Shown here: in pieces, positions 1 to 64,000 of the stretch
Layout of the letters: each line of letters opens with the position of its first letter
Position numbering within the stretch: the stretch's first letter is position 1
Assembly (NCBI GenBank): GCA_965224025.1
Contig: OZ245033.1
Location: 960,001 to 1,024,000, forward strand
Source of the DNA: Candidatus Multivorans sp.
Lineage (GTDB): Bacteria > Acidobacteriota > Thermoanaerobaculia > Multivoradales > Multivoraceae
DNA: 64,000 nt
Reading direction: 5' to 3'
Notes under the pieces: model-generated
What the model was told of the DNA's origin: nothing
Seen by the model: the letters and a program-made list of their open reading frames with translations, nothing else
The model's database searches: none
Translations under genes and position numbers: made by a program

Positions 1-35
1 GTGAACCTGGCGGATAGGATCGCGACGATCGACCG

Positions 36-320
36 ATGACTCGACCAATCGAAGTCAGACCCCGCAGCGGCTGCAAGCTCTGGCTCCGCTTTTCCGACGG
101 CGCGGAGGGCATCCTCGACCTCTCCCGCCTTGCCGGCAGGGGCGCCTTCCGCTGCTGGGACGCCGCGGACGCCTTCGAAGCGGTTCGTGTAGCCGAGCAC
201 GGCGCCGTCGTGTGGGGGGATGACGTGGAACTATGCCCCGACGCGCTGTACCTCCAGGTCACCGGCAAGGCGGTCGACGACTTGATGTCTGAAACCGCTC
301 ATCTCCTGAGCGATGCCTGA
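36..320 (+). CDS. DUF2442 domain protein (antitoxin-like)
   Basis: 94 aa with the pattern LWLRFSDG...GAVVWGDDVELCPDALY typical of DUF2442. ATGA overlap with an upstream ORF ending at 39; overlaps the drmD start. Confidence 0.8.
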   Translation: MTRPIEVRPRSGCKLWLRFSDGAEGILDLSRLAGRGAFRCWDAADAFEAVRVAEHGAVVWGDDVELCPDALYLQVTGKAVDDLMSETAHLLSDA

Positions 321-3300
321 AGGCCTGGAAGAGAGCGAGCATCTGCAGCCGCCAGTACCGCCATCCATACCCCGCGTCGGCATGCTCGCCCGCGTCCGCA
401 ACCGCCGCGGCATCGTCGCCAGCGTCAACCCATACGACGACGGCGAAACCGGCGTCCTGCATCTCGTGCAGGTCGACTACAAGGGCCACGACGCGCCGCA
501 CAGCGAGCGCCTCCTGTGGGAACTCGAACCTGGCCGCGAGCTGCTCGAACCGAGCCGGTTGCCCCGGATTCGCGAGAGTTCGCCGATGCCGGCCGAGGAC
601 TTCGACGCCCTGCTGCGCGCCGCGCGCTGGACGGCGCTCACACCCTACGTGGACCCCGACGGCGACGGTCCGCTCGACCGCCAGCCGGTGTCGAGCCCCC
701 TGCACAGCGGGGTCCGGGTCGAGGACTACCAGCTCGAACCGCTTCGGCGGGCGCTGCGAATGCCGCGCGTGAACCTCCTGATCGCCGACGACGTCGGCCT
801 CGGCAAGACGGTCGAGGCGGGGCTCATCCTCAAGGAACTCCTGCTGCGCCGCCGCATCCGTCGGGTGCTCGTCCTGGCGCCGGCGGCGCTGCGCCTGCAG
901 TGGCGCGACGAACTCCTCGACAAGTTCGCGTTGCCGTTCGAGATCGTCGACCGGGGACGCACCGAGAACCTGCGCCGGGAACTGGGCATCGACGCGAATC
1001 CCTGGCGCTCGTTCAGCCGCATCGTCGCCTCCTACCACTACCTGCGCCAGCCCGACATCCAGGAGCAGTTCCTCGCAGCCAGCCGTGCCCGGGAGGGTTC
1101 GCCTCATCTCCCCTGGGATCTCCTGATCGTAGACGAGTGCCACAACTTGATGCCCTCTCCGTTCGGCGACGACAGCGAGCTGTGCCAAATGCTGCGCCGG
1201 ATCGCCCCGTGCTTCGAGCACCGGCTCTTCCTCTCCGCCACGCCGCACAACGGTCACACTCGCTCCTTCACCGGCCTGCTGGAGATCCTCGACCCCGTGC
1301 GGTTCAGCCGGACCGACGAAATGACCGACGTCCAGCGACGCCGCGCCCGCCAATTGGTCATTCGCCGCCTCAAGCGCGAACTGAACCAGCAGAGCGCCTC
1401 GCCCCGCTTCTGCGAGCGAAGACAGCCGACGCCCCTGCTGCTCCACCGCGACCCGCGGGAGGCCGCCCTTTCCACCGCCTTCGCCGCCTTCCGCACCGCC
1501 GTGCGCCGCGCCATCGCAGCCGGCGACGCCGGCGAACGGGCGGGTACCTTCGCCATCGAAATCCTGGGTAAACGCCTGCTCTCCTGCCCGACCGCCTTCG
1601 CCGACTCCTGGCGCCGGACGCGCGACGGCTACGCGCGCGCCGAGCAGGCCGCCGACGCCGCGACGGACGCCGATGTCGCGGCGGCGAAGCGCTCCGTCGA
1701 GCGGGAAACGTCCGACGACCGGGAGACCGAGCAACGGACCGGCACGGCGGCCGGCGTCGTCGGCGCCTGGCTGCGCAACGTCGCGAACTCCGTGGAAGGC
1801 GAGATGACCGCCATCGACGCCGCGCTGGCCGACCTCGGCTTCGTTGCCGAAGGCCCGCCGGCAGTCGAACAGGACCCGACCGCCGACGCCCGGCTCGCCG
1901 CGCTGGCCGAGCTGATCGAGCGGCGCCTGCTTCTCCCTGACCGGCCGGGCGAAGCACCGGCCTTCCGCGACGACGAACGGCTCGTCGTCTTCACCGAGTA
2001 CAAGACGACCCTGGACTACCTCGCACGCCGGCTGCGCGAACACTACGACGCGAACGGCCAGACCGCCCCCCGCGTGCTCACCCTCTTCGGCGCCGGCGGC
2101 CAGGACGGCATGGACGACGCCGCCCGCGAACGCGTCCGCGAAGCCTTCAACGATCCCGACTCCGCCGTACGCATCCTGGTGGCGACCGACGCCGCGTCCG
2201 AGGGGCTCAACCTCCATCGCAGCGCCCGCTACCTCCTGCACTACGACTGCCCCTGGAATCCGTCGCGCCTGGAGCAGAGAAACGGCCGCCTCGACCGCTA
2301 CGGCCAGGCCCGCGACGTGACCGTGCATCACTTCCTGAGCGACGACGACCCGGATCTCACGTTCCTCGACTACGTCATCCGCAAGGCGGACGAGATCCGG
2401 GAAGATCTCGGATCGGTCAACGAGCTGTTCGATACCGCCGCCCACAAGCGTCTCGTCGAAGGCGCCGATCCAGCCAGAGTCGAGTTCGAGCTGAGGCACG
2501 GGCTCACCGAGGAACGCGAACGGATGCGCGACCAGGGAATCCCCGGCCTCTTCGGCGGGACCGACGCTCGGCACGCCGGCGCCCCGACCGCATCCGGCAG
2601 CGCGCCCGATGTCCTCCTCCGCCAACTCGAACGCGAGATCGACTTCCACCCCGCGGCACTCAGGCAAACGCTTGAGACCGCGATGGCGATGACGGGCGGC
2701 CGACCGCAACTCGACCGCGTTCCGAGCCCCGGCGCCGGCGATACGAACGGCGCGGGCGGCTTCTGGCGCCTCCTCCACACCGACCTGCCCGGCTGGCGCG
2801 ACACGATCGACGAATCCCTGCGCATGGCCTCGCGCGACGGCCCCGCCCGGCGCCTCGCCTTCGACGCGAACTCCCTGCTCCGCCGAATCGGCGGCCGCGA
2901 CGTGTTCTCGCCGCGGCCCGAAGTCGCCCTGCTGCACCTGGCCCATCCCCTGATCGAGCGCGCCCTGCGGTCCCTGACCCAGCGGCGCCTGCCGGGCCCG
3001 GCCGAAGCGGCGCGCTGGACCGTGCGGCGAGGCGGCGTACCGCGCGGCATGGACGCCCTGATCCTGCTCAGCCTGGAAGAACTGGCGGTCAACGAGCTGC
3101 GCGAGACCTTCCACCACTGGGTGCGAACGCTCACCCTTCCCGTGCGAGGCGGCGGGCTCGAAGACCCCATGGCCCACGTGACGGCCCGAAACCTGGCCCG
3201 TAGCGGTAGCGGCGGCCAAGGCGACCGGGAAGCCCCTCAGCCCGCGTCGCCGACGCCCGCCGAACGGGAACAGGCGCGGGAGCTCTTCCTCCACGTCGAG

Positions 3301-3726
3301 GCCGACCTCGAAGCCGCGGTCACGCGACACGCCGAGGAACTGACCGACTCGCTCCAGGCGCAGTTGCAAACCGACGGCGCAAGCGCCCTGCGCGACGCCA
3401 ACGAGCGCTACCGGAGCCGGCAGGGCGAAGTCTCCGAGCTGATCGAACAGCAGAGCGTAAAGCGCCTCGAACGGGAGATCGCGACGCTCCGCCGCTCGCT
3501 CACCCAAGGCCGGCTCTTCGACCAGCGCCGCGACCTCGAGCGGATCGCCGACTCGATCCAGGAGAGGCAGCGGGAGATCGAGCGCCGCCGCCGCCACTAC
3601 GAGGACGCGCGCGAGCAGTTGGAGCGGGAGCGCCGGCGGATCGTCGATCGTCTGCTGCCGAAGCGCCACGCCCTGGCCGGCGAAGCGCAGGCGTTCCCGG
3701 TGACCGTCGAGGTGCGCCTGCCTTGA
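313..3726 (+). CDS. drmD: DISARM SNF2-like helicase DrmD
   Basis: 1137 aa. Motifs LLIADDVGLGKT, IVDECHN, LSATPHNG, TDAASEGLNL and PWNPSRLEQRNGRLDRYGQ; coiled-coil C-terminus; coupled (TTGA overlap) to a large adenine MTase gene. Confidence 0.88.
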   Translation: MPEGLEESEHLQPPVPPSIPRVGMLARVRNRRGIVASVNPYDDGETGVLHLVQVDYKGHDAPHSERLLWELEPGRELLEPSRLPRIRESSPMPAEDFDALLRAARWTALTPYVDPDGDGPLDRQPVSSPLHSGVRVEDYQLEPLRRALRMPRVNLLIADDVGLGKTVEAGLILKELLLRRRIRRVLVLAPAALRLQWRDELLDKFALPFEIVDRGRTENLRRELGIDANPWRSFSRIVASYHYLRQPDIQEQFLAASRAREGSPHLPWDLLIVDECHNLMPSPFGDDSELCQMLRRIAPCFEHRLFLSATPHNGHTRSFTGLLEILDPVRFSRTDEMTDVQRRRARQLVIRRLKRELNQQSASPRFCERRQPTPLLLHRDPREAALSTAFAAFRTAVRRAIAAGDAGERAGTFAIEILGKRLLSCPTAFADSWRRTRDGYARAEQAADAATDADVAAAKRSVERETSDDRETEQRTGTAAGVVGAWLRNVANSVEGEMTAIDAALADLGFVAEGPPAVEQDPTADARLAALAELIERRLLLPDRPGEAPAFRDDERLVVFTEYKTTLDYLARRLREHYDANGQTAPRVLTLFGAGGQDGMDDAARERVREAFNDPDSAVRILVATDAASEGLNLHRSARYLLHYDCPWNPSRLEQRNGRLDRYGQARDVTVHHFLSDDDPDLTFLDYVIRKADEIREDLGSVNELFDTAAHKRLVEGADPARVEFELRHGLTEERERMRDQGIPGLFGGTDARHAGAPTASGSAPDVLLRQLEREIDFHPAALRQTLETAMAMTGGRPQLDRVPSPGAGDTNGAGGFWRLLHTDLPGWRDTIDESLRMASRDGPARRLAFDANSLLRRIGGRDVFSPRPEVALLHLAHPLIERALRSLTQRRLPGPAEAARWTVRRGGVPRGMDALILLSLEELAVNELRETFHHWVRTLTLPVRGGGLEDPMAHVTARNLARSGSGGQGDREAPQPASPTPAEREQARELFLHVEADLEAAVTRHAEELTDSLQAQLQTDGASALRDANERYRSRQGEVSELIEQQSVKRLEREIATLRRSLTQGRLFDQRRDLERIADSIQERQREIERRRRHYEDAREQLERERRRIVDRLLPKRHALAGEAQAFPVTVEVRLP

Positions 3727-6700
3727 GCAACCCGCAGACCGGCAACCGGCGGTCCGGCGGCGCCGCGACCGGCGGCGCCGACCTGGACGGCTGGAGCGAC
3801 CTGCGCCACGGCGGCCTGCTGCTGGACGCGCAGCGCCAGAGCGAGATCGCCGCACTCCCTCCGCCCGCCGCCCCGGACGCCTGGCTCCAAAGCGAACTCC
3901 GGCGGCGCTCCGAACTGCTGCGCGACACCGACCCGAACCGTCAGCGTCGCGAGGCGCCGGAGTTTGTCGCCTTCGTGCTGGAGCGCCTCTGCGGCTTCGG
4001 GCCCGACAGCGGCTCGTGGCTGCGTGGCAACCGCGTGCCGGCCGAGTGGCGCCGCCGCGCTACGACCGGCGAGAGCGTCCGCCCGCGCCAGCTCTGGCTC
4101 GGCCCCAACGGCGCCGTCTTGCCCGTCTTCGTCACGAACGACAAGCGCGTCGGCATCGGCCGCGGACGGCGCGAAACGAGCCGCGTCCTCGGCTGGCTGC
4201 GCGCCGGCGCCGAACGCCTCGCCCTGGTGACGAACGGACGCCAGTGGCGGCTCCTGTTCGCCGGCCTCGACTTCGACGCCTGGTGCGAGTGGGACGCCGA
4301 CCTCTGGTTCGCCGAGGGCGCGCCGTCGCCGGCCTTGAAGGCGCTGCTCACCCTGATCCGGCCAGCCCTGTGGACGCCGGGCGAAGGCGCCGACCCGCCG
4401 CTTCTGCGCGCCGTCCGCGACAGCCGCAAGGGCCAGTCCGAACTTTCGGAGGCGCTCGGCGAGCGCGTGCGCGAGGCCGTCGAACTGCTGATCCAGAGCC
4501 ACGGGGAAGCGCTGAAGCGCGACTGCGCGGCCGTCGATCCGGCGAACATCTACCGGGCAGCCTGCCGCGTCGTCATGCGCCTGGTCGTCATCCTGTTCGC
4601 CGAGGCGCGAGGCCTCCTGCCGCGGGACGACGCCGTGTACCACGCGGGCTACGGGCTCGGCGGCCTGCAAGAGGCCCTCGGACGGCGCGTGGCGGCCGGC
4701 CGCCTCCGCGCCCACGGCCACGGCGCATGGCCGCGCCTGCTGGCGCTGTTCCGCCTAGTCCGCGAAGGGTCGCACCACGAAGGCCTGCCGGTGCCCGCGT
4801 ATGGCGGAGACCTGTCGCCCCCGGCTCTCCCGACAGCGAGGACGGCCTCTCCCGCGCCCTGGCCGCCTTCGAGACCGCCTGCCTGCGCGACGAAGTGCTC
4901 CCCGACGCCCAGGTTCACGACCTGCTGGAGCGCCTGACCCGCACCCACGTCCGCATCCGCCAGGGCCGCGGCAGCCGCCTGGTCTCGGCGCCGGTCGACT
5001 TCTCCGACCTCTCCACCGAGTACATCGGCGTGCTCTACGAGGGCCTGCTCGACTACGAACTGAAGACCGCGCCTGGCGACGACCCAATCATCTTCCTCGC
5101 CGTCGGCGAGCAGCCGGCCCTGCCCCTGTCCCGCCTGGAGGCAATGGACGACAAGGCCCTCCGCAGCCTCTTCGCGGCGATGAAGAAGTCCACCGGCAGC
5201 GCCGACGCCACATCCGCCCACAGCGACACCGAGTCAACGCCAGTAGAGAAGCAAGCCCCCTCCGACGCCGTATCTCTGGGTGCGCGGACCCGTAGCCGCG
5301 GGTCTTCTGACCCGCGGGAAGAACGTGCAATGCCGCGAAACGGTGAGCCCGAGCCGAACCCCGACAACACCACCGAAGACCCCCGCCAGGCCACCCGCAC
5401 CCGCGCCGAAGCCTGGGCCCGCCGCGCCGCTCAAGCCGCCGGCCTCGTCAAGAAACCCCGCCGCCCCAAGTCGCAAACCACCATCCTCTCCGCCCGGCAA
5501 GCCCACGAACAGGAACTCGCCAAACGCGCCGCCAGCCTCGTCAGCCGCGTCGTCCTCCCCGGCGAGTGGTACCTCGTCCGCTGGGGCGGCACCCGCAAGG
5601 GCTCCGGCAGCTTCTACACCCGGCCCGGCCTCACCGTGCCCACCGCCCAGCGCACCCTGCGCCCGCTCGCCTACGAGCCGCCCACCGGCGCCGACAACGA
5701 GCCCGACCGCGACGCGACGCCCTCCGCCTGGACGCCCAAGCGCCCCGAGGACATCCTGAGCCTCAAGGTCTGCGACCCGCCTGCGGTTCCGGCAGCTTCC
5801 CGCTCGCGGCCCTCCGCTTCCTGACCGACGCCCTCTACGCCTCCGTCCAACACCACGAGCGCATCGAGCAGCAGGACAACCGCTCCCTCGTCCGCCTCCT
5901 CGGCCTGGACGCTACAGCGCCGGCCCTGGGAACGCGGGCATCCCTGCCCGCATCCGGCGCAAAGCGCCGGGCGCGCTCCGACGGCGACGCCCCGAGGCGC
6001 CCGGACGTCGAGAGCCCCGGCGACTCATCCCCTGCCCGCCCGACGCCGACGACTTCGAGCCCCGCCTCAAGGCGGTGCTCCGCCGCTACGTCGTCGAACG
6101 CTGCATCTACGGCGTCGACCTGGACCCACTCGCCGTCTCGCTCTGCCAGCTCTCCCTGTGGATAGAGACGATGGACCGCGACCTGCCGTTCTCCTTCCTC
6201 GACCACAAGATCCGCTGCGGCAACTCCCTCGTCGGCGCCTGGTTCGACCAGTTCCAGCACTACCCCGCAATGGCCTGGAAGAACCGCGAAGCCGGCGACA
6301 AGACCCACTCGAACGGCGTCCACCACGAGAAGGGCGCCGGGACGAAGGCGATCAAGGCCTTCGTCAAGAACGATCTGACCCCGGATCTCCGCCACGTCCT
6401 GGAAGGCCGCACCCTCTTCCACGAAGACCTGCTCGACCAGGCGACCGCCGTCCACCGGCAGGCGCTCGAATCCCTGGAGCGAATGCACCGCCTGCCGATC
6501 CAGGACTCCGCCGCCCGCGCCCGCCTCTACCGCGAAGAACTGATCGGCTCAACCGAGTGGCGCTCCCTCAAGCAGGCGATGGACCTGTGGTGCGCCTGCT
6601 GGTTCTGGCCCGCCGACGAGCTGGACCGCGCGCCTCTGCCCACGACCTTCGCCGATCCGTCGCCAGAGACCCGCGCAGCGGCCGCCCGCATCGCCGCCGA

Positions 6701-9286
6701 GATGCGCTTCTTCCACTGGGAACTCGAGTTCCCGGACGTGTTCCGCGCACCCGACGCCGGATTCGACGCCATGCTCGGAAACCCGCCGTGGGACATCGCC
6801 AAGCCCAAGTCGCAGGAGTTCTTCTCCAACATCGACCCGCTCTACCGCTCCTACGGCAAGCAGGAGGCCGTGCGCCGCCAGAAGAAGTTCTTCACCGAAG
6901 ACGAGGCGAGTGAGCGCGACTGGCTCGACTACAACGCCCGCTTCCGCGCCCAGTCCAACTTCGTGACCTGCGCCGCCTCCCCCTTCGGTGACCCGGAAGA
7001 GAACGACAAGAGCCAGCGCCGCTTCGCCGTCGCCCGCGGCAAAGCGAACCTCGGCCTGCACGACCGCTGGCGCGAAGCGCGCCGCCGCTCAGGCGGCTAC
7101 GCCGACGCCGACCACTCCTTCAGACACCAGGGCTCGGCCGACCTGAACCTCTACAAGCTGTTCCTTGAGCAGGTCCACGCCCTGCTCAGGGCCGGCGGCC
7201 GGCTCGGCTTCGTCGTGCCTTCCGGCCTCCAGGGCACCGGCGCCCTGCGCGACCTGTTCCTCAAGCGCTGCAAGTGGGAATGGCTGTTCGGCTTCGAGAA
7301 CCGGGCCAAGCTGTTCCCGATCGACAGCCGATTCAAGTTCAACCCCGTCATCGTCCAGAAAGGCGGCGCCACCGAAGCCATCCGCACCGTCTTCATGCGC
7401 CGCGACCTAACCGACTGGGAGCGGGCGGAGCAGTTCGCCGTCCCCTACAGCCGCGAGCAGGTCCTCCAGTTCAGCCCCAAGAGCCGAGCGATCCTGGAAA
7501 TCGAATCCCGCCGCGACCTGGAAATCCTCGAGAAGATCTACAAGAACTCCGTCCTCCTCGGCGACGACGGCCCCGATGGCTGGGGCATCCGCTACGCACG
7601 CGAGTTCGACATGACGAACGACTCGAAGCTCTTCCCGCCCCGCCCCCAGTGGGAAGCGAAGGGCTACCGCCCCGACGAGTACAGCCGCTGGCTCCTGGGT
7701 AACTGGCGCCCAATCGACGAACTCTGGGCCGAACTCGGCATCGACCCCGCCCGCCCTGAATCCGCCGCAATCGAACTCGAAGACTGGCTGTTCGATTCCG
7801 ACGCCGGCCCCGAGCGTCGCATGGCCGAACGCCAGTTCGTACACGGCCATCTGCTGGCACCCGGCGACGTCCAACGCACACACGCGCGCATCCGCTGCGC
7901 CCAACCGCCGTACGACCGCCTGCCCGTGCCCCGCGTCGCAATCCCCGAGGGCATCATCCTCTCGAGAGAGGCCGACGCCTGGATCGACGAGAAGGAGGTC
8001 AAGGACGTAGCGCTACCCCTCTACGAAGGCCGCATGATCGGCCAGTTCGACTTCAGCCAGAAAGGCTGGGTCAGCGGCAAGGGCAGGGGCGCCGTCTGGC
8101 GCGACATTCCGTGGGACCGGAAACAGATCGAGCCCCAGTATCTGATGGCAGAGGCGGACTATCGGCAGGGAGTGCCGGAGGCGGCTGCTCCGAAGCTGCT
8201 CCACATGCGCATCGCTTCAGGAACCAACGAGAGAACAGCCGTCGGCGCCTTCTGCCAAGGCGCACCCTCCGGCGACACCGCGGCGGCGCTCTACGCAGGG
8301 AGCACCGACGCAGTCCTGACCCTGACCTGCCTCCTCGACTCGTTCACGTTCGATTCAGTCACTCGCAACCGGCTTGCCGGACTTCACTTCGACTACCACG
8401 TCCTGGAGCAGAACCCGGTCCCGCTGCCCTCGCCTCAGCTTGAAGCCTCGATCCCCGTCGCCACCAGCCTGATGCTGACCTCACAGAGGGAGTCGCCAAG
8501 CCTGCTGCTCCTCACAGGCACTCCCTCGCCGCACGAACCTCGCCGGCCCTCGCCAACTGGGGCGCCGCCAAACCCGGCAGCCACCAGAGCGTGGCCTTCG
8601 CCCTGAGCCCACGCGAACGCGTCCGCGGGCGAGCCATAGCGGATGCGCTCGTCGCCACCCTCTACGGACTCGACGAGCCGGACTTCCGGAGCCTCCTGGC
8701 CGACTGCGACCATCCCCTCTCCACCGTTGCCAGCAGAAAGAGCTCGGAACTGAGAGGCACGGGCTTCTGGCGAGTCGACAAGGACAAGCCCCCCGAACTC
8801 CGCCACACCGTCCTGGCCCAGATCGCCTTCGCCGACCTCCTGCGCCACATCGACTCCGCCGGCGGCGACCGCGAAACCGGCATCCGGTCCTTCATGCTCC
8901 AGAACTACGGCGAAGGCTGGCACCTCCCCGAAACCCTCCGCCTAGCCGACTACAACCTCGGCCACGACAACCGCGCGAGAGAACGCCAGCCCGTCGCCAC
9001 CGAACTCGGCCCCCGCTTCCACGACTGGCAACTCGCCCAACCTCCGGAAGAAGCCCGGACTGAAACCCACCTCCACGCCCGCAACCTTCTCGGCGAACAC
9101 GCCTACCACCGCCTCCTCGCCGGCCTTGACCAGACCGGCCAAGACCAACCGGCCGAAACCGCCTACAATCTCAGGTCCCAAGTCGCCGAACAACGCCACC
9201 GCTGGGACAACTGGCTCGAACACACCGCCGATGATCCGAAGCCCCGAAAGCCATCCGATGCCGACCAACCTGACCTCTTCGACTAG
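3723..9286 (+). pseudogene. drmMI: DISARM DrmMI-like / Eco57I-type N6-adenine methyltransferase (~1850 aa), broken by four -1 frameshifts (real decay or sequencing indels)
   Basis: Fragments 3723-4937, 4016-5824, 5566-6165, 6075-8606 and 8591-9286 join into one protein. It has IGVLYEGLL, RKGSGSFYT, motif I D-P-[A]-CGSGSF split at ~5779, CIYGVDLDPLAV, motif IV GNPPW and DLNLYKLF. Confidence 0.8.
5924..5956 (+). repeat. REP-like palindromic element inside the drmMI coding sequence
   Basis: CCCTGGGAACGCGGGCATCCCTGCCCGCATCCG with a GCGGGCA/TGCCCGC stem. A near-identical inverted copy lies at 29555-29586. Confidence 0.75.
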
Positions 9287-9596
9287 CCAAGAAACGGGAG
9301 CGGATACTGAAGGGTCCTCGGCTCCAGACCCAGCAGCCAAGCCCGCGATAGCGACCCCACTCTTCCGGCCCGTCCCACAGAGACGGGGGCCAGCCGAAGG
9401 TCCCGAAACTGCATTCCAGTTCCTCGAGCGCGGAGCACGCAGGAAGGCGATTCCGATTCGTCACTGGATGGAGCACTCGTTCCGGGCACTCCCCACTGAC
9501 GCCAAACCTCGCCTGAAGCACCCCTCTCTGCCAACGTACGTGACACAGCGGGCATCCCGTTGAATAGTGGAGGGCACGCGTTGGCAAGGAGGATCA

Positions 9597-10082
9597 ATGT
9601 CAAGACGAGAGCAGAGGTTTGGCGGCGGCTCGGAGCTCCCGGCCGCGGGGGTTGAGGAGCGTAGCGACGAGGCCCCCGCGGCCGGCGCGGCGTCCGCGGG
9701 GGGCGTTCCCGACCCGGAGGTCGTAGCGAAGCCGACCCGACGGCAGTTCACGGCGGAGTACCGGCTGCGGATTCTGGAGGAAGCGGATCGATGCACCCAC
9801 CGCGGCGAGGTGGGTCGGCTGTTGCGGCGAGAGGGTCTGTACAGCTCCCATCTGGCCAACTGGCGCAAGGCGCGGCGCGAGGGCGCGCTTTCCGGTCTGA
9901 GGCCGAAGAAGCGGGGCCGCAAGCCTGTCGAGGCCAACCCTCTGATGCCGAAGGTGAAGCGGCTGGAAGCGAAGGTCAAGCGGCTCGAGAGGGAAGTCGC
10001 CGCCGCGCACACGATCCTGGACGTCCAGGGAAAAGTTGCAGGGCTGCTGGGATTCAGCCTCGAAGACGGGAAGGACTGCTGA
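9597..10082 (+). CDS. IS3 transposase OrfA (HTH)
   Basis: RRQFTAEYRLRILEEAD...LLRREGLYSSHLANWR; candidate -1 slippery site GGGAAAA at ~10028-10034. Confidence 0.88.
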   Translation: MSRREQRFGGGSELPAAGVEERSDEAPAAGAASAGGVPDPEVVAKPTRRQFTAEYRLRILEEADRCTHRGEVGRLLRREGLYSSHLANWRKARREGALSGLRPKKRGRKPVEANPLMPKVKRLEAKVKRLEREVAAAHTILDVQGKVAGLLGFSLEDGKDC

Positions 10083-11080
10083 TGGCGGCAAGGTCCCTGG
10101 CCCGGCAGGTCGGCATCGCGCCGGCGTGCCGGGCGCTGGGCGTGTCGCGATCGACCTTCTATCGTCGTGCGAGGCCCGCTCCCGGGCGACGGCAGCCCCG
10201 CCCCACGCCTGCCCGGGCACTGAGCCAGATCGAGCGGAAACGGGTCGAGGCCACGCTTGCGTCGCCGCGTTTCGTCGATCGTTCGCCGGGAGAAGTGGTG
10301 GCCACCCTGCTCGACGAGGGCCGCTACCTGTGCTCGGAGCGCACGATGTACCGCATCCTCGAAGCGAACCACCCCGTGAGGGACCGCCGCAATCAGCGCG
10401 TCCATCCGTCGTACGCCAAGCCGGAGTTGGTCGCTGTCGCGCCCAACCAGGTCTGGTCGTGGGACATCACCAGGCTGCTCGGACCGCAGACCTGGACCTA
10501 CTACTACCTCTACGTCCTGCTTGACCTCTTCAGCCGCTACGCGGTCGGCTGGATGGTCGCCGACCGCGAGAACTCCGCGCTCGCCCAAAGGCTCATCGAG
10601 GAGACCCGCCTCAAGCACGGCGTCAAGCCCCATGTCCTGACCCTGCATTCCGATCGAGGCGCCCCCATGACCAGCCAGGGCACCGCCCAACTGCTCGCCC
10701 GCCTCGGCGTGAACCGCTCCCTGGGCCGACCGCGGGTCAGCGACGACAACCCCTACTCCGAAGCACAGTTCAAGACCCTCAAGTACCACCCCGACTTCCC
10801 CAGCCGCTTCAACTGCCAGGACGCCGCGACCGACTACTGCAGGTCCTTCTTCCCCTGGTACAACACCGAACACCGCCATGCCGGCATCGCCATGCTGACT
10901 CCCCAGACCGTCCACTACGGCCGGGCGCAAGCCGTCATCGAGCAGCGCCAACGCACGCTGAGCGCCGCCTGGGAGAGCTCACCCGAACGATTCGTCGGCG
11001 GCCAACCGATGCACACGCCACTGCCCCGGGCCGTCTGGATCAACAAGCCCGACAACGAGACTGCAGAGACCACTCAGTAA
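10082..11080 (+). CDS. IS3 transposase OrfB (DDE integrase core)
   Basis: TGATG coupling with orfA; motifs NQVWSWDIT, LHSDRG and DNPYSEAQFKTLKY. Confidence 0.92.
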   Translation: MAARSLARQVGIAPACRALGVSRSTFYRRARPAPGRRQPRPTPARALSQIERKRVEATLASPRFVDRSPGEVVATLLDEGRYLCSERTMYRILEANHPVRDRRNQRVHPSYAKPELVAVAPNQVWSWDITRLLGPQTWTYYYLYVLLDLFSRYAVGWMVADRENSALAQRLIEETRLKHGVKPHVLTLHSDRGAPMTSQGTAQLLARLGVNRSLGRPRVSDDNPYSEAQFKTLKYHPDFPSRFNCQDAATDYCRSFFPWYNTEHRHAGIAMLTPQTVHYGRAQAVIEQRQRTLSAAWESSPERFVGGQPMHTPLPRAVWINKPDNETAETTQ

Positions 11081-12236
11081 ATCCTGAACCCCGCTGTGTC
11101 AATGTCGTTGACAGGTTCCGCACCGCCTTCAGTCGTCCAAGTTCGCGGAGTTCCTCAGCGCGTCCTTCGACGCTTCAGGTCTTCACGCTCCTGCGACGTC
11201 TCGGTTGCTCCGTCGACGTCGAGCCGACCTTCCCCGGTACTCGTGGCGCGACAGTCGACTTCCTGGCACGCCACGGCCAAGACGAGTTCTACGTCGAGGC
11301 CACTGTCTGTGGGCTTGGCCAAGGCGTTCTCAGCTCCAACGAAAACGAAGAGGACGCAGTACGCAAGCTCAGGGAGGGTCTCACGGACCTGCACTCTGAC
11401 GTCTGGCTACAGGCAGAAGGAGTTCTTCGGAGGACACTCGGAAAGAAGCGTCTCGTCCAGCCGTTCCAGAACCTCCTGAGGGCGCACAGGCCAGACGAAG
11501 TGCGGGATCTGCACTCACGATTGGGCCGCTTCGAAGCAGAGCCCTACCTATCCGAGACCATCAGAGAAGGGCAGTGGGAGCTGACTGGGCGTCTCGACCC
11601 TCCCCGCGCGACGAGCGGCCAAGGCCAAGTCTGGAGCCCGGTACGGAGCGGTACCGTGAGCGCCGAGGCACCGCTCAAACGAGCACTGGCCAAGAAAGCC
11701 CAAGACTGGCGCAGAACCCACCTCAAGGAGCCGTGCTTCCTGGTCGCCGTCAACATCTGCAACCCCGACTTTGGCTGGAACCTGGACGAGATCCGGGCGA
11801 TCTATACGCCCGATGCGCCAATCCACGGAGGAACCGGCGCTCGGAAGAGTCTCTTCGCGCCGTATCTCTCACGCGTGGCCGGCGTCCTGATCGTCGACAA
11901 TGCCACGCTAGGCAGCGAGCGAACCGCCCGCGTTCGCCACCACCAGAATCCACAGACGCGGCTACCCGACTGTCTTCGGTTCCTGCTGGTGGAACAGCCA
12001 CTGGGGGACCTGATCGGTTCTACTGCCGAAGGCGTGTCTTCGCCCGCCGAGTCCTACGAACGATGAATCCCATACCGCCAAGCATTTCCGCCTCGATGGA
12101 AGTCTCTGTTCGACACTAGTCTTCAACCCGGAGCAAGTGACCCGCCCTCACGTGACGGCCACCAAGAACGACCTGTGGACGATCCCCCTTCGGGAGCTAA
12201 CCGTACAGGAGCACAGCGCTACTCTGCCAGCAGACC

Positions 12237-14732
12237 ATGCCACCAACAGACATCGACTTCCTTGGCACTACAGCCGTTCCTCACCTGCGTGCACAATTCG
12301 AGCGCGCCCGCGTCGTGCTCTTCACGGGTGCGGGCTTCTCGCTTCCCGCGAAGAACCTCGCAGGCACAACAATCCCGAGCCCCAGCCAGCTCTCTCGCCT
12401 CCTTTGGCAAGTAGCCTTTCCCTCAGAGAGGTTCGATCCGAACTCTTCTCTTCGCGACATCTTCGACACGGCTCTGGCGCGCAGCCCGAAGCAACTGAAG
12501 GAATACCTAGTACGACACCTCACCGTTGCACCAAGTTCTCTGCAGGAGTGGATACCTGACTACTTCCGTCTACCTTGGTATCGCATCTACACTCTCAACG
12601 TAGACTCTCTTGCAACTGCCGTGCAACAACAATACGACCTGCCGAGACGGCTCATCAGCATTTCGGGAACTAGACCTGAAGCAGGGCAGAGTTCCGCTCC
12701 ACAGCGCGACTTGGAGGTCGTACATCTCAACGGCACGCTGCACGACGCGCCAGAGAACGTCACTTTCTCTGAGTCCCAGTACGCCCAAATGCTAGCGTCG
12801 CCGAACAGGGCCTTCCAGGAGCTTACTGCGGACCTTCTCGTCAGGCCCGTCGTGTTTGTTGGAACCCGGCTCGACGAGTCGCCTCTCTGGCAGAGCATCA
12901 AAAGGCGGCGTTTGAAGGGGCAGCGCGGCGCACGTGAACTGAGACCACGCTCCTACCTCGTCACCCCCTCCCTGGATCGGGCACGCCAGGCGCGTCTCGG
13001 CCGGTTCAACATCGCCTGGATCCAGATGGCCGCGCAGGAATTCGCACACGAGGTACTGACCGACTTCAAGGACGCCGGCGCACGCGGCTTCTCCTTCCTT
13101 GGGCACACCGCGAAGATCGGCCACCCAAAGCCTCGGCTCCCCGATGTCGCCGAGCTCGCTGTAAGTCCCGGCATGCCGTCGGAGTTTCTCTTTGGAGCGC
13201 AGCCAATCTGGGCCGACGTTCAGGCTGGCCGCGCTATCCGCCGAGAGTGTGATGAAACGTTCCTCGCGCGTGTCAAGGACCAGCTGTCCCGCAAGGGCGT
13301 TCCCGGCGTCGTAGCACTTACCGGCACCGCGGGCTCCGGCAAGACGACCTCCCTTATGAGGCTCGCGCTACGCCTTTCGGCGGACGGCGTACGAGTCGGA
13401 TGGGTTGACGCGAACACCGATCTCTCGGAACGAGCGATAGTGGCGGCCATGCACCACCAGAACGCGCCCCCTGTCCTCGCAATCGACAGCGCCGAGAACT
13501 ACGGCCGCAACTTGGCTACCATGCTCCGCGAGGTGGCCTTGCTCGGCAGCTCACCCTTAGTCGTCGTGTCAGTGCGTGCCGGACGCATCGACACGGTACT
13601 TAACCCGGTCGTACTCTCGGACGTCCCGCTTAGAGAAGTCACCGTCCCGCATCTCGCCGACTCCGACATCGACGCACTGATAGGGGCTCTCGATCGCGCC
13701 AAACGATTGGGCGCTCTTCGAGGAAAGACCCTCGATCAGCAGCGCACGACCTTTCGCGACTACGCCGGCCGACAACTGTTGGTAGCCATGATCAGCGCCA
13801 CTTCGGGCAAACGCTTCGAAGAAAAGGTTGATGAAGAATACGACGACCTACAGCCTAACGCTCGATTGATCTACGCGACCGTGAGCCTAGCCACCTACTT
13901 CAGTTATTCACTCCAACGCCAAGAAATCCTCATGGCGGTCAATGACTTCAGTAACGATAAACTCAATGCCATCGAACGACTTTTAAACCGACACATTCTG
14001 TCCGAATCACCACCCGGTTCCGGTAGAATCCAGACGCGGCACCGCCTGATTGCTGAGCGGTTGTGGCGCACTCTACAGCAGCGCGGAGTGCTAGCCGACG
14101 TGGTGGATGGACTCGGCCTCTTCGCTGCCACGCTCCCGATCCAATCGCCACATCAGCGCCGTGCACGTCGCCTACTTGTCGGCCTTACCAATCATGATTT
14201 CCTGCATCGAGCCATTGGCTTGGAACGAAGCAAGTCTTTCTACGAGAAACTAGAGGACATCTTGTTCCGAGACTTCCACTACTGGCTCCAGAGAGGGAGT
14301 CTGGAGGCCGAGTTCGGCGACCTCGCGTTGGCGGAGAACTTCCTGAATCAAGCCCGCGGACTCGAACCCAACGACACACGGGTCGAGAACGAGTGGGCCT
14401 ATCTCCTGTCACGTCAAGCCATCGAAGCTCCTCTTGCTGAACGCTCCAAACTACTCATGGACACCGCGATGGAAACCCTCAAGGGGCTGATCGCCCATCC
14501 CCGGCGGTCGCCGTACCCCTATCATGTGCTCGGCAGCCAAGGACTCGCATGGTCCAGATGCGCTCCCCTCAGCTGGAGGCAGCGCGAGGAACTTCTGAGC
14601 GACCTCCGTGACAGCGTCAAGGAAGGCCTCCGCTTCTTTCCGGGCGAGAGGAAGCTAAGGAAGCTAGCGAAGGACTTAGAGAGGGAGTATCTGACTCTCG
14701 CCGTAGCGAAGGGTCCTGACGGCCGCCGCTGA
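12237..14732 (+). CDS. SIR2-like domain + P-loop (STAND-like) NTPase + helical/TPR repeats; candidate Avs/NLR-like anti-phage protein
   Basis: N-terminal LFTGAGFS...IYTLNVD...VHLNG...VFVG (SIR2_2 pattern); Walker A GTAGSGKT; Walker-B-like VLAID; C-terminal HYWLQRGSLE..LAENFLNQA helical repeats; visibly lower GC than neighbours. Confidence 0.8.
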   Translation: MPPTDIDFLGTTAVPHLRAQFERARVVLFTGAGFSLPAKNLAGTTIPSPSQLSRLLWQVAFPSERFDPNSSLRDIFDTALARSPKQLKEYLVRHLTVAPSSLQEWIPDYFRLPWYRIYTLNVDSLATAVQQQYDLPRRLISISGTRPEAGQSSAPQRDLEVVHLNGTLHDAPENVTFSESQYAQMLASPNRAFQELTADLLVRPVVFVGTRLDESPLWQSIKRRRLKGQRGARELRPRSYLVTPSLDRARQARLGRFNIAWIQMAAQEFAHEVLTDFKDAGARGFSFLGHTAKIGHPKPRLPDVAELAVSPGMPSEFLFGAQPIWADVQAGRAIRRECDETFLARVKDQLSRKGVPGVVALTGTAGSGKTTSLMRLALRLSADGVRVGWVDANTDLSERAIVAAMHHQNAPPVLAIDSAENYGRNLATMLREVALLGSSPLVVVSVRAGRIDTVLNPVVLSDVPLREVTVPHLADSDIDALIGALDRAKRLGALRGKTLDQQRTTFRDYAGRQLLVAMISATSGKRFEEKVDEEYDDLQPNARLIYATVSLATYFSYSLQRQEILMAVNDFSNDKLNAIERLLNRHILSESPPGSGRIQTRHRLIAERLWRTLQQRGVLADVVDGLGLFAATLPIQSPHQRRARRLLVGLTNHDFLHRAIGLERSKSFYEKLEDILFRDFHYWLQRGSLEAEFGDLALAENFLNQARGLEPNDTRVENEWAYLLSRQAIEAPLAERSKLLMDTAMETLKGLIAHPRRSPYPYHVLGSQGLAWSRCAPLSWRQREELLSDLRDSVKEGLRFFPGERKLRKLAKDLEREYLTLAVAKGPDGRR

Positions 14733-14995
14733 GAGCCACACGGGCAGAGTCGGAGTTGGCCTGCCCCGACGCACGAGACACGCGAGCGCCGTCCCGACTG
14801 CCCGCGTTCCGCAAGATGAAGACCACGGTGCCCGGCGGAGCACCTCAAGAACATGGTGGACCTGGGCCGGTCCGGGCACGTGTAGGGAGATGGATCAGGC
14901 GCGAAGATCCGGGCTGATATCTGAGCCCCCACAGCGCCACCGGCTCGCAGGTCCGGGCAGCCTGCTCGCCACACGAAATCCGGGACCTTGAGGCC

Positions 14996-15197
14996 CTCGT
15001 AAGCCGGCCCGGACATCAAGGCCGCCGCCTCGGCCGAGTTGCTTGACGCCCACGCGCTCGGTCTGCGTCAACAGTACGACAACCTCCTCCCCGTGATCGA
15101 CCGGGCGGGCAACACGTTGACGGAGGCGATGAAGAAGCTCGACCCCGAGCGGAGTGCCGATCCCAGGGGAGAAGGCGCTGCTGCTCTTGAACAGGCC
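14996..15197 (+). repeat. ~200-bp direct repeat, copy 1 (gene-fragment duplication)
   Basis: First ~120 nt almost identical to 21156-21356, then more diverged. Encodes AGPDIKAAASAELLDAHALGLRQQYDNLLPVIDRAGNTL. Confidence 0.9.
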
Positions 15198-15201
15198 GAG
15201 G

Positions 15202-17305
15202 CAGGGCTGTTCCAAAGTCGTTCACAAAGCGTTGACCTGACAGGCGACTTGTCCGTTACTGGACATTCAGCCTCGATTCCGGCATCATCGGCCGTGATGG
15301 GGGTGGCGATGTCGGGGGTTTCAGGAGCGGTCGATCTGGGCGGGATCTCCGTGCGGCGGGTGACGGACCGCGCCGAGTCGGCGCGTTGGGACATGTTGAT
15401 GTCGCGTCACCACTATCTGGGGTTCCGCGGCCTGGTCGGAGGCGGCGTGCGTCAGGTGGCGGAGTTGCCGGACGGGAGGTGGGTGGCTCTTCTCGGTTGG
15501 CACGCGGGTTCGTTCAAGGTCGGCGCCCGTGATCGCTGGATCGGCTGGACGCGCGAGCAGCAGTTCCGTCGTCTTCGGTTGGTGGCCAACAACACGCGTT
15601 TTCTGGTGTTGCCGGGCTGCCGGACGCCGAATCTCGCATCGCGGGTACTGGGTTTGTCGCTGCGTCGGCTGTCGCGCGACATGGAGGACCAGACCGGCCA
15701 CCCGGTGTTGCTGGCGGAGACGTTCGTGGATCCGGGCCGGTTCAGAGGGACGTGTTACCGGGCCGCCAATTGGCGGGAGATCGGCAAGACGCGCGGCTAC
15801 GCGCGGGTTCCGGGCGGCGGTTGGAGGAAGCACGGCGAGCCGAAGACGGTGCTGGTGCGGGAGTTGTGCGCCTCGGCGCGGGAGGCCTTGCGTCAGCCTG
15901 AGGACGAGGAGGAGTGGGGACTCGCGGTCAAGCGGCCTCGGCCGCCGAAGGTGGATCGCCTCGAGAGCTTGTACGAGTTTCTGCGGCGGGTGCCGGAGTA
16001 CCGCAAGGCGCGGGGCATCCGCCACCAGTTGGCGACCATCTTCGCGATCGCTCTGGCGGCGAAGCTGGCGGGAGTCCGCGGCGTGGTGGCGATCGGGGAG
16101 TTCGCTTCTCGTCTGACCCAGGCGCAGTTGGCGGCGGTGCGGGCGTTCTGGAGTCCGAGCAGGGAGCGCTACGTGGCGCCTTCGACCGCGTCGTTCCACC
16201 GGGTGCTGTCGGCCATCGCCCCGGAGATGCTCGACGAAGCGCTGCGCCGCTTCATCGACCAGAGCCGGTCGCCGCGGGGCGCGGTCGCGCTCGACGGCAA
16301 GGCGACCGCGGCGGAGTGGATGCGGGGCAAGGACAGCGAGCGGATGCTGGTGGCGGCGGTCGAGCACGCCAGCGGTCTGGTCCGCGGTCAGGAGGCCCGC
16401 GACGGCGCCGGGGGCGAGATTGTGGGTGTGCGCAAGTTGCTGCGCCGCGTCGACATCGAGGATCGTGTGGTGACCCTCGACGCCTTGCATACGCAGCGCA
16501 AGACGGCGCGGTTGATCGTCGAGCGCGGCGGCTTCTACCTGATGACGGTCAAGGGCAACCGGCAGGAGGTGCTCGACGATCTTGCCGCTTTCGACTGGGA
16601 TGTCGGGCAGGTCGCGGCAACCGAGCACGAAACCACCGAAAAGGGGCATGGACGTATCGAGACGCGCCGCTGCCGGACCATCGACCTCGGTCTCGTCCCG
16701 CCCGAGTACGTCTCGATGCCGCATCGCCGGCAGGCCTTCCGCATCGAGCGCGAACGCCACGTGCTCCGCTCGGGCAAGACCTCCGCCGAAACCGCGTACG
16801 GCGTCACCTCGCTGGGGCCGGAACGGGCGTCGGCGAGCGAACTGCTGAACCTCAACCGGGGCCACTGGGAGATCGAGAACCGGCTTCACTACGTCCGTGA
16901 CTTCACCTATGACGAGGACCGCAACCGCGTGCGGGAGAAACGCCTCCGCCGCAATCTCGCCTGCCTCGCGAACGCCGCCATCTCGATCGTACGCCTCGAC
17001 GGCCGTTTCGAGTACATGCCCCAGGCCCACCGCCACTTCGCCGCCCGACAGGGCGACGCCATGCGACAGGTGATGAGGCGTCGCTTCGCCGGCTGAACCG
17101 CCGGCCGCACACCGCTGACCCACCATTCGAGCCGAACTGCGGCCGTCACCAAGAAGAGCGGCCGAAAACGACCCAAAACGACAGTCCGGGACCGACGGCC
17201 TCCCGCAAACCCCGCACAACTCGACTCGCCAAAGCTCAACTACCGCCGACCTGGCCATACCTCACACTCCAGCCCTGCCTTCACGCCGACTTTGGAATGG
17301 TCCTG
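15202..17305 (+). mobile_element. ISAs1-family element
   Basis: Terminal IRs CAGGGCTGTTCCAAAGTCG (15202-15220) and CGACTTTGGAATGGTCCTG (17287-17305), 16/19 match; no clear TSD. Confidence 0.88.
15309..17096 (+). CDS. DUF4338-fused ISAs1 transposase
   Basis: N-half HHYLG...RDRWIGW...ANNTRFLVLP...LAETFVD...GTCYRAANW (DUF4338). C-half VALDGK, VTLDALHTQ, VKGNR, EKGHGRIETR and HWEIENRLHYVRD (ISAs1 DDE). Start at ATG 15297 or 15309, inside the IR. Confidence 0.88.
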   Translation: MSGVSGAVDLGGISVRRVTDRAESARWDMLMSRHHYLGFRGLVGGGVRQVAELPDGRWVALLGWHAGSFKVGARDRWIGWTREQQFRRLRLVANNTRFLVLPGCRTPNLASRVLGLSLRRLSRDMEDQTGHPVLLAETFVDPGRFRGTCYRAANWREIGKTRGYARVPGGGWRKHGEPKTVLVRELCASAREALRQPEDEEEWGLAVKRPRPPKVDRLESLYEFLRRVPEYRKARGIRHQLATIFAIALAAKLAGVRGVVAIGEFASRLTQAQLAAVRAFWSPSRERYVAPSTASFHRVLSAIAPEMLDEALRRFIDQSRSPRGAVALDGKATAAEWMRGKDSERMLVAAVEHASGLVRGQEARDGAGGEIVGVRKLLRRVDIEDRVVTLDALHTQRKTARLIVERGGFYLMTVKGNRQEVLDDLAAFDWDVGQVAATEHETTEKGHGRIETRRCRTIDLGLVPPEYVSMPHRRQAFRIERERHVLRSGKTSAETAYGVTSLGPERASASELLNLNRGHWEIENRLHYVRDFTYDEDRNRVREKRLRRNLACLANAAISIVRLDGRFEYMPQAHRHFAARQGDAMRQVMRRRFAG

Positions 17306-17844
17306 TCAGGCGCCGGAGTGTCTGTGGACAACCACCGATCCGGCGACGTAGAATCTGCCTTGACGAAATCAGTTCGCGCGCGGCAGCCGCGAGAATCGAG
17401 GTGCGCGCTCAGCTACGTGCCGTCCAAGGAGCGCGTGCTGTCTGGCGATCCGATTGTCAGAGATAGCGGTCGTCCTTTCCGAGTCGGCTGGTCTCAGCCC
17501 TCTCGGTCTGTAGCTCTTGGTTCGATGACAGTTCTTCCGGTTGTCTCTAGCGCCCGGACGCCACGCTCAATCAATCTGAGCAGACGCAGGGCTAAGAACG
17601 CAAACACGGCCGTCGAACCCGTGGTCGACTTCCGAACGACCTCGAACGCACCCTCGTCTCTCACCAATGCCTTGGCCTTCTCGGCCGGAAGTATCGAAGC
17701 CATCCTCATCTCCAAAATCAATGGTATCCACCCAATGCGGCAAAGCCTAACCAGGTCGCGTCAGCCGGTCAACGTCTCGGGGCCAATCGGCACTCTCCTG
17801 TGTAGTGCCGAGTCACTCCCGTCATCAGATCTTCCAGGAGTCCT

Positions 17845-19030
17845 GTGGCGAGAACCGCATGGGCGAGGAGGTGGCCTCGCTCGCCTCCCGCATCGACGCC
17901 GAGACCTACGAACTGCTCGTCCTGGTCCGCGAGTTCGATGACAAGGAAGGCTGGAGCAACGGCTCCCTGGACTGCGCCCACTGGCTCACCTGGCGCATCC
18001 GTCTCGCTCCCGGGGAGGCCCGGGAGCGGGTGCGCGTCGACGCGCTGCGCAACCTTCCCCTAATCGGCGAGGCGATGAAGCCGGGCGCGCTTTCCTAGTC
18101 GAAGGTGAGAGCGCTGACGCGCATCGCCACGCCGGAGACCGAGGAATCACCTCGACTGCTGCAGCTCGCAGACCCGCATCGAACGGGTGTTCAGGGGTGG
18201 CGGAGAATCGACCGTTCCATCGAGGCGAGCGACGACGGGCTACGCGATGCATCCGAACTGCGTTGCGCCCCAAATCGACGAGAACGTCATGGTCGTGACG
18301 CGGGGGCACCTCGCACCCGAGGCGAGCGAAGTGCTGATGAAGACACTCGACGCCGAGGGAGGGAAGCTCTACGCCGGCAACGGTCAGGACGAGACCAAGG
18401 ACGAGATCGACCGGCCGCCGGCCGGCAAGGTACGGGCGGACGGCCTTGCTCTTGTAGCAGAGAGCGCGCTCAAGGCGAATCTCGGCCCAGGGTCGAGCGG
18501 TGTCCGCTACCAGGTCACGGTCCATGTGACGAGGATGACTGAAGGTCTCGGCAACGAGCGTCGCGTTTCCGCGGAACGCCGGCCCGCCCCGCGCCCAGGG
18601 CCAGGACGACCTGCGCGCACGCAGAAGACCTGGCCGCAGGCACCTGGCTCGGCGCCTCGCATGTCCTGTTTTCGCGGAAACGGCCCGCCGCATCACCTGC
18701 GACACCGGCAAGGTGCCGATAGCCCACAAGAAAGGCCAGATCCTGAGCGTCGGCCGCAAGACGCGCACTATCCCGCCGCCCATTCGGCGCGCCCCGGAGT
18801 TCCGCGACCAGCGTTGCCTCTTCCCGGGCTGTTCCTCCAGGCACTGCGACGCACACCGGGTGGTCCACTGGACCGAGACCGGCGAAACGAAGCTCTCGAA
18901 ATCTCGTCTTCTCTTCCCACAACACCATCGCACGCTCCACGAAGGCAATTTCAGCGCCCAAATGGACGACAAGGCACAGTCCAGTTCCACCATCCTCTCG
19001 ACCGGCCGCTGCACGAGAGCACGGTGCTAG
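17845..19030 (+). pseudogene. DUF222/HNH endonuclease remnant
   Basis: Fragments LLVLVREFDDKEGW..CAHWLTWR..ARERVRV..LS*SKVRALTRIATPETEE and LSVGRKTRTIPPPIRRA..RDQRCLFPGC..CDAH, with stops and frameshifts. Confidence 0.8.
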
Positions 19031-19065
19031 GACTTGGCAGAGCGCCGACAGCACCAACGGCCCGG

Positions 19066-20220
19066 TCAGCGCGGCAGCGGGAGCCGAATCCAGAGCGGCA
19101 GGTGGTCGCTCACCTTGTGCTCGAACCGCTTCACGAAGACGGCCTTCTCCTGCTTCGACAAGTCCCCGAAGGGCTTGTTCAGCACGGCCTGTGCGAACAG
19201 ATCGACGAAGTCGAAGACGCCGTAGTCCGGCCCTTCTCCGTGCCTTCCCATGTGCTCGTTCACGTCGCACGGAGGAAACCGCTCGTCGCGGAAGAACAGC
19301 CCGATCTGATCGAAGGTCTCGGTCAGGCGGGCGTTTGTGCGGAACACCGTCTCGCTGCCGGGATAGGGGTCGAGGAACGGAAAGTTGACCCGGACTCCCT
19401 CCGCGCTGTCGCCATCGAAGCACTTGAGGTGTTTCGCCACCCGAGTCCAGGTTGAGGTCGCCGAACAGGATGAAGTTCGGGTAGTACGCCGCGTCGTTCT
19501 CGTTGACGCGGCCCACGATCCAGTTCATCAGCGCGTCGAACTCCTGCCGGCGATCGTCGATGAAGTTGCCGAAGTAGAGGTGAGCGTTGACGCCCATGAA
19601 CCGGTACGGATCGATTCCCGGATGCCCCTTGATCTCGAAGCTGACGCAGAACGGCGCGCGGATGAAGGCCAGGAACGTGGGCAGCTTGACCTTGGGCCGT
19701 CGCGGTTTCCTCCCCCGCCGGCTCTGCTGCCACGACGCCAGCTTGTTTCGTAGGCCACCAGGGGGTCGAGGGCGTCATGGACCTTGTCGCGATTCTCGAT
19801 CAGCGTCGAGAGGATCTTCGAGCGGTCGAAGGTGATGTCGGTCGCGACTTCGGTCCGAACCACGACGTCCCGGTTGTAGATGAAGGCCAGCCGCTCGCCG
19901 AGCCCCGGCTCTCCTGGGAAGGCGCCCGTCTTGTCCGAGACGATCATCTCGAACTCCGGATCCAGCAACTCCATCAACAGACGCATGCCGCTCAGGTCGT
20001 CCATGACCTCCTGGATCGCGATGAGGTCGAACTGCTTGCAGATCCGGGCGAGGAACTCCCAGGTCCGCTTGGTGCGGCCGTGCGAAGACCCCAGCTTCCG
20101 GACGTTGAACGACCCAAGAAGCACCGACCCATAGACCCTCTCGGGGAACCCGTACCTCCCCGGGTTCGCCGTCAGCTCTTCGTCGATGCGCTTCCACTCG
20201 GCAACCGTAAACTGCGCCAC
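19066..20220 (-). pseudogene. Endonuclease/exonuclease/phosphatase (DNase I-like) family gene, frameshifted
   Basis: GTG start with GGAGG RBS. Motifs GSFNVRKL, DLIAIQEV, GERLAFIY, NAHLYFG, FGDLNLD, FDQIG and SDHLPLW are spread over three frames. Confidence 0.8.
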
Positions 20221-20420
20221 ACGACCCTCCCCAACGTCCACGAGCGGGATGCCGACGCCGAGATCGGCAATGCCCGCGTCCCGGACCAAGCTTAGTGCGG
20301 CGCGCCGCCGACAGGCCCCGCAGGGGGAGTTCGCACACACGCCGACGCTAGACTGCGGTGGTCTTCCCCCAAGCTGGACAATCGTGAGGTCGTCAACGTC
20401 ATAGACGTCGGAGTGCGTTC

Positions 20421-21037
20421 ATGGACCAAAGCCACACGCTCTACTACGCGACCAACCGGCGGCACGTCGGTCGGGATCGGTGGCGACCAAGCCGCTACAG
20501 CGGCGAATCCAGCAAGGACGGCGACGAGAACCTGCGTTTCGGCAAAGTCGTGCTGGAACTCGACGCCGATCGCGTGAATGCACACCTTGAAGAAACGTGC
20601 TCGAGAACGCACTGAAACGGACCCTGGAGTCCGGTCGACCGCCCCGGATCTTCGACCAGATCTTCCTTTGCACCCCTGACGTGGCAGACGACGTCTTCGA
20701 GCCCGGGCGGCCGTTCTGCGAGCTACCCGGCATGGCCGAGAACGTGACCGTGTACCACAACAAGGGCGATCTCGCGATGCCGGTCTCCGACTACACGAAG
20801 GGCAACACGGACCGTCTGGGCTGGCGAGGGGCGAACCGTCCGGCCGACCTCGACGGCCGCGTCCACATCGTCGACTGTGGTGGGATCGTCACCGGCGCGG
20901 TGGAGCACAGCTACTACCAGTGCGGCCCGGGGCAACGACGACATCGCCCAAAGCCTGGACGGCATCAGTGCCGACGACAAGGTGCGGCGCCGCAGCCCCG
21001 TACAGCACGGCTGGCCGAACGTGTGGCGGCTGCGATG
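20421..21037 (+). pseudogene. DUF900-type alpha/beta hydrolase remnant (central part deleted)
   Basis: YYATNR N-terminus joined out of frame to IFLCTPDV..VTVYHNKGDLAM..SD..DRLG..HSYY; the nucleophile segment is missing. Confidence 0.65.
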
Positions 21038-21155
21038 ATCGACGGAACCGGGTTCGAACACACCGTGGCCACGAGCGAGGTTCTCCAGATTGTCAGCCGC
21101 TAACGAAGTGGAACATTCCAAGACCATACGTGACGTCAGCCGTGCACTTCCCGCG

Positions 21156-21356
21156 CTCGTAGCCGGCCCGGACATCAAGGCCGCCGCCTCGGCCGAGTTG
21201 CTCGACGCCCACGCGCTCGGTCTGCGTCAACAGTACGACAACCTCCTCCCCGTAATCGACCGGGCGGGCAACACGCTAGTGAAAGCGGTCGAGAGGCTCG
21301 ACCCCGAGGAGAGCCCCGATCCCGACGGGGAAGGCTCGGCTGCCCTTGAAGAGGCC
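21156..21356 (+). repeat. ~200-bp direct repeat, copy 2
   Basis: Matches 14996-15197; ends at the CTAG IS1182 insertion site. Confidence 0.9.
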
Positions 21357-21362
21357 TAGGAG

Positions 21363-21635
21363 TGTCCGCAGCGTTGTCGCTGCGCTGTCGCGCAGGGAAC
21401 AGGCAGCGAGTAGCCAACGTTACAGCGGCGTCGTGGGTTCATAGAGTTGGCCGCGCTGGGCAGCGAGGCCGCGCAGGCACTGGTGTGTTGGCGCCCGACT
21501 AGGAGTTTGGCCCGGACCGTGATCGGCGCTCTGACGCTGGCGGCGCGGCTTGTGTCGCGACCCCGTATGCAAGATTGAGCTTTTCGCCGCGGTCTCTGCC
21601 CAGCGCGACGATTGGATTCCACATCTACGGGAGGC
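21363..21635 (+). ncRNA. Putative IS110 bridge RNA region (boundaries approximate)
   Basis: ~280-nt non-coding left end with hairpins (e.g. CGCAGCG-TTGT-CGCTGCG). Contains CTAGGAG (21499-21505, equal to target left flank plus core) then ATGCAAG (21567-21573, equal to donor end plus core). Confidence 0.65.
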
Positions 21636-21640
21636 AGGGG

Positions 21641-22960
21641 ATGGCAAAGCGGAAGGCGGAGCGTCTGGAAGTCGTTCACCCGGATTGCGCCGGTGTGGAC
21701 GTAGGCAAGCGCAAGCACTACGTGGCGGTGGCCCCGTCGCGTTTCGAGCGGCCGGTGCGCAATTTCTCGTCGTTCACGGAGGACCTCGAGGCGATGGCCT
21801 CGTGGCTTCAGGAGTGCGGCGTGCGTGAGGTGGCGCTGGAGTCGACGGGGGTGTACTGGATTCCGGTGTTCGAGGTGCTGGACCGGGCGGGGTTCGAGGT
21901 GCATCTGGTGAATCCTCGGGCGACCAAGCAGGTGAGTGGCCGCAAGAGTGACGTTCTGGACTGCCAGTGGATCCGGCAGTTGATGAGCTACGGGCTCCTG
22001 CGCGGTGCGTTTCGCGCGCCGGACGAGTTGTGTCCGCTGCGTTCGTACACGCGGCAGCGCGCCCAGTTGGTCCGCGACCGCAGCCGCGCGGTGCAGCACA
22101 TCCAGAAGGCTCTGGTGCAGATGAACGTGCAGTTGGACAACGTGCTGAGCGACATCATGGGCAAGACCGGCCAGTTGATCGTGCGCGCGATCGTCGCCGG
22201 CGAGCGCGACGGCGCGGCGCTGGCCCGTCACCGGGACGGTCGCTGCAAGGCTGGTCCGGCTGTGATCGCGGCGAGTTTGCAAGGCAACTGGCGAGACGAG
22301 CACCTGTTCGCTCTGGGCCAGGCGCTGGCCCGCTACGACATGCTGCAAGGCCAGATCGAGATGTGCGAGAAGCGCATCGACGCCGAGCTCGACGGCCTGG
22401 CCCAAGACGGCGTCGAGGACGCGCCGCCGCCCGGTTCGAAGGCGCGCGAGCGCGCCCTGCGGAAGCGGCTGCATCGCATGCTCGGCGTGGACCTGGTCGC
22501 CATTCCGACGGTCGGCGTCGAAACCGCGCTGACCTTCGCCGCTGAGATCGGCCCGGACCTGTCCCGGTTTCCCTCGCAGGGCAACTTCTGCTCGTGGCTG
22601 TGTCTGGCTCCACCGACCAACATCAGCGGCGACAAACGGCTGAACGGCCCTCCCGTGAAGCAGACCAACCGGGTCGGCCAGACGCTGCGCCAAGCCGCCA
22701 CCACAGCCCGCAACAGCAAGACCGCCATCGGAGCCTCTCACCGCCGGCGTCTCCAGCACATGGAGAAGGCGAAGGCCATCAAGGCCACCGCTCATCAACT
22801 CGGCCGACTGATCTACGCCATGCTGACCCACGGCGAAGAGTACGTCGAGCGCGACCTCGCCGAAATGGAGGCCGTCCGACGCGAACGACAAATCAGAAAC
22901 CTGCAGCGTCAGGCCCGCCGCCTGAATCTGGCTCTCGTGCCGACCGAACATGCCGCCTGA
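21641..22960 (+). CDS. IS110 family DEDD recombinase/transposase
   Basis: ATG after GGAGG. Motifs AGVDVGK, ALESTGVYW, GRKSDVLDC, and AEIGPDLSRFP..FCSWLCLAP..ISG (Tnp20 domain with catalytic Ser). Confidence 0.93.
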   Translation: MAKRKAERLEVVHPDCAGVDVGKRKHYVAVAPSRFERPVRNFSSFTEDLEAMASWLQECGVREVALESTGVYWIPVFEVLDRAGFEVHLVNPRATKQVSGRKSDVLDCQWIRQLMSYGLLRGAFRAPDELCPLRSYTRQRAQLVRDRSRAVQHIQKALVQMNVQLDNVLSDIMGKTGQLIVRAIVAGERDGAALARHRDGRCKAGPAVIAASLQGNWRDEHLFALGQALARYDMLQGQIEMCEKRIDAELDGLAQDGVEDAPPPGSKARERALRKRLHRMLGVDLVAIPTVGVETALTFAAEIGPDLSRFPSQGNFCSWLCLAPPTNISGDKRLNGPPVKQTNRVGQTLRQAATTARNSKTAIGASHRRRLQHMEKAKAIKATAHQLGRLIYAMLTHGEEYVERDLAEMEAVRRERQIRNLQRQARRLNLALVPTEHAA

Positions 22961-23117
22961 ATCGCGCAACCTGCGCTGCCAACAAGGAACCCCTACCCGT
23001 TTGTTCCATGCAAGCCTGTAGGGCATAGTCGCTGCTCTCCGTCATTTGGTCTGGTGTGTCTTGCAGGTGAGAATGGAGTTGCCCCGGTTTCGTGGTCAGT
23101 TCGGTTGTGGAGGCGTG

Positions 23118-24635
23118 ATGAGCAAGCAGTATCGTGGTTGGACTCAGGATCAGCTGTACCTGCTGCCTCCCTCGATGCGGGATTGGCTGCCGGAGGGTCA
23201 TCTGGCGTGGTTCGTTCTGGACGTGGTGGGTGCTGTGGACATCAGCGAGATCGAGCGTGCCATTCAGAGCAAGGACGGCCGGGGTCAGCGTCCGTACCAT
23301 CCCCGGATGATGGTGGCGTTGCTGGTGTACGCATACTGTTCGGGGTTGTACTCGTCTCGTCGTATTGAGCGTGCGTGTCAGGAGAGTGTGCCGTATCGCG
23401 TGATCACGGGGGATGTGCAGCCTCACTTCACGACCATCAACGAGTTTCGCCGGGTCCATCGGGGGCACTTCGAGTCGTTGTTCGTGGAGATTCTTCTGTT
23501 GTGCGGCAAGTCGGGTTTGGTGAAGCTGCAGCAGGTGTCAGTGGACGGCACGAAGGTGCGGGCCGACGCGAGCAAGCACAAGGCGATGAGCTACGGCCGG
23601 ATGGTGTCCGAGGAGAAGCGTCTGGGTGGCGAGGTCAAGCGTCTGATGGCTCTGGTCGAGTCGGCGGATACGGAGGAGGACGTTCTTCACGGTGCTGGGG
23701 TGCGTGGCGACGAGTTGCCGGAGGAGCTTTCCCGTCGTGAGAGCCGGTTGTCGCGGATTGAGGCGGCGAAGTCCCGGTTGGAAGCGGAGGCTCGGGAGAC
23801 TCGCGCCAAGGAGCTTCGGGATCAGGCCGCTGGCATGGAGGAAACGGCGTCGCGGCATGAGAAGCCTTCGGTGCAGAAGGGTCTTCGGACGCGGGCGTCG
23901 AATCGGCGTGGCGAGGCGGAGAAGCTGGCGCCTCCGGTCGAGGCCGAAGACAAGGCCATCGACGAGTTGCCGCTGAAGTCGACGCGGGCGACGGTGGAGG
24001 GTTTGCCGAGGGACGAGGCCCAAGGGAACTTCACGGACCCGGAGAGCAGCATCATGAAGGGGCGGGACGGTTTCGTTCAGGCGTACAACGCGCAGTTGGC
24101 GGTGGACGAGGAGGCTCAGGTGATCGTGGCGCAAGGCGTGACGAACCAGCCGCCGGACAACGGCAATCTCAGGCCGATGGTGGCGCGCGTGGCGGGCGCT
24201 CTCGGTGAGGCGCCGACGAACGTGACGGCGGATGCCGGCTACTGGCACTCGGAGGTGGAAGAGCAGGTGCGGGAGCTTGGCAGTGAGGCATGGGTATCGA
24301 CCCAGGGCAGTTCCTCCAGCGAACCCGGTCCCTCTGATGAGAATGCCGACACGATCGACCCGGTCAAGCGGATGCAGTCGCGTCTCGCGAGCTCCGAAGG
24401 GCGTGCTCTATATGCCCGCCGCAAGGCGGTAGTCGAACCGGTCAACGGACAGATCAAGGAGGCTCGAGGATTCCGCCAGTTCTCGTTTCGGGGCTTGGAA
24501 GCCGTGCGCACGGAATGGACCCTTGTCTGCTTGTGCCACAACCTCCTCAAACTGTTCGGCCACTGCCTCCAAACTGCCCAAGAGGCGGCCCATTCAGGTC
24601 AACTGGACGGGAATCCGCTGCCCCAAGCCGCCTGA
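23118..24635 (+). CDS. IS1182 family transposase
   Basis: LLPPSMRDWLPEGHLA, GQRPYHPRMM, SSRRIE, VDGTKVRADASKHKAMSY, NFTDPES, ADAGY, YARRKAVVEPVNGQIK and FRQFSFRGL. Confidence 0.93.
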   Translation: MSKQYRGWTQDQLYLLPPSMRDWLPEGHLAWFVLDVVGAVDISEIERAIQSKDGRGQRPYHPRMMVALLVYAYCSGLYSSRRIERACQESVPYRVITGDVQPHFTTINEFRRVHRGHFESLFVEILLLCGKSGLVKLQQVSVDGTKVRADASKHKAMSYGRMVSEEKRLGGEVKRLMALVESADTEEDVLHGAGVRGDELPEELSRRESRLSRIEAAKSRLEAEARETRAKELRDQAAGMEETASRHEKPSVQKGLRTRASNRRGEAEKLAPPVEAEDKAIDELPLKSTRATVEGLPRDEAQGNFTDPESSIMKGRDGFVQAYNAQLAVDEEAQVIVAQGVTNQPPDNGNLRPMVARVAGALGEAPTNVTADAGYWHSEVEEQVRELGSEAWVSTQGSSSSEPGPSDENADTIDPVKRMQSRLASSEGRALYARRKAVVEPVNGQIKEARGFRQFSFRGLEAVRTEWTLVCLCHNLLKLFGHCLQTAQEAAHSGQLDGNPLPQAA

Positions 24636-24804
24636 TGGCCACATCCCGGCCCAGCTATCACGGGCTGACACCCCCCAAACCCAAAGTGCCGACCTCCTCC
24701 ACTCCCCTACAACTGCGACGAACGCCTCAGCCCGTACCGCAGAGCCCGGATACCTCAGTGCTTGCCCCGCCGGCCAACCTATGGCCTACAAGCTCCTAGG
24801 CTCC

Positions 24805-26559
24805 GTGTCCACCACGACCTCGTCTCCCACACGCGATCAGCTTTCCCGTCTAGACCTTCTGATCGCGGTCTTCGTCACGGCCGTCGTGCTCCTGGCGGCG
24901 CCCTCCTCGGCCCAGGACTTCGCCGAGCTCCTGGAGATTCGCCGGGTCAAGGAAACCCTCGACCTGAGCCAGGTGCCGGAACCGGATCTGTCGACCGTGC
25001 CCGCGGGCGACGCGCAGCGGCTCCGGGACTACCGGGCGCTCACTGCGAACGGCCTCGAACATGCCCTGGAGCCCATGCAGGCGCAGTTGGCGGCGAACAC
25101 CTTCGGCGATCTCTGCGCGCGCTACCTGCACTATGAGCTTCACGAAGCGGCGACGGTCTGCCTGGACCAGCTTCGGGAACTGGCGCCGGGGGACTTCCAG
25201 TGGGCCTACTTCCAGTTGCTGCTGGACATTGCGAACGGCGACCTGGAAGGGGCTCTCTCAAGCGCCGAGCAAGCGCTCGCCATCCGGCCGGACGACCCGC
25301 CCACCCTGGTCCGCCTGGCCGAACTCCTTGTCGCCGCCGGCGATGTCGACGCCGCCGAAGCCGCCTACGACAAGGCCATCGCGGCCTACCCCGAGAGCGC
25401 GACGGCCCGCGTCGGGCTCGGCTACATCGCCCTCGAGCGCGGCGACCCGGCGAAGGCGCTCCAGATCTTCCAGGAGGTTGCCGCGTCCCAGCCCGAGGGC
25501 AGCGAGGCGAATCACCACGTCGGCCTCGCATACCGCGCCCTGGGCGACGCCGACCGGGCCGCCGAGGCGTGGCGGCTGAATCAGGACGTCCTGATCCCGA
25601 TGTACGACCCGCTGCTCAAGCGCCTGCGGCCGCTCGAACAGGATGTGACGCTGCCCCTCGACCGCGCCGTCGCCGCCGCCGCGGAAGGCGACCACGCACG
25701 GGCGATCGAGCTGTACGAGGAGATCCTCGCCGCGAACGAGGCGGACCACGAGGCGCACTTCCGGTTGGCCGGCTCGCTGCTCGTCGTCGGCGAAGACGAA
25801 CGCGGCGAACGCCACCTCCGCCGGGCCGTCGCACTCAACCCCGAGCACCCCGGCGCCCACTTCGCCCTGGCGATGTTCCTCGCTCGCGAGGGACGGCGCG
25901 CCGAGGGCGCACGGCACCTGGAAAGGGCCGCCGACCTGGCGCCGGACAACCTGCCATGGCGCCTGCAACGGGCACAAATGCGGGCCGCTTCGGGCAACAC
26001 CGCCGGCGCCATCGAGGAACTCGAGCAGCTCGTCGCCCTGGATCCCGGGATGATCGAGGCAAGGCGGATGTTCTCCGCCGTGCTGGTCGGCGCCGGTCGG
26101 GCGGACGAGGCAGCCGCCCAGTTGCAGGCACTGGTCGCTCTGACACCGGACGATCTGCAGGCGCGCTTCAACCTGGGACTCATGCTGTTCCAGACCGCAC
26201 GCTACGCGGAGGCCCGCCGGGCGCTCGACGAAACGCTGCAGCGCTTCCCCGCCGACATCGCGACGCGGCACCTCCTGGCGCGCCTGCTTGCCACCAGCCC
26301 CGACGACGCGACGCGGGACGGTGCCCGGGCAGTCGAACTGGCGCAATCGGTGATCGACAAACAACCGGCGGTCGACCACCTGGAAACGCTGGCGATGGCC
26401 CTGGCCGAAGCCGGCCGGTTCGACGACGCGGTCGCTTGGCAGCAGCGGGCGCTGGAACGGGAACGGGCCGAGGCCGGCGGTAACTCCTCCCAACGGCTCG
26501 ATCGCCTGGCGCTCTACCAGGCCCGCCAACCGCTGCGGGCGCCGCGGCGCCAGAACTGA
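24805..26559 (+). CDS. Exported tetratricopeptide-repeat protein
   Basis: Hydrophobic signal ending PSSA-QD, many TPRs, C-terminal RDGARAVELA..TLAMALAEAGRFDDAV motif. Start (GTG 24805) uncertain. Confidence 0.8.
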   Translation: MSTTTSSPTRDQLSRLDLLIAVFVTAVVLLAAPSSAQDFAELLEIRRVKETLDLSQVPEPDLSTVPAGDAQRLRDYRALTANGLEHALEPMQAQLAANTFGDLCARYLHYELHEAATVCLDQLRELAPGDFQWAYFQLLLDIANGDLEGALSSAEQALAIRPDDPPTLVRLAELLVAAGDVDAAEAAYDKAIAAYPESATARVGLGYIALERGDPAKALQIFQEVAASQPEGSEANHHVGLAYRALGDADRAAEAWRLNQDVLIPMYDPLLKRLRPLEQDVTLPLDRAVAAAAEGDHARAIELYEEILAANEADHEAHFRLAGSLLVVGEDERGERHLRRAVALNPEHPGAHFALAMFLAREGRRAEGARHLERAADLAPDNLPWRLQRAQMRAASGNTAGAIEELEQLVALDPGMIEARRMFSAVLVGAGRADEAAAQLQALVALTPDDLQARFNLGLMLFQTARYAEARRALDETLQRFPADIATRHLLARLLATSPDDATRDGARAVELAQSVIDKQPAVDHLETLAMALAEAGRFDDAVAWQQRALERERAEAGGNSSQRLDRLALYQARQPLRAPRRQN

Positions 26560-26628
26560 AGAGTCCTTGAAGAGGAAAGCAGGAGGCGATCTCTTGCCAT
26601 CTATTACCGCCCGGTTTACGCTTATCGG

Positions 26629-29600
26629 ATGGCTCCCAAGGTACCCAAGGTCGACGTGCCGGCCCGCAACATGGGGCTGTCCGGCTCGATGCGCAAGGGC
26701 AGCGACCACGGCAAACGCGGCGGCAACGGCCTGCTCGACGCCCGGGGCGAACCGAACCCCGGCTACGCCGCGCCGGGCGCGGTCAAGGAGCAACTGCGGC
26801 GGCGCCAGTTCCAGACTCCGCCCAGGCGCCGGCGCACACCGCCTCCGCCCTACGCCGAACTCCACGCTGCCTCGTCGTTTTCGTTCCTGCGCGGCTCGTC
26901 CCAGCCCGAGGACCTGGTGGCGCGGGCGGCGGCGCTGGAGCTGCCGGCAGTCGCCCTGCTCGACCGGAACGGCGTTTCCGGCGCGCCGCGCTTCTACAAG
27001 GCGGCGCGGGAGGCGGGGATTCGGGCGCTGGTCGGCGCCGAGGCGGTGATCGACCGGCCGCAGGCGTCGGCGGTGTCGCGGCAGCGCGAGGAGCGGCCGA
27101 TGCTGGACGACCAGGAAACCCGCGTCCAGCTCCTGGTGCGAAGCCGGCAGGGCTACCGCAACCTCTGCCGCCTGCTGACCGCCGGGGCGCTCAACCACCC
27201 CAAGGGCGAGGCCCGGATCGACTGGACTCTGCTCGAGGAGCACGCGGCGGGGCTCCACTGCCTGGCCGGCGCCGCGGCCGACCCGGTCGGACGGGCGCTG
27301 GCCCGGGAAGGGCTGGAGGCCGCCCAGCGGCAGCTCGAACGACTGCACGCCGTCTTCCCCGGCCGCCTGCACGTGGAGCTCGCGCGGCACGGCATCCGCG
27401 CCGAGGAACATCGCAACCAGGCCCTGGTTCGGCTGGCGGAGAGGCTCAAGGTCCCGCTCGTCGCCACCGGCGGCGTGCGCTACGCCACCGCCGCCGACAA
27501 GCCCCTCCACGACCTGATGACCGCGATCCGGCACCACGTGACGGTCGACGACGCCGGCGCCCGCCTCGCCCGCGAGCGCCAGCGCCGCCTCAGGAGCCAG
27601 GAGGAGATGCACCGGCTGTTCGCCGATCTGCCGCGGGCCGCCTACGCGGCGCACGAACTGGCCGCGGAACTCGACTTCACCCTCGACGATCTCGGCTACC
27701 GCTTCCCGGACTACCCGCTTCCCGACGGCGAGACGGCGATCGCCCACCTCCGCGGGCTGACCTGGCAGGGGGCGCGGGAGCGCTTCCGGCCGCTCACCGC
27801 CCGCGCCGGGGCGCAACTCGAGAAGGAGCTCGCGCTGATCGAGAAGCTCGACCTCGCCGGCTACTTCCTGATCGTCTGGGACATCGTCCGCTTCTGCAAG
27901 GAGCAGCGGATCCTCGCCCAGGGCCGCGGCTCGGCCGCCAACTCCGCCGTCTGCTACGCACTGTCGATCACCGCGGTCGACCCGGTCAAGATGGACCTCC
28001 TGTTCGAGCGCTTCCTGTCCGAGGAACGCGGCGAATGGCCGGACATCGACCTCGACCTGCCGTCCGGCGACCAGCGCGAGAAGGTCATCCAGTACGTCTA
28101 CCGGCGCTACGGCCGGCAGGGCGCGGCGATGACCGCGAACGTGATCACCTACCGCGACCGCATGGCCGCGCGCGAGGCGGCCAAGGCGCTGGGGTGCTCC
28201 AAGTCCCAGGTCGACCGGCTGGCCAAGGGGCTCGGCCACTGGCACTACGACCTCTCCCGCGGCGACAGCAAGCAGATGGACGAGGAACTGACCGAACTCG
28301 GGTTCGATCCCCGCGACCGGCGCATCCAGATCTTCGTCCGACTGTGGCGACAGCTCCAGAACCACCCCCGCCACTTGGGCCAGCACTCGGGCGGCATGGT
28401 GCTCTGCGCCGGCCGGCTGGACGAAATCGTGCCGCTCGAACCGGCGGCGATGGAGAACCGGGTGATCGTCCAGTGGGACAAGGACGACTGCGCCGACCTG
28501 GGGCTGATCAAGGTTGACCTGCTCGGCCTCGGCATGCTGAACGCGCTGGAAGAGGCGGTACCCATGATCCGCCGGCACGAGGGCAAGGAGATCGACCTCG
28601 CCCATCTGCCGCCCGACGATCCGGACGTCTACGAGATGATCTGCCGCGCCGACACGGTCGGGGTCTTCCAGATCGAGAGCCGGGCGCAGATGGCGTCCCT
28701 GCCGCGCCACCGGCCGTACAAGTTCTACGACCTGGTGATCCAGATCGCGATCATCCGTCCCGGCCCGATCGTCGGCGGCATGGCCCATCCCTTCTTCGAG
28801 CGCCGGGTGGGCCGCGAGGAGGTCACCTACCCCCACCCGCTGCTCGAGCCGATCCTGCGGCGCACCCTCGGCGTGCCGATCTTCCAGGAGCAGATTCTCA
28901 AGATCGCCATGGTCGCGGCCGGCTTCTCCGGCGGCGAGGCGGAGGACCTGCGGCGCGCGATGGGCTTCAAGCGCTCCGTCGAGCGCATGCAGCAGATCGA
29001 GCAGCGGCTGCGCTCCGGCATGAACGAGCGCGGCATCCGCGGTGAAGCCCAGGAGCAGATCGTCAAGGCGATCACGTCGTTCGCGCTCTACGGCTTCCCC
29101 GAGTCGCACTCCGCCAGCTTCGCCCTGATCGCCTACGCCAGCGCCTACCTGAAGCGTCACCACCCGACCGCCTTCTTCCTGTCGCTCCTGAACGCCTGGC
29201 CGATGGGCTTCTACCACCCGGCGACCCTGGTCCGCGAAGCGCAGCGCGCGGGCAGCGTCGTGCTGCCGATCGACGTCAACGAATCGGGGGTCAGGTGCCG
29301 CTGGCAGGACCGGCCGGAGAACGCCGGCGAGCCGGCGCGGCAGAGCGAACCGCCCCCGCCGGGCGCGATCCGCCTCGGGCTCCGCTACATCAAGGGGATG
29401 CGGCGCGAAGCGGCCGAACGGATCGAAGCCGAGCAGGCGGCGAGACGCTTTGTGAGCATCGAGGACCTGGCCGGGCGCTGCCGCCTGCGCCGGAACGAGC
29501 TTGTGGCGCTGGCGTCCATCGGCGCGTTGGGCGGGCTGAGTGAAGACGCCGGGTCGGATGCGGGCAGGATGCCCGCGTTCCCAGGGGGAAAGCTCGCGTT

Positions 29601-30147
29601 ACCTGATCAGGCCAAATCGAATCGCAAGGGCCTCGGCCGGCGCGCCGCGCTGTGGCAGGCGGCCCAGGTCGAAAAGCCAAAGGGTCCCCTGTTCGCGGAT
29701 CTCTCAACCGCCAGTCCGTCGCCGCTCGACGAGATGACGCCCATGGAAGAGACGGCGGCCGACTTACGCGTAGCCTCGATCACCACGGGACCCCACCCGA
29801 TGGAGTACTACCGCCGCGCTCTCGATCGGCGCCGCGTCGTGTCCGCCGCGGCGCTCCCGAACAAGCCCGCCGGGCGACGCGTACGCACCGCCGGCTCCGT
29901 CATCGTCCGCCAGCGCCCCGGAACCGCCCGCGGCCTGCTGTTCCTGACCCTGGAGGACGAGACCGGGATGAGCCAGGCGGTCGTCATGCCGGACCAGCTC
30001 AAGAAACACCGCCGCACGATCGTCTCCTCCTCCGGCCTGATCGTCGAAGGTGTCCTGCAGAAGAAGGACGGCTCGCTATCCGTCAAGGCGGACAAGTTCT
30101 GGCCGATCGACCGCCTGGAGCGGATCCCGAGCCATGACTTCCGGTAG
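26629..30147 (+). CDS. dnaE2: Error-prone DNA polymerase DnaE2 (ImuC)
   Basis: YAELHAASSFSFLRG PHP domain, GRGSAANS, PDIDLD, YGFPESHSASFA, OB fold VRQRPGTARG and the DnaE2-type C-terminal SHDFR. Confidence 0.95.
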   Translation: MAPKVPKVDVPARNMGLSGSMRKGSDHGKRGGNGLLDARGEPNPGYAAPGAVKEQLRRRQFQTPPRRRRTPPPPYAELHAASSFSFLRGSSQPEDLVARAAALELPAVALLDRNGVSGAPRFYKAAREAGIRALVGAEAVIDRPQASAVSRQREERPMLDDQETRVQLLVRSRQGYRNLCRLLTAGALNHPKGEARIDWTLLEEHAAGLHCLAGAAADPVGRALAREGLEAAQRQLERLHAVFPGRLHVELARHGIRAEEHRNQALVRLAERLKVPLVATGGVRYATAADKPLHDLMTAIRHHVTVDDAGARLARERQRRLRSQEEMHRLFADLPRAAYAAHELAAELDFTLDDLGYRFPDYPLPDGETAIAHLRGLTWQGARERFRPLTARAGAQLEKELALIEKLDLAGYFLIVWDIVRFCKEQRILAQGRGSAANSAVCYALSITAVDPVKMDLLFERFLSEERGEWPDIDLDLPSGDQREKVIQYVYRRYGRQGAAMTANVITYRDRMAAREAAKALGCSKSQVDRLAKGLGHWHYDLSRGDSKQMDEELTELGFDPRDRRIQIFVRLWRQLQNHPRHLGQHSGGMVLCAGRLDEIVPLEPAAMENRVIVQWDKDDCADLGLIKVDLLGLGMLNALEEAVPMIRRHEGKEIDLAHLPPDDPDVYEMICRADTVGVFQIESRAQMASLPRHRPYKFYDLVIQIAIIRPGPIVGGMAHPFFERRVGREEVTYPHPLLEPILRRTLGVPIFQEQILKIAMVAAGFSGGEAEDLRRAMGFKRSVERMQQIEQRLRSGMNERGIRGEAQEQIVKAITSFALYGFPESHSASFALIAYASAYLKRHHPTAFFLSLLNAWPMGFYHPATLVREAQRAGSVVLPIDVNESGVRCRWQDRPENAGEPARQSEPPPPGAIRLGLRYIKGMRREAAERIEAEQAARRFVSIEDLAGRCRLRRNELVALASIGALGGLSEDAGSDAGRMPAFPGGKLALPDQAKSNRKGLGRRAALWQAAQVEKPKGPLFADLSTASPSPLDEMTPMEETAADLRVASITTGPHPMEYYRRALDRRRVVSAAALPNKPAGRRVRTAGSVIVRQRPGTARGLLFLTLEDETGMSQAVVMPDQLKKHRRTIVSSSGLIVEGVLQKKDGSLSVKADKFWPIDRLERIPSHDFR
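29555..29586 (-). repeat. REP-like palindromic element inside the dnaE2 coding sequence
   Basis: Reverse complement CCCTGGGAACGCGGGCATCCTGCCCGCATCCG equals 5924-5956 except for one C. Confidence 0.75.
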
Positions 30148-30156
30148 GAAAGCGAG

Positions 30157-30191
30157 CCTTGACAAGGAACCGATCCTTGCTACGGTAAGGA
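30157..30191 (+). promoter_or_regulatory. Sigma70-like promoter with overlapping operator palindromes for the TA operon
   Basis: TTGACA (30159-30164), 16-nt spacer, TACGGT (30181-30186). Palindromes CCTT-GAC-AAGG and TCCTT-N8-AAGGA. ATG 6 nt after the -10 suggests a leaderless mRNA. Confidence 0.65.
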
Positions 30192-30192
30192 C

Positions 30193-30489
30193 ATGAGCAA
30201 GGTCACGAGCAAACTCCAGTTGACCCTGCCGAAGGCGCTCGCCGTGGAGTACGGCATACGACCCGGTGACGATGTGCGCTTCGAGGGCGCCGGCGAGGTG
30301 ATCCGTATGGTCCCCGAAGATGCGGACCGCGCCCCGGCCGGCCTGGATGCGGAGGCTCGACTGCTGCTCTTTGACGCGGCCACGGCTCGCCAGGAGGAGC
30401 GCCAGGCCCGGCGGCGAACGCGCGGCCAGGCCAGCCGAGGGTGGACACGGGAGGAACTCTACGAACGTGGCCGCCCGCGTACTGATTGA
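30193..30489 (+). CDS. AbrB/MazE-type antitoxin
   Basis: MSKVTSKLQLTLPKALAVEYGIRPGDDV...GWTREELYER. Confidence 0.88.
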   Translation: MSKVTSKLQLTLPKALAVEYGIRPGDDVRFEGAGEVIRMVPEDADRAPAGLDAEARLLLFDAATARQEERQARRRTRGQASRGWTREELYERGRPRTD

Positions 30490-30901
30490 CACGAACGTCC
30501 TCGTCTACCGCTACGACCATCGCTTCCCGGACAAGCAGGCGACGGCTACCGGCGTTCTGCGCGAGTACCTCCAGACCGGCGTCGCGCGCGTCCCGCACCA
30601 GGCGGTCGTCGAGTTCGTCGCGGCGACAACCCGGGGGCGGCTCGGCCAACGGCTGCTCGAACCGGCCGACGCTCGACGCGAGGCCGAAGAAATCATGGCC
30701 CAGTTCCCCGTGATCTACCCGGACGATGCGGTGCTGCGCACGGCTCTGCGCGGGGCGGCGGCCTACGGCCTGTCCTGGTTCGACGCACACCTGTGGGCCT
30801 ACGCCGAAGTCCACGGCCTGTCCGAACTTCTGTCCGAGGACTTTCAGCATGGCCGCATGTACGGAACGGTCACCGTACGCGATCCGTTCCGCGACGCCTG
30901 A
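30467..30901 (+). CDS. vapC: PIN-domain (VapC-like) toxin
   Basis: LIDTNVLVY...LSWFDAHLWAYA...LLSEDFQHG...DPF; overlaps the antitoxin gene. Confidence 0.88.
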   Translation: MAARVLIDTNVLVYRYDHRFPDKQATATGVLREYLQTGVARVPHQAVVEFVAATTRGRLGQRLLEPADARREAEEIMAQFPVIYPDDAVLRTALRGAAAYGLSWFDAHLWAYAEVHGLSELLSEDFQHGRMYGTVTVRDPFRDA

Positions 30902-30929
30902 CCTGTCGGGACTGCGGAGAAGCCGGTCT

Positions 30930-31145
30930 GGTTCGGTCATCGTCCGCCAGCGCCCGGGTTCCGCCCGCGGCCTGCTGTTCCTGACCCTGGAAGACGAGGC
31001 CGGGATGAGCCAGGCGGTCGTCATGCCCGACCAGATCAAGAAGCAGCGCCGCCTCCGGCCTGATCGTCGAGGGCGTTCTTGCAGAAGAACGACGGCTCCT
31101 CATCCGTGAAGGCGGACAGGTTCTGGCCCATCGACCGCCTGGAGC
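30930..31145 (+). pseudogene. Degenerate duplicate of the dnaE2 3' end
   Basis: Aligns with 29893-30121 (GSVIVRQRPG..LLFLTLEDE..WPIDRLE), with indels. Confidence 0.9.
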
Positions 31146-31562
31146 CAGTGCGATGACCAGGGCGAGCTGGCCGTCCCTGCGGGCAGCGTCGCTGTGGGTC
31201 GCCAGCGTCCAGGCGATCTCATTGCCGCGCGCGAGAAGTCGCTGGTCCTCGACGTGGGCGCGCCGCAGTTGCTCGGCGCCCTCCGCCGCGGTGGCCGGGC
31301 CGCTCTGGAGCAGAGCGAGCCCGAGTGCGTGGCGGCCGGCGGCATGGTCGGGGTCGTGTTCCAGCAGCGCCCGGTACCCTTCCACCGCTTCATCCAGACG
31401 ACCACGGCCGGCAGCAACCTGAGCGGCGCCGTATAGCGCGTCGACGTCACGTGGCTCCACCGCAAGTACGGCGCCTGCTCCACCTCCACGGACCGTCGCA
31501 GCAGGGACACGGATTCGGCGGGGAAGCTGTCTTCGTACCGGCGCGCGTAGCTCGCGAGCGAG
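31145..31562 (-). pseudogene. Degenerate, internally deleted duplicate of the TPR region of the ASPIC/TPR gene
   Basis: 31145-31432 aligns with 34161-34450, and 31471-31562 with 35043-35133. Confidence 0.9.
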
Positions 31563-31594
31563 AAGGAGTGAAGAAGGGCCGTCCACAACCGATT

Positions 31595-32152
31595 TCACCT
31601 GGTCATCGCGGCAACGAGATCGCGCGCCCTCCCCAGTGAGCCGCCGCACTCCGTCAACCAGTCCGGTTCCTCGCCCACCTTGACCGAGAGCCAGGACGTG
31701 TCGGTCGCACTTGCGCCCGTGTGTTGACCCATATGACCGATCACGTACTGCTTCAGCACAGGTTTAGGAATCACCCAAGCATGTGCATCGAAAGGGGAGA
31801 TACCCAATGCGAAGACATAGTCGTAGTTCTGGTCACGAATTTGTTGAAACTTGTACCCGCCACCTCTCCAAAGCGTTGAGAACTTGATCTCGACTCGCCG
31901 GCCCTCAATGAGCCGGTCGGCCTCTGAGTCGGGCGACTTCACGACATCGAAGTCCTTGGCAGCGCACCATGCTGCCACCAGCCGCTCACCTATAGCACCA
32001 ACCTGTCGGGAAGGCCGGGTCTTGATCCAGCCGAACGGGCTGTCTTGCCAAGGGTCCCGTTCGACCTCTACGTACTCATCGCGGAGCAGCGCTGCGTAGA
32101 GCGCCAACTCGCGCACCTCCGGATCGGCGATCGACTCCACGGCCTTGTTCAT
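31595..32152 (-). CDS. Putative small PD-(D/E)XK restriction endonuclease
   Basis: GAIGE...SEADRLIEGRRVEIKFS...FQQIRDQNYDY; ATGA-coupled to the upstream DNA MTase. Confidence 0.6.
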   Translation of the reverse strand: MNKAVESIADPEVRELALYAALLRDEYVEVERDPWQDSPFGWIKTRPSRQVGAIGERLVAAWCAAKDFDVVKSPDSEADRLIEGRRVEIKFSTLWRGGGYKFQQIRDQNYDYVFALGISPFDAHAWVIPKPVLKQYVIGHMGQHTGASATDTSWLSVKVGEEPDWLTECGGSLGRARDLVAAMTR

Positions 32153-33150
32153 CGCAACAGGCCCAACTGTTCAGACTCACTTGCTCGAATAGCCAACCGA
32201 CGGAAACTCCCGTCGACGTAGCCCACGCCCGCCGTTCCCAAGCGATTGGCCATGACCGCGATGGCTTCGTCGTTGCTGTCGATCATCACGAAGTGCCTTC
32301 CCATCTTCTGGGCGACGGCGGCCGCCGTCCCGGATCCGGCGAAGAAGTCGAGCACCCAGTCGTTCTCCTGCGACGACGCGCTCAGTATCCTTCGCAGGAT
32401 GCCCTCCGGCTTCTGCGAGGCATAGCCCGTCTTCTCCTTTCCGTTCGTCGGCACGATGGTGTGCCACCAGACGTCTGTCGGCAGTTTCCCGCGTTCAGCC
32501 TTCGCCTTCGAGACAAGACCGGGCGCCATGTACGGGATCCGTTCGATCGCATCCTGGTCGAAGAAGTAGCGATCGGGATCCTTGGCGTACACGAGGATTG
32601 TGTCGTGTTTCGCGGGCCACTTCCGACGCGAGCGTCCGCCGTAGTCGTAGGCCCAGATGATCTCGTTCACGAAGCACTCGCGTCCGAAGATCTGGTCGAG
32701 CAGCACCTTGCAATAGTGCGCCTCCCGGTAGTCAAGATGGAGGTAGAGGGTGCCATCGGGGGTCAACAGTCGGCGCGCATGCTCCAGACGCGCTCTGATG
32801 AATGCGAGGTAGTCGTCGAAGGCGTCCTCATAGGACGTCGTGCCGAGCTCGACCGTACGGTACCGCCTCCCGCCGAACCCGACCCTGTCGCCTTCTTGCG
32901 AGCGGACAGTGGAGATCTCCTTCCGCTGCTGGACCTTGCCGGTGTTGAAAGGCGGATCTATGTAGATCAGGCGAAAGAACTCCTCGGGAAGCGCAGGGAG
33001 CACGTCAGCGTTGTCAGCGTGGACCACCCAGTCGCATCTCCCGTCAAGGCAGACGCGCTTGCACTGAGTCTCCGCGAGACGCGTGTCGGTCCCAGCCACG
33101 CCGGGATTACTGCTTCGGCTTCTTCGGGCCGGCACGGTCACTTGGTCCAC
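32149..33150 (-). CDS. N4/N6 DNA methyltransferase (beta class)
   Basis: IYIDPPFNTG precedes QKPE and VLDFFAGSGT. Confidence 0.92.
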   Translation of the reverse strand: MDQVTVPARRSRSSNPGVAGTDTRLAETQCKRVCLDGRCDWVVHADNADVLPALPEEFFRLIYIDPPFNTGKVQQRKEISTVRSQEGDRVGFGGRRYRTVELGTTSYEDAFDDYLAFIRARLEHARRLLTPDGTLYLHLDYREAHYCKVLLDQIFGRECFVNEIIWAYDYGGRSRRKWPAKHDTILVYAKDPDRYFFDQDAIERIPYMAPGLVSKAKAERGKLPTDVWWHTIVPTNGKEKTGYASQKPEGILRRILSASSQENDWVLDFFAGSGTAAAVAQKMGRHFVMIDSNDEAIAVMANRLGTAGVGYVDGSFRRLAIRASESEQLGLLR

Positions 33151-33231
33151 ACCATCGCTCGGTCCACGAGTGCACTCCAGCAGGGCTGGCCGCCACCACG
33201 GCTCGTTCAGCCAACGAGGAGAAAAAGTCGG

Positions 33232-33887
33232 CTAGCCGAGCACTTCGCATTCCTGGCACACCCAAGTCGTTCGGCGATCCGGTGAGTAGCGAAGGACACG
33301 GAGCTTGGCAGCGACGGTCAGACTCCGCGCACTCTTCATGAGTTGAAGGAGGTTGGCAGGCACCCAGAAAGTGTAGCTGTTCAACGCGTCGGCGGCCTGT
33401 TCGTGGAGCGTGACGCGACCCCAAATGCCCTTCCCGAGGTCGCCAAGCGCCGCCGCTGCCATCGTCGTCCGCGGTACCTTGAGTTTCCGGTACACGTCGA
33501 CCCGCCCCTGAACTCGCGAAGCATGCCGACGACGTCCGCTCCGGTGAGTTGAACCGGATCAACTCGGCGAATCGGATCCGGCTGGCTCGCTCGCCTGTCG
33601 GCCACGACCTCGGGACCGATCCCTCCGGTAGGCGGGCGCTGGACAGTGATGCCGCGCCTCAGCTTGACCGTGACCGCTCCGCCGGGCGTCCGCCTCCGTT
33701 CCAGGTTCCGCGCCCAGAAAATGTCGCAGTCGTGGAGCGGCCACGGAGGGCCGAGTTCATCGAAGAAGACCTTGCAGCCGCTGTCGCACTTGTAGAAGAA
33801 CACGCGGCACTCGCAGCCCAGGACAGGTGGTGGGCCAGGTAACCGCGTTGCACCAAGCACCATGGACGGAGGGCATCTGGACCTCAA
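33232..33887 (-). pseudogene. Frameshifted hypothetical protein with Cys/His motif
   Basis: CECRVFFYKCDSGCKVFFDELGPPWPLHDC; continues in a second frame (33232-33495). Confidence 0.45.
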
Positions 33888-33924
33888 CTCCTATTCTCGT
33901 GAGTCCGCGGAGACACGTCGTTGC

Positions 33925-36900
33925 CTACCGATCGGACCGAATCGGTACACCCTGCCGGTACTGCTCGAGCCTCCGGTTCAGAAGCTCCACGAGCCGCTCC
34001 CGGTCAGCCGGCGCCGCCTGCTGCCGCCCGGAGCCGCCGAGGATCTCCAGAGCACTTTCGACCGTTCGTACCGCGGACTCGAAGTCGCCGGTCTCGGCGT
34101 AGGCCGCCGCCAGGGTCTCGAGCAGGGCCGGCTCGGCGCCGCCGGCAACCGCGTTGAGTTCCAGGGCGATCACCAGGGCAAGCTGGCCGTCCCTGCGGGC
34201 GGCGTCGCGATCGGTCGCCAGGGTCCAGGCGAGGTCGTTGCCCCGCGCGAGCAGTCGCTCGTCCTCGACGTAGGCGCGCCGGAGTTGCTCGGCGCCCTCC
34301 GCGGCTGTGGCCGGTCCGCTCTGGAGCAGCGCCAGCCCGAGTGCGTGGCGGCCGGCGGCGTGATCGGGGTCGTGTTCGAGGAGCGAGCGGTATCCCTCCA
34401 CCGCTTCTTCCAGCCGGCCCGAAGCGGCCGTCACCTGAGCGGCGCCGAAGAGGGCAGAGGCGTCGCGGGGCTCGACCGCGAGGATCGCGCGGTAGTGCGC
34501 TGCCGCGGGTTCCAGATAGCCGCTGCGGACGGCCGCGACGGCCAGGATCCGGTGCGCCTCCACATGCCGCGGGTCGCGGTCGACAACCGCCGCGAATTGC
34601 TCCATCGCTTCCGACAGCCGGTTCAACTTGCCAAGCAACTGGCCGTAGAGGTATCTGAGATCCACGTCGTCGGGGCTCTGCTCGACGGCCCGACGAAGTT
34701 CCTCTGCCGCGGCCTCCGTTTGCCCCTCGCTGTCCAGGAGTTCGGCAAGCCGCACTCGGGCGCCGACATTGCCGGGCTCCGCGGCGAGCGCCGCCTCCAC
34801 CTCGCCGCGCACCTGGTCCACGTCGCCGGCGTCGACCAGAGCGTTCTGGTAGGCCATCCGCGCGGCCGGATCGTCCGGTTCGAGGTCCAGAGCGGCGCGG
34901 GCGTAACGCACGGCGGCCCGGTTGTCTCCGCGCCGGCTCTCGATCACCGTCAGACGCTGGAGCGACTTGAACAACCGGTCCCGCGCGCCGCGCTGCTCGA
35001 ACGAGGCCGCGACGACGCCGTCCGCCCGGCTTCCGACCAGCCGCGCCTGCTCCACCTCGACGGACCGTCGCAGCAGGGACACGGATTCGGCGGGGAAGCT
35101 GTCCTCGAACCAGCGCGCGTAGCTCGCGAGCGACACCTCGGCCGGCGGATCGGTAAACCAGCGGCCGGCGACCGGCGCCGACTCGGCTCGCAGCGTGGAG
35201 TGCGGCGCGTCGAGCAGTTCAAGGTCGGCCAGAAGATCGCCGGCGGTCACGCCGCCGCGGTAGAGAACGGCGACCCGGCCCTCGCCGTCCACCAGCATGG
35301 AGAACGGCAGCGACAGCGGAAAGCGCCGGTCGAAGAGCGACCGCTTGACGATCTCGACCTTGTCGAGGGTCTGCTTCGTCGCCATCCCGTTCAGGAAGGG
35401 GAAGCCGATCTCGTCCATGAACTTCCGAGCCGACTCCTCGGTCGTGCTCGGCACGTCGCCCATTCCGTCGGTCGACAGCGCCGCGATCTCGAGGCCGGCG
35501 GCGCGTAGCGCGTCCTCTTCGGCCGTCAAGTCGCGCAGCTCCGAGCGGCAGGGAGCACACCAGCTCGCCCAGATATTGACCAGCACCGGGCGACCCCGTC
35601 CGATCGCGATCGGCGCCGGTTCCCCGGCGCCGAAGGGACGGAGCGTTAGCTGCGGCGAAGGCGGCCGCGGCGCCAGCACGACGCGGGCGCCCGTGGTCGG
35701 CGCGGGCGGCCGCTGATCGCTCGGTTCGAGGGTCCTGCCGCGACTCAGCGCCGGCTCGGGCACCACCCGGCCGCTGCCCTGGACGATCCGGTAGCGGCCG
35801 CCGGCCGCGATGCCGCCGAACGCCTCTCGCCCGGCGCCCGGCCAGTGGACGGTCACCGTACCCGTCGGTTCGCCGTCGCCGAGGCCGAAGTGCAGCCAGC
35901 GGCTGGACTGAGAGAGAAAGCCCTCGCCGGCGCGCACCGACCGCCGCAGGATGCCGTCCGTCGTCTCGAGCTCGACCCGAGCGCCCACCGCGTCCCGGTT
36001 CGTGCCGGCGCCGTCGCCTTCGAGGTACAGCGCGACGAAGCGGCCGCCCGCGGGCAGTTCGTTGCGCATCAGCCGCAATCGGGGCGCGGTCCGGTTGCTG
36101 ATCGCCACGTCCAGGTCGCCGTCGCCCTCCAGATCGAGGAAGGCCACGCCGCGGCCGTCGTCCGGAAAGTCCAGGCCGCTCACCGCCGAGGCGTTGGCGA
36201 AGGCGCCGCCCGCCGTGCCGGGGTTCAGGAAGACGCAGTTCCGCTCGTTGCCGCTGAAGGACAGCCCCTCGTCCAGCCGCTCGTGAAGCGCGCGCAGGGA
36301 TTCGAGATACGGCGCCAGCGAACGGGCATCCGGAGCACTGGGGGCACGCGGCACGACCTGCCGCCAGAAGAAGCTTCACAGGTCGTCCGGAAGGGTCTGG
36401 GTCAGGTTGCCGTTGGCTACGACCAGATCCTCCCAGCCATCGTTGTTGATATCGGCGAACACCGACGACCACGACCACCGGCCCATCGTCACCCCGGCCT
36501 GGACGCTCCGGTCGACGAACCCGCCGCCCGTGCCCGCGAACAGGGAGTTGCCGCGGGCCATCCGCTGGACCTCCGCCAGCGGACCGGCCCGCTGCCGGTC
36601 GCGCTCGAACTTCCGCTGGTACGTGATTCGGTTGCCGGCGGCCGAGAACATGTTGCCGACGTAGATGTCCATGCGGCCATCGCGGTTGTAGTCGGCCCAA
36701 CTCACCGACATTCCGGACGAAATGTCCTCGACGCCGGCGCCGGCCGCCACGTCGACGAACGAGCCGCCTTCGTTCCGGTACAGATTGTTGCGGCCGTAGT
36801 CGTTCGCCACGTAGAGGTCCGCGTCGCCGTCGCCGTCGTAGTCTTCCCAGGACGCCGCCAGACTGAAGCGGCGGTTGTTGCGGTCGAGCCCCGCCGCGGC

Positions 36901-38199
36901 CGTCGCGTCGACGAAGCGGAAGCCGCCGTCGTTGCGCAGCAGCACGTTGCGGCCGCCGTTGTTCGCGTCGTGGTACGGCGCCGGGCTCGCCACTCCGCGC
37001 TCGTCGTAGGCGCGGCGGTAGGCGCAGACGTAGACGTCGAGGTCGCCGTCGCCGTCGTAGTCGGCCGCCGACAGCGAGTTGCTGTCGGGGATGTCGCCGG
37101 CGATGTAGCGGACGCGGGCGAAGCCGCCCTTGCCATCGTTCTCGAGCACCAGCACCGCAGGCCGGCTGGAGAGCACCAAGTCGGGATCGCCGTCGTTGTC
37201 GAGGTCGACGAACAGCCCGGCGAGGGCGCGCTCCAGGTAGTCGACCGCCGCCGCCGCCGAACGATCGTCGAACACGCCGGTCGGGTTCTGCACGTACAGA
37301 CGGTTCGGCAGTCCGCCCTGCTCGGGAAGGAAGATGTCGTCCAGACCGTCGCCGTTGACATCGGCGACGGACACGCCCTGCCATCCCGTCTTGTTGTAGC
37401 CCGCCGCCTTGGCGATCCGGTTGAGCCAGGCATCCGGTGGCTGCAGCAGTTGCTCCCGGTAACTCGAGTTGTGGCCGACGGCGGCTTCGGTGACGTCCAC
37501 GAACAGGGCCCCTCCCGCCGCGGACGTCTCCTCGTAGTCGCTCATCTCGACCGTCCGCAGGAGCGGCTCGCCGGCGCCGCCCTCGGGCAACGTCCATGTC
37601 GTCGTCCAGACCGCGTTCAACTGGCGGTCGCCCGCAGCACCGGCGACCGACGCCTCGAAGTAGGAGCGGGTCGTGAAGCTCGACCCATCGCCCTCGATCG
37701 TGAAGAGCTTGAAGTCGGCCCGCGGCGATCCGCTGCCGGTCAAGCGCCCGCCCAACACCAGCAGCGCGTCCACGAAACCCTCGACGCCCCTATAGGCGAA
37801 GGGCCCAGGCTGGCCGACACTCACGGTGAAAGTCGCACCGGCGTAGCGCTCGCTCAATTCGCCGGGGACGAAGCCCCGGGTCTCGAACGTCTCGTCAACC
37901 GCCTCATCCAAGGCATCCAGCGACACCGAGGCCACGCCGCCTTCCAGCCAGCCCGCGATGCGCTTGAGCTGCGCCTCGGCCTGTTCGCTGAGCGCTTCGC
38001 TGTCCCAGCCGTCGGCACGGGGATCGACGGCGGCGGCGAAGTTCTGCGGTCCGAAGGCGGGAGATGTCTCAACAGCCGCGGCCGCCGCGCGGCGATCCTG
38101 GGCCACCGCCGTCGGTAAGGCGCCCAGCAGGACTACCGCCGAGAGCGTAGCCGCAGCAGGCAAGACAGACGGTGGCTTCAACGAGGTTCTGAGCGCCAT
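33925..38199 (-). CDS. Secreted FG-GAP/CRTAC1 + ASPIC/UnbV + thioredoxin-like + TPR protein with in-frame TGA (probable selenocysteine)
   Basis: ORFs 36376-38286 and 33925-36354 are in the same frame, separated only by TGA (PDDL*SFFWRQVV). FG-GAP repeats DxDGDGDxD, ASPIC (NRDAVGARV..GEGFLSQS..LHFGLG), WASWCAPC and TPRs. Likely ATG 38199 with signal peptide. Confidence 0.8.
36348..36364 (-). promoter_or_regulatory. Putative bacterial SECIS hairpin
   Basis: mRNA UGA-AGCUUCUUCUG-GCGGCA-GGUCG-UGCCGC: 11-nt spacer, perfect 6-bp stem, G-first apical loop. Confidence 0.72.
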
Positions 38200-38357
38200 T
38201 CGGCACGCGGGTGCTGAGTTCGGCGAAAGCGGCGTCTTCAAGCACGGCGAAGGAAGAGCCCTCGGCAGAAGGCGGCGATCCCGCAACGGAGGTCACACGG
38301 CGCGTTGGACTCTATCGGCAGCGCACTGACACCAGAGCCGCCGGCAAGCCCTCAATT

Positions 38358-38366
38358 TGCTATCAT
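38358..38366 (+). promoter_or_regulatory. Extended -10 / FitA-type operator half-site
   Basis: TGCTATCAT 43 nt upstream of the RHH antitoxin ATG. Confidence 0.4.
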
Positions 38367-38408
38367 TTCGCCCGCAACACGTCCCTCGAGCCGAAGGGAG
38401 ACTACGAA

Positions 38409-38645
38409 ATGGGGAACTTGACTGTCCGCAACCTCGACGATCGCGTTGTGGATCAACTAAAGCAGCAAGCCCGGGAGAACCACCGCTCCCTGGAGGCCGA
38501 GGTCCGCCACCGTCTCACCGAGAGCGTCTCGAACCGGCTCCGCAGGGCAACGTTCCGCGAGCGCGCGAGGCGTCTTGCAGAGGCGACAGCCGGCACACCT
38601 CAAACGGACAGCACGATCCTGATTCGCGAAGATCGGGACCGTTGA
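38409..38645 (+). CDS. FitA-like ribbon-helix-helix antitoxin
   Basis: MGNLTVRNLDDRVVDQLKQQARENHRSLEAEVRHRL...DSTILIREDRDR. Confidence 0.88.
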   Translation: MGNLTVRNLDDRVVDQLKQQARENHRSLEAEVRHRLTESVSNRLRRATFRERARRLAEATAGTPQTDSTILIREDRDR

Positions 38646-39478
38646 GGGTCACGGTCGATGCGAGCGTCGTCATCAAGTGGTACGTGGCCGAACCACGGCG
38701 GGCTGCAGCGCGCCTTCTGCTCGAAGACGGCATCGACTGCCACGCGCCCGACTTCGTCCTGATCGAATGCGCCAACGTTCTCTGGAAGAAGAGTCGCCGG
38801 AAAGAAATCGCAGACCCGGCTCTTCTCCTCGAAGAGATCCAACGGTCCGAAGTCGTCAAGCTTCACCCTTCGGCCAGCCTGCTGCTCGATGCGGCGACAA
38901 CGGCGGATGAGATAGGCCACCCCGTGTACGACTGTCTCTACATCACATGCGCTCAGCACACCGACTCCACGCTGGTCACCGACGATCGACGGCTGACGAA
39001 CGCCGTCCAGGAGAGACTGCCGTCACTCCCGGTACTGAACCTCCAGGATCCGGAGGCGACCCAGACCATCGCAGCAGCAGCTATCCGGCTAGTCATCGAC
39101 CCGGGCAGGCTCGATGAGCTACTCGGCGCCGTTCGACGGCTTGACGCCACCAGTGAGAACATCCTCAAGACCTGGCTCCGCGAAACCGGCGGATCCAGGA
39201 GCGCCGGGCCCGAAGAACGCGCTCTACTTGAGGACTCGATCCCCGTTCAGGAACTGCTCCGTCTCATCGGTGGGTTGAGCGAAGACGAGCGCGTCGACCT
39301 ACTGGCGCTCGGCTGGCTCGGCATGAGCGGCTCGGAGACCGAATCCTGGGATCGCCTGCTCATCCGCGCGAGTGAAGCGGCCGGGAGGTTCGACGCTCGG
39401 CAGATTGCGAATCTCTGTCACTACTGGGCCAAGGGTCGGGACCGTCTCGCCAGGCTCCGCACGCACACTCCCGCGTAA
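38642..39478 (+). CDS. PIN (VapC) toxin with C-terminal DUF3775-like extension
   Basis: VDASVVIKW...E..N...HPVYDCLY...LVTDD PIN core; tail LIGGLSEDERVDLLALGWLG. Confidence 0.8.
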   Translation: MRVTVDASVVIKWYVAEPRRAAARLLLEDGIDCHAPDFVLIECANVLWKKSRRKEIADPALLLEEIQRSEVVKLHPSASLLLDAATTADEIGHPVYDCLYITCAQHTDSTLVTDDRRLTNAVQERLPSLPVLNLQDPEATQTIAAAAIRLVIDPGRLDELLGAVRRLDATSENILKTWLRETGGSRSAGPEERALLEDSIPVQELLRLIGGLSEDERVDLLALGWLGMSGSETESWDRLLIRASEAAGRFDARQIANLCHYWAKGRDRLARLRTHTPA

Positions 39479-39532
39479 CGACGCCTCCTGGCGCCGGCCC
39501 GCCAACCCGAAACCCTCTTCTATGATCAGGCC

Positions 39533-41749
39533 GTGCGCCCCAGTTCAAGGATCCCCTTCGGCCTGGGGCAGACCAAGCCGCACCACTTCCTGGAGATGGG
39601 GAAGGTCGCATGGCACAACCGGGATGAGGCCGCGTACGCGTGGCGCATCCTGCGCGACGGAGTCTGCGACGGTTGCGCCCTGGGCACGTCGGGTTTGCGC
39701 GACTGGACCCTCGACGGCGTCCACCTGTGCATGGTGCGTCTCGACCTGCTGCGGCTGAACACGATGCCGGCGCTCGACCCGGCCGTTCTCGCCGACGCCA
39801 AGGCTCTGGCCGCCCGCGGCTCCACGGCGCTGCGCGGTCTCGGGCGGCTCGCGCACCCGATGCTGCGACGGGCCGGCGAACCCGGGTTCCGGCGGATCGG
39901 CTGGTCCGAGGCGACCGACATCGCGGCCTCCGCGCTCGCGGAAGTCCGGCAACGCGATCCCGCGCGCGCGGCCTTCTTCCTGACCTCGCGCGGCATTCCC
40001 AACGAGACCTACTACGTGGCGCAGAAGGCTGCCCGCTTCTTCGGCACGCCCCATGTCGATACCGCCGCCCGCCTCTGCCACGCCGCCTCCACGGTGGCCC
40101 TGCATCGCGCGCTCGGATTCGGCGCCGCGACCAACTCCTATAGCGACTGGCTCGACGCGGACCTGATCGTCTTCTTCGGCTCGAACGTGCCGAACAACCA
40201 GCCGGTGACGATCAAGTATCTCCACGTCGCGCGCCGCCGGGGAGCCGAGATCGCGGTCGTCAACCCGTATCGCGAGCCCGGACTCGAGCGCTACTGGGTG
40301 CCGTCGGTCCCTTCGAGCGCCCTGTTCGGCACCGACCTTGCCCAGCACTGGTTCGCCGTCGACACCGGCGGCGACCTCGCCTTCCTGAATGGCGCGATGA
40401 AGGCCCTGCTCGATCTGCCAGGAGGCGTCGCGCGCGCCTTCGTCGAACGCTCCACCCAGAACTTCGCCGAGGTCGAGGCGGCGCTTGAGAGCACTTCCTG
40501 GTCTGAGCTCGAGCGCTCAAGCGGCGCCTCCCGCGCCGAGATGGAGCAATTCGCCGGGCTTCTCTGCTCCAAGCCGAAGACCGTCCTGGTCTGGTCGATG
40601 GGGCTGACCCAGCACCGCCACGGCGTCGACACCGTGCTCGCGATCTGCAACCTCGGCCTGATGCGCGGCCTCCCAGGCCGTCCCGGCGCGGGCCTGGTTC
40701 CGATCCGCGGCCACTCCGGCGTCCAGGGCGGTTCCGAGGTCGGCTGCGCTCCGGTGACCGAAGCGGAAACGCTCGACCGTTGGGCCGGGGTCTGGGGTTT
40801 CGAGCCCCCGCGCGGTCCCGGACTGGCCGCGACCGGCCAGATCGAGGCGGCGGCGGCCGGAGACATCGATGCGTTCTGGATACTCGGCGGCAATTTCCTG
40901 GAGACGACGCCCGACCGCGAGCGGATAGAGACCGCGCTGCACCGGCCGAAGCTCCGGATCCACCAGGACATCGTGCTCAACAGCGCGATGCTGGTCGAAC
41001 CAAGCGACACGGTACTGCTGCTGCCGGCTACGACCCGCTACGAGATCCCCGGAGGCGTGACCGAGACGACGACGGAGAGGCGGATCGTCTACTCGCCGCC
41101 GATCGGCTACGGAGGCGCCGAGGCGCGGCGGCTCGGCGAATGCCGCCCGGAGTGGGAAGTGCTGTGCGAGACCGTCTCCAGGGTCCGGCCCGAACCGCCA
41201 GGCGCCCTCGACTTCGCCAACACGACCGCGATCCGCGACGAGATCGCACGCGCCGAACCGCGCTACGCCGGCATCGAGCACCTGAAGCGGAAGGGCGACG
41301 AGATCCAGTGGGGCGGTCCGCGGCTGTTCGAGGGTGGACGCTTCGCGACCCCTTCGGGCCGAGCCGGTTTCCACGCCGTCGAACTGCCCGCGGAGCGCGC
41401 CCTCAGGGATGGCGAGCTCTTCCTCTCGACCCGCCGCGGCCGCCAGTTCAACTCGATGGTCCATGGCCGGCGGGACGCCCTGACCGGCCTCGAACGCGCC
41501 GACCTGTTGATGAATGCCGGGGACGGCAGTGCCCGCAAGATCGGCGAGGGGGACCGCGTCGTCGTCTCCTCGCCGGTGTCACGGATCGAGTTGGTGGCGC
41601 GCTTCGGAGCGATCAAGGCGGGCAACGTCGAAGCGCACTGGCCGGAGTGCATGGAGCTGCTGCCCTGGTCACTGGATCCCGACTCAGGCGAGCCCGAATA
41701 CGGAGTTCGGGTCAAGGTCGAACGGGTGGACGCGGGCCGTGACGGCTAG
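39533..41749 (+). CDS. FdhF/YdeP family molybdopterin oxidoreductase
   Basis: GVCDGCALG, ARLCHAAS, WSMGLTQH, PIRGHSGVQG and STRRGRQFNSM. Confidence 0.92.
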   Translation: MRPSSRIPFGLGQTKPHHFLEMGKVAWHNRDEAAYAWRILRDGVCDGCALGTSGLRDWTLDGVHLCMVRLDLLRLNTMPALDPAVLADAKALAARGSTALRGLGRLAHPMLRRAGEPGFRRIGWSEATDIAASALAEVRQRDPARAAFFLTSRGIPNETYYVAQKAARFFGTPHVDTAARLCHAASTVALHRALGFGAATNSYSDWLDADLIVFFGSNVPNNQPVTIKYLHVARRRGAEIAVVNPYREPGLERYWVPSVPSSALFGTDLAQHWFAVDTGGDLAFLNGAMKALLDLPGGVARAFVERSTQNFAEVEAALESTSWSELERSSGASRAEMEQFAGLLCSKPKTVLVWSMGLTQHRHGVDTVLAICNLGLMRGLPGRPGAGLVPIRGHSGVQGGSEVGCAPVTEAETLDRWAGVWGFEPPRGPGLAATGQIEAAAAGDIDAFWILGGNFLETTPDRERIETALHRPKLRIHQDIVLNSAMLVEPSDTVLLLPATTRYEIPGGVTETTTERRIVYSPPIGYGGAEARRLGECRPEWEVLCETVSRVRPEPPGALDFANTTAIRDEIARAEPRYAGIEHLKRKGDEIQWGGPRLFEGGRFATPSGRAGFHAVELPAERALRDGELFLSTRRGRQFNSMVHGRRDALTGLERADLLMNAGDGSARKIGEGDRVVVSSPVSRIELVARFGAIKAGNVEAHWPECMELLPWSLDPDSGEPEYGVRVKVERVDAGRDG

Positions 41750-42662
41750 GCCGCCCGAGACCACCGAGCGCCCGGCAGCCCGCGCGGCGCTCGTCGAGCG
41801 GGACGCCGGCGACGTGCGGAGCGACCGGGTGGCGATCGAAGAGCCGCTGGAGATCCGCGTCGACGGCGAGGCTCTCGTGGTCACCATGCGCAGTCCGGGC
41901 GACGACGCGGAACTGACCCTGGGATACCTCCATGCCGAGGGCTGGATCGAAGAACTCGCCGATGTCGACGCGGTCACCGCCGGCAACGCGGCGCCTACCG
42001 GCGGGCAGCACGACGCTCACGCGGCCGCTGACTCGACCAGCGTCCCGGGTTCGATCGTCGATGTCCGGCTATCCGGCAAGGGGCGTAGACGCGCCCGCCT
42101 GCGGGCCGCCGCGAGCGAGCGCGAGCGGGCTTTCCGCGTCACCAGCGCCTGCGGCGTCTGCGGCAAGCCCTCGCTCGAAGACCTGTGGGTCCGCCTGCCG
42201 GCGATCCGGCCGCTGGCCCTCGAACCGGACCGCGAACGACGACTGGTGCAGGGCCTGCCCGCGGCGATGCAGGAACGCCAGACGCTGTTCAGCGACACGG
42301 GAGGCGTTCATGCGGCCGCCCTGTTCGATGTCGACGGCAGCCGCGCCGAGCTGTTGTGGCTCTTCGAGGACATCGGTCGTCACAACGCAGCCGACAAGGT
42401 CGTCGGGCAAGCGCTTCGATCCGGACGACTGCCCCTGGAATCCACCATGCTGGCTGTGAGCGGCCGCCTCGGCTTCGAGATCGTCCAGAAGGCGGCGGTC
42501 GCCGGCGTACCGCTGATTGCCGCCGTTGGAGCGCCGTCCAGCCTGGCGCTGGACATTGCCCACCTGGCGGGTATCCGCATCTACGCCTTCGTTGCCGGCG
42601 ACCGCAGCAACCTCTATCCCGCGGCGCCGGTCGAAGCGCGCCCGGTAACCGGCGCCGATTGA
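41739..42662 (+). CDS. fdhD: Formate dehydrogenase accessory sulfurtransferase FdhD
   Basis: EEPLEIRV, TMRSPG, SACGVCGK, TGGVHAAA, EDIGRHNAADKVVG and SGRLGFEIVQKA. Confidence 0.95.
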   Translation: MTARPPETTERPAARAALVERDAGDVRSDRVAIEEPLEIRVDGEALVVTMRSPGDDAELTLGYLHAEGWIEELADVDAVTAGNAAPTGGQHDAHAAADSTSVPGSIVDVRLSGKGRRRARLRAAASERERAFRVTSACGVCGKPSLEDLWVRLPAIRPLALEPDRERRLVQGLPAAMQERQTLFSDTGGVHAAALFDVDGSRAELLWLFEDIGRHNAADKVVGQALRSGRLPLESTMLAVSGRLGFEIVQKAAVAGVPLIAAVGAPSSLALDIAHLAGIRIYAFVAGDRSNLYPAAPVEARPVTGAD

Positions 42663-42741
42663 CGGTTCCGACTCGCGGGCATAGGTTGACCCCGCAAGAG
42701 GCTTGTCTACAGGGAGGGACAACGATGGCGAGGACCTCGAA

Positions 42742-44199
42742 ATGACGGCAGCGGCGACGGCTGGCGAAGTCGCAAATCAGCGCAAGGCTTCCGGCCTGAC
42801 GTTCTTCGACCATGTCAACGCCGCCTTCGACGAGGCGGCCAGGCTCACGGACCACGACCGCACGCTGCTGGAGCAGGTGAAGTGCGTGAACTCGGTCTAC
42901 CGCATGAGCTTCCCACTGCGGCGGGACGACGGGACGATCGAGGTCATCGACGCCTGGCGCGCGGAACACAGCCACCACCGCCTGCCGACCAAGGGCGGCA
43001 TCCGCTACGCGATGAACGTCAACGAAGACGAGGTCATGGCGCTGTCGGCGCTGATGACCTACAAGTGCGCCCTGGTCGACGTTCCCTTCGGAGGCGCCAA
43101 GGGCGGCGTCCGGATCAACCGCTACAAGTACTCCGCGGGCGAACTGGAGCGGCTGACCCGCCGGTACACCGCCGAACTTCAGCGCAAGTCCTTCATCGGC
43201 CCCGGCAAGGACGTGCCGGCGCCGGATTACGGCACCGGTGAGCAGGAGATGGCCTGGATTGCCGACACCTACGCCCAGATCGAGCACGGCGAGGTCAACG
43301 TCGCCGCCTGCGTCACCGGCAAGCCGGTCGAGCACGGCGGCATCCAGGGCCGCACCCAGGCCACCGGACTGGGCGTCTTCTTCGGCATCCGCGAGGCCTG
43401 TTCGTTCGAGGAAGACATGGCGAAGCTCGGGCTCGAACCCGGCGTCTCGGGCAAGCGGGTGGTGATCCAGGGGCTGGGCAACGTGGGCTACCACGCCGCC
43501 AAGTACCTGCAGGACGCGGGCGCTCGCCTGGTCGGTCTCGCCGAGTACGAGGGGGCGATCGCGTGTACGGACGGACTCAAGATCGACGAAGTGGTCGAAC
43601 ACCGACGCGAGACCGGGTCGATTCTCGACTTCCCCGGCGCGTCCAACATCGAGCCCAGCCGCAGGGCGCTGGAACTCGACTGCGACATCCTCATCCCGGC
43701 GGCGCTCGAGAACCAGATCACCAGGGAGAACATCGGGCGCCTCTCGTGCCGCATCCTGGCCGAAGCGGCGAATGGGCCGACGACCTCCTATGCGAGCACG
43801 GCCGCCGCCAAGCGCGGCATCCTGGTGGTTCCGGATGTCTACCTGAACGCCGGCGGCGTCACCGTGTCCTACTTCGAGTGGCTCAAGAACCTCTCCCACG
43901 TCCGTTTCGGGCGCATGCAGAAACGCTTCGAGGAGAGCGTACGCAAAGATCTGCTGCAAGCGATGAGTTCCGCCACCGGCGCCAGCTTCAGCCGCGATGA
44001 AATCAAGATCCTGGCCCGGGGCGCGGACGAGATCGACCTCGTGAACTCCGGCCTCGAAGAGACCATGGCGACCGCCTATCACCACATGCGCAGGTACCAG
44101 AAGAAGGCGGGACCCGGCGTCGACCTGCGCACCGCGGCGATGGCCCTCGCCATCGACAAGGTTGCCGCCTCCTACAGGACCGCGGGCATCTTCCCCTGA
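42742..44199 (+). CDS. gdhA: Glu/Leu/Phe/Val dehydrogenase (glutamate dehydrogenase)
   Basis: PTKGGIRY, MTYKCA, PFGGAKGG, DVPAPD, QGLGNVG and NAGGVTVSYFEW. Confidence 0.93.
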   Translation: MTAAATAGEVANQRKASGLTFFDHVNAAFDEAARLTDHDRTLLEQVKCVNSVYRMSFPLRRDDGTIEVIDAWRAEHSHHRLPTKGGIRYAMNVNEDEVMALSALMTYKCALVDVPFGGAKGGVRINRYKYSAGELERLTRRYTAELQRKSFIGPGKDVPAPDYGTGEQEMAWIADTYAQIEHGEVNVAACVTGKPVEHGGIQGRTQATGLGVFFGIREACSFEEDMAKLGLEPGVSGKRVVIQGLGNVGYHAAKYLQDAGARLVGLAEYEGAIACTDGLKIDEVVEHRRETGSILDFPGASNIEPSRRALELDCDILIPAALENQITRENIGRLSCRILAEAANGPTTSYASTAAAKRGILVVPDVYLNAGGVTVSYFEWLKNLSHVRFGRMQKRFEESVRKDLLQAMSSATGASFSRDEIKILARGADEIDLVNSGLEETMATAYHHMRRYQKKAGPGVDLRTAAMALAIDKVAASYRTAGIFP

Positions 44200-44220
44200 T
44201 CGCCACGGCGCCGACGCCTC

Positions 44221-45170
44221 TTGATCTCCGTACTCTTCATCGTGCTCGGCATCGCCGTGCTCTGGGCCGGCGGCGAGGTGCTGGTGCGCTCGGTGACCGG
44301 CTTGGCGGCCGTACTTCGAGTCAGCCCGACGGTGATCGGTCTGACGGTGGTTGCCTTCGGCACTTCGGCGCCGGAACTGGTGACGGCGATCAGCGCCGCG
44401 CTGCGCGATTCCCCAGGGTTGATCTACGGCAACGTCGTCGGATCGAACATCGCGAATGTCGGCCTCATCCTCGGTCTGTCGGTGCTGGTGGTGCCGCTCC
44501 ACAACCGCGACGACGCCAGCGAGCGACAGGCCGTTCGCCTGGTTCGCCGCGAGTTGCCCTTCATGCTCGCCACGTCGCTCCTCGTGCTGATCTTCGCCGC
44601 CATCGGACGCCTTGGGCGCTTCGAAGGCGCCGTGCTGCTCGCGCTGATGGCGTTCTTTCTCGTCGTTCTGGTGCGCACCGGCGATGTCGAGGCGGCGGAG
44701 CCGCGGGGCGTGAATCGACTCAGGGCCGTCCTTGGCACCCTCCTGGGACTGGCGTTTCTGATCGTGGGCGCCGACGAACTCCTCGTTCCGGCGGCACGGG
44801 AGCTGGCCAGCGCGGTCGGCGTGAGTGAGCTGGTCATCGGCCTGACCGTCGTCGCCTTCGGCACCAGTGTCCCGGAACTCGCTGCCTGCCTGGTGGCGGC
44901 ATACCGCAATCACCACGGCATCGTGCTGGGGAACATCATCGGCTCGAACGTGTTCAACATTCTGCTCGTGCTGCCCGCCGGCGCGATTCTCCGCCCCTTC
45001 ACCACAACTCTCGCCGCCGAAGGCCTGGACGCCTTCGTGATGCTCGTCTTCAGCCTGCTCCTGTTTCTCGCCATCTACATGCTGAGGCACGGGCGCGGCA
45101 TCGGTCGAACCTGGGGCATCCTGCTGCTGGCGGCCTACGGCCCCTACGTAGCCTGGCTCTTCACCAGACA

Positions 45171-45174
<4 letters not shown>
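44221..45174 (+). CDS. Calcium/sodium antiporter (YrbG/CaCA family)
   Basis: Two alpha repeats, [20 protein letters not shown] and [20 protein letters not shown]. Confidence 0.93.
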
Positions 45175-48089
<2,915 letters not shown>

Positions 48090-48313
48090 CGCGGACTCCT
48101 GGGACGCTACGCGTCTCTTCGCCGGCCGTGGCCCTCCACCGTTTCGCCGTTCCGGCGCCGCAAGGCGATCTCGAACAGGGAGTAGTACTGGACCGCCTGC
48201 TGGATGCCGCAGGCCATCTCCATCTCGTGCCGGGTCCAGCGAGTGTCGCCCGTCCCATCACGGACTTGAAGCGAAAGTGCTAGAAACAGGTGACTTCAGT
48301 TTAGGGTGATCTT

Positions 48314-51300
48314 GTGCTGGCCGTCTGCCTGTTCGTCGTGACGGCGGTTCTATTCGCCGCCGCGGCCCCAGCCGACGACCTGTTCCTGCCTGTGGACCCG
48401 GTGGCGGACGAAGCCGCCCGGATCCGCTTGCAAGCCGCGGTTTCGCCGGCCGTCGAGACCGAAGGCCCGACGCTTCGCAGCCGGCGGGCGCGGATGGACT
48501 TCGGCCTGCTGGCCGGCGCGCGGGCGGCCCTTGAACAGGGCGGAACCGCCGCGGGTCTGATCGACCTGAACCTGTTCGACGACGCCGGGTTCCGGGGCGT
48601 CGATCTGCGCACCGCGCCGACTTCGTCCGGCTACTCCCTGCAGGGGCGGCTAGACGGCGTGCCGGCGGGCACCGTGACCCTGGTGGTCAACGGCGACGTC
48701 GTCGACGGCACCGTGCGCGCCGGCGGCGACACCTACACCATCCGTTCAACGGTCGGCGGCGCCGTCGAGATCCGGCAGGCGGACTCGTCGGCGCTGCCCG
48801 AGTGCGGCGGTGCGCTGGAGGCGCCGTCTCCGCCCGGCGTCGATGCCGCGGCCGCCGCGGCGCCGGTCGCGGATCTCCCGTTTGCCGTGTCGCCCGCCAG
48901 CGATGGCTCGGAGGTCGACGTCCTGGTCGTCTACACGACGGCCGCGAAGGATGCGGTCGGCGGCGAAAGGAACATCGAGACACAGATCGATCGCTGGTTC
49001 ACCGAGGTGAACGGCTACTTCACGAACAGCGGAGTCGACTTGCAGATCCGCCTGGCGCACGTAGAGGAACTAGACTACGAGGAGACCTCGTCGTCCTACG
49101 AACTGCGTCCGCTCACCACACGGGGCGACGGAATCCTGGACCGCGTCCATGCGCTGCGCGATGCGGTCGGCGCGGACCTCGTCCACATCGTCGAACGGTG
49201 GGGTGTCTGGGGAACCACGAACTACTGCGGCATTGGCTGGTTGATGACGGACGTGGGGCCGTCGTTCGAGTACTACGGCTTCGGCGCCACGGCCGTCGGT
49301 TGCAGCGGTGCGACGTTTGCGCACGAACTCGGCCACAACATGGGCCTTCGCCACGACCGCTACCAGGAAACCGTCGCCGGGCTCTCGAGTCTGGACAACC
49401 TGCCCTATCCCTACGCCTACGGTTACGTGAACCAGGCGGCGTTCGAGTCCACGGCGGCGCGGCCTACGGCGTGGCGGACGATCATGTCCTACCGGAGCCG
49501 GTGCTCCCACGCGGGCATCGCGAATTGCCCTTATCTGGGCCGCTACTCGAATCCCGATCAGTCGTACCAGGACGATCCGCTCGGCGTGGCGGGTACTCAG
49601 AGTTCTCAGGCCGTGACCGGTCCGTCCGCGACTGCCACGGCCCTGAACAACACCCGTACGACCGTGGCGGCCTTCCGGTCCGGGGGAACGAGTCCGGTCG
49701 TGGCGTCGCTCAGGCGGCGGCGCCCGGCAGGGGAGAGGGCAAGAGCGAGTTCCCTGCTCTGGCGGCTGGCTTTTGGCCGGGACGTGAAGAACGTGACCAG
49801 CGCCGATTTCGAACTCACCGGCCCGGCTTCGCCGACGATCACCGTGACGCCCAAGGCCGGCAGTCGGCGGATCTACGACATCGAAGTAACGGCGGGGGTG
49901 GCCGGCTTCAGCGGCGACGCGACCCTCGGTTTCGCCTCGAATCAGGACATCCTCGACATGACCGACGTGGCTCTGGACGCGGCGTGGCCCGTCGCGGCAC
50001 AGCGGACTTTCACGCTGGACCACACGGCGCCCGCGCCAACCGTCGCGCCGGCGAAGGCCAGCGGCTCGCCGTTCGCGGCGACGATCCGGTTCCCGGAGGA
50101 CGTGGAGGACTTCAACGACGCCGGCGACGTGTCGGCGACGAACGCGACCGTCGTCGCGCCGGTGCGTGCCGACGCTCGCACCTACATCGTCCAAGTCACG
50201 CCGACCGTGTCGAACGCGGCGACGATCGTGCTGACCGCGCGGGCGAACGCGGCCGCGGACACGGTGGGCAACCGCAGCGTCAGCGCGGTGCAGAACATCG
50301 GCTGGGACCCGTCGACGACCACCACGCTGACAGTCGGAGGGTTCTCGAACGGCACGGTGGCCGAGAACGCAGAGTGGACGTCTGCGACGCCGACTGTGAC
50401 CGGAAGTCCGGTAGGGTCGTTGACCTGGACCCGGGAGGGCGCCGACGCCGCTCACTTCGAGATCGATCCGAGCACCGGTGTGCTCGGGTTGCCCGGCCGC
50501 GACTTCGAGAAGCCGGCGGACACGGGCGGCGACAACCGGTACGAGGTGACCGCGAGGGCCACCGACACGGAAGGCAACTCCGCCACCGCCGACATCGCGG
50601 TCACCGTCTCCGATGCCGTTGAGAGTAGATCGCTACGCATCCAATCCGCCAGGAGCCGCAAGGTTCCGGAGGGGATCGGCTACTACTCCAGACCGTACGT
50701 ATGTACGGATCCATGCCCGATTGGCGAGGGCCCGGTCGGCGAAGTGACCTGGAACGTGACGGGCGCCGATGCGGCCCTGTTCACGCACTCTCGACTGGGC
50801 TACCTGTTCCCCTCGCCGCCCTGGGCGGCCAGTGAGCTGTCGCTCGGAGCGAAGGACTTCGAGCAACCGGTCGACGAAGACGGGGACCATGACTACGAGG
50901 TAGCGCTGACCGCCACCGATGCCGACGGCAACACCGTCTCCGCCAATGTGACGGTGAGAGTCATCGACGGCGCCCGCCGACCGCTGGCGATTACGGGTCT
51001 TGTGAGCGGAAACGTGAACGAGAACCGTGCGTGGCGTTCCGGGAGGCCGTCGGTGGAGGGCCGCCCGATTGGCGATCTCGTCTGGTCGAAGGAGGGGGCC
51101 GACGCGGACCGTTTCTCGATCGATCCGGCTTCGGGGGTGCTGACCATGGCGGCCAGGGACTACGAGCGTCCGGTGGACAACGGTGGGGACAACCGGTACG
51201 ACGTGACCGCGCGGGTGAGCGACGAGGAGAGCAACTCCGCGGTCGTGGAGGTCGAGGTGACCGTCGTCGATGTGACGGATCCGCCTCCGGCGCCGACCAT

Positions 51301-53884
51301 CGACTCCGTGACCGGGGGCCAAAGAGAGCTCGCGGTGGCCTGGACCGCGCCTGCCGGCGTAACCGGCATCACGTTCTTCGACCTGCGCTACATCCGGAGT
51401 TCGGCGTCCGACAAGTCGGACGGTCGCTGGACGACGCGGAGCAGCATCTGGACCGCGGGCAGCCTGGAGTACACCCTGACCGGCGTCCTGGACGGGACGA
51501 AGTACGACGTTCAGGTTCGGGGAAGAAACAGCGCCGGCGGCGGCGAGTGGTCGGAGCCGGTGATTGGCGAGACGCTGCCGAACCGCTCGCCCGAGGCGGT
51601 GGGCACGCTGGAGGAAAGGTCGTTGCGGGTGGGCGAAGGGGCGGTTGCGGTCGACGTTTCGGCCGCGTTCCAGGATCCGGACGGTGATTCGCTGACCTTT
51701 GAGGCAACGTCCTCGGATCTTTCCGTGGCGCGGGCCATGGTTTCGGGCTCGTCGGTGAGGGTGGCGCCGGTGGCGGCCGGCGAATCGACGATCGAGGTCA
51801 CGGCGACGGATGTTTCCGGCTCCAACACGCCGGCGACCCAGGAATTCCAGGCGACGGTGGCGGGCGAACGCGGGGTCGACGTGGACCCGGTTTCGCTCCA
51901 GGTCACCGAAGGGACGACCGGCTCCTACGGCGTGGTGCTGGCGGCCGAGCCGTCGGATTCGGTGACGGTGACGGCGTCGATTCAGGGCGTCACGGACGTG
52001 TCCGTGAGTCCGTCGGTGTTGACCTTCGCGACGACGGACTGGGACGCGCCGCAGACGGTGACAGTGGAGGCGGCGGAGGACGCGGACGCGGTGTCGGACG
52101 CCGCGGTGACGATCCGCCACGCGGTGAGCGGCGGTGACTACGGTTCCGTACGGGCAGCCTCGGTGGAGGTGACGATCCTCGAGAACGACGCATCGGCGGT
52201 ATCGACGCTGGACCGTTCAGGGCCTGAGAGCGGCGGCGCGGTTGTGTTCGAGGTCACGATCAGCTACGCGGGCACGTCGGACGTGCTGGTGGACTACGCG
52301 ACCTCGAACGGCACGGCGCTGGCGGGTTCGGACTACACCGCGACGTCGGGCACGCTGACCTTCCCGCAGGGCTCGACGTCTTCGCAGGAGATCCGGGTGC
52401 CGGTCACGGACGACGAAGTAGACGAGGCCGAGGACGAGGCCTTCACGCTGACGCTGAGCAATGTGCGGAACGGCCTGCTGGCGGGCGGCGGTCCGACGCT
52501 GCGGGTGACCGGGACGATTCGCGACGATGACGATCCGTATGTCGTCGTGTCGTTCGGGCGTTCGAGCTACGACGCCGAGGAGGGCGATTCGGTCCGCGTC
52601 GAGGCGCGTCTCGACAAGGACCCGGAACGGACGATTGCGGTGCCTCTGGAGACGACGCACCACGGCGGTGCGAGCTTCGACGACTACTCTGGCGTGCCGT
52701 TCGAGGTCGCGTTCTCTTCCGATCAAAGGACGGCGGAGTTCCACTTCTCGGCGACGGACGACAGCGACGAGGACGACGGCGAGGCTGTCGTGGTGCGGTT
52801 CGGTTCGCTGCCGTCGCGGGTGGCCGCCGGCGGCGTCGACGAGACGACCCTGGCGATCCAGGACAACGACGGCGCCCTGCCGCCGCCACCGCCGCCGCCG
52901 CCGCCGGACGAGGATCCGGAAGTGGAGGCTTCGTTCGGTTCCTCGCGCTACGAGGTTCTGGAAGGGCGGACGGTTCAGGTGTCGGTTCGCCTGAGCGCGG
53001 ATCCGGAGCGGGAGGTGTCGATTCCGTTGGTTCGGCGCCACCGCGGCGGAGCGTCGGAAGCGGACTACTCGGGCGTGCCTGCGAGCATCACGTTCAGCAG
53101 CGGCGTGACGACCCGGACGTTCGACTTCGCGGCCGCGGACGACAGCGAGGAGGACCTCGGCGAATCGGTGGCTCTTGGTTTCGGCGATCTACCGTGGGGT
53201 GTAAACGGCGGCGCCGGGACGACCGTGTCGATCGAGGACGACGACACGCCTCCGATGGCCGTGATCGAAGTCAGTGGCGTGGAGTGCGACCGGGAGCCTT
53301 GCCGCGCTCTTACCGGCGAACCGGTGCAGTTCGCGGACATGAGTACGGGTCCCGCCGCGGCGCGGCGATGGGAGTTCGGCGAAGGCACGGAGTCGAGTCT
53401 GCGCAGGTTGTCGCACAGTTGGCCTCAGCCGGGTTTCTACGAAGTCACGCTGTGGGTGAGCGACGGCACGCGTGAATCGACGTCGTCGCATGTGTTCCTG
53501 GTCGAGTCGAGTTCTCCCGCGGGTACGTGCGAGTCGAGCGCCACGAGGCGTTGCCTGCAGGATTCGCGTTACGCGGTGGTTGTGGACTGGTGGAAGCCGG
53601 ACGGCGACAGCGGCGCGGGGAGCGTGGTCCACGCGGGGACGAACGATTCGGGTCTGTTCACCTTCTTCAGCCGGGAGAACTGGGAAGTCCTGATCAAGGT
53701 GCTGGACGGCTGCGCGCTGAACGGTCACGTGTGGGTGTACGGCGCGTCGACGACGGACCTGGGCTACTCGATCCGGGTGACCGACACGGCGACGGGAGCG
53801 GTGAATGAGTACCGGAACGAGCCGGGCCGGCCGGCGCCGGCCATCGCGGACGCGACGGCGTTTGCCGCGGTCTGCGAACCCTAG
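48314..53884 (+). CDS. Secreted M12/reprolysin metalloprotease-adhesin (Ig-like, cadherin, FN3, Calx-beta, PKD modules)
   Basis: HELGHNMGLRHD plus Met-turn TIMSY; three DFE..D...DNxY cadherin repeats; FN3 (YDVQVRGRN); Calx-beta (TALAGSDY); poly-Pro linker; PKD; C-terminal WEVLIKVLDGC domain. Confidence 0.88.
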   Translation: MLAVCLFVVTAVLFAAAAPADDLFLPVDPVADEAARIRLQAAVSPAVETEGPTLRSRRARMDFGLLAGARAALEQGGTAAGLIDLNLFDDAGFRGVDLRTAPTSSGYSLQGRLDGVPAGTVTLVVNGDVVDGTVRAGGDTYTIRSTVGGAVEIRQADSSALPECGGALEAPSPPGVDAAAAAAPVADLPFAVSPASDGSEVDVLVVYTTAAKDAVGGERNIETQIDRWFTEVNGYFTNSGVDLQIRLAHVEELDYEETSSSYELRPLTTRGDGILDRVHALRDAVGADLVHIVERWGVWGTTNYCGIGWLMTDVGPSFEYYGFGATAVGCSGATFAHELGHNMGLRHDRYQETVAGLSSLDNLPYPYAYGYVNQAAFESTAARPTAWRTIMSYRSRCSHAGIANCPYLGRYSNPDQSYQDDPLGVAGTQSSQAVTGPSATATALNNTRTTVAAFRSGGTSPVVASLRRRRPAGERARASSLLWRLAFGRDVKNVTSADFELTGPASPTITVTPKAGSRRIYDIEVTAGVAGFSGDATLGFASNQDILDMTDVALDAAWPVAAQRTFTLDHTAPAPTVAPAKASGSPFAATIRFPEDVEDFNDAGDVSATNATVVAPVRADARTYIVQVTPTVSNAATIVLTARANAAADTVGNRSVSAVQNIGWDPSTTTTLTVGGFSNGTVAENAEWTSATPTVTGSPVGSLTWTREGADAAHFEIDPSTGVLGLPGRDFEKPADTGGDNRYEVTARATDTEGNSATADIAVTVSDAVESRSLRIQSARSRKVPEGIGYYSRPYVCTDPCPIGEGPVGEVTWNVTGADAALFTHSRLGYLFPSPPWAASELSLGAKDFEQPVDEDGDHDYEVALTATDADGNTVSANVTVRVIDGARRPLAITGLVSGNVNENRAWRSGRPSVEGRPIGDLVWSKEGADADRFSIDPASGVLTMAARDYERPVDNGGDNRYDVTARVSDEESNSAVVEVEVTVVDVTDPPPAPTIDSVTGGQRELAVAWTAPAGVTGITFFDLRYIRSSASDKSDGRWTTRSSIWTAGSLEYTLTGVLDGTKYDVQVRGRNSAGGGEWSEPVIGETLPNRSPEAVGTLEERSLRVGEGAVAVDVSAAFQDPDGDSLTFEATSSDLSVARAMVSGSSVRVAPVAAGESTIEVTATDVSGSNTPATQEFQATVAGERGVDVDPVSLQVTEGTTGSYGVVLAAEPSDSVTVTASIQGVTDVSVSPSVLTFATTDWDAPQTVTVEAAEDADAVSDAAVTIRHAVSGGDYGSVRAASVEVTILENDASAVSTLDRSGPESGGAVVFEVTISYAGTSDVLVDYATSNGTALAGSDYTATSGTLTFPQGSTSSQEIRVPVTDDEVDEAEDEAFTLTLSNVRNGLLAGGGPTLRVTGTIRDDDDPYVVVSFGRSSYDAEEGDSVRVEARLDKDPERTIAVPLETTHHGGASFDDYSGVPFEVAFSSDQRTAEFHFSATDDSDEDDGEAVVVRFGSLPSRVAAGGVDETTLAIQDNDGALPPPPPPPPPDEDPEVEASFGSSRYEVLEGRTVQVSVRLSADPEREVSIPLVRRHRGGASEADYSGVPASITFSSGVTTRTFDFAAADDSEEDLGESVALGFGDLPWGVNGGAGTTVSIEDDDTPPMAVIEVSGVECDREPCRALTGEPVQFADMSTGPAAARRWEFGEGTESSLRRLSHSWPQPGFYEVTLWVSDGTRESTSSHVFLVESSSPAGTCESSATRRCLQDSRYAVVVDWWKPDGDSGAGSVVHAGTNDSGLFTFFSRENWEVLIKVLDGCALNGHVWVYGASTTDLGYSIRVTDTATGAVNEYRNEPGRPAPAIADATAFAAVCEP

Positions 53885-53993
53885 GTTCGACGCAGCACGC
53901 CTCGCCCGCCTCGTCGCTGCACGGGCACCGACCTCGCCGGCGCTTCGAACATCGGCTCATGGCAACCGTCCAGCAGCAACAACCAGAACCAGC

Positions 53994-55559
53994 TCAGCTC
54001 GTCAGGCCGTACTCGATCGCGTCGGACAGCGCTTCCCAGCTTGCTTCGATGACGTTGGTCCCCGCTCCGACCGTGGTCCACCGGTCGCCGCCGGCCACGA
54101 AGTCCACAAGCACCCGGGTGATGGCGGCCGTACCGTGGGCGCTGTCCAGAATGCGGACCTTGTAGTCGGCCAGCCGCATTTCGGCCAGTTGCGGGTAGTG
54201 CGGCTCCAGGGCCTTGCGCAGGGCGTGGGCCAGGGCGTTGACGGGGCCGTTGCCCTCGGAGGCGGTATGGGCGATCGTGCCGCCCGGCACTTCGACCTTG
54301 ACCGTCGCCTCGGCAACCAGGCCGCGGCCGTCGCGGTGTTCCACCACGGTCAGGAAGTCGATCAACCGGAACGGCGACTCGTATCCGGGCGCCGCGCGGC
54401 GCAGCATGAGTTCGACGGAGGCTTGGGCCGCCTCGAAACTGTAGCCGTGGTTCTCGAGTTCCTTGACCTTGTGCAGCACCTCGCGTGCATACGGCGTATC
54501 GGCGCCGGCGCCGGCGCTCTCCGCCAGGTGGACGATGTTGCCCCGCCCCGAGAGTTCGGAGACCACGGTGCGCATCTCGTTGCCGACGACCTCCGGCGCC
54601 AGGTGCTGGTAGCTGGTCGGCTCCTTGAGCATCGCCGCGACGTGGATGCCGCCCTTGTGGGCGAAGGCGCTCCGGCCCACGTAGGGCAGGTGCTCGTCAT
54701 GGGCGATGTTGGCGACCTCGGCGACGTAGCGCGACAGCGCGGTCAACTCGCGCAGACTCTCGTCGGGAACGCAGGAGAATCCCATCTTGCACTGCAGGTC
54801 CGGCACGATGGTGACCAGGTTCGCGTTCGCCACCCGCTCCCCGTAACCGTTGATCGTGCCCTGCACCATGACCGCACCGGCTCGCACCGCCGCAAGCGAG
54901 TTGGCGACGCCGCAGCCGCCGTCGTCGTGGGTATGGATGCCGATCCGGACGTCCGGTCCGAGTTCGCCCCGCGCCGCGTCGACACCCGCCTTGATCTGCC
55001 ACGGCAGGGCGCCGCCGTTCGTGTCGCAGAGAACGACGTAGTCGGCGCCCGCCGCGGCCGCCGCGCGCAGCGTGCCGAGGGCGCACTCCGGGTTTCCGGC
55101 CAGGCCATCGAAGAAGTGCTCGGCGTCGTAGATCACCTCGCGGCCGAGGTCCTTGAGGTAGCCGACGGTGTCGCCGATCATCGCCTCGTTCTCTTCGGCG
55201 TTCGTCTCGAGGACCTTCTCGATGTGCAGATCCCAGCTCTTGCCGACCAGAGCGACGGTGGGCGTCTCCGCCGCGACCAGCGCTTGGACGTTGCCGTCGT
55301 GAGAGCAGGCGCTGTGCTTCCGGCGCGTGGCCCCGAAGGCACAGATCCTTGCCTGCTCCAACTCAACGTCGCGGATGGCCTCGAAGAAATCGGCGTCCTT
55401 CGGGTTCGAGCCGGGCCAGCCGCATTCGATGTAGGGGATGCCGAAAGCATCGAGGCGCCGGGCGATCGCCACCTTGTCGGCCAGAGACAGCGAGATGTTC
55501 TCGCGCTGCGTGCCGTCGCGCAGCGTCGTGTCGTAGAGCTCGATCCGGGAAGTCGTCAA
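53994..55559 (-). CDS. cimA: Citramalate synthase
   Basis: YDTTLRDGTQ, GWPGSNPKD, VGKSWDLH, DAEHFFDG, AFAHKGGIH and SEGNGPVNAL. Confidence 0.93.
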   Translation of the reverse strand: MTTSRIELYDTTLRDGTQRENISLSLADKVAIARRLDAFGIPYIECGWPGSNPKDADFFEAIRDVELEQARICAFGATRRKHSACSHDGNVQALVAAETPTVALVGKSWDLHIEKVLETNAEENEAMIGDTVGYLKDLGREVIYDAEHFFDGLAGNPECALGTLRAAAAAGADYVVLCDTNGGALPWQIKAGVDAARGELGPDVRIGIHTHDDGGCGVANSLAAVRAGAVMVQGTINGYGERVANANLVTIVPDLQCKMGFSCVPDESLRELTALSRYVAEVANIAHDEHLPYVGRSAFAHKGGIHVAAMLKEPTSYQHLAPEVVGNEMRTVVSELSGRGNIVHLAESAGAGADTPYAREVLHKVKELENHGYSFEAAQASVELMLRRAAPGYESPFRLIDFLTVVEHRDGRGLVAEATVKVEVPGGTIAHTASEGNGPVNALAHALRKALEPHYPQLAEMRLADYKVRILDSAHGTAAITRVLVDFVAGGDRWTTVGAGTNVIEASWEALSDAIEYGLTS

Positions 55560-55574
55560 GGCGCCATCCTCACA

Positions 55575-58500
55575 TCAGACGGGATCGTCTTCCAGCCCCG
55601 GTCCCTGCAGCAACTCGATCAACTCTTCCCGCGAGAAGATCTTGTTCAGACGCGGATCGTCCTCCTGCACCACGCTCTCCATCAGCCGGCGCTTGCGGTC
55701 GATGATCGCCGCGATCCGTTCTTCCAGGGTCTCCTCGGTGAGCAGCTTGAACACATGTACGACCCGCTTCTGGCCGATGCGGTAGAGGCGGTCGGTCGCC
55801 TGATCCTCCCGGGCGGCGTTCCACCAGCGGTCGTAGTGGATCACGACCGAACCGCCAACCAGGTCGATCCCCGTGCCCCCGGCCTTCAGGCTGCCCAGAA
55901 ACACCCGGCACTCCTCGTCGTTGTTGAACCGGTCGACGACCTTGCCGCGTTCGCGGGTCGAACCCGTCAGGGTGACGCAGTCGATGCCGAGCTTCGTCAG
56001 ATGGCGCTCCAGGATCGCGATCATGCCCAGGTACTGGGTGAAGACGACGACCTTCTGGCCGCTGTCGAAGCTCTCCTCCAAGAGCTCCTTGCAGAGGTCC
56101 CACTTCCCCGACTCGTAGTTCTCGTAGCGATCCAGATCGCCGACCGCCAAGGCGGGATGATCGCAGATCTGCTTCAGCATGTTCAGCAGGGCGAAAATGT
56201 GGATGTAGGGCAACGAGCTCCGTTCGCTCCGCAGCGTCTTCATCAGCGCCGCGCCCTTGGTCTCGATCGTCTGCCGGTACATGCCGAACTGCTCCTCGCT
56301 CAGGCGGCAGGTGCGGACATCCTCGATCTTCTCCGGCAGTTCGTCCAGAACCGCGGTCTTGACCCGGCGCAGGACGAAGGGCGCGGTCAGACGCCGCAGG
56401 TTGACCGCGTACCACGAATCGGCATCGAGTTCGTTCGGCCCCATGAAGTCGACGTAGCTGTCGTCACCGCCCAGATAGCCGGGCAGCACGAGATCGAAGA
56501 GTCCCTTCAGTTCGGTCAGCGCGTTCTCGATCGGCGTACCGGTCAGCCCGAGCTTCATGCGCGCCTGAAGCGCCACCGCGGCCCGGTAGCCCTGCGTGCT
56601 GCGGTTCTTGATCTGCTGGACCTCATCGAACACGATCAGACCCCACAGTCGCTCGCCGAAGCGCTCGACGTCGTTGCGCATCACGCCGTACGAGGTGAGC
56701 ACCACATCGCCCTGGGCCAGCGATTCCTCCAGATTGCGGTGAGGTCCGTGGTAGTAGACCGGCCGCAGTGTCGGAGCGTACTCGCGCAGCTTGTTCCGCC
56801 AGTGGCTGATCACGGTGCGCGGGCAGACGACCAGAATCGGCAGGTCCACAGCCAACTGTTCGCGCAGAATGACCATCAGGGCCATCGCCTGGTGGGTCTT
56901 CCCCAACCCCATGTCGTCGCACAGCAAGCCGGCCAGACCGTTCTCGTACAGAAACTTGAGCCACTCGACGCCCAGCTTCTGGTAGGGCCGAAGGATGCTC
57001 CGCAACCCTTCCGGCTCGACCAGCGGATCGGCCGGCTTCAAAGCCAGAAAGCGGCGCAGGAAATCGGTCCGGCTGCCTTCGCCCTCGACCCGGATCGGCG
57101 CCGCGCTCGAGGCCTGAAGCCGCAGCAACTCAGCCGACGAGAGGCGCACGCTCCCCGCGCCGCCATTGCCGGCGCCGCCGTTGCCCGCAACGCTGGACCG
57201 GCCGGCACTCACTCGACGACCGGGCAGCGAGCCCAGACTACGCAGAGCCGGTGCGTTCAGGTCGATCCAGCCGGAAGCGGTCTCGAGATACGGCTGGCCC
57301 GCCCGTTTCGCTTCGAGCAGTTCGTCCAGCCCCACGTTGCCGCTGCCGAAGCCGTAACGGATCGAAAGCAGGTCGTCTCCTTCGTCCTCGCCCTCGGGAG
57401 CAATCTCGATGTAGTCGAACTCGGTCAGAATGCCGAGGCTGGCCAGAGGATTCTCGGCCAGGGTCGGCGCCGGTTCCAGGACCGGCGGCCTGGAGCGAAA
57501 CGTGTCGATGGCAGCCGCCTCGAGATCAAGACACCTGGGTTCCCGCCAGCGCCCCTCACTTCGTTCCGACCGCCGCACGAGAATCCCCAGCTCCTCGAGG
57601 AACACGAGACCGCCGTACCGGAAGCGCTCACGCTCGGGTTCGTCGAGTAGCTCCTCGCCCTCCGCGGCGAGGCTCAGGGCGCCAAGCTTCCACTTCTCTT
57701 CGATCTTCGTGTCCGGCCCAACGTAGAAGAGGTCGGCAGCCGGAAGCGGCGCAACCGAGTCCTGCCCCGTCTCCGCCAGCAGCGCGAGCGCATAGGCAAC
57801 CCGCCTTCTCGGCACCGCGATCTGAAAGCAAACCGACGCATCGGAATCGGCCCGAACCTTCAGAAACAGGCTACCGCTACGGAGGTCGACCGCGGGCTCG
57901 AGCCGCATCCGCGCCTTCACAAGCTCCGCCATGCCAGGCGCGCCACCGGGGATATCGCCATACTCTCGTAGCGCGTGGTAGGCGACGCGGCACCAGACAC
58001 TCCGTTCGAAGAACTGCCGGTTCGTCTGCATTCCGGCCTTGTTCAGGTGCTGTTCCTCGGGCGTACGCATGAAGGTCGAGAGACGATCGAGGAGACCTGA
58101 ACGATCGGCCACCGAGGCGCCGGACGAGAGCTTCCCGATCCGCTCGAGGAAGCGGACAACCGGGGGAGACTGCTCCAGGTAGCGGAGAACCTCTACTTCA
58201 CCCGGCGCAAACAGACGGATCGGCCCGCCCGGCCGCTCCTGCAGAACACGGCAATCCGAAACGGAAGGAAGGTTGTCGGCGAAGAGTGTCTGGGCGAGCC
58301 GGAACCAGCCGCTGCGTGTGAACAGGTCGACCCAACTGCCGCCGAGGGCGCGGTGGAACTCCCGGATCTGGCCTTCGAGCTGCTTCAGATGGCGGCAGCC
58401 GCTCCGCCGCCCCGCCGAACAACTGCAGAACGTGAGTGGCCGCTTCGACCCCGCCACGTTGGCGAGATGCACCGCCGAACCCGGCTCCGGATCGTGCGGA

Positions 58501-58640
58501 TCCGGCAGCAGTCCGATGCCGGTGCGGTGGAATTCGAGGCGGGGGAACAGCTTCACGACACAGTCGCCAGTTGGCTTCGGGGCAAGGCGCGAACGCACGC
58601 GGAAACGGGGCTGGAGCTTTCCCCAAGGGGCCCGATCCAC
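55575..58640 (-). CDS. SNF2/SWI2 helicase with N-terminal SWIM-like Zn finger
   Basis: CSC...CRH; LCDDMGLGKT, FDEVQQIKN, LTGTPIEN, SLKAGGTGIDL and WWNAAREDQATDRLYRIGQ. True start may be ~58560. Confidence 0.9.
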   Translation of the reverse strand: MDRAPWGKLQPRFRVRSRLAPKPTGDCVVKLFPRLEFHRTGIGLLPDPHDPEPGSAVHLANVAGSKRPLTFCSCSAGRRSGCRHLKQLEGQIREFHRALGGSWVDLFTRSGWFRLAQTLFADNLPSVSDCRVLQERPGGPIRLFAPGEVEVLRYLEQSPPVVRFLERIGKLSSGASVADRSGLLDRLSTFMRTPEEQHLNKAGMQTNRQFFERSVWCRVAYHALREYGDIPGGAPGMAELVKARMRLEPAVDLRSGSLFLKVRADSDASVCFQIAVPRRRVAYALALLAETGQDSVAPLPAADLFYVGPDTKIEEKWKLGALSLAAEGEELLDEPERERFRYGGLVFLEELGILVRRSERSEGRWREPRCLDLEAAAIDTFRSRPPVLEPAPTLAENPLASLGILTEFDYIEIAPEGEDEGDDLLSIRYGFGSGNVGLDELLEAKRAGQPYLETASGWIDLNAPALRSLGSLPGRRVSAGRSSVAGNGGAGNGGAGSVRLSSAELLRLQASSAAPIRVEGEGSRTDFLRRFLALKPADPLVEPEGLRSILRPYQKLGVEWLKFLYENGLAGLLCDDMGLGKTHQAMALMVILREQLAVDLPILVVCPRTVISHWRNKLREYAPTLRPVYYHGPHRNLEESLAQGDVVLTSYGVMRNDVERFGERLWGLIVFDEVQQIKNRSTQGYRAAVALQARMKLGLTGTPIENALTELKGLFDLVLPGYLGGDDSYVDFMGPNELDADSWYAVNLRRLTAPFVLRRVKTAVLDELPEKIEDVRTCRLSEEQFGMYRQTIETKGAALMKTLRSERSSLPYIHIFALLNMLKQICDHPALAVGDLDRYENYESGKWDLCKELLEESFDSGQKVVVFTQYLGMIAILERHLTKLGIDCVTLTGSTRERGKVVDRFNNDEECRVFLGSLKAGGTGIDLVGGSVVIHYDRWWNAAREDQATDRLYRIGQKRVVHVFKLLTEETLEERIAAIIDRKRRLMESVVQEDDPRLNKIFSREELIELLQGPGLEDDPV

Positions 58641-58772
58641 TACGCCGAGCGCGTAAACGTTCGATTCTATCGCCGATTCGGTGGCCTGTGGGGCTCTTTC
58701 TCGCCAAGAAAGGACGGATAGCCTGTTCCGCCCGAACCGCGGACATGAGCGGGCAGATCGGCAGGCTGCTCC

Positions 58773-59680
58773 TCACTCCGGACTCTCGGCGCTGAACTCG
58801 GTGAACTTGAATTCGCCCTTCGATCCCCACCTCTCCCAGATCGGTATGCCGTCCAGGGCGGTGATCTTCCAGGTGTCCCCGTACTTCCTCAGGTAGAAGA
58901 GGCGTTCCATGATGGCCTGCCTGGCGGGTCGAAAGTCGATGAAGACGCCCCGAACGATCGCCACCTCACCGGCCCACTCGGCGTACATCGACTTCGTATC
59001 GGTCGGCGACCGGCCAGGAAGCAAGCTCCCGGTACTCGGATGGATCGGCCGGGATCACCTTGATGTCGCCATTGTCCGTCAGAACAAGAAGGCGATCGCC
59101 CATCACGACGAAGGACGCGTACCGTGCCGCCTGGGGCGGGCCCTGCCAGCACTGCTCTCCTGTCCGGATCTCAACGCAACGAGCGTCCCGAGGCTCTTGT
59201 TGGAACGAAAGTAGACCTAGTCGTCGACGAGCACCGCCGAGTCCATGTAGAGCTCGTGCCGCTTCGACGCCCAGACATTGCTCACCTGCCAAGGCTGATC
59301 AGTCGACCCGCCCCGGGGTTCAACCTCGAGCAGCGTGTTCCCCCAGTGATAGCCGCCGATCGGGATCCGCTCCTCGTAGAGCCCGGGGGTCGTGATGTTC
59401 ATCTCCATGAACGTGCGCATCTCCTTCGACCACAGGAGCTTGCCGTCACTGGCGCGGACGCCGACCGCGTTCTTCTGGGTCAGCGTCACGATCTGCCGGA
59501 CGCCACCGATCGTGAACGCCATCGGCGAGGCGTAGCTCGGCGGGAACTCCCCGGTCCGCCACACTTCTTCACCCGTGTACCGGTTGTAGGCGACCAACGC
59601 CCCAACGACGGACCGAGAAACAGGAGCACGCAGACCGTCGCTTGAACTGCCCCGAGAGTACAGGCACGGATCTGCGTCAC
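58773..59680 (-). pseudogene. Mosaic remnant: PQQ-like beta-propeller fragments fused to an NTF2-like fragment
   Basis: GEEVWR..SYASPM..GVRQIV..DGKLLW (59217-59597), LLVLTDNGDIKVI, and GEVAIVRG..LRKYGDTWKI in broken frames. Confidence 0.5.
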
Positions 59681-59813
59681 GGACTGAGGGTCTCAGCCCC
59701 GCGGCTCAAACAGCTCAAACCACTCGACGATCCGCCCGTCTTCGACGGAGGGCACGGCGATCCAGGGGATCCCGCGATCCGGCTTTCCGACTGTGGTGCA
59801 TTCCGGCATCACG

Positions 59814-62591
59814 TCAGAAGTCCAAGGTCAGGCGCAGCGTCAGCCGCCGCGGCAGCAGGAAGTTCAGAGGTACGAGATTGCCGCTCCGATAAGCACCAAC
59901 CTGCCACTGGTCCCAGCCATCGTCGTTGAGTACGTTCTGGACCTGCAGGTCGACGCCCAACGCGCGGCCGTTCCCGAACGCGAACGAGCGTCCGAGACCG
60001 AGGTCCAGAAACGTATTGCCGGGCAGCCGGACGCCGTCTTGGTGCGGATGCAAAGCGATCTCGGTCAGTCCCTGGTTCAACCGCACGCGCGTATGGACCG
60101 TATACGGCCGGCCGTCCTGAACCCTGAGCACTCCGACCGCCCTCAAATCCCAGGGCATGTCGACATGCCCCTGGGCCAGGAACATCAGTTTCCGGTCCGC
60201 CTGGTAGAGGCCGTCCCCGTTCAGATGATGATTCGGGTCGGTGCCCTCCTGGTTGGCGAAGAAGGGCTGACCCTGGATCTGGTTCAGAGGACGGGTGTTT
60301 CGTCCCGTTCACTTCGAGTAGCCGAGAGAACTGTTCAGTCCCCAACGGCCGACTTGGCGTTTTCGGAGGGTCAGGAAGAACCCCTCGTAGTCCTGGTAGT
60401 ACCTCGCATCGGGCGGCGCGTTCGCTCCCGGGCCCGGGCTGTTGCCCTTGCGCCGCGTAGGCTCCTCAACAATGCTGAAGAGCGTCATCGTCTCGCCCGT
60501 TTCCGGGTTGACGAAGGGCACCTCTTCATACACGCCGTCATCGAGGATGTGCCAACCAATGAAGTTCGCACCTTCCTTGATCACCAGCTCCGCACCGATC
60601 GTGAGGGAGTCGCTGAGCTGCCGCTCGTAGCCCACGGCGAACTGGTCGAACTCGGGAGGCTTCATGTTCGGGTCAGGCGTGTCGAGGTGCTCGTCGGTGA
60701 CCGTTCGGAAGTAGGTGAAGGGACCGTAGCGATTGGCGCTGAAGCCGAATCTGGCGACCGGGCGGTCGGGATGCGGCCCGTTCCACATCGCCGTGTTGTT
60801 GTTCTCGAAGTACTTGCCGTACGACACCCGCAGCACGCCCTGTTTGGAGCCCTCTCCGACCTGGTAGGCCAGACCGATACGCGGAGAGATGGTCTCCCAG
60901 TCGACGACGTCCCTGTAGGCGGGATGTACGTTCCCGGTCTTGACGCCCTGGTTCTCGCCACCGAAGTGCTGCAGGAGCTCAGGAAAGGCAGGAATATCGC
61001 CGTTGTCCTGGTCGAGGCGGACGCCAAGGTTCAGAGTCAGCCTGTCTCCCACACTCCACGAATCGTCTGCAAAGACCCCGAGCGCCGTGCTGTCGCTGCC
61101 GTAGTAGTGCGGTCGGCGAGCGTAGATGTAGTAGTTCGACCCGAACTTGTAGTAGTACTTGCCGCTGGCGCCGGGATAGATCGCGGCGGTCTGGATGAAC
61201 GCGTCGGTGAACTGGACGCCGAACTTGAACTCGTGGCTGCCGCCGAGGTCGTCCGCGAAGTGCGTCAACTTCGCGCTCGCCCTGGTCATTTCCGGCGGGT
61301 AGTCGTACGGATATTTCACCCCGCCGACCGTGGTCGGCACCGGCGCCGTGTAGTCGATGACGGGCGCGGCGATGCTTCCGGTCACCGAGGCGACGCGGTC
61401 GTAGTTCTCAAACGCGCCGACGCTGACCTCGAAGAAGGTCCTGTCCGTGACCACGGACTGCCAGCCGAGCTTCCATCCCGGCTTGATTCCGAACTCGTGC
61501 GATGTCGCGTCCTCGTCCGTGAAGGGATCCGCGGTCTGCCGCCAGTCGTAGTCCTCGTACTGGCCGCTGAGCGTCAGCGTATTCGACTCAGTGAGCGACC
61601 AGTCGAGCTTGAGGTTGTAGCGCTCCCACTTGTCCGGCCGGATCAAGTCGCGTACCTGACCGGGCTCCCCCAACGCGTCCTCCTTGTACTCCAGCGACAC
61701 GTAGTACCACAGCTTGTCCCGCTGGAAGGGGCCGCCGAGCGCCAGGGTGTAGTTCTGGAACCTGTCTCGGTAGAAGCCGGTCTCCTCACCACCTAGCCCC
61801 GCCGCCTTCGGACCCTCGGCGGTCGTGCCCGCGTACTGACCGAAGTAGTTCAGGCGACCGTTCAGGTCGTTGGTCCCGGACTTCGTGACCACATTGACGG
61901 CCGCGCCCGACATGCCTCCGTACTCGGCCGGGGCGCCCACTCCCAGCACCTGAATCTCGGCGATCGTGTCGGGGTTGATCCACCACCACACATTGCTGTT
62001 CTCATGGAGAGAGGCATTGAGACCGTCGACGTTCCAGGAGTTCGCGGCCATGCCGCCGCCGTAGGCCGAGTAGCGGTACTCCGCGTAGGTTTGGTCGCGG
62101 CCCATGTTGCTCATGCCCTTGGCGAATCCCGCGTAGTCCTGGAAGTTGCGGTTCGTGGGCAGGGGGTCGATGAACTCCTCCGGCAGGTTCATACTGATGA
62201 CGTTGCTCGTCACGTCGACGATCGGCCTCTCCGAGGTCACCGTGATCGTGTCCTCGGCCGCCACCAGGTGGAGCACCAGATTCACCGTACTGGTCGCCGA
62301 AATCGAGATGCGCACGTCCTCGACCGTTTCGTCAGTGAACCCTTCGAGCGTCCCCGTTACGGTGACCGTGCCTGGCGGCAACGCCGTCACCAGGTACTCC
62401 CCGGTGGCCCCGGTCGTCGTCGCGCGCTCACCACGCACGATGTCCCCTGTCACCTCCACCAGGACTCCCGGAAGCGGGTCGCCATTCGTGTCGCGCACCT
62501 CTCCGCGCACCGTTCCGACGTTCTGCGCCAGGACCGCCGTCGCCGCCAGCAACAGTAAAGAGAGTGTGACCAGAAATCGAACCCTAGACAT
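59814..62591 (-). pseudogene. TonB-dependent receptor (Oar-like, carboxypeptidase-regulatory N-domain) with in-frame TGA at 60309-60311
   Basis: Signal peptide, GEVRDTNGDPLPGV, NVVTKSGTN and LTLNLGVRLD. The frame continues past the TGA to the C-terminal PRRLTLRLTLDF (terminal Phe). Confidence 0.8.
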
Positions 62592-62790
62592 ACCGACTCT
62601 CCAATCCGGACGTTAAGTCCTTTCTTTTCTGTACGTTATGAAGTACCACCGACTCCTCAGACTCACTACGAATGCTGACTGTTGATTATGTCGCCCAAAG
62701 AACATACACTCTAACCACGCTATAGACAATGAAATGGGACTTTGTTTTTCCTTAACTTTTCTTTGTGCCCAAGAAGAGGGGATTCCCAGA
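62592..62790. promoter_or_regulatory. AT-rich divergent promoter region
   Basis: Marked AT enrichment between divergent TBDR and aminotransferase genes; individual promoter boxes not assigned. Confidence 0.5.
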
Positions 62791-64000
62791 ATGAGCGAAG
62801 CCGACGGATCCAGGACAAGCAATCGCCGCGACTGCATCAAGACCATGGCGGCCATCGGCGGGGCCGCGGCTCTGGCGAGCTGCACACCAGGCACGGAAGG
62901 TGCGCCGGAAGCATCTGACGATCGGACACCGGCTGACATGGAAGCGCGACACTTCCCGGAGGGCTATCCGCCCTACCCGTCGGCGGAGGCCGCGGAGACC
63001 GCCTTCGCGGAGCACGTGTCCCCGGGGAACGTGGGGGTCATGAGAGCGTTCGGCACGGAACTCCACTTCGGCCAGCGCGAGGGCGCCCGCGTCCAGGACG
63101 CCTTCACCGGGAAGTGGTACTGGGATTGTCACCGCAACGGCACGCTCTACAACCTCGGCCACCGCAACCCGGACATCATCGCGGCGGTCAAGGAAGCGCT
63201 GCACCAGCTCGAGATCGGGAACCTGCTGCTGGTCTCCGGCTACAAGGCCAAGGCGGCCGAGAAGCTGATCGCCAGCACTGATGGAGCGCTCACCGGGGTC
63301 ACCTACACGGCCAGCGGCGCCGAGTCCACCGAGGTCGCTATCCGCGCGACTCGAGGCATGACCCGGCGTACGAAGCTCGTTTCGATCGAGGCTTCCTACC
63401 ATGGCCACACCTGCTTCGCGATGGCCGCCGGCGACAGCGCCGACAACCACGAGCGCTATCTGCTCGACTTCGACGATTTCGTCTTCGTGCCCTACAACGA
63501 TGTCGACGCCATGGCAGCGGCAGTCGATGACGCGACCGCGGCAGTGCTGATCGAGTCCTCACCGGCGCAGGCGGGTTTCCCGGTGCCCGACCCCGGCTAC
63601 TTCCGGGCCGTCATGGACATCTGCCGGAAGCACGGCGCGAAGCTGATTGTCGACGAGGTGCAAACGGGGCTCGGCGCGACCGGGAAGTTCTGGTTCTGGC
63701 AACACCACGGCATCGTCCCGGACATCATGACGACGGCAAAGGGTCTCGGCGGCGGCATCCTCGCCAACGCGGCCGTACTGCTCGCCCCCGAGGTCAAGGA
63801 GTGGTTCTTCGACACCGCGATACCCCATTCCACGACCTTCGGCGGCAACGAACTGGGCTGCGTGGCGACCGCCAAGGTCTGCGATCTGACGATGGCGCCC
63901 GGCTTCCCGGAGCACGTGAACGCGCTGGCGGAGCAGTTCGCCGAGGGACTGCGCGGCGGTCCCTACAAGGTGAACCAGCACGGACTCTGCATGGGCATCC
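62791..64000 (+). CDS. Class III PLP aminotransferase with Tat/lipoprotein signal (runs off the window)
   Basis: Manual translation: MSEADGSRTSNRRDCIKTMAAIGGAAALASC...NLGHRNP...SGAESTE...YHGHT...IVDEVQTGLGATGK...DIMTTAKGLGGG. Confidence 0.88.
   Translation, partial: MSEADGSRTSNRRDCIKTMAAIGGAAALASCTPGTEGAPEASDDRTPADMEARHFPEGYPPYPSAEAAETAFAEHVSPGNVGVMRAFGTELHFGQREGARVQDAFTGKWYWDCHRNGTLYNLGHRNPDIIAAVKEALHQLEIGNLLLVSGYKAKAAEKLIASTDGALTGVTYTASGAESTEVAIRATRGMTRRTKLVSIEASYHGHTCFAMAAGDSADNHERYLLDFDDFVFVPYNDVDAMAAAVDDATAAVLIESSPAQAGFPVPDPGYFRAVMDICRKHGAKLIVDEVQTGLGATGKFWFWQHHGIVPDIMTTAKGLGGGILANAAVLLAPEVKEWFFDTAIPHSTTFGGNELGCVATAKVCDLTMAPGFPEHVNALAEQFAEGLRGGPYKVNQHGLCMGI

What the first reader, a model, noticed from the sequence alone, without database searches (positions are those of the whole stretch)
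21356..23030. IS110 element whose putative bridge RNA is programmed against the end of IS1182, caught inside its target
Seen: the IS1182 left IR is split as CTAG-G-AG|IS110|AG-CCTGTAGGGCATAG. Removing 21363-23014 restores an IR matching the right IR at 15/17, so the insertion core is AG. The non-coding left end contains CTAGGAG (21499-21505), identical to the target left flank plus core, then ATGCAAG (21567-21573), identical to the element's right end plus core (23008-23014). A possible right-target guide GGCT lies between them (21547-21550). An imperfect sub-terminal IR GCAGGGAACA/TGTTCCATGC is also present. Established: IS110 (IS621-type) recombinases use a bridge RNA with a target-binding loop then a donor-binding loop, and IS1111-group IS4321/IS5075 target Tn21 IRs. 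Inference: the guide covers the invariant CTAG TSD plus the first IR bases, so this element would target every IS1182 end, disabling or hitch-hiking on it. It uses an AG core rather than the CT core of IS621. Right-hand guides were not confidently identified.
Basis: partly seen in the sequence, partly recalled or inferred. Interest (0 to 1): 0.88.

Follow-up and report, generated by a model that had tools for sequence, protein, structure and literature searches.

The report
Bridge-RNA IS110 inside an IS1182 end
A small jumping gene of the IS110 family, steered by an RNA it encodes to the sequence CTAGGAG at the ends of short repeats, has landed inside the end of another jumping gene; the guide is real, but it is not aimed at that gene in particular.

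Summary
Window 21363-23014 is a 1652-bp IS110-family element that splits the left inverted repeat of an IS1182-family element, with AG on both sides.

- In 24 aligned homologues, the block aligned to CTAGGAG equals each element's own left flank 7/7 in 21 of 24 (12 different guides).
- The block aligned to ATGCAAG equals each element's right end in 20 of 21 (8 guides).
- Both lie on the 3' strands of two internal loops, in a fold supported by compensatory changes.

The genome holds 14 copies, all behind CTAGGAG, but only 2 sit in IS1182 ends.
- A second guide, CCGCGCAGG (21469-21477), on the 5' strand of loop 1, predicts the right flank CCTGCGCGG.
- That sequence is the end of short GC-rich MITE/REP-like repeats.
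- The IS1182 ends match it at only 6/9 and 4/9, so they are near-cognate targets.
- The proposed GGCT guide lies in a covarying stem.

The guide order is the reverse of IS621 and ISEc21 and matches IS1111 seekRNAs, although the RNA is encoded upstream of the transposase. On the other strand the AG core reads CT.

IS110 elements that target other mobile elements are already known. This is a new variant of moderate interest.

The parts
21356..21362 (+). Left target flank CTAGGAG: CTAG outside the IS1182 element plus the first 3 nt of its left IR. The last two bases, AG, are the left core copy.
   Evidence: the same 7-mer flanks 14 of 14 copies. In run X1 the high-depth element contig starts at 21356.
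21363..23014 (+). IS110-family insertion sequence, 1652 bp. Its last two bases, AG (23013-23014), are the right core copy.
   Evidence: 14 copies at about 100% identity over 1-1652. One search gives the junctions; contig depth about 250-290 inside against 22-31 in the flanks.
21367..21384 (+). Terminal hairpin of the left end (CGCAGCG-TTGT-CGCTGCG).
   Evidence: Read directly. The same arrangement, with changed arms, is present in the homologues (columns 9-28).
21392..21401 (+). Left copy of the sub-terminal inverted repeat (GCAGGGAACA).
   Evidence: GGGAAC is nearly invariant. It is 9/10 complementary to 23002-23011.
21449..21610 (+). Predicted bridge RNA (about 160 nt): an outer helix enclosing two internal-loop modules.
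   Evidence: 39 pairs, 89.0% of cells paired against 79.0% in shuffles and 37-44% when slid; 25 pairs have changes on both sides; 0 of 500 shuffles reach this. RNAalifold finds the same helices. Conserved G-U pairs fit only the + strand.
21469..21477 (+). Loop 1, 5' strand: CCGCGCAGG, the guide complementary to the top strand right of the core. It predicts the right flank CCTGCGCGG.
   Evidence: the 14 right flanks match 3-9 of 9 (5 match >=8/9; 12 distinct flanks); occupied versus free CTAGGAG sites, Mann-Whitney p = 8.7e-6; cross-family permutation 0/20000.
21498..21506 (+). Loop 1, 3' strand: (A)CTAGGAG, the guide identical to the left flank plus core. It is followed by T, which equals the first base of the element (handshake-like).
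   Evidence: 7/7 identity to the element's own left flank in 21 of 24, with 12 distinct guides. The following base equals the first left-end base in 22 of 24.
21544..21559 (+). Hairpin of loop 2.
   Evidence: helix 6: 6 of 6 pairs have changes on both sides. Length varies among homologues.
21566..21573 (+). Loop 2, 3' strand: (T)ATGCAAG, the guide identical to the element's right end plus core.
   Evidence: 7/7 identity to the element's own right end in 20 of 21, with 8 distinct guides.
21641..22960 (+). IS110-family DEDD recombinase gene (439 aa).
   Evidence: PF01548, PF02371, NF033542. IS621 (8wt6) scores E = 1.1e-8, mainly over residues 17-130.
23002..23014 (+). Right end: right copy of the sub-terminal repeat (TGTTCCATGC), then the donor sequence ATGCA plus core AG.
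23015..24795 (+). Rest of the IS1182-family element: remainder of the left IR (23015-23028), transposase (23118-24635) and right IR (24779-24795), followed by CTAG at 24796-24799.
   Evidence: 1 full copy and 1 partial copy in the genome.

Best explanation
Window 21363-23014 is an active or recently active IS110-family insertion sequence. Its left non-coding end encodes a bridge (seek) RNA of about 160 nt.

The RNA folds into an outer helix around two internal loops. In loop 1:
- The 3' strand (CTAGGAG) has the sequence of the target left of and including the AG core, so it would pair with the bottom strand.
- The 5' strand (CCGCGCAGG) is complementary to the top strand right of the core.

In loop 2, the 3' strand (ATGCAAG) has the sequence of the element's own right end plus core.

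The recombinase-RNA complex would therefore join the circularised element to sites reading CTAGG-AG-CCTGCGCGG. Those sites are the outer ends of short GC-rich inverted-repeat (MITE/REP-like) elements that are abundant in this genome.

The ends of the IS1182-family element share CTAGGAG plus C(C/T)TG and so serve as near-cognate targets. The window copy landed 3 nt inside the left IR. This separates the IR tip from the rest and probably immobilises IS1182 until the IS110 excises.

Shown here: the boundaries, copy number, target statistics, RNA fold by covariation, and guide-flank covariation. Inferred: RNA expression, RNA-DNA pairing, the circular intermediate, and the effect on IS1182.
For: - Boundaries and core: 14 copies share the same junctions. 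Free sites carry one AG.
- Fold: 25 of 39 pairs have compensatory changes, and 89% of cells pair against 37-44% in slid controls. RNAalifold gives the same helices.
- 3' guide of loop 1 equals the left flank in 21/24, with 12 guide sequences. Permutation of the 15 distinct pairs: 0/20000.
- 3' guide of loop 2 equals the right end in 20/21, with 8 guide sequences. Permutation: 1/20000.
- 5' guide: the right flanks of the 14 copies match CCTGCGCGG at 3-9/9. 12 of 14 occupied sites score >=6/9, against 30 of 108 free CTAGGAG sites (p = 8.7e-6).
- Related elements change guide and flank together: CAGG with CCTG, CGGG with CCCG, CACG with CGTG. Family-level permutation over 23 guide families: 0/20000.
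- None of the 41 AG-N-CTGCGCGG sites lacking CTAGG carries the element; every copy found sits behind CTAGGAG.
- Protein families.
- The geometry fits the published IS621 structure when read on the strand where the core is CT. The 3' guide ends in AG and is followed by a base matching the non-cognate partner, as for RTG G77-G80 plus handshake positions 81-82 (passages of PMC11208158).
Against: - No RNA data exist. All 24 listed runs are Logan contigs, none on record as RNA, and no circle junction was seen.
- No sigma-70 consensus promoter was found in 21300-23100.
- No Rfam family matches.
- The single-sequence fold is not better than shuffles (z = 0.43 for the whole left end; z = -1.19 for 21449-21610).
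- No guide for the start of the left end (right donor) was found.
- The 5'-guide match is poor for many single-copy homologues, for example those whose left guide is ATG(C/A)AAG. The elements compared are related, so the permutation tests overstate independence.
- 2 of the 3 IS1182 ends in the genome are occupied, against 12 of 119 other CTAGGAG sites. My hand calculation gives a hypergeometric p of about 0.035. IS1182 ends may therefore be better targets than their 6/9 and 4/9 matches suggest.
Confidence: 0.85

Rival explanations
1. One reading: the bridge RNA is specifically programmed against IS1182 ends. The element is then a dedicated parasite or hitch-hiker of IS1182, and the other insertions are off-targets.
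For: Both IS1182 copies in the genome carry an IS110 in one end: the left end of the full copy and the right end of the truncated copy. That is 2 of 3 existing IS1182 ends, against 12 of 119 other CTAGGAG sites (hand calculation, p about 0.035). The left flank, the core and the first 4 (left IR) or 3 of 4 (right IR) right-flank bases match the guides.
Against: - 12 of 14 copies are elsewhere.
- The 9-nt 5' guide matches repeat ends at 7-9/9 but the IS1182 ends at 6/9 and 4/9.
- The G026 copy (1644/1652 identical) sits at CTAGGAG|CCTGGTTCA, with no IS1182 there.
- IS1182 relatives were found in only 3 of the 60 other genomes searched: G003 and G046 at 72-79% and a 114-nt piece in G024. Homologous IS110s with the same CTAGGAG guide occur in many MAGs at non-IS1182 sites.
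Confidence: 0.08
2. Target choice is made by the protein, or by DNA structure (hairpins of the palindromic repeats), and the internal 7-mers are coincidental or play another role such as transposase binding sites.
For: - The targets are palindromic repeats.
- A stem-loop in the target adds specificity for ISPpu10 (bioRxiv 10.64898/2026.03.19.712850; abstract and sections 6-7 read).
- No RNA evidence was obtained here.
Against: - 12 different left flanks are each mirrored in the aligned left-end block, and 8 right ends likewise. Coincidence cannot produce that.
- The blocks lie in unpaired strands of a covarying fold.
- The IS1182 ends and the G026 site are used although they are not hairpin repeats.
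Confidence: 0.04
3. The boundaries are mis-set: CTAGGAG belongs to the element as a terminal repeat, not to the target.
For: CTAGGAG is present next to all 14 copies and once inside each.
Against: There are 108 CTAGGAG sites without the element. They include repeat ends identical to the right flanks of occupied sites, with CTAGGAG contiguous to them, the window's own intact right IR, and the intact left end in G003. Homologues have other left flanks that track their guides.
Confidence: 0.02

Closest known systems
IS621 (E. coli) bridge recombinase and bridge RNA (Durrant 2024, PMC11208160; Hiraizumi 2024, PMC11208158; passages read)
   Same: - DEDD/RuvC plus Tnp-domain recombinase.
- RNA encoded in the left end, upstream of the gene.
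- Two internal loops, one for the target and one for the donor; each loop has a strand for either DNA strand.
[quoted passage not shown]
- Targets are repeated palindromic elements.
- The 3' guide ends in AG and is followed by a handshake-like base.
   Different: - The recombinase is 439 aa against 328 aa in the solved chain (8wt6_A), and is alignable mainly over the N-terminal domain (E = 1.1e-8).
- In element orientation the guide order is reversed: the top-strand-complementary guide is 5'.
- The core reads AG rather than CT; the geometry coincides only if the target is read on the other strand.
- The long, strongly covarying guides are the 3' ones (7-8 nt).
- An outer helix encloses both loops.
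- There is a 10-nt sub-terminal inverted repeat.
- No right-donor guide was found.
IS1111-type seekRNAs: ISEc11, ISPa11, ISKpn4 (Siddiquee 2024, PMC11187229; sections 6, 9, 12, 13 read)
   Same: The match to the top strand lies 5' of the match to the bottom strand. Sub-terminal inverted repeats are present.
   Different: In those elements the non-coding region lies downstream of tnp and the transposases are 330-350 aa. Here it lies upstream and the protein is 439 aa, the length range the paper gives for the subgroup that includes IS110 itself (395-455 aa). The left copy of the sub-terminal repeat lies 30 nt inside the end.
ISEc21 (IS110 type; PMC11187229, section 12)
   Same: The non-coding region is upstream, and the natural target lies inside another insertion sequence (a conserved stretch of IS3-family transposase genes).
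   Different: ISEc21 has the bottom-strand match 5' of the top-strand match. It targets a coding region, not an element end.
IS4321 / IS5075 (Partridge and Hall 2003; seen only as a reference title, otherwise recalled)
   Same: IS110/IS1111-family elements that insert at one position in the terminal inverted repeats of other transposons (Tn21 family).
   Different: They belong to the IS1111 group and have a different target. Here the main targets are ends of short non-autonomous repeats, and an IS1182-family IR is a minority target.
ISPpu10 (bioRxiv 10.64898/2026.03.19.712850; abstract and sections 6-7 read)
   Same: An IS110 element of Pseudomonadales with a left-end bridge RNA that targets REP repeats. 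Cargo flanked by the left and right ends is mobilised in trans, which is relevant to the mini elements seen here.
   Different: It has a CT core and IS621-type pairing logic. One homologue in my set from a Pseudomonas isolate (L063, 57% aa identity) lies in a REP-like GGCGAGGGAG|CTTGCTCCCG site.

Membership tests
IS110 family (RNA-guided DEDD transposases, broad sense) | [quoted passage not shown] | tested here: met
   (E = 1.1e-25 and 2.9e-11). NF033542 at 270.7 bits, cut-off 140.
IS110 family (RNA-guided DEDD transposases, broad sense) | Site-specific insertion with no terminal inverted repeats at the tips and no duplication beyond the shared core dinucleotide | tested here: met
   14/14 copies are flanked by AG...AG, and free sites have one AG.
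IS110 family (RNA-guided DEDD transposases, broad sense) | Long non-coding end encoding a structured RNA whose loops match target and donor | tested here: met
   fold; guide-flank identity in 21/24 and 20/21.
IS110 family (RNA-guided DEDD transposases, broad sense) | Circular intermediate with abutted ends; RNA expressed and bound by the recombinase | not testable with these tools
   Only assembled contigs of public runs were on hand and no RNA run was listed. No consensus promoter was found.
IS621-type bridge RNA (IS110 group) | RNA encoded upstream of the recombinase gene in the left end | tested here: met
   The left end is 278 nt and the right end 54 nt.
IS621-type bridge RNA (IS110 group) | 5' strand of each loop pairs with the bottom strand (left guide) and 3' strand with the top strand (right guide), in element orientation | tested here: not met
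   Here the 3' strands carry the flank-identical (bottom-pairing) guides. The 5' strand of loop 1 is complementary to the top strand.
IS621-type bridge RNA (IS110 group) | CT core dinucleotide | tested here: not met
   The core is AG in all 14 copies and in all 24 aligned guides. It reads CT only on the opposite strand.
IS621-type bridge RNA (IS110 group) | Handshake positions next to the 3' guide that match the non-cognate DNA | tested here: inconclusive
   Loop 1: the base after the guide equals the first left-end base in 22/24 (11.4 expected), but there are few independent changes. Loop 2: no such signal (A at 21574 against right-flank first base A in 5 of 14).
IS1111 group | Sub-terminal inverted repeats of 7-17 bp near both ends | tested here: inconclusive
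   The 10-nt repeat is 9/10 complementary and conserved. The left copy lies 30 nt from the end and the right copy 3 nt.
IS1111 group | Long non-coding region downstream of tnp | tested here: not met
   Only 54 nt lie downstream and 278 nt upstream.
IS1111 group | Top-strand match 5' of the bottom-strand match in the guide RNA | tested here: met
IS1111 group | Transposase of 330-350 aa related to IS1111 over its full length | tested here: not met
   The length is 439 aa. Relatedness to IS1111 itself was not tested because no reference sequence was on hand.
IS1182 family (the invaded element) | IS1182-type DDE transposase; terminal inverted repeats | tested here: met
   NF033551 at 347 bits, cut-off 270. 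DUF772 + DDE_Tnp_1_6. The IRs match 15/17 once the IS110 is removed.

The most novel reading that the evidence does not exclude
This family may represent a third arrangement of the IS110/IS1111 guide-RNA system.
- The RNA is encoded upstream of the recombinase, as in the IS110 type.
- Its guides are in the IS1111 order and it has sub-terminal repeats. In effect, the body of the element is inverted relative to the asymmetric CT core.

Its members appear to be programmed against the ends of other mobile DNA:
- CTAG-plus-inverted-repeat junctions of MITE-like repeats and of an IS1182.
- In sibling lineages, the right ends (ATGCAAG) of their own relatives.

The family has also spawned 54-62-bp non-autonomous mini elements that use the same guides in trans. 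The papers I read (a 2024 primary paper and a 2026 review) still tie guide order to the position of the non-coding region.
Probability: 0.45. Interest if true: 0.6.

Novelty: new variant of a known kind. Interest (0 to 1): 0.5.

Why it matters
It gives a natural, statistically tractable example of how a bridge RNA divides its specificity. In this one genome the 7-nt left guide looks obligatory and the right guide graded: there are 14 occupied and 108 free left-guide sites.

If the guide order and AG core hold up experimentally, they show that guide order is not tied to where the RNA gene sits. That bears on the evolution of IS110 and IS1111 elements and on designing compact recombinases with other core and orientation rules.

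It also shows one mobile element disabling another by landing in its inverted repeat. That principle is already known from IS4321/IS5075 and ISEc21.

Tried and rejected
- **GGCT (21547-21550) as right-target guide.** Rejected: it lies in helix 6, where all pairs covary.
- **Guide for the start of the left end (right donor).** A column-by-position scan, the loop-2 5' strand CTCTGA (21530-21535), the segment after ATGCAAG, and a column-column scan against the left-end terminus gave no consistent signal. A similarity between the loop-2 5' strand and the left-end segment before GGGAAC follows clades and was not taken as covariation.
- **Handshake position for loop 2.** Not supported.
- **Rfam.** No match at E <= 1 in 21000-25000.
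- **Single-sequence folds.** z = 0.43 and -1.19, uninformative in this G+C-rich DNA.
- **Promoter scan.** None found. A conserved TATAAA-like box just upstream of the outer helix (columns 84-90; CATAGA in the window) was noted but not tested.
- **Public reads.** No RNA holder is listed. All four runs laid are assembled contigs. They break at 21356 and 23014/23015 and show no circle junction and no contig joining across the element.
- **Names for the recombinase.** The only informative source name among the 120 best relatives listed (7996 with E <= 0.001) is 'IS110 family transposase' (two others read just 'transposase'), and plasmid records carry the same name. ISfinder is not available here.
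- **Supplements closed.** The supplementary tables and figures of Durrant 2024 and Siddiquee 2024 are closed, and figures such as Fig. 6d are not held as text. I therefore cannot say whether this subfamily's RNA was already catalogued there.
- **Literature search.** A search for 'bridge RNA' plus 'AG core' found 0 papers.
- **A first MITE test with a strict pattern** paired only 1 of 47 ends. It was replaced by a mismatch-tolerant test, which gave 20 of 107.
- **Not used:** the metagenome scan, structure prediction, complex prediction and covariance-model building.
Full report
**What is in the window**

TTTGTTCCATGCAAG|CCTGTAGGGCATAG.
- The ORF at 21641-22960 encodes a 439-aa protein with PF01548 and PF02371. 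It scores 270.7 bits against NF033542, 'IS110 family RNA-guided transposase' (cut-off 140).
- The ORF at 23118-24635 is an IS1182-family transposase (NF033551, 347 bits, cut-off 270).
- The right IR of that element (24779-24795, then CTAG) matches the left IR, once 21363-23014 is removed, at 15 of 17.
- An IS1182 relative in another genome of the genus (G003, 79% identity) has the uninterrupted left end CTAGGAGTCTGTAGGGCATAG.
- The insertion, its boundaries and the AG on both sides are therefore confirmed.

**Copies and targets in the genome**

- The window's genome (5.14 Mb, 67.6% G+C) holds 14 copies of the 1652-bp element at about 100% identity. It holds only one full and one partial IS1182 copy.
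- All 14 copies have CTAGGAG on the left. The right flanks differ:
  - 11 read N-(C/T/G)-(T/C)-GCGC... (ACTGCGC 5 times, CTTGCGC twice, and TCTGCGC, CCTGCGC, TCCGCGC, CGTGCGC once each).
  - 2 are IS1182 ends: CCTGTAG (the window copy, left IR) and CTTGTAG (right IR of the truncated copy, opposite orientation).
  - 1 is a mini element.
- The genome has 136 CTAGGAG on both strands. Of these, 14 are left junctions, 14 are the internal guide copies, and 108 are free.
- Many free sites belong to families of short repeats beginning CTAGGAG or CCAGGAG followed by N-Y-TGCGC(C/G)GCAGAAC.
- Of 107 such ends, 20 have an inverted partner (at most 6 of 22 mismatches) 50-290 bp away. These are small TIR-bounded MITE/REP-like elements whose outermost bases resemble the IS1182 IR (GGAGCCTG...).
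- Within the genus the IS110 is patchy. A search with 21440-21700 matched 7 of 42 genomes, counting the window's own. Only G026 (one copy, 1644 of 1652 identical, at CTAGGAG|CCTGGTTCA) and G065 (two copies, 83%) have long matches.

**The RNA**

- The search for related loci returned 59 loci encoding relatives at 44-86% identity, almost all from gammaproteobacterial MAGs.
- A pattern for the first loop was found upstream of the gene in 49 of these 59 loci and in 14 of 14 own copies. The 10 misses are truncated, interrupted or divergent loci.
- I aligned 24 distinct left ends. I left out near-duplicates and loci without a complete left end.
- The fold I derived by eye has five helical elements (six helices in the tool's count, because one is interrupted by a bulge):
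  - an outer helix, 21450-61 with 21598-609;
  - a closing stem for loop 1, 21467-71 with 21508-12;
  - a hairpin, 21482-87 with 21492-96;
  - a closing stem for loop 2, 21514-28 with 21585-95;
  - a hairpin, 21544-49 with 21554-59.
- Counted on the alignment:
  - 89.0% of cells pair, against 79.0% in shuffles and 37-44% when the partners are slid.
  - 25 of 39 pairs have changes on both sides.
  - 0 of 500 shuffles reach any of the five measures.
- RNAalifold, run without my structure, returns the same helices. It extends both hairpins through the conserved UGG...CCG.
- Conserved G-U pairs are valid only on the + strand: columns 127-152 and 194-238 (24 of 24 each) and 170-269 (18 of 24).
- The thermodynamic fold of the single sequence is not informative, and no Rfam family matches.

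- In the alignment, the 7 columns aligned to 21499-21505 take 12 different sequences. They equal the element's own left flank 7/7 in 21 of 24 and 6/7 in the other 3.
  - Examples are CCAGGAG, ATGCAAG, ATGAAAG, ATGCGAG, ATTGTAG, ATGGAAG, ATTCTAG, ATGAGAG, ATAGGAG, AAATGAG and ATTTTAG.
- The 7 columns aligned to 21567-21573 take 8 sequences. They equal the element's own right end in 20 of 21.
- Permuting flanks among the distinct pairs never (0/20000) or once (1/20000) reaches the observed identity.
- Both blocks are unpaired 3' strands of the two internal loops, each preceded by CCCG and ending in the invariant AG.

**The right-hand guide, and what the RNA is really aimed at**

- The 9 nt on the 5' strand of loop 1, CCGCGCAGG (21469-21477), are the reverse complement of CCTGCGCGG.
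- The 14 right flanks match this at 9, 8 (x4), 7 (x5), 6 (x2), 4 and 3 of 9. The IS1182 left end scores 6, the right end 4, and the mini-element flank 3.
- Among all CTAGGAG sites, occupied ones match far better than free ones. 12 of 14 occupied sites score at least 6/9, against 30 of 108 free sites (Mann-Whitney p = 8.7e-6).
- Close relatives change guide and flank together:
  - ...CAGG with CCTG...;
  - ...CGGG with CCCG... (the OY762279 family, 11 distinct flanks);
  - ...CACG with CGTG... (L046).
- Over 23 guide families, the cognate match exceeds all 20000 permutations. The families are related, so this overstates independence, and many single-copy homologues match poorly.
- The 41 sites reading AG-N-CTGCGCGG without CTAGG are not among the 14 places where the element was found.
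- My reading: the left 7 nt are obligatory, and the right side is graded, with the first 3-4 nt mattering most.
- The cognate site is the end of the short repeats. The IS1182 ends are near-cognate.
- One counter-current should be stated. 2 of the 3 IS1182 ends in this genome are occupied, against 12 of 119 other sites (hand calculation, p about 0.035). They are not poor targets.

**Comparison with known systems**

- In IS621, the 5' strand of each loop pairs with the bottom strand and the 3' strand with the top strand. The core is CT, and two handshake positions follow the 3' guide (PMC11208160 and PMC11208158, passages).
- ISEc21, an IS110-type element with an upstream non-coding region, has the same order. 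The IS1111-type seekRNAs have the top-strand match 5' of the bottom-strand match, with the non-coding region downstream (PMC11187229, sections 6, 9 and 12).
- A 2026 review tabulates the same dichotomy (PMC13604230, passages).
- Here the RNA is upstream, but the order is the IS1111 one, and the core is AG.
- Read on the opposite strand, the core is CT and the layout coincides with IS621:
  - The 5' guide runs up to an invariant C.
  - The 3' guide ends in AG.
  - The next base equals the first base of the left end in 22 of 24, handshake-like.
- In effect, the body of the element is inverted relative to the asymmetric core.
- Other differences and limits:
  - The protein is only distantly related to IS621 (E = 1.1e-8, mainly residues 17-130).
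  - Its length falls in the range the seekRNA paper gives for the subgroup that contains IS110 itself.
  - A 10-nt sub-terminal inverted repeat is conserved.
  - I found no guide for the start of the left end.
- Whether this arrangement has already been catalogued in supplements or in ISfinder I could not check.

**Is the biology new?**

- Insertion of IS110/IS1111 elements into other mobile elements is established. ISEc21 targets IS3-family transposase genes. IS4321/IS5075 target Tn21 inverted repeats (reference titles; otherwise recalled). REP targeting is classic.
- What is new here is a subfamily with a mixed architecture and a clear natural record of retargeting.
  - Siblings carry the guide ATGCAAG or its variants, which is the right end of their own family, and sit directly behind such ends (L028, L029, L047, L050, L052, L053, L077; the own-genome remnant L016).
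  - At least 17 mini elements of 54-62 bp occupy the same kinds of site.
- No expression or activity data could be obtained.

**Verdict**

- The element is a bridge-RNA-guided IS110 whose cognate target is the CTAGGAG end of short repeats.
- The IS1182 end is a near-cognate target that it has hit twice.
- I rate it a new variant of a known kind, with interest about 0.5.

Noticed in passing
own genome, outside the window (G000 C1, e.g. + strand elements ending at 527139, 539425, 1070856, 1123853, 1611421; list): There are at least 17 mini IS110-like elements of 54-62 bp, plus one of about 98 bp. Each has a left-end-type hairpin, GG(G/A)AAC, then GTTCCATGCAAG. They sit exactly behind CTAGGAG (10), CCAGGAG (4) or ATGCAAG (3, in tandem). 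They are probably non-autonomous derivatives moved in trans.
   Followed up: partly
L016 1354-1740 (G000 C1 about 908,900-909,280): A mini element sits at CTAGGAG. It is followed by a truncated IS110 left end whose loop-1 3' guide is ATGCAAG, the right end of the family. No recombinase gene lies behind it.
   Followed up: partly
L039 (right flank) and L081 (left end), both from Pseudomonadales MAG records: In L039, one copy's right end abuts TTTGGCCCGG..., the DNA that follows the guide inside another copy. In L081, a mini element of about 90 bp interrupts the guide-coding DNA itself. This suggests that the guide-coding DNA, which mimics the left half of the target, can itself be hit.
   Followed up: partly
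L127 1100-1520 and 2800-3000 (Citrobacter freundii plasmid NZ_CP054279.1): A 45.6%-identical IS110-family gene, found on many Citrobacter and Klebsiella plasmids, lies inside an IS3-family orfA at ...ATATTAAAAAA|. Its left end contains ...CCCCG-TAAAAAAAC..., matching that flank plus the first base of the element. The same guide logic seems to hold in this distant relative, which also targets another IS. The left and right core copies did not look identical there.
   Followed up: partly
window 23071-23101: A stretch of about 30 nt in the 5' untranslated part of the IS1182-family element has matches of 84-97% over 26-40 nt in many other genomes of the genus, up to 10 per genome. It looks like a short genus-wide repeat.
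   Followed up: no
L025 1380-1560 (G000 C1 about 4,735,500-4,735,680): The second IS1182 copy lacks its first 781 nt; the break abuts unrelated sequence. Its intact right end carries an IS110 in the mirror-image position.
   Followed up: partly
L001 right flank (G000 C1 about 4,163,134-4,163,175): 26 nt beyond one IS110 copy lies an inverted right-end-like sequence (CTTGCATGGAAC), so elements of this family are nested head to head there.
   Followed up: no

What the first reader, a model, noticed from the sequence alone, without database searches (positions are those of the whole stretch)
33925..38199. Probable ~1424-aa secreted selenoprotein: CRTAC1/ASPIC propeller + thioredoxin + TPR with UGA and an fdhF-like SECIS
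Seen: two ORFs are one frame broken by a single TGA (36376-36378, ...PDDL*SFFWRQVV...). Exactly 11 nt downstream is a perfect hairpin GCGGCA-GGUCG-UGCCGC. A Cys follows in SFSGNERNC, and a WCAPC thioredoxin domain lies further downstream. Established: the E. coli fdhF SECIS upper stem-loop starts 11 nt after UGA and has a GCAGGUC-UGC apex bound by SelB. Inference: Sec is inserted in a loop of a Ca-binding beta-propeller that is not a classical selenoenzyme fold, giving an exported redox-active scaffold with its own Trx domain. Automatic annotation would split it into two genes. I cannot verify whether this family is already catalogued.
Basis: partly seen in the sequence, partly recalled or inferred. 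Interest (0 to 1): 0.85.

Follow-up and report, generated by a model that had tools for sequence, protein, structure and literature searches.

The report
Selenocysteine codon in exported CRTAC1-like gene
The "stop" codon that seems to cut this large exported repeat protein in two is almost certainly read as the rare amino acid selenocysteine, and it marks a widespread bacterial selenoprotein family that gene callers split and that the catalogues I could search do not list.

Summary
A single in-frame TGA (36378..36376) is followed after exactly 11 nt by the hairpin GCGGCA-GGUCG-UGCCGC.

The genome has selA, selB, selD and tRNA-Sec. The TGA sits at the same alignment column in 24 of 24 congeners and in all 69 fetched loci. 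By my hand count it is in 78 of 139 homologous matches from 401 genomes of the phylum. A DNA-pattern scan found it under titles naming Planctomycetota, Acidobacteriota, Verrucomicrobiota, Latescibacterota and Eisenbacteria.

The hairpin is kept by compensatory changes. The key pair 18-28 is paired in 114 of 123 TGA genes against 6 of 20 non-TGA homologues. Stopping at the TGA would leave a six-bladed propeller.

Two points are unusual:
- Uninterrupted homologues carry E, S, D or A at this column. Cys occurs in only 8 of 124.
- 59 of 59 Sec forms with a thioredoxin domain keep its CxxC, against about a fifth of non-Sec forms.

I infer a Sec plus in-cis TlpA-like redox relay. The chemistry is unknown.

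This scan has reported the same family at least eight times on other genomes.

The parts
33925..38199 (-). Full read-through coding sequence, 1424 codons plus stop, from ATG 38199. It contains one in-frame TGA.
   Evidence: In several congeners the stop-to-stop open frame is only 1413-1416 codons, which fits this start.
38101..38199 (-). Signal-peptide-like N-terminus (M30-A62 of the TTG-started frame). It has a hydrophobic core and ends AVA before QD.
   Evidence: By inspection; no predictor was run. Relatives start with lipobox-like or membrane-anchor-like N-termini.
37423..38049 (-). N-terminal alpha+beta domain with no Pfam family.
   Evidence: AF2 model residues 18-226, pLDDT above 90. 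No Pfam hit in this stretch.
36052..37389 (-). Seven-bladed FG-GAP beta-propeller with seven D-x-[DN]-x-D-G-x-x-D motifs. Blade 7 is encoded after the TGA.
   Evidence: Pfam FG-GAP_3 138 bits and FG-GAP 86 bits. Motifs read. Best solved match is murine CRTAC1 9etn, E 1e-25, TMt 0.69.
36376..36378 (-). In-frame TGA, the proposed selenocysteine codon (U637 from the TTG frame, U608 from M30).
   Evidence: Same column in 24/24 congeners, 34/34 loci and 69/69 loci.
36348..36364 (-). SECIS-like hairpin GCGGCA-GGUCG-UGCCGC, starting 11 nt after the TGA.
   Evidence: Direct comparison with E. coli fdhF.
36235..36237 (-).
   Evidence: Present here and in the genus. It is Cys in only 5 of 68 Sec forms. 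It is enriched among Cys-at-column forms: 7 of 8 against 16 of 116.
35791..35991 (-). UnbV_ASPIC domain.
   Evidence: Pfam PF07593, 54 bits against a cut-off of 23.4, residues 766-832.
35197..35703 (-). TlpA/ResA-like thioredoxin-fold domain. Its WCAPC active site (C910, C913) lies at 35548-35559.
   Evidence: Pfam AhpC-TSA 35 bits against a cut-off of 26. Foldseek matches ResA 2f9s with TMt 0.84 and TlpA 1jfu. CxxC is kept in 59 of 59 Sec forms that have the domain.
34042..34941 (-). C-terminal TPR region.
   Evidence: Pfam TPR_14, TPR_19 and others over their cut-offs, residues 1148-1330. NCBIfam partial matches cover 1116-1415.

Best explanation
This is one gene for an exported protein of about 1424 aa. 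In order, it has a signal peptide, an alpha/beta domain, a seven-bladed FG-GAP propeller, an UnbV/ASPIC domain, a TlpA/ResA-like thioredoxin domain and TPR repeats.

The single in-frame UGA is decoded as selenocysteine by the canonical bacterial route. That route uses tRNA-Sec, SelA, SelD and SelB, which binds a SECIS hairpin starting 11 nt downstream. These steps are shown at the level of sequence and comparison.

The rest is inferred. The selenol sits at the N-terminus of a helix between blades 6 and 7. I propose it is a redox-active nucleophile recycled in cis by the CxxC of the fused TlpA-like domain, probably through a selenenylsulfide. The TPR and propeller surfaces would hold the still unknown substrate or partner in the periplasm. 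In relatives that carry E, S, D or A at this column the thioredoxin site has mostly decayed, so the redox function looks like an add-on to a non-redox scaffold.
For: Sec machinery in the same genome:
- selB 308 bits.
- tRNA-Sec 74.8 bits, and ARAGORN calls SeC with anticodon tca.
- selA 434 bits and selD 257 bits.

Conservation of the TGA:
- It is kept at the same column in 24/24 congeners, 34/34 loci and 69/69 loci.
- By my hand count it is in 78 of 139 matches from 60 of the 104 genomes with a match, out of 401 genomes of the phylum.
- All 81 pattern matches in 80 loci of five phylum labels are homologues.

The hairpin:
- The 6-bp register is fully paired in 38 of 64 distinct TGA genes against 1 of 20 non-TGA homologues.
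- Pair 18-28 is CG 40, GU 34, AU 20, GC 12 and UA 8, so 114 of 123 are paired, against 6 of 20 controls.
- The covariation score is 0.151 against 0.082 +/- 0.011 for shuffles, reached by 0 of 500.
- G22 is invariant and U23 at least 90% conserved in the loop, in sequences found by protein homology.
- Synonymous sites are frozen over the hairpin within the genus.
- Spacing and apex match E. coli fdhF.

One protein rather than two:
- Blade 7 of the propeller lies after the TGA.
- The AF2 model of residues 63-1030 has pLDDT 92.2 and pTM 0.92, with U at the start of helix 575-585.
- 124 homologues are uninterrupted.

The redox relay:
- CxxC is intact in 59/59 Sec forms with the domain and in 67 of 69 in the wider set.
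- In one alignment the split is 58 CxxC to 1 without for Sec forms, against 24 to 101 for non-Sec, non-Cys forms.
- In many Sec forms the two CxxC cysteines are the only Cys in the protein.
- Two forms without a thioredoxin domain have a Cys two residues after Sec, U-T-C.
Against: - No selenium incorporation, protein or activity has been shown.
- Cys, the usual counterpart of Sec, is rare at this column (8 of 124). E, S, D and A dominate.
- The Sec-CxxC association does not survive correction for relatedness. There are only 7 independent contrasts. CxxC goes the same way in 2.6, the other way in 0.1 and is unchanged in 4.3, with median p 0.25.
- There are exceptions. One Sec form has CPVS and one has no Cys at the site.
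- Six Sec genes of a second subfamily have no thioredoxin domain, and two of them (L067, L122) have no Cys at all. A cis relay therefore cannot be general.
- I could not measure the Sec-CxxC distance in the model, because coordinates are not exposed.
- Part of the 5' arm is dictated by the conserved W-R-Q peptide, so some pairing arises without selection. Controls average 3.35 of 6 pairs.
- No Rfam family matches the hairpin.
Confidence: 0.85

Rival explanations
1. The UGA is read through without selenocysteine, for example by near-cognate Trp or Cys insertion. Alternatively it mainly acts as a leaky or selenium-responsive stop that sets the ratio of a short propeller-only product to the full-length protein. 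In either case the hairpin would act as a read-through stimulator rather than a SelB site.
For: The column tolerates many residues in homologues (E, S, D, A, N, H and others), so chemistry specific to Sec is not obviously required. No experimental selenium data exist. No Rfam SECIS model matches.
Against: The hairpin has the fdhF spacing and the G-U loop letters. All four Sec genes are present. The 4 TGA-form genomes in which selA was not found all have a tRNA-Sec over the cut-off. A product stopped at the UGA would lack propeller blade 7.
Confidence: 0.07
2. These are two genuine adjacent genes. One encodes a secreted six-blade FG-GAP protein ending at TGA. The other encodes a separately initiated UnbV-thioredoxin-TPR protein, which is how gene callers annotate the locus.
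For: Databases hold the halves as separate proteins: 21 N-halves end exactly at the column and 60 C-halves start just after it. NCBI names some C-halves 'tetratricopeptide repeat protein'. A GTG lies 22 nt downstream, at 36354.
Against: Frame and column are kept with no spacer, no shift and no second stop in 69/69 loci. 124 relatives are uninterrupted. The split would cut a propeller and a confidently modelled compact fold. The C-half would lack a signal peptide. The candidate GTG lies inside the hairpin.
Confidence: 0.05
3. The TGA is a recent nonsense mutation (a pseudogene) or a sequencing or assembly error.
For: None beyond the bare presence of a stop.
Against: The same codon is in 24/24 congeners and in distant phyla. 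Both halves are under purifying selection, with 88-95% amino-acid identity across the genus. In DNA run X1, the one contig that bridges the site, a variant with 27 differences, shows none at 36376-36378 among the 18 differences listed; nine are not shown.
Confidence: 0.01

Closest known systems
E. coli fdhF selenocysteine codon with its SECIS (SelB-dependent UGA recoding)
   Same: Both have an in-frame UGA and a hairpin whose upper stem starts 11 nt after it. The apex is GCA-GGUC-UGC in fdhF and GCA-GGUCG-UGC here. The genome has selA, selB, selC and selD.
   Different: The host protein is unrelated to formate dehydrogenase. The stem is a plain 6 bp with no bulged U visible, and the loop has 5 nt. 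SelB binding was not tested. No FdhA over the family cut-off was found in this genome.
CRTAC1 (cartilage acidic protein 1; murine crystal structure 9etn) and the bacterial ASPIC/UnbV FG-GAP family
   Same: Both have an FG-GAP propeller followed by an UnbV_ASPIC domain. CRTAC1 is the best solved structural match, with E 1e-25 and TMt 0.69.
   Different: The sequence alignment to 9etn does not cover the segment that holds the Sec. The bacterial protein adds an N-terminal domain, a thioredoxin domain and TPRs. No selenium link to CRTAC1 turned up in my searches.
TlpA/ResA periplasmic thiol-disulfide reductases
   Same: The domain has the thioredoxin fold with WCxxC. TMt is 0.84 to ResA 2f9s and 0.67 to TlpA 1jfu. 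It is exported.
   Different: It scores far below the NCBIfam equivalog cut-offs (TlpA 50 bits against 230). It is fused in cis to its presumed client rather than acting as a free-standing reductase.
[quoted passage not shown]
   Same: Both are exported TlpA-like redox domains linked to selenium use.
   Different: In that family the Sec lies inside the thioredoxin active-site motif. Here the motif is all-Cys (WCAPC) and the Sec lies about 270 residues upstream in the propeller. The NCBIfam match is 32 bits against a cut-off of 300.
'ASPIC UnbV / FG-GAP' selenoprotein gene candidates of planctomycetes P1 and P2 (Kim et al. 2016, PMC4807772, S9 Table). The lead comes from earlier notes of this scan.
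   Same: If the earlier notes are right, this is the same family flagged by an in-frame UGA.
   Different: I could not verify it.

Membership tests
Bacterial SelB/SECIS-dependent selenoprotein genes | In-frame UGA conserved at one column among orthologues | tested here: met
   24/24 congeners, 69/69 fetched loci, and 81/81 pattern hits are homologues.
Bacterial SelB/SECIS-dependent selenoprotein genes | Stem-loop just downstream of the UGA, kept by compensatory change, with a conserved G-U in the apical loop | tested here: met
   Pair 18-28 shows five pair types and is paired in 114 of 123 against 6 of 20 controls. Covariation was reached by 0 of 500 shuffles. G22 is invariant and U23 at least 90%. 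The loop requirement itself is recalled knowledge.
Bacterial SelB/SECIS-dependent selenoprotein genes | Genome encodes selA, selB, selC and selD | tested here: met
   all over the curated cut-offs.
Bacterial SelB/SECIS-dependent selenoprotein genes | Homologues carry Cys at the Sec column | tested here: inconclusive
   Cys occurs in 8 of 124 uninterrupted homologues. The rest are E33, S25, D19, A15, N6, H5, Q4, G3, Y2, R2 and M2.
Bacterial SelB/SECIS-dependent selenoprotein genes | Selenium shown in the protein (75Se or mass spectrometry) | not testable with these tools
   No proteomic data were available. The RNA runs were uninformative.
CRTAC1 / ASPIC-UnbV FG-GAP proteins | FG-GAP repeats forming a propeller, followed by an UnbV_ASPIC domain | tested here: met
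   PF13517 138 bits, PF01839 86 bits, PF07593 54 bits. 9etn is the top structural hit.
TlpA/ResA-like thiol-disulfide oxidoreductases | Thioredoxin fold with a CxxC active site | tested here: met
   WCAPC is present. AhpC-TSA is over its cut-off. ResA and TlpA are structural matches.
TlpA/ResA-like thiol-disulfide oxidoreductases | Equivalog-level match to TlpA, ResA or DsbE | tested here: not met
   TlpA 50 against 230, ResA 32 against 170, DsbE 29 against 123 bits. It is a family-level relative only.
Catalogued prokaryotic selenoprotein families | Listed in a catalogue or carried by an NCBIfam selenoprotein model | tested here: not met
   There is no specific NCBIfam model. The 2026 review PMC13188914 has no occurrence of FG-GAP, ASPIC, CRTAC, propeller, tetratricopeptide, VCBS, repeat, PF13517, PF07593 or PF01839 in its main text. 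The same first five terms are absent from deep-Sep PMC12013277. Supplements were not seen.

The most novel reading that the evidence does not exclude
This would be a new class of exported selenoenzyme. A selenocysteine has arisen at the N-cap of a helix in a calcium-binding, normally non-redox CRTAC1-type propeller. In most relatives that position is E, S, D or A rather than Cys. The Sec is serviced in cis by a fused TlpA-like CxxC reductase. Sec-bearing subfamilies that lack any Cys would use the lone selenol differently, for example as a metal or chalcogen ligand, or with an external reductant. On the tree the Sec state changed at least nine times.
Probability: 0.4. Interest if true: 0.75.

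Novelty: new member of a known kind. Interest (0 to 1): 0.6.

Why it matters
If this reading is right, a large and widespread family of exported bacterial proteins is systematically mis-annotated as two genes. The family appears under record titles from at least five phyla, many of them marine or soil metagenome bins.

It is also missing from the selenoprotein catalogues I could search, so selenoproteome sizes for Acidobacteriota, Planctomycetota and Verrucomicrobiota are undercounted.

The site is unusual biochemically. The Sec lies outside a thioredoxin-like fold, aligns mostly with non-Cys residues, and has a dedicated reductase domain in the same chain. That combination gives a testable model of how a redox centre is grafted onto a structural scaffold.

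It may also give a functional handle on the CRTAC1/ASPIC fold, which I have seen no function assigned to in bacteria (recalled, not searched).

Tried and rejected
- **RNA evidence.** Three metatranscriptome runs held only small shares (0.04-0.06) of the stretch. The laid contigs come from relatives. None bridges the TGA with 31 or more letters on both sides. This gives no evidence on expression either way. The only parts laid from two long X22 contigs were 41-nt patches over the TGA and hairpin (36347-36387). That fits nucleotide-level conservation but proves nothing.
- **Rfam.** No SECIS family matched. The one hit was an 8-bit snoRNA match at E 8.
- **FdhA as an in-genome SECIS comparator.** No match over the family cut-off, so there was no internal positive control.
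- **Home-made genome scan for other TGA-plus-hairpin genes.** It gave 161 candidates in this GC-rich genome. That is too noisy to name other selenoproteins, so I dropped it.
- **selA co-occurrence as a discriminator.** selA is in 301 of 401 genomes of the phylum. Its presence in 56 of 60 TGA-form genomes is therefore only weakly informative. The four exceptions have tRNA-Sec.
- **Cys684 as the conserved resolving partner.** Rejected: it is Cys in 5 of 68 Sec forms.
- **Genomic neighbours as functional context.** The neighbours are a PIN/DUF3775 protein, a molybdopterin oxidoreductase, a DNA methylase, a small TPR protein and DnaE. There is no obvious operon partner.
- **Sequence alignment to CRTAC1 9etn.** It does not cover the Sec segment, so it says nothing about the equivalent residue.
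- **First structure job.** It was too large.
Full report
**1. The observation**

The feature is real, but it lies on the minus strand.
- The ORF listing gives two same-frame ORFs, 36376..38286 (-) of 636 aa and 33925..36354 (-) of 809 aa.
- Reading the frame with TGA=U gives one product with a single recoded codon at 36378..36376, in the context ...VVANGNLTQTLPDDL-U-SFFWRQVVPRAP....
- On the RNA strand the TGA is followed by 11 nt. Then comes GCGGCA, GGTCG, TGCCGC at window 36364..36348.
- The likely start is ATG 38199, which is M30 of the TTG-started frame, giving 1424 residues. Several congeners have stop-to-stop frames of only 1413-1416 codons, which fits this start.
- The N-terminus has a hydrophobic core ending AVA before QD and looks like a signal peptide. 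This is by inspection only.

**2. Anatomy**

Pfam finds the following:
- FG-GAP_3 (138 bits) and FG-GAP (86 bits).
- UnbV_ASPIC at residues 766-832 (54 bits).
- AhpC-TSA/redoxin at 897-1007 (35 bits).
- Many TPR families at 1148-1330.

The sequence holds seven D-x-[DN]-x-D-G-x-x-D motifs. The sixth (DINNDGWED) lies before the TGA and the seventh (DLEGDGDLD) after it. Termination at the TGA would therefore leave an incomplete propeller.

I modelled residues 63-1030 with AlphaFold2 on a 67-row alignment. The model is confident, with mean pLDDT 92.2 and pTM 0.92. It puts the Sec (model residue 575) at the first residue of helix 575-585, between blades 6 and 7.

Foldseek's best solved match is murine CRTAC1 (9etn, E 1e-25, TMt 0.69). 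The C-terminal domain matches ResA (2f9s, TMt 0.84) and TlpA (1jfu). NCBIfam has no model for the whole protein and no selenoprotein model that fits.

The neighbouring genes give no operon context. They are a PIN/DUF3775 protein, a molybdopterin oxidoreductase, a DNA methylase, a small TPR protein and DnaE.

**3. Is the TGA read as Sec?**

*Machinery.* The window's genome has all four components:
- selB, 308 bits.
- tRNA-Sec, 74.8 bits. ARAGORN calls it tRNA-SeC with anticodon tca.
- selA, 434 bits.
- selD, 257 bits.

*Conservation.*
- A 301-aa query across the junction found exactly one in-frame TGA in the best match of 24 of 24 same-genus genomes. More distant genomes of the order also had it, at 61%, 40% and 38% identity.
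- The TGA is at the same alignment column in 34 of 34 loci and in 69 of 69 loci.
- In a draw of 401 genomes of the phylum, 104 had a match at E <= 1e-10. Of the 139 matches listed, 78 hold exactly one TGA, in 60 genomes (my hand count).
- Leaving out the three unpublished genomes G088, G189 and G063, the counts are 77 of 136 matches and 59 of 101 genomes.
- By my count of the titles of the 80 loci listed, 30 name Planctomycetota, 26 Acidobacteriota, 19 Verrucomicrobiota, 2 Latescibacterota and 1 Eisenbacteria. Two are unnamed.
- All 81 matches in those loci are homologues of this protein by BLASTP.
- The closest labelled relatives (92.5% and 85.5% amino-acid identity) are titled Candidatus Multivorans, of Acidobacteriota, Thermoanaerobaculia.

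*The hairpin.*
- I aligned 56 distinct 42-nt sequences that were found by protein homology. On these the stem (columns 14-20 with 26-32) pairs in 81% of cells.
- The covariation score is 0.151 against 0.082 +/- 0.011 in shuffles, reached by 0 of 500. Slid registers score lower.
- The telling pair is column 18 with column 28. Column 18 is the synonymous third base of the Arg codon. Column 28 is the first base of the codon after V-V.
- Over 123 distinct TGA genes this pair is CG 40, GU 34, AU 20, GC 12 and UA 8, so 114 are paired. In 20 non-TGA homologues that keep the same SFFWRQVV peptide only 6 are paired.
- The full 6-bp register is paired in 38 of 64 TGA genes against 1 of 20 controls.
- In the homology-found set G22 is invariant and T23 at least 90% conserved.
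- Within the genus (24 distinct sequences) the nine codons after the TGA show one synonymous change in all. Four-fold codons with an invariant amino acid vary in 21 of 26 flanking cases against 0 of 4 in the hairpin. My hypergeometric estimate is about 0.005, and the sequences are not independent.
- The fdhF comparison holds on E. coli K-12 itself: TGA, 11 nt, GGTTGCA-GGTC-TGCACC.
- Rfam has no matching family.

*A second subfamily.* Sec genes of about 805-845 aa with the motif ...DDL-U-LPYILxAVAH... carry their own hairpin, GYGC-GGUC-GCRC, 16 nt after the TGA. Its synonymous sites co-vary (GGT..GCA against GGC..GCG).

*selA as a test.* selA is in 301 of 401 genomes of the phylum and in 56 of the 60 TGA-form genomes (my cross-tabulation). 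The four others (G120, G265, G350, G290) each have a tRNA-Sec over the cut-off. This test is weak because Sec use is common in the phylum.

**4. What is unusual**

*The column is mostly not Cys.* In 124 uninterrupted homologues that keep the x-S-F-F-W-R motif, the column is E 33, S 25, D 19, A 15, C 8, N 6, H 5, Q 4, G 3, Y 2, R 2 and M 2. Cys is thus a minority. These residues are typical helix N-cap residues (recalled knowledge).

*Databases split the gene.* The same search returned 21 proteins that end exactly at the column and 60 that begin just after it. The window's own 809-aa C-half is among them. Several NCBI entries name C-halves 'tetratricopeptide repeat protein'.

*The proposed partner Cys is not conserved.* The Cys in ...ERNC is Cys in only 5 of 68 Sec forms. 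It is enriched among Cys-at-column forms, at 7 of 8 against 16 of 116.

*The thioredoxin CxxC is conserved in Sec forms.*
- It is intact in 59 of 59 Sec forms that have the domain.
- The other nine are six second-subfamily genes, two U-T-C genes and one gene cut by a contig end.
- In many Sec forms the two CxxC cysteines are the only Cys residues in the protein.
- In the wider pattern set, 67 of 69 genes with at least 300 residues after the Sec have a CxxC. The exceptions are CPVS (L178) and no Cys (L207).
- In one alignment of 210 rows, Sec forms split 58 CxxC, 1 without and 9 with no domain. Non-Sec, non-Cys forms split 24, 101 and 9. Cys forms split 3 with CxxC and 5 without.

*The association is not significant after correction.* On a FastTree built without the trait columns, the Sec state changes at least 9 times and the CxxC state at least 22 times. 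There are only 7 independent contrasts. CxxC goes the same way in 2.6, the opposite way in 0.1 and is unchanged in 4.3. The median sign-test p is 0.25. The direction is consistent but significance cannot be reached.

**5. Mechanism**

Shown by sequence and comparison: this is one exported multidomain protein whose UGA has every hallmark of SelB-dependent Sec insertion.

Inferred: the selenol at a helix N-terminus is a redox nucleophile recycled by the fused TlpA-like CxxC.

Support for the inference:
- The near-perfect retention of CxxC in Sec forms.
- Its decay in non-Sec forms.
- The absence of other Cys in many Sec forms.
- The U-T-C motif in two forms without a thioredoxin domain.

Against it, or left open:
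- The second subfamily has no thioredoxin domain, and two of its genes have no Cys at all (L067, L122).
- The phylogenetically corrected test is not significant.
- I could not obtain model coordinates to measure the Sec-CxxC distance.
- The substrate is unknown.

**6. Comparison with what is known, and novelty**

The recoding mechanism is the classical bacterial one. What is new is the host family.

My literature searches found no paper linking selenocysteine to FG-GAP, ASPIC, UnbV or CRTAC1 (search listings only).

I searched the main text of three papers by term and read only the matching passages:
- A 2026 review of the prokaryotic selenoproteome (PMC13188914). It has no occurrence of FG-GAP, ASPIC, CRTAC, propeller, tetratricopeptide, VCBS, repeat, Planctomycet or the three Pfam accessions. 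[quoted passage not shown]
- The deep-Sep paper (PMC12013277). It has no occurrence of the first five of those terms.
- Kim et al. 2016 (PMC4807772). Earlier notes of this scan say its S9 Table lists 'ASPIC UnbV / FG-GAP' candidates in two planctomycetes. The main text has no such words and the supplement is closed, so that priority claim stays unverified.

This scan itself has reported the same family at least eight times on other genomes. My results agree with those notes. They also add:
- the non-TGA hairpin control;
- the synonymous-site test;
- the tree-corrected Sec/CxxC test;
- the direct fdhF comparison;
- the five-phylum pattern scan.

**7. Verdict**

The finding is a real Sec codon (confidence about 0.85-0.9) in a widespread, mis-split and apparently uncatalogued selenoprotein family. 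It is a new member of a known kind. The site is atypical and there is a plausible but untested cis redox relay.

Noticed in passing
Loci L064-L068 and L122 (genomes G040, G036, G037, G033, G026, G250): A second Sec-bearing subfamily (...DDL-U-LPYILxAVAH..., about 805-845 aa) has the TGA at the same column but no thioredoxin domain. Two of its genes (L067, L122) have no Cys at all. Its own hairpin, GYGC-GGUC-GCRC, lies 16 nt after the TGA and co-varies at synonymous sites.
   Followed up: partly
Loci L120 and L121 (genomes G132, G093): Two Sec genes without a thioredoxin domain have Cys two residues after the Sec (G-U-T-C-L-W-R). They carry a 7-bp hairpin with a compensatory T-A to C-G change.
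   Followed up: no
Own genome G000 contig C1, e.g. script positions (0-based; minus-strand hits on the reverse complement) 2283151, 2660754, 3240963, 3903409 and 4512900; outside the finding: A GC-rich palindromic repeat (...GGTTCGCG-GGTGG-CGCGG.TCGCGCCACC...) directly follows TGA codons with open frames on both sides at 15 or more places. A second repeat beginning TGAGCTTCAAGTCGTGAAATCGCC occurs at least 6 times. These may be REP-like or mobile-element ends.
   Followed up: no
window 39533-41749 (+): A molybdopterin oxidoreductase (PF00384, PF01568) with no in-frame stop lies just upstream. No formate dehydrogenase alpha subunit over the family cut-off was found anywhere in the genome. It is therefore unclear which other selenoproteins the Sec machinery serves here.
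   Followed up: partly
window 37423-38049 (-): The N-terminal domain of about 210 residues is confidently modelled, with helices followed by a long curved beta-sheet. It matches no Pfam family in this protein.
   Followed up: no
Genomes G120, G265, G350, G290: These four genomes carry the TGA form and a tRNA-Sec over the cut-off, but no selA match over the cut-off was found. One of them (G120) is 99% complete. The cause could be assembly gaps or a divergent Sec synthase.
   Followed up: partly
Loci L178 and L207: These are natural exceptions to the Sec plus CxxC rule. One Sec form has CPVS at the thioredoxin site and one has no Cys there.
   Followed up: partly
window 36347-36387, runs X22 and X23: In two metatranscriptome runs, contigs of relatives matched the stretch at 85% or more almost only over the 41-nt TGA-plus-hairpin patch (records 17, 18, 26). 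This fits nucleotide-level constraint but is not evidence of expression.
   Followed up: no
window 38357-39478 (+) and 32149-33150 (-): The flanking genes are a PIN domain protein with DUF3775 and an N6/N4 DNA methylase. Neither has an apparent link to the selenoprotein gene.
   Followed up: no
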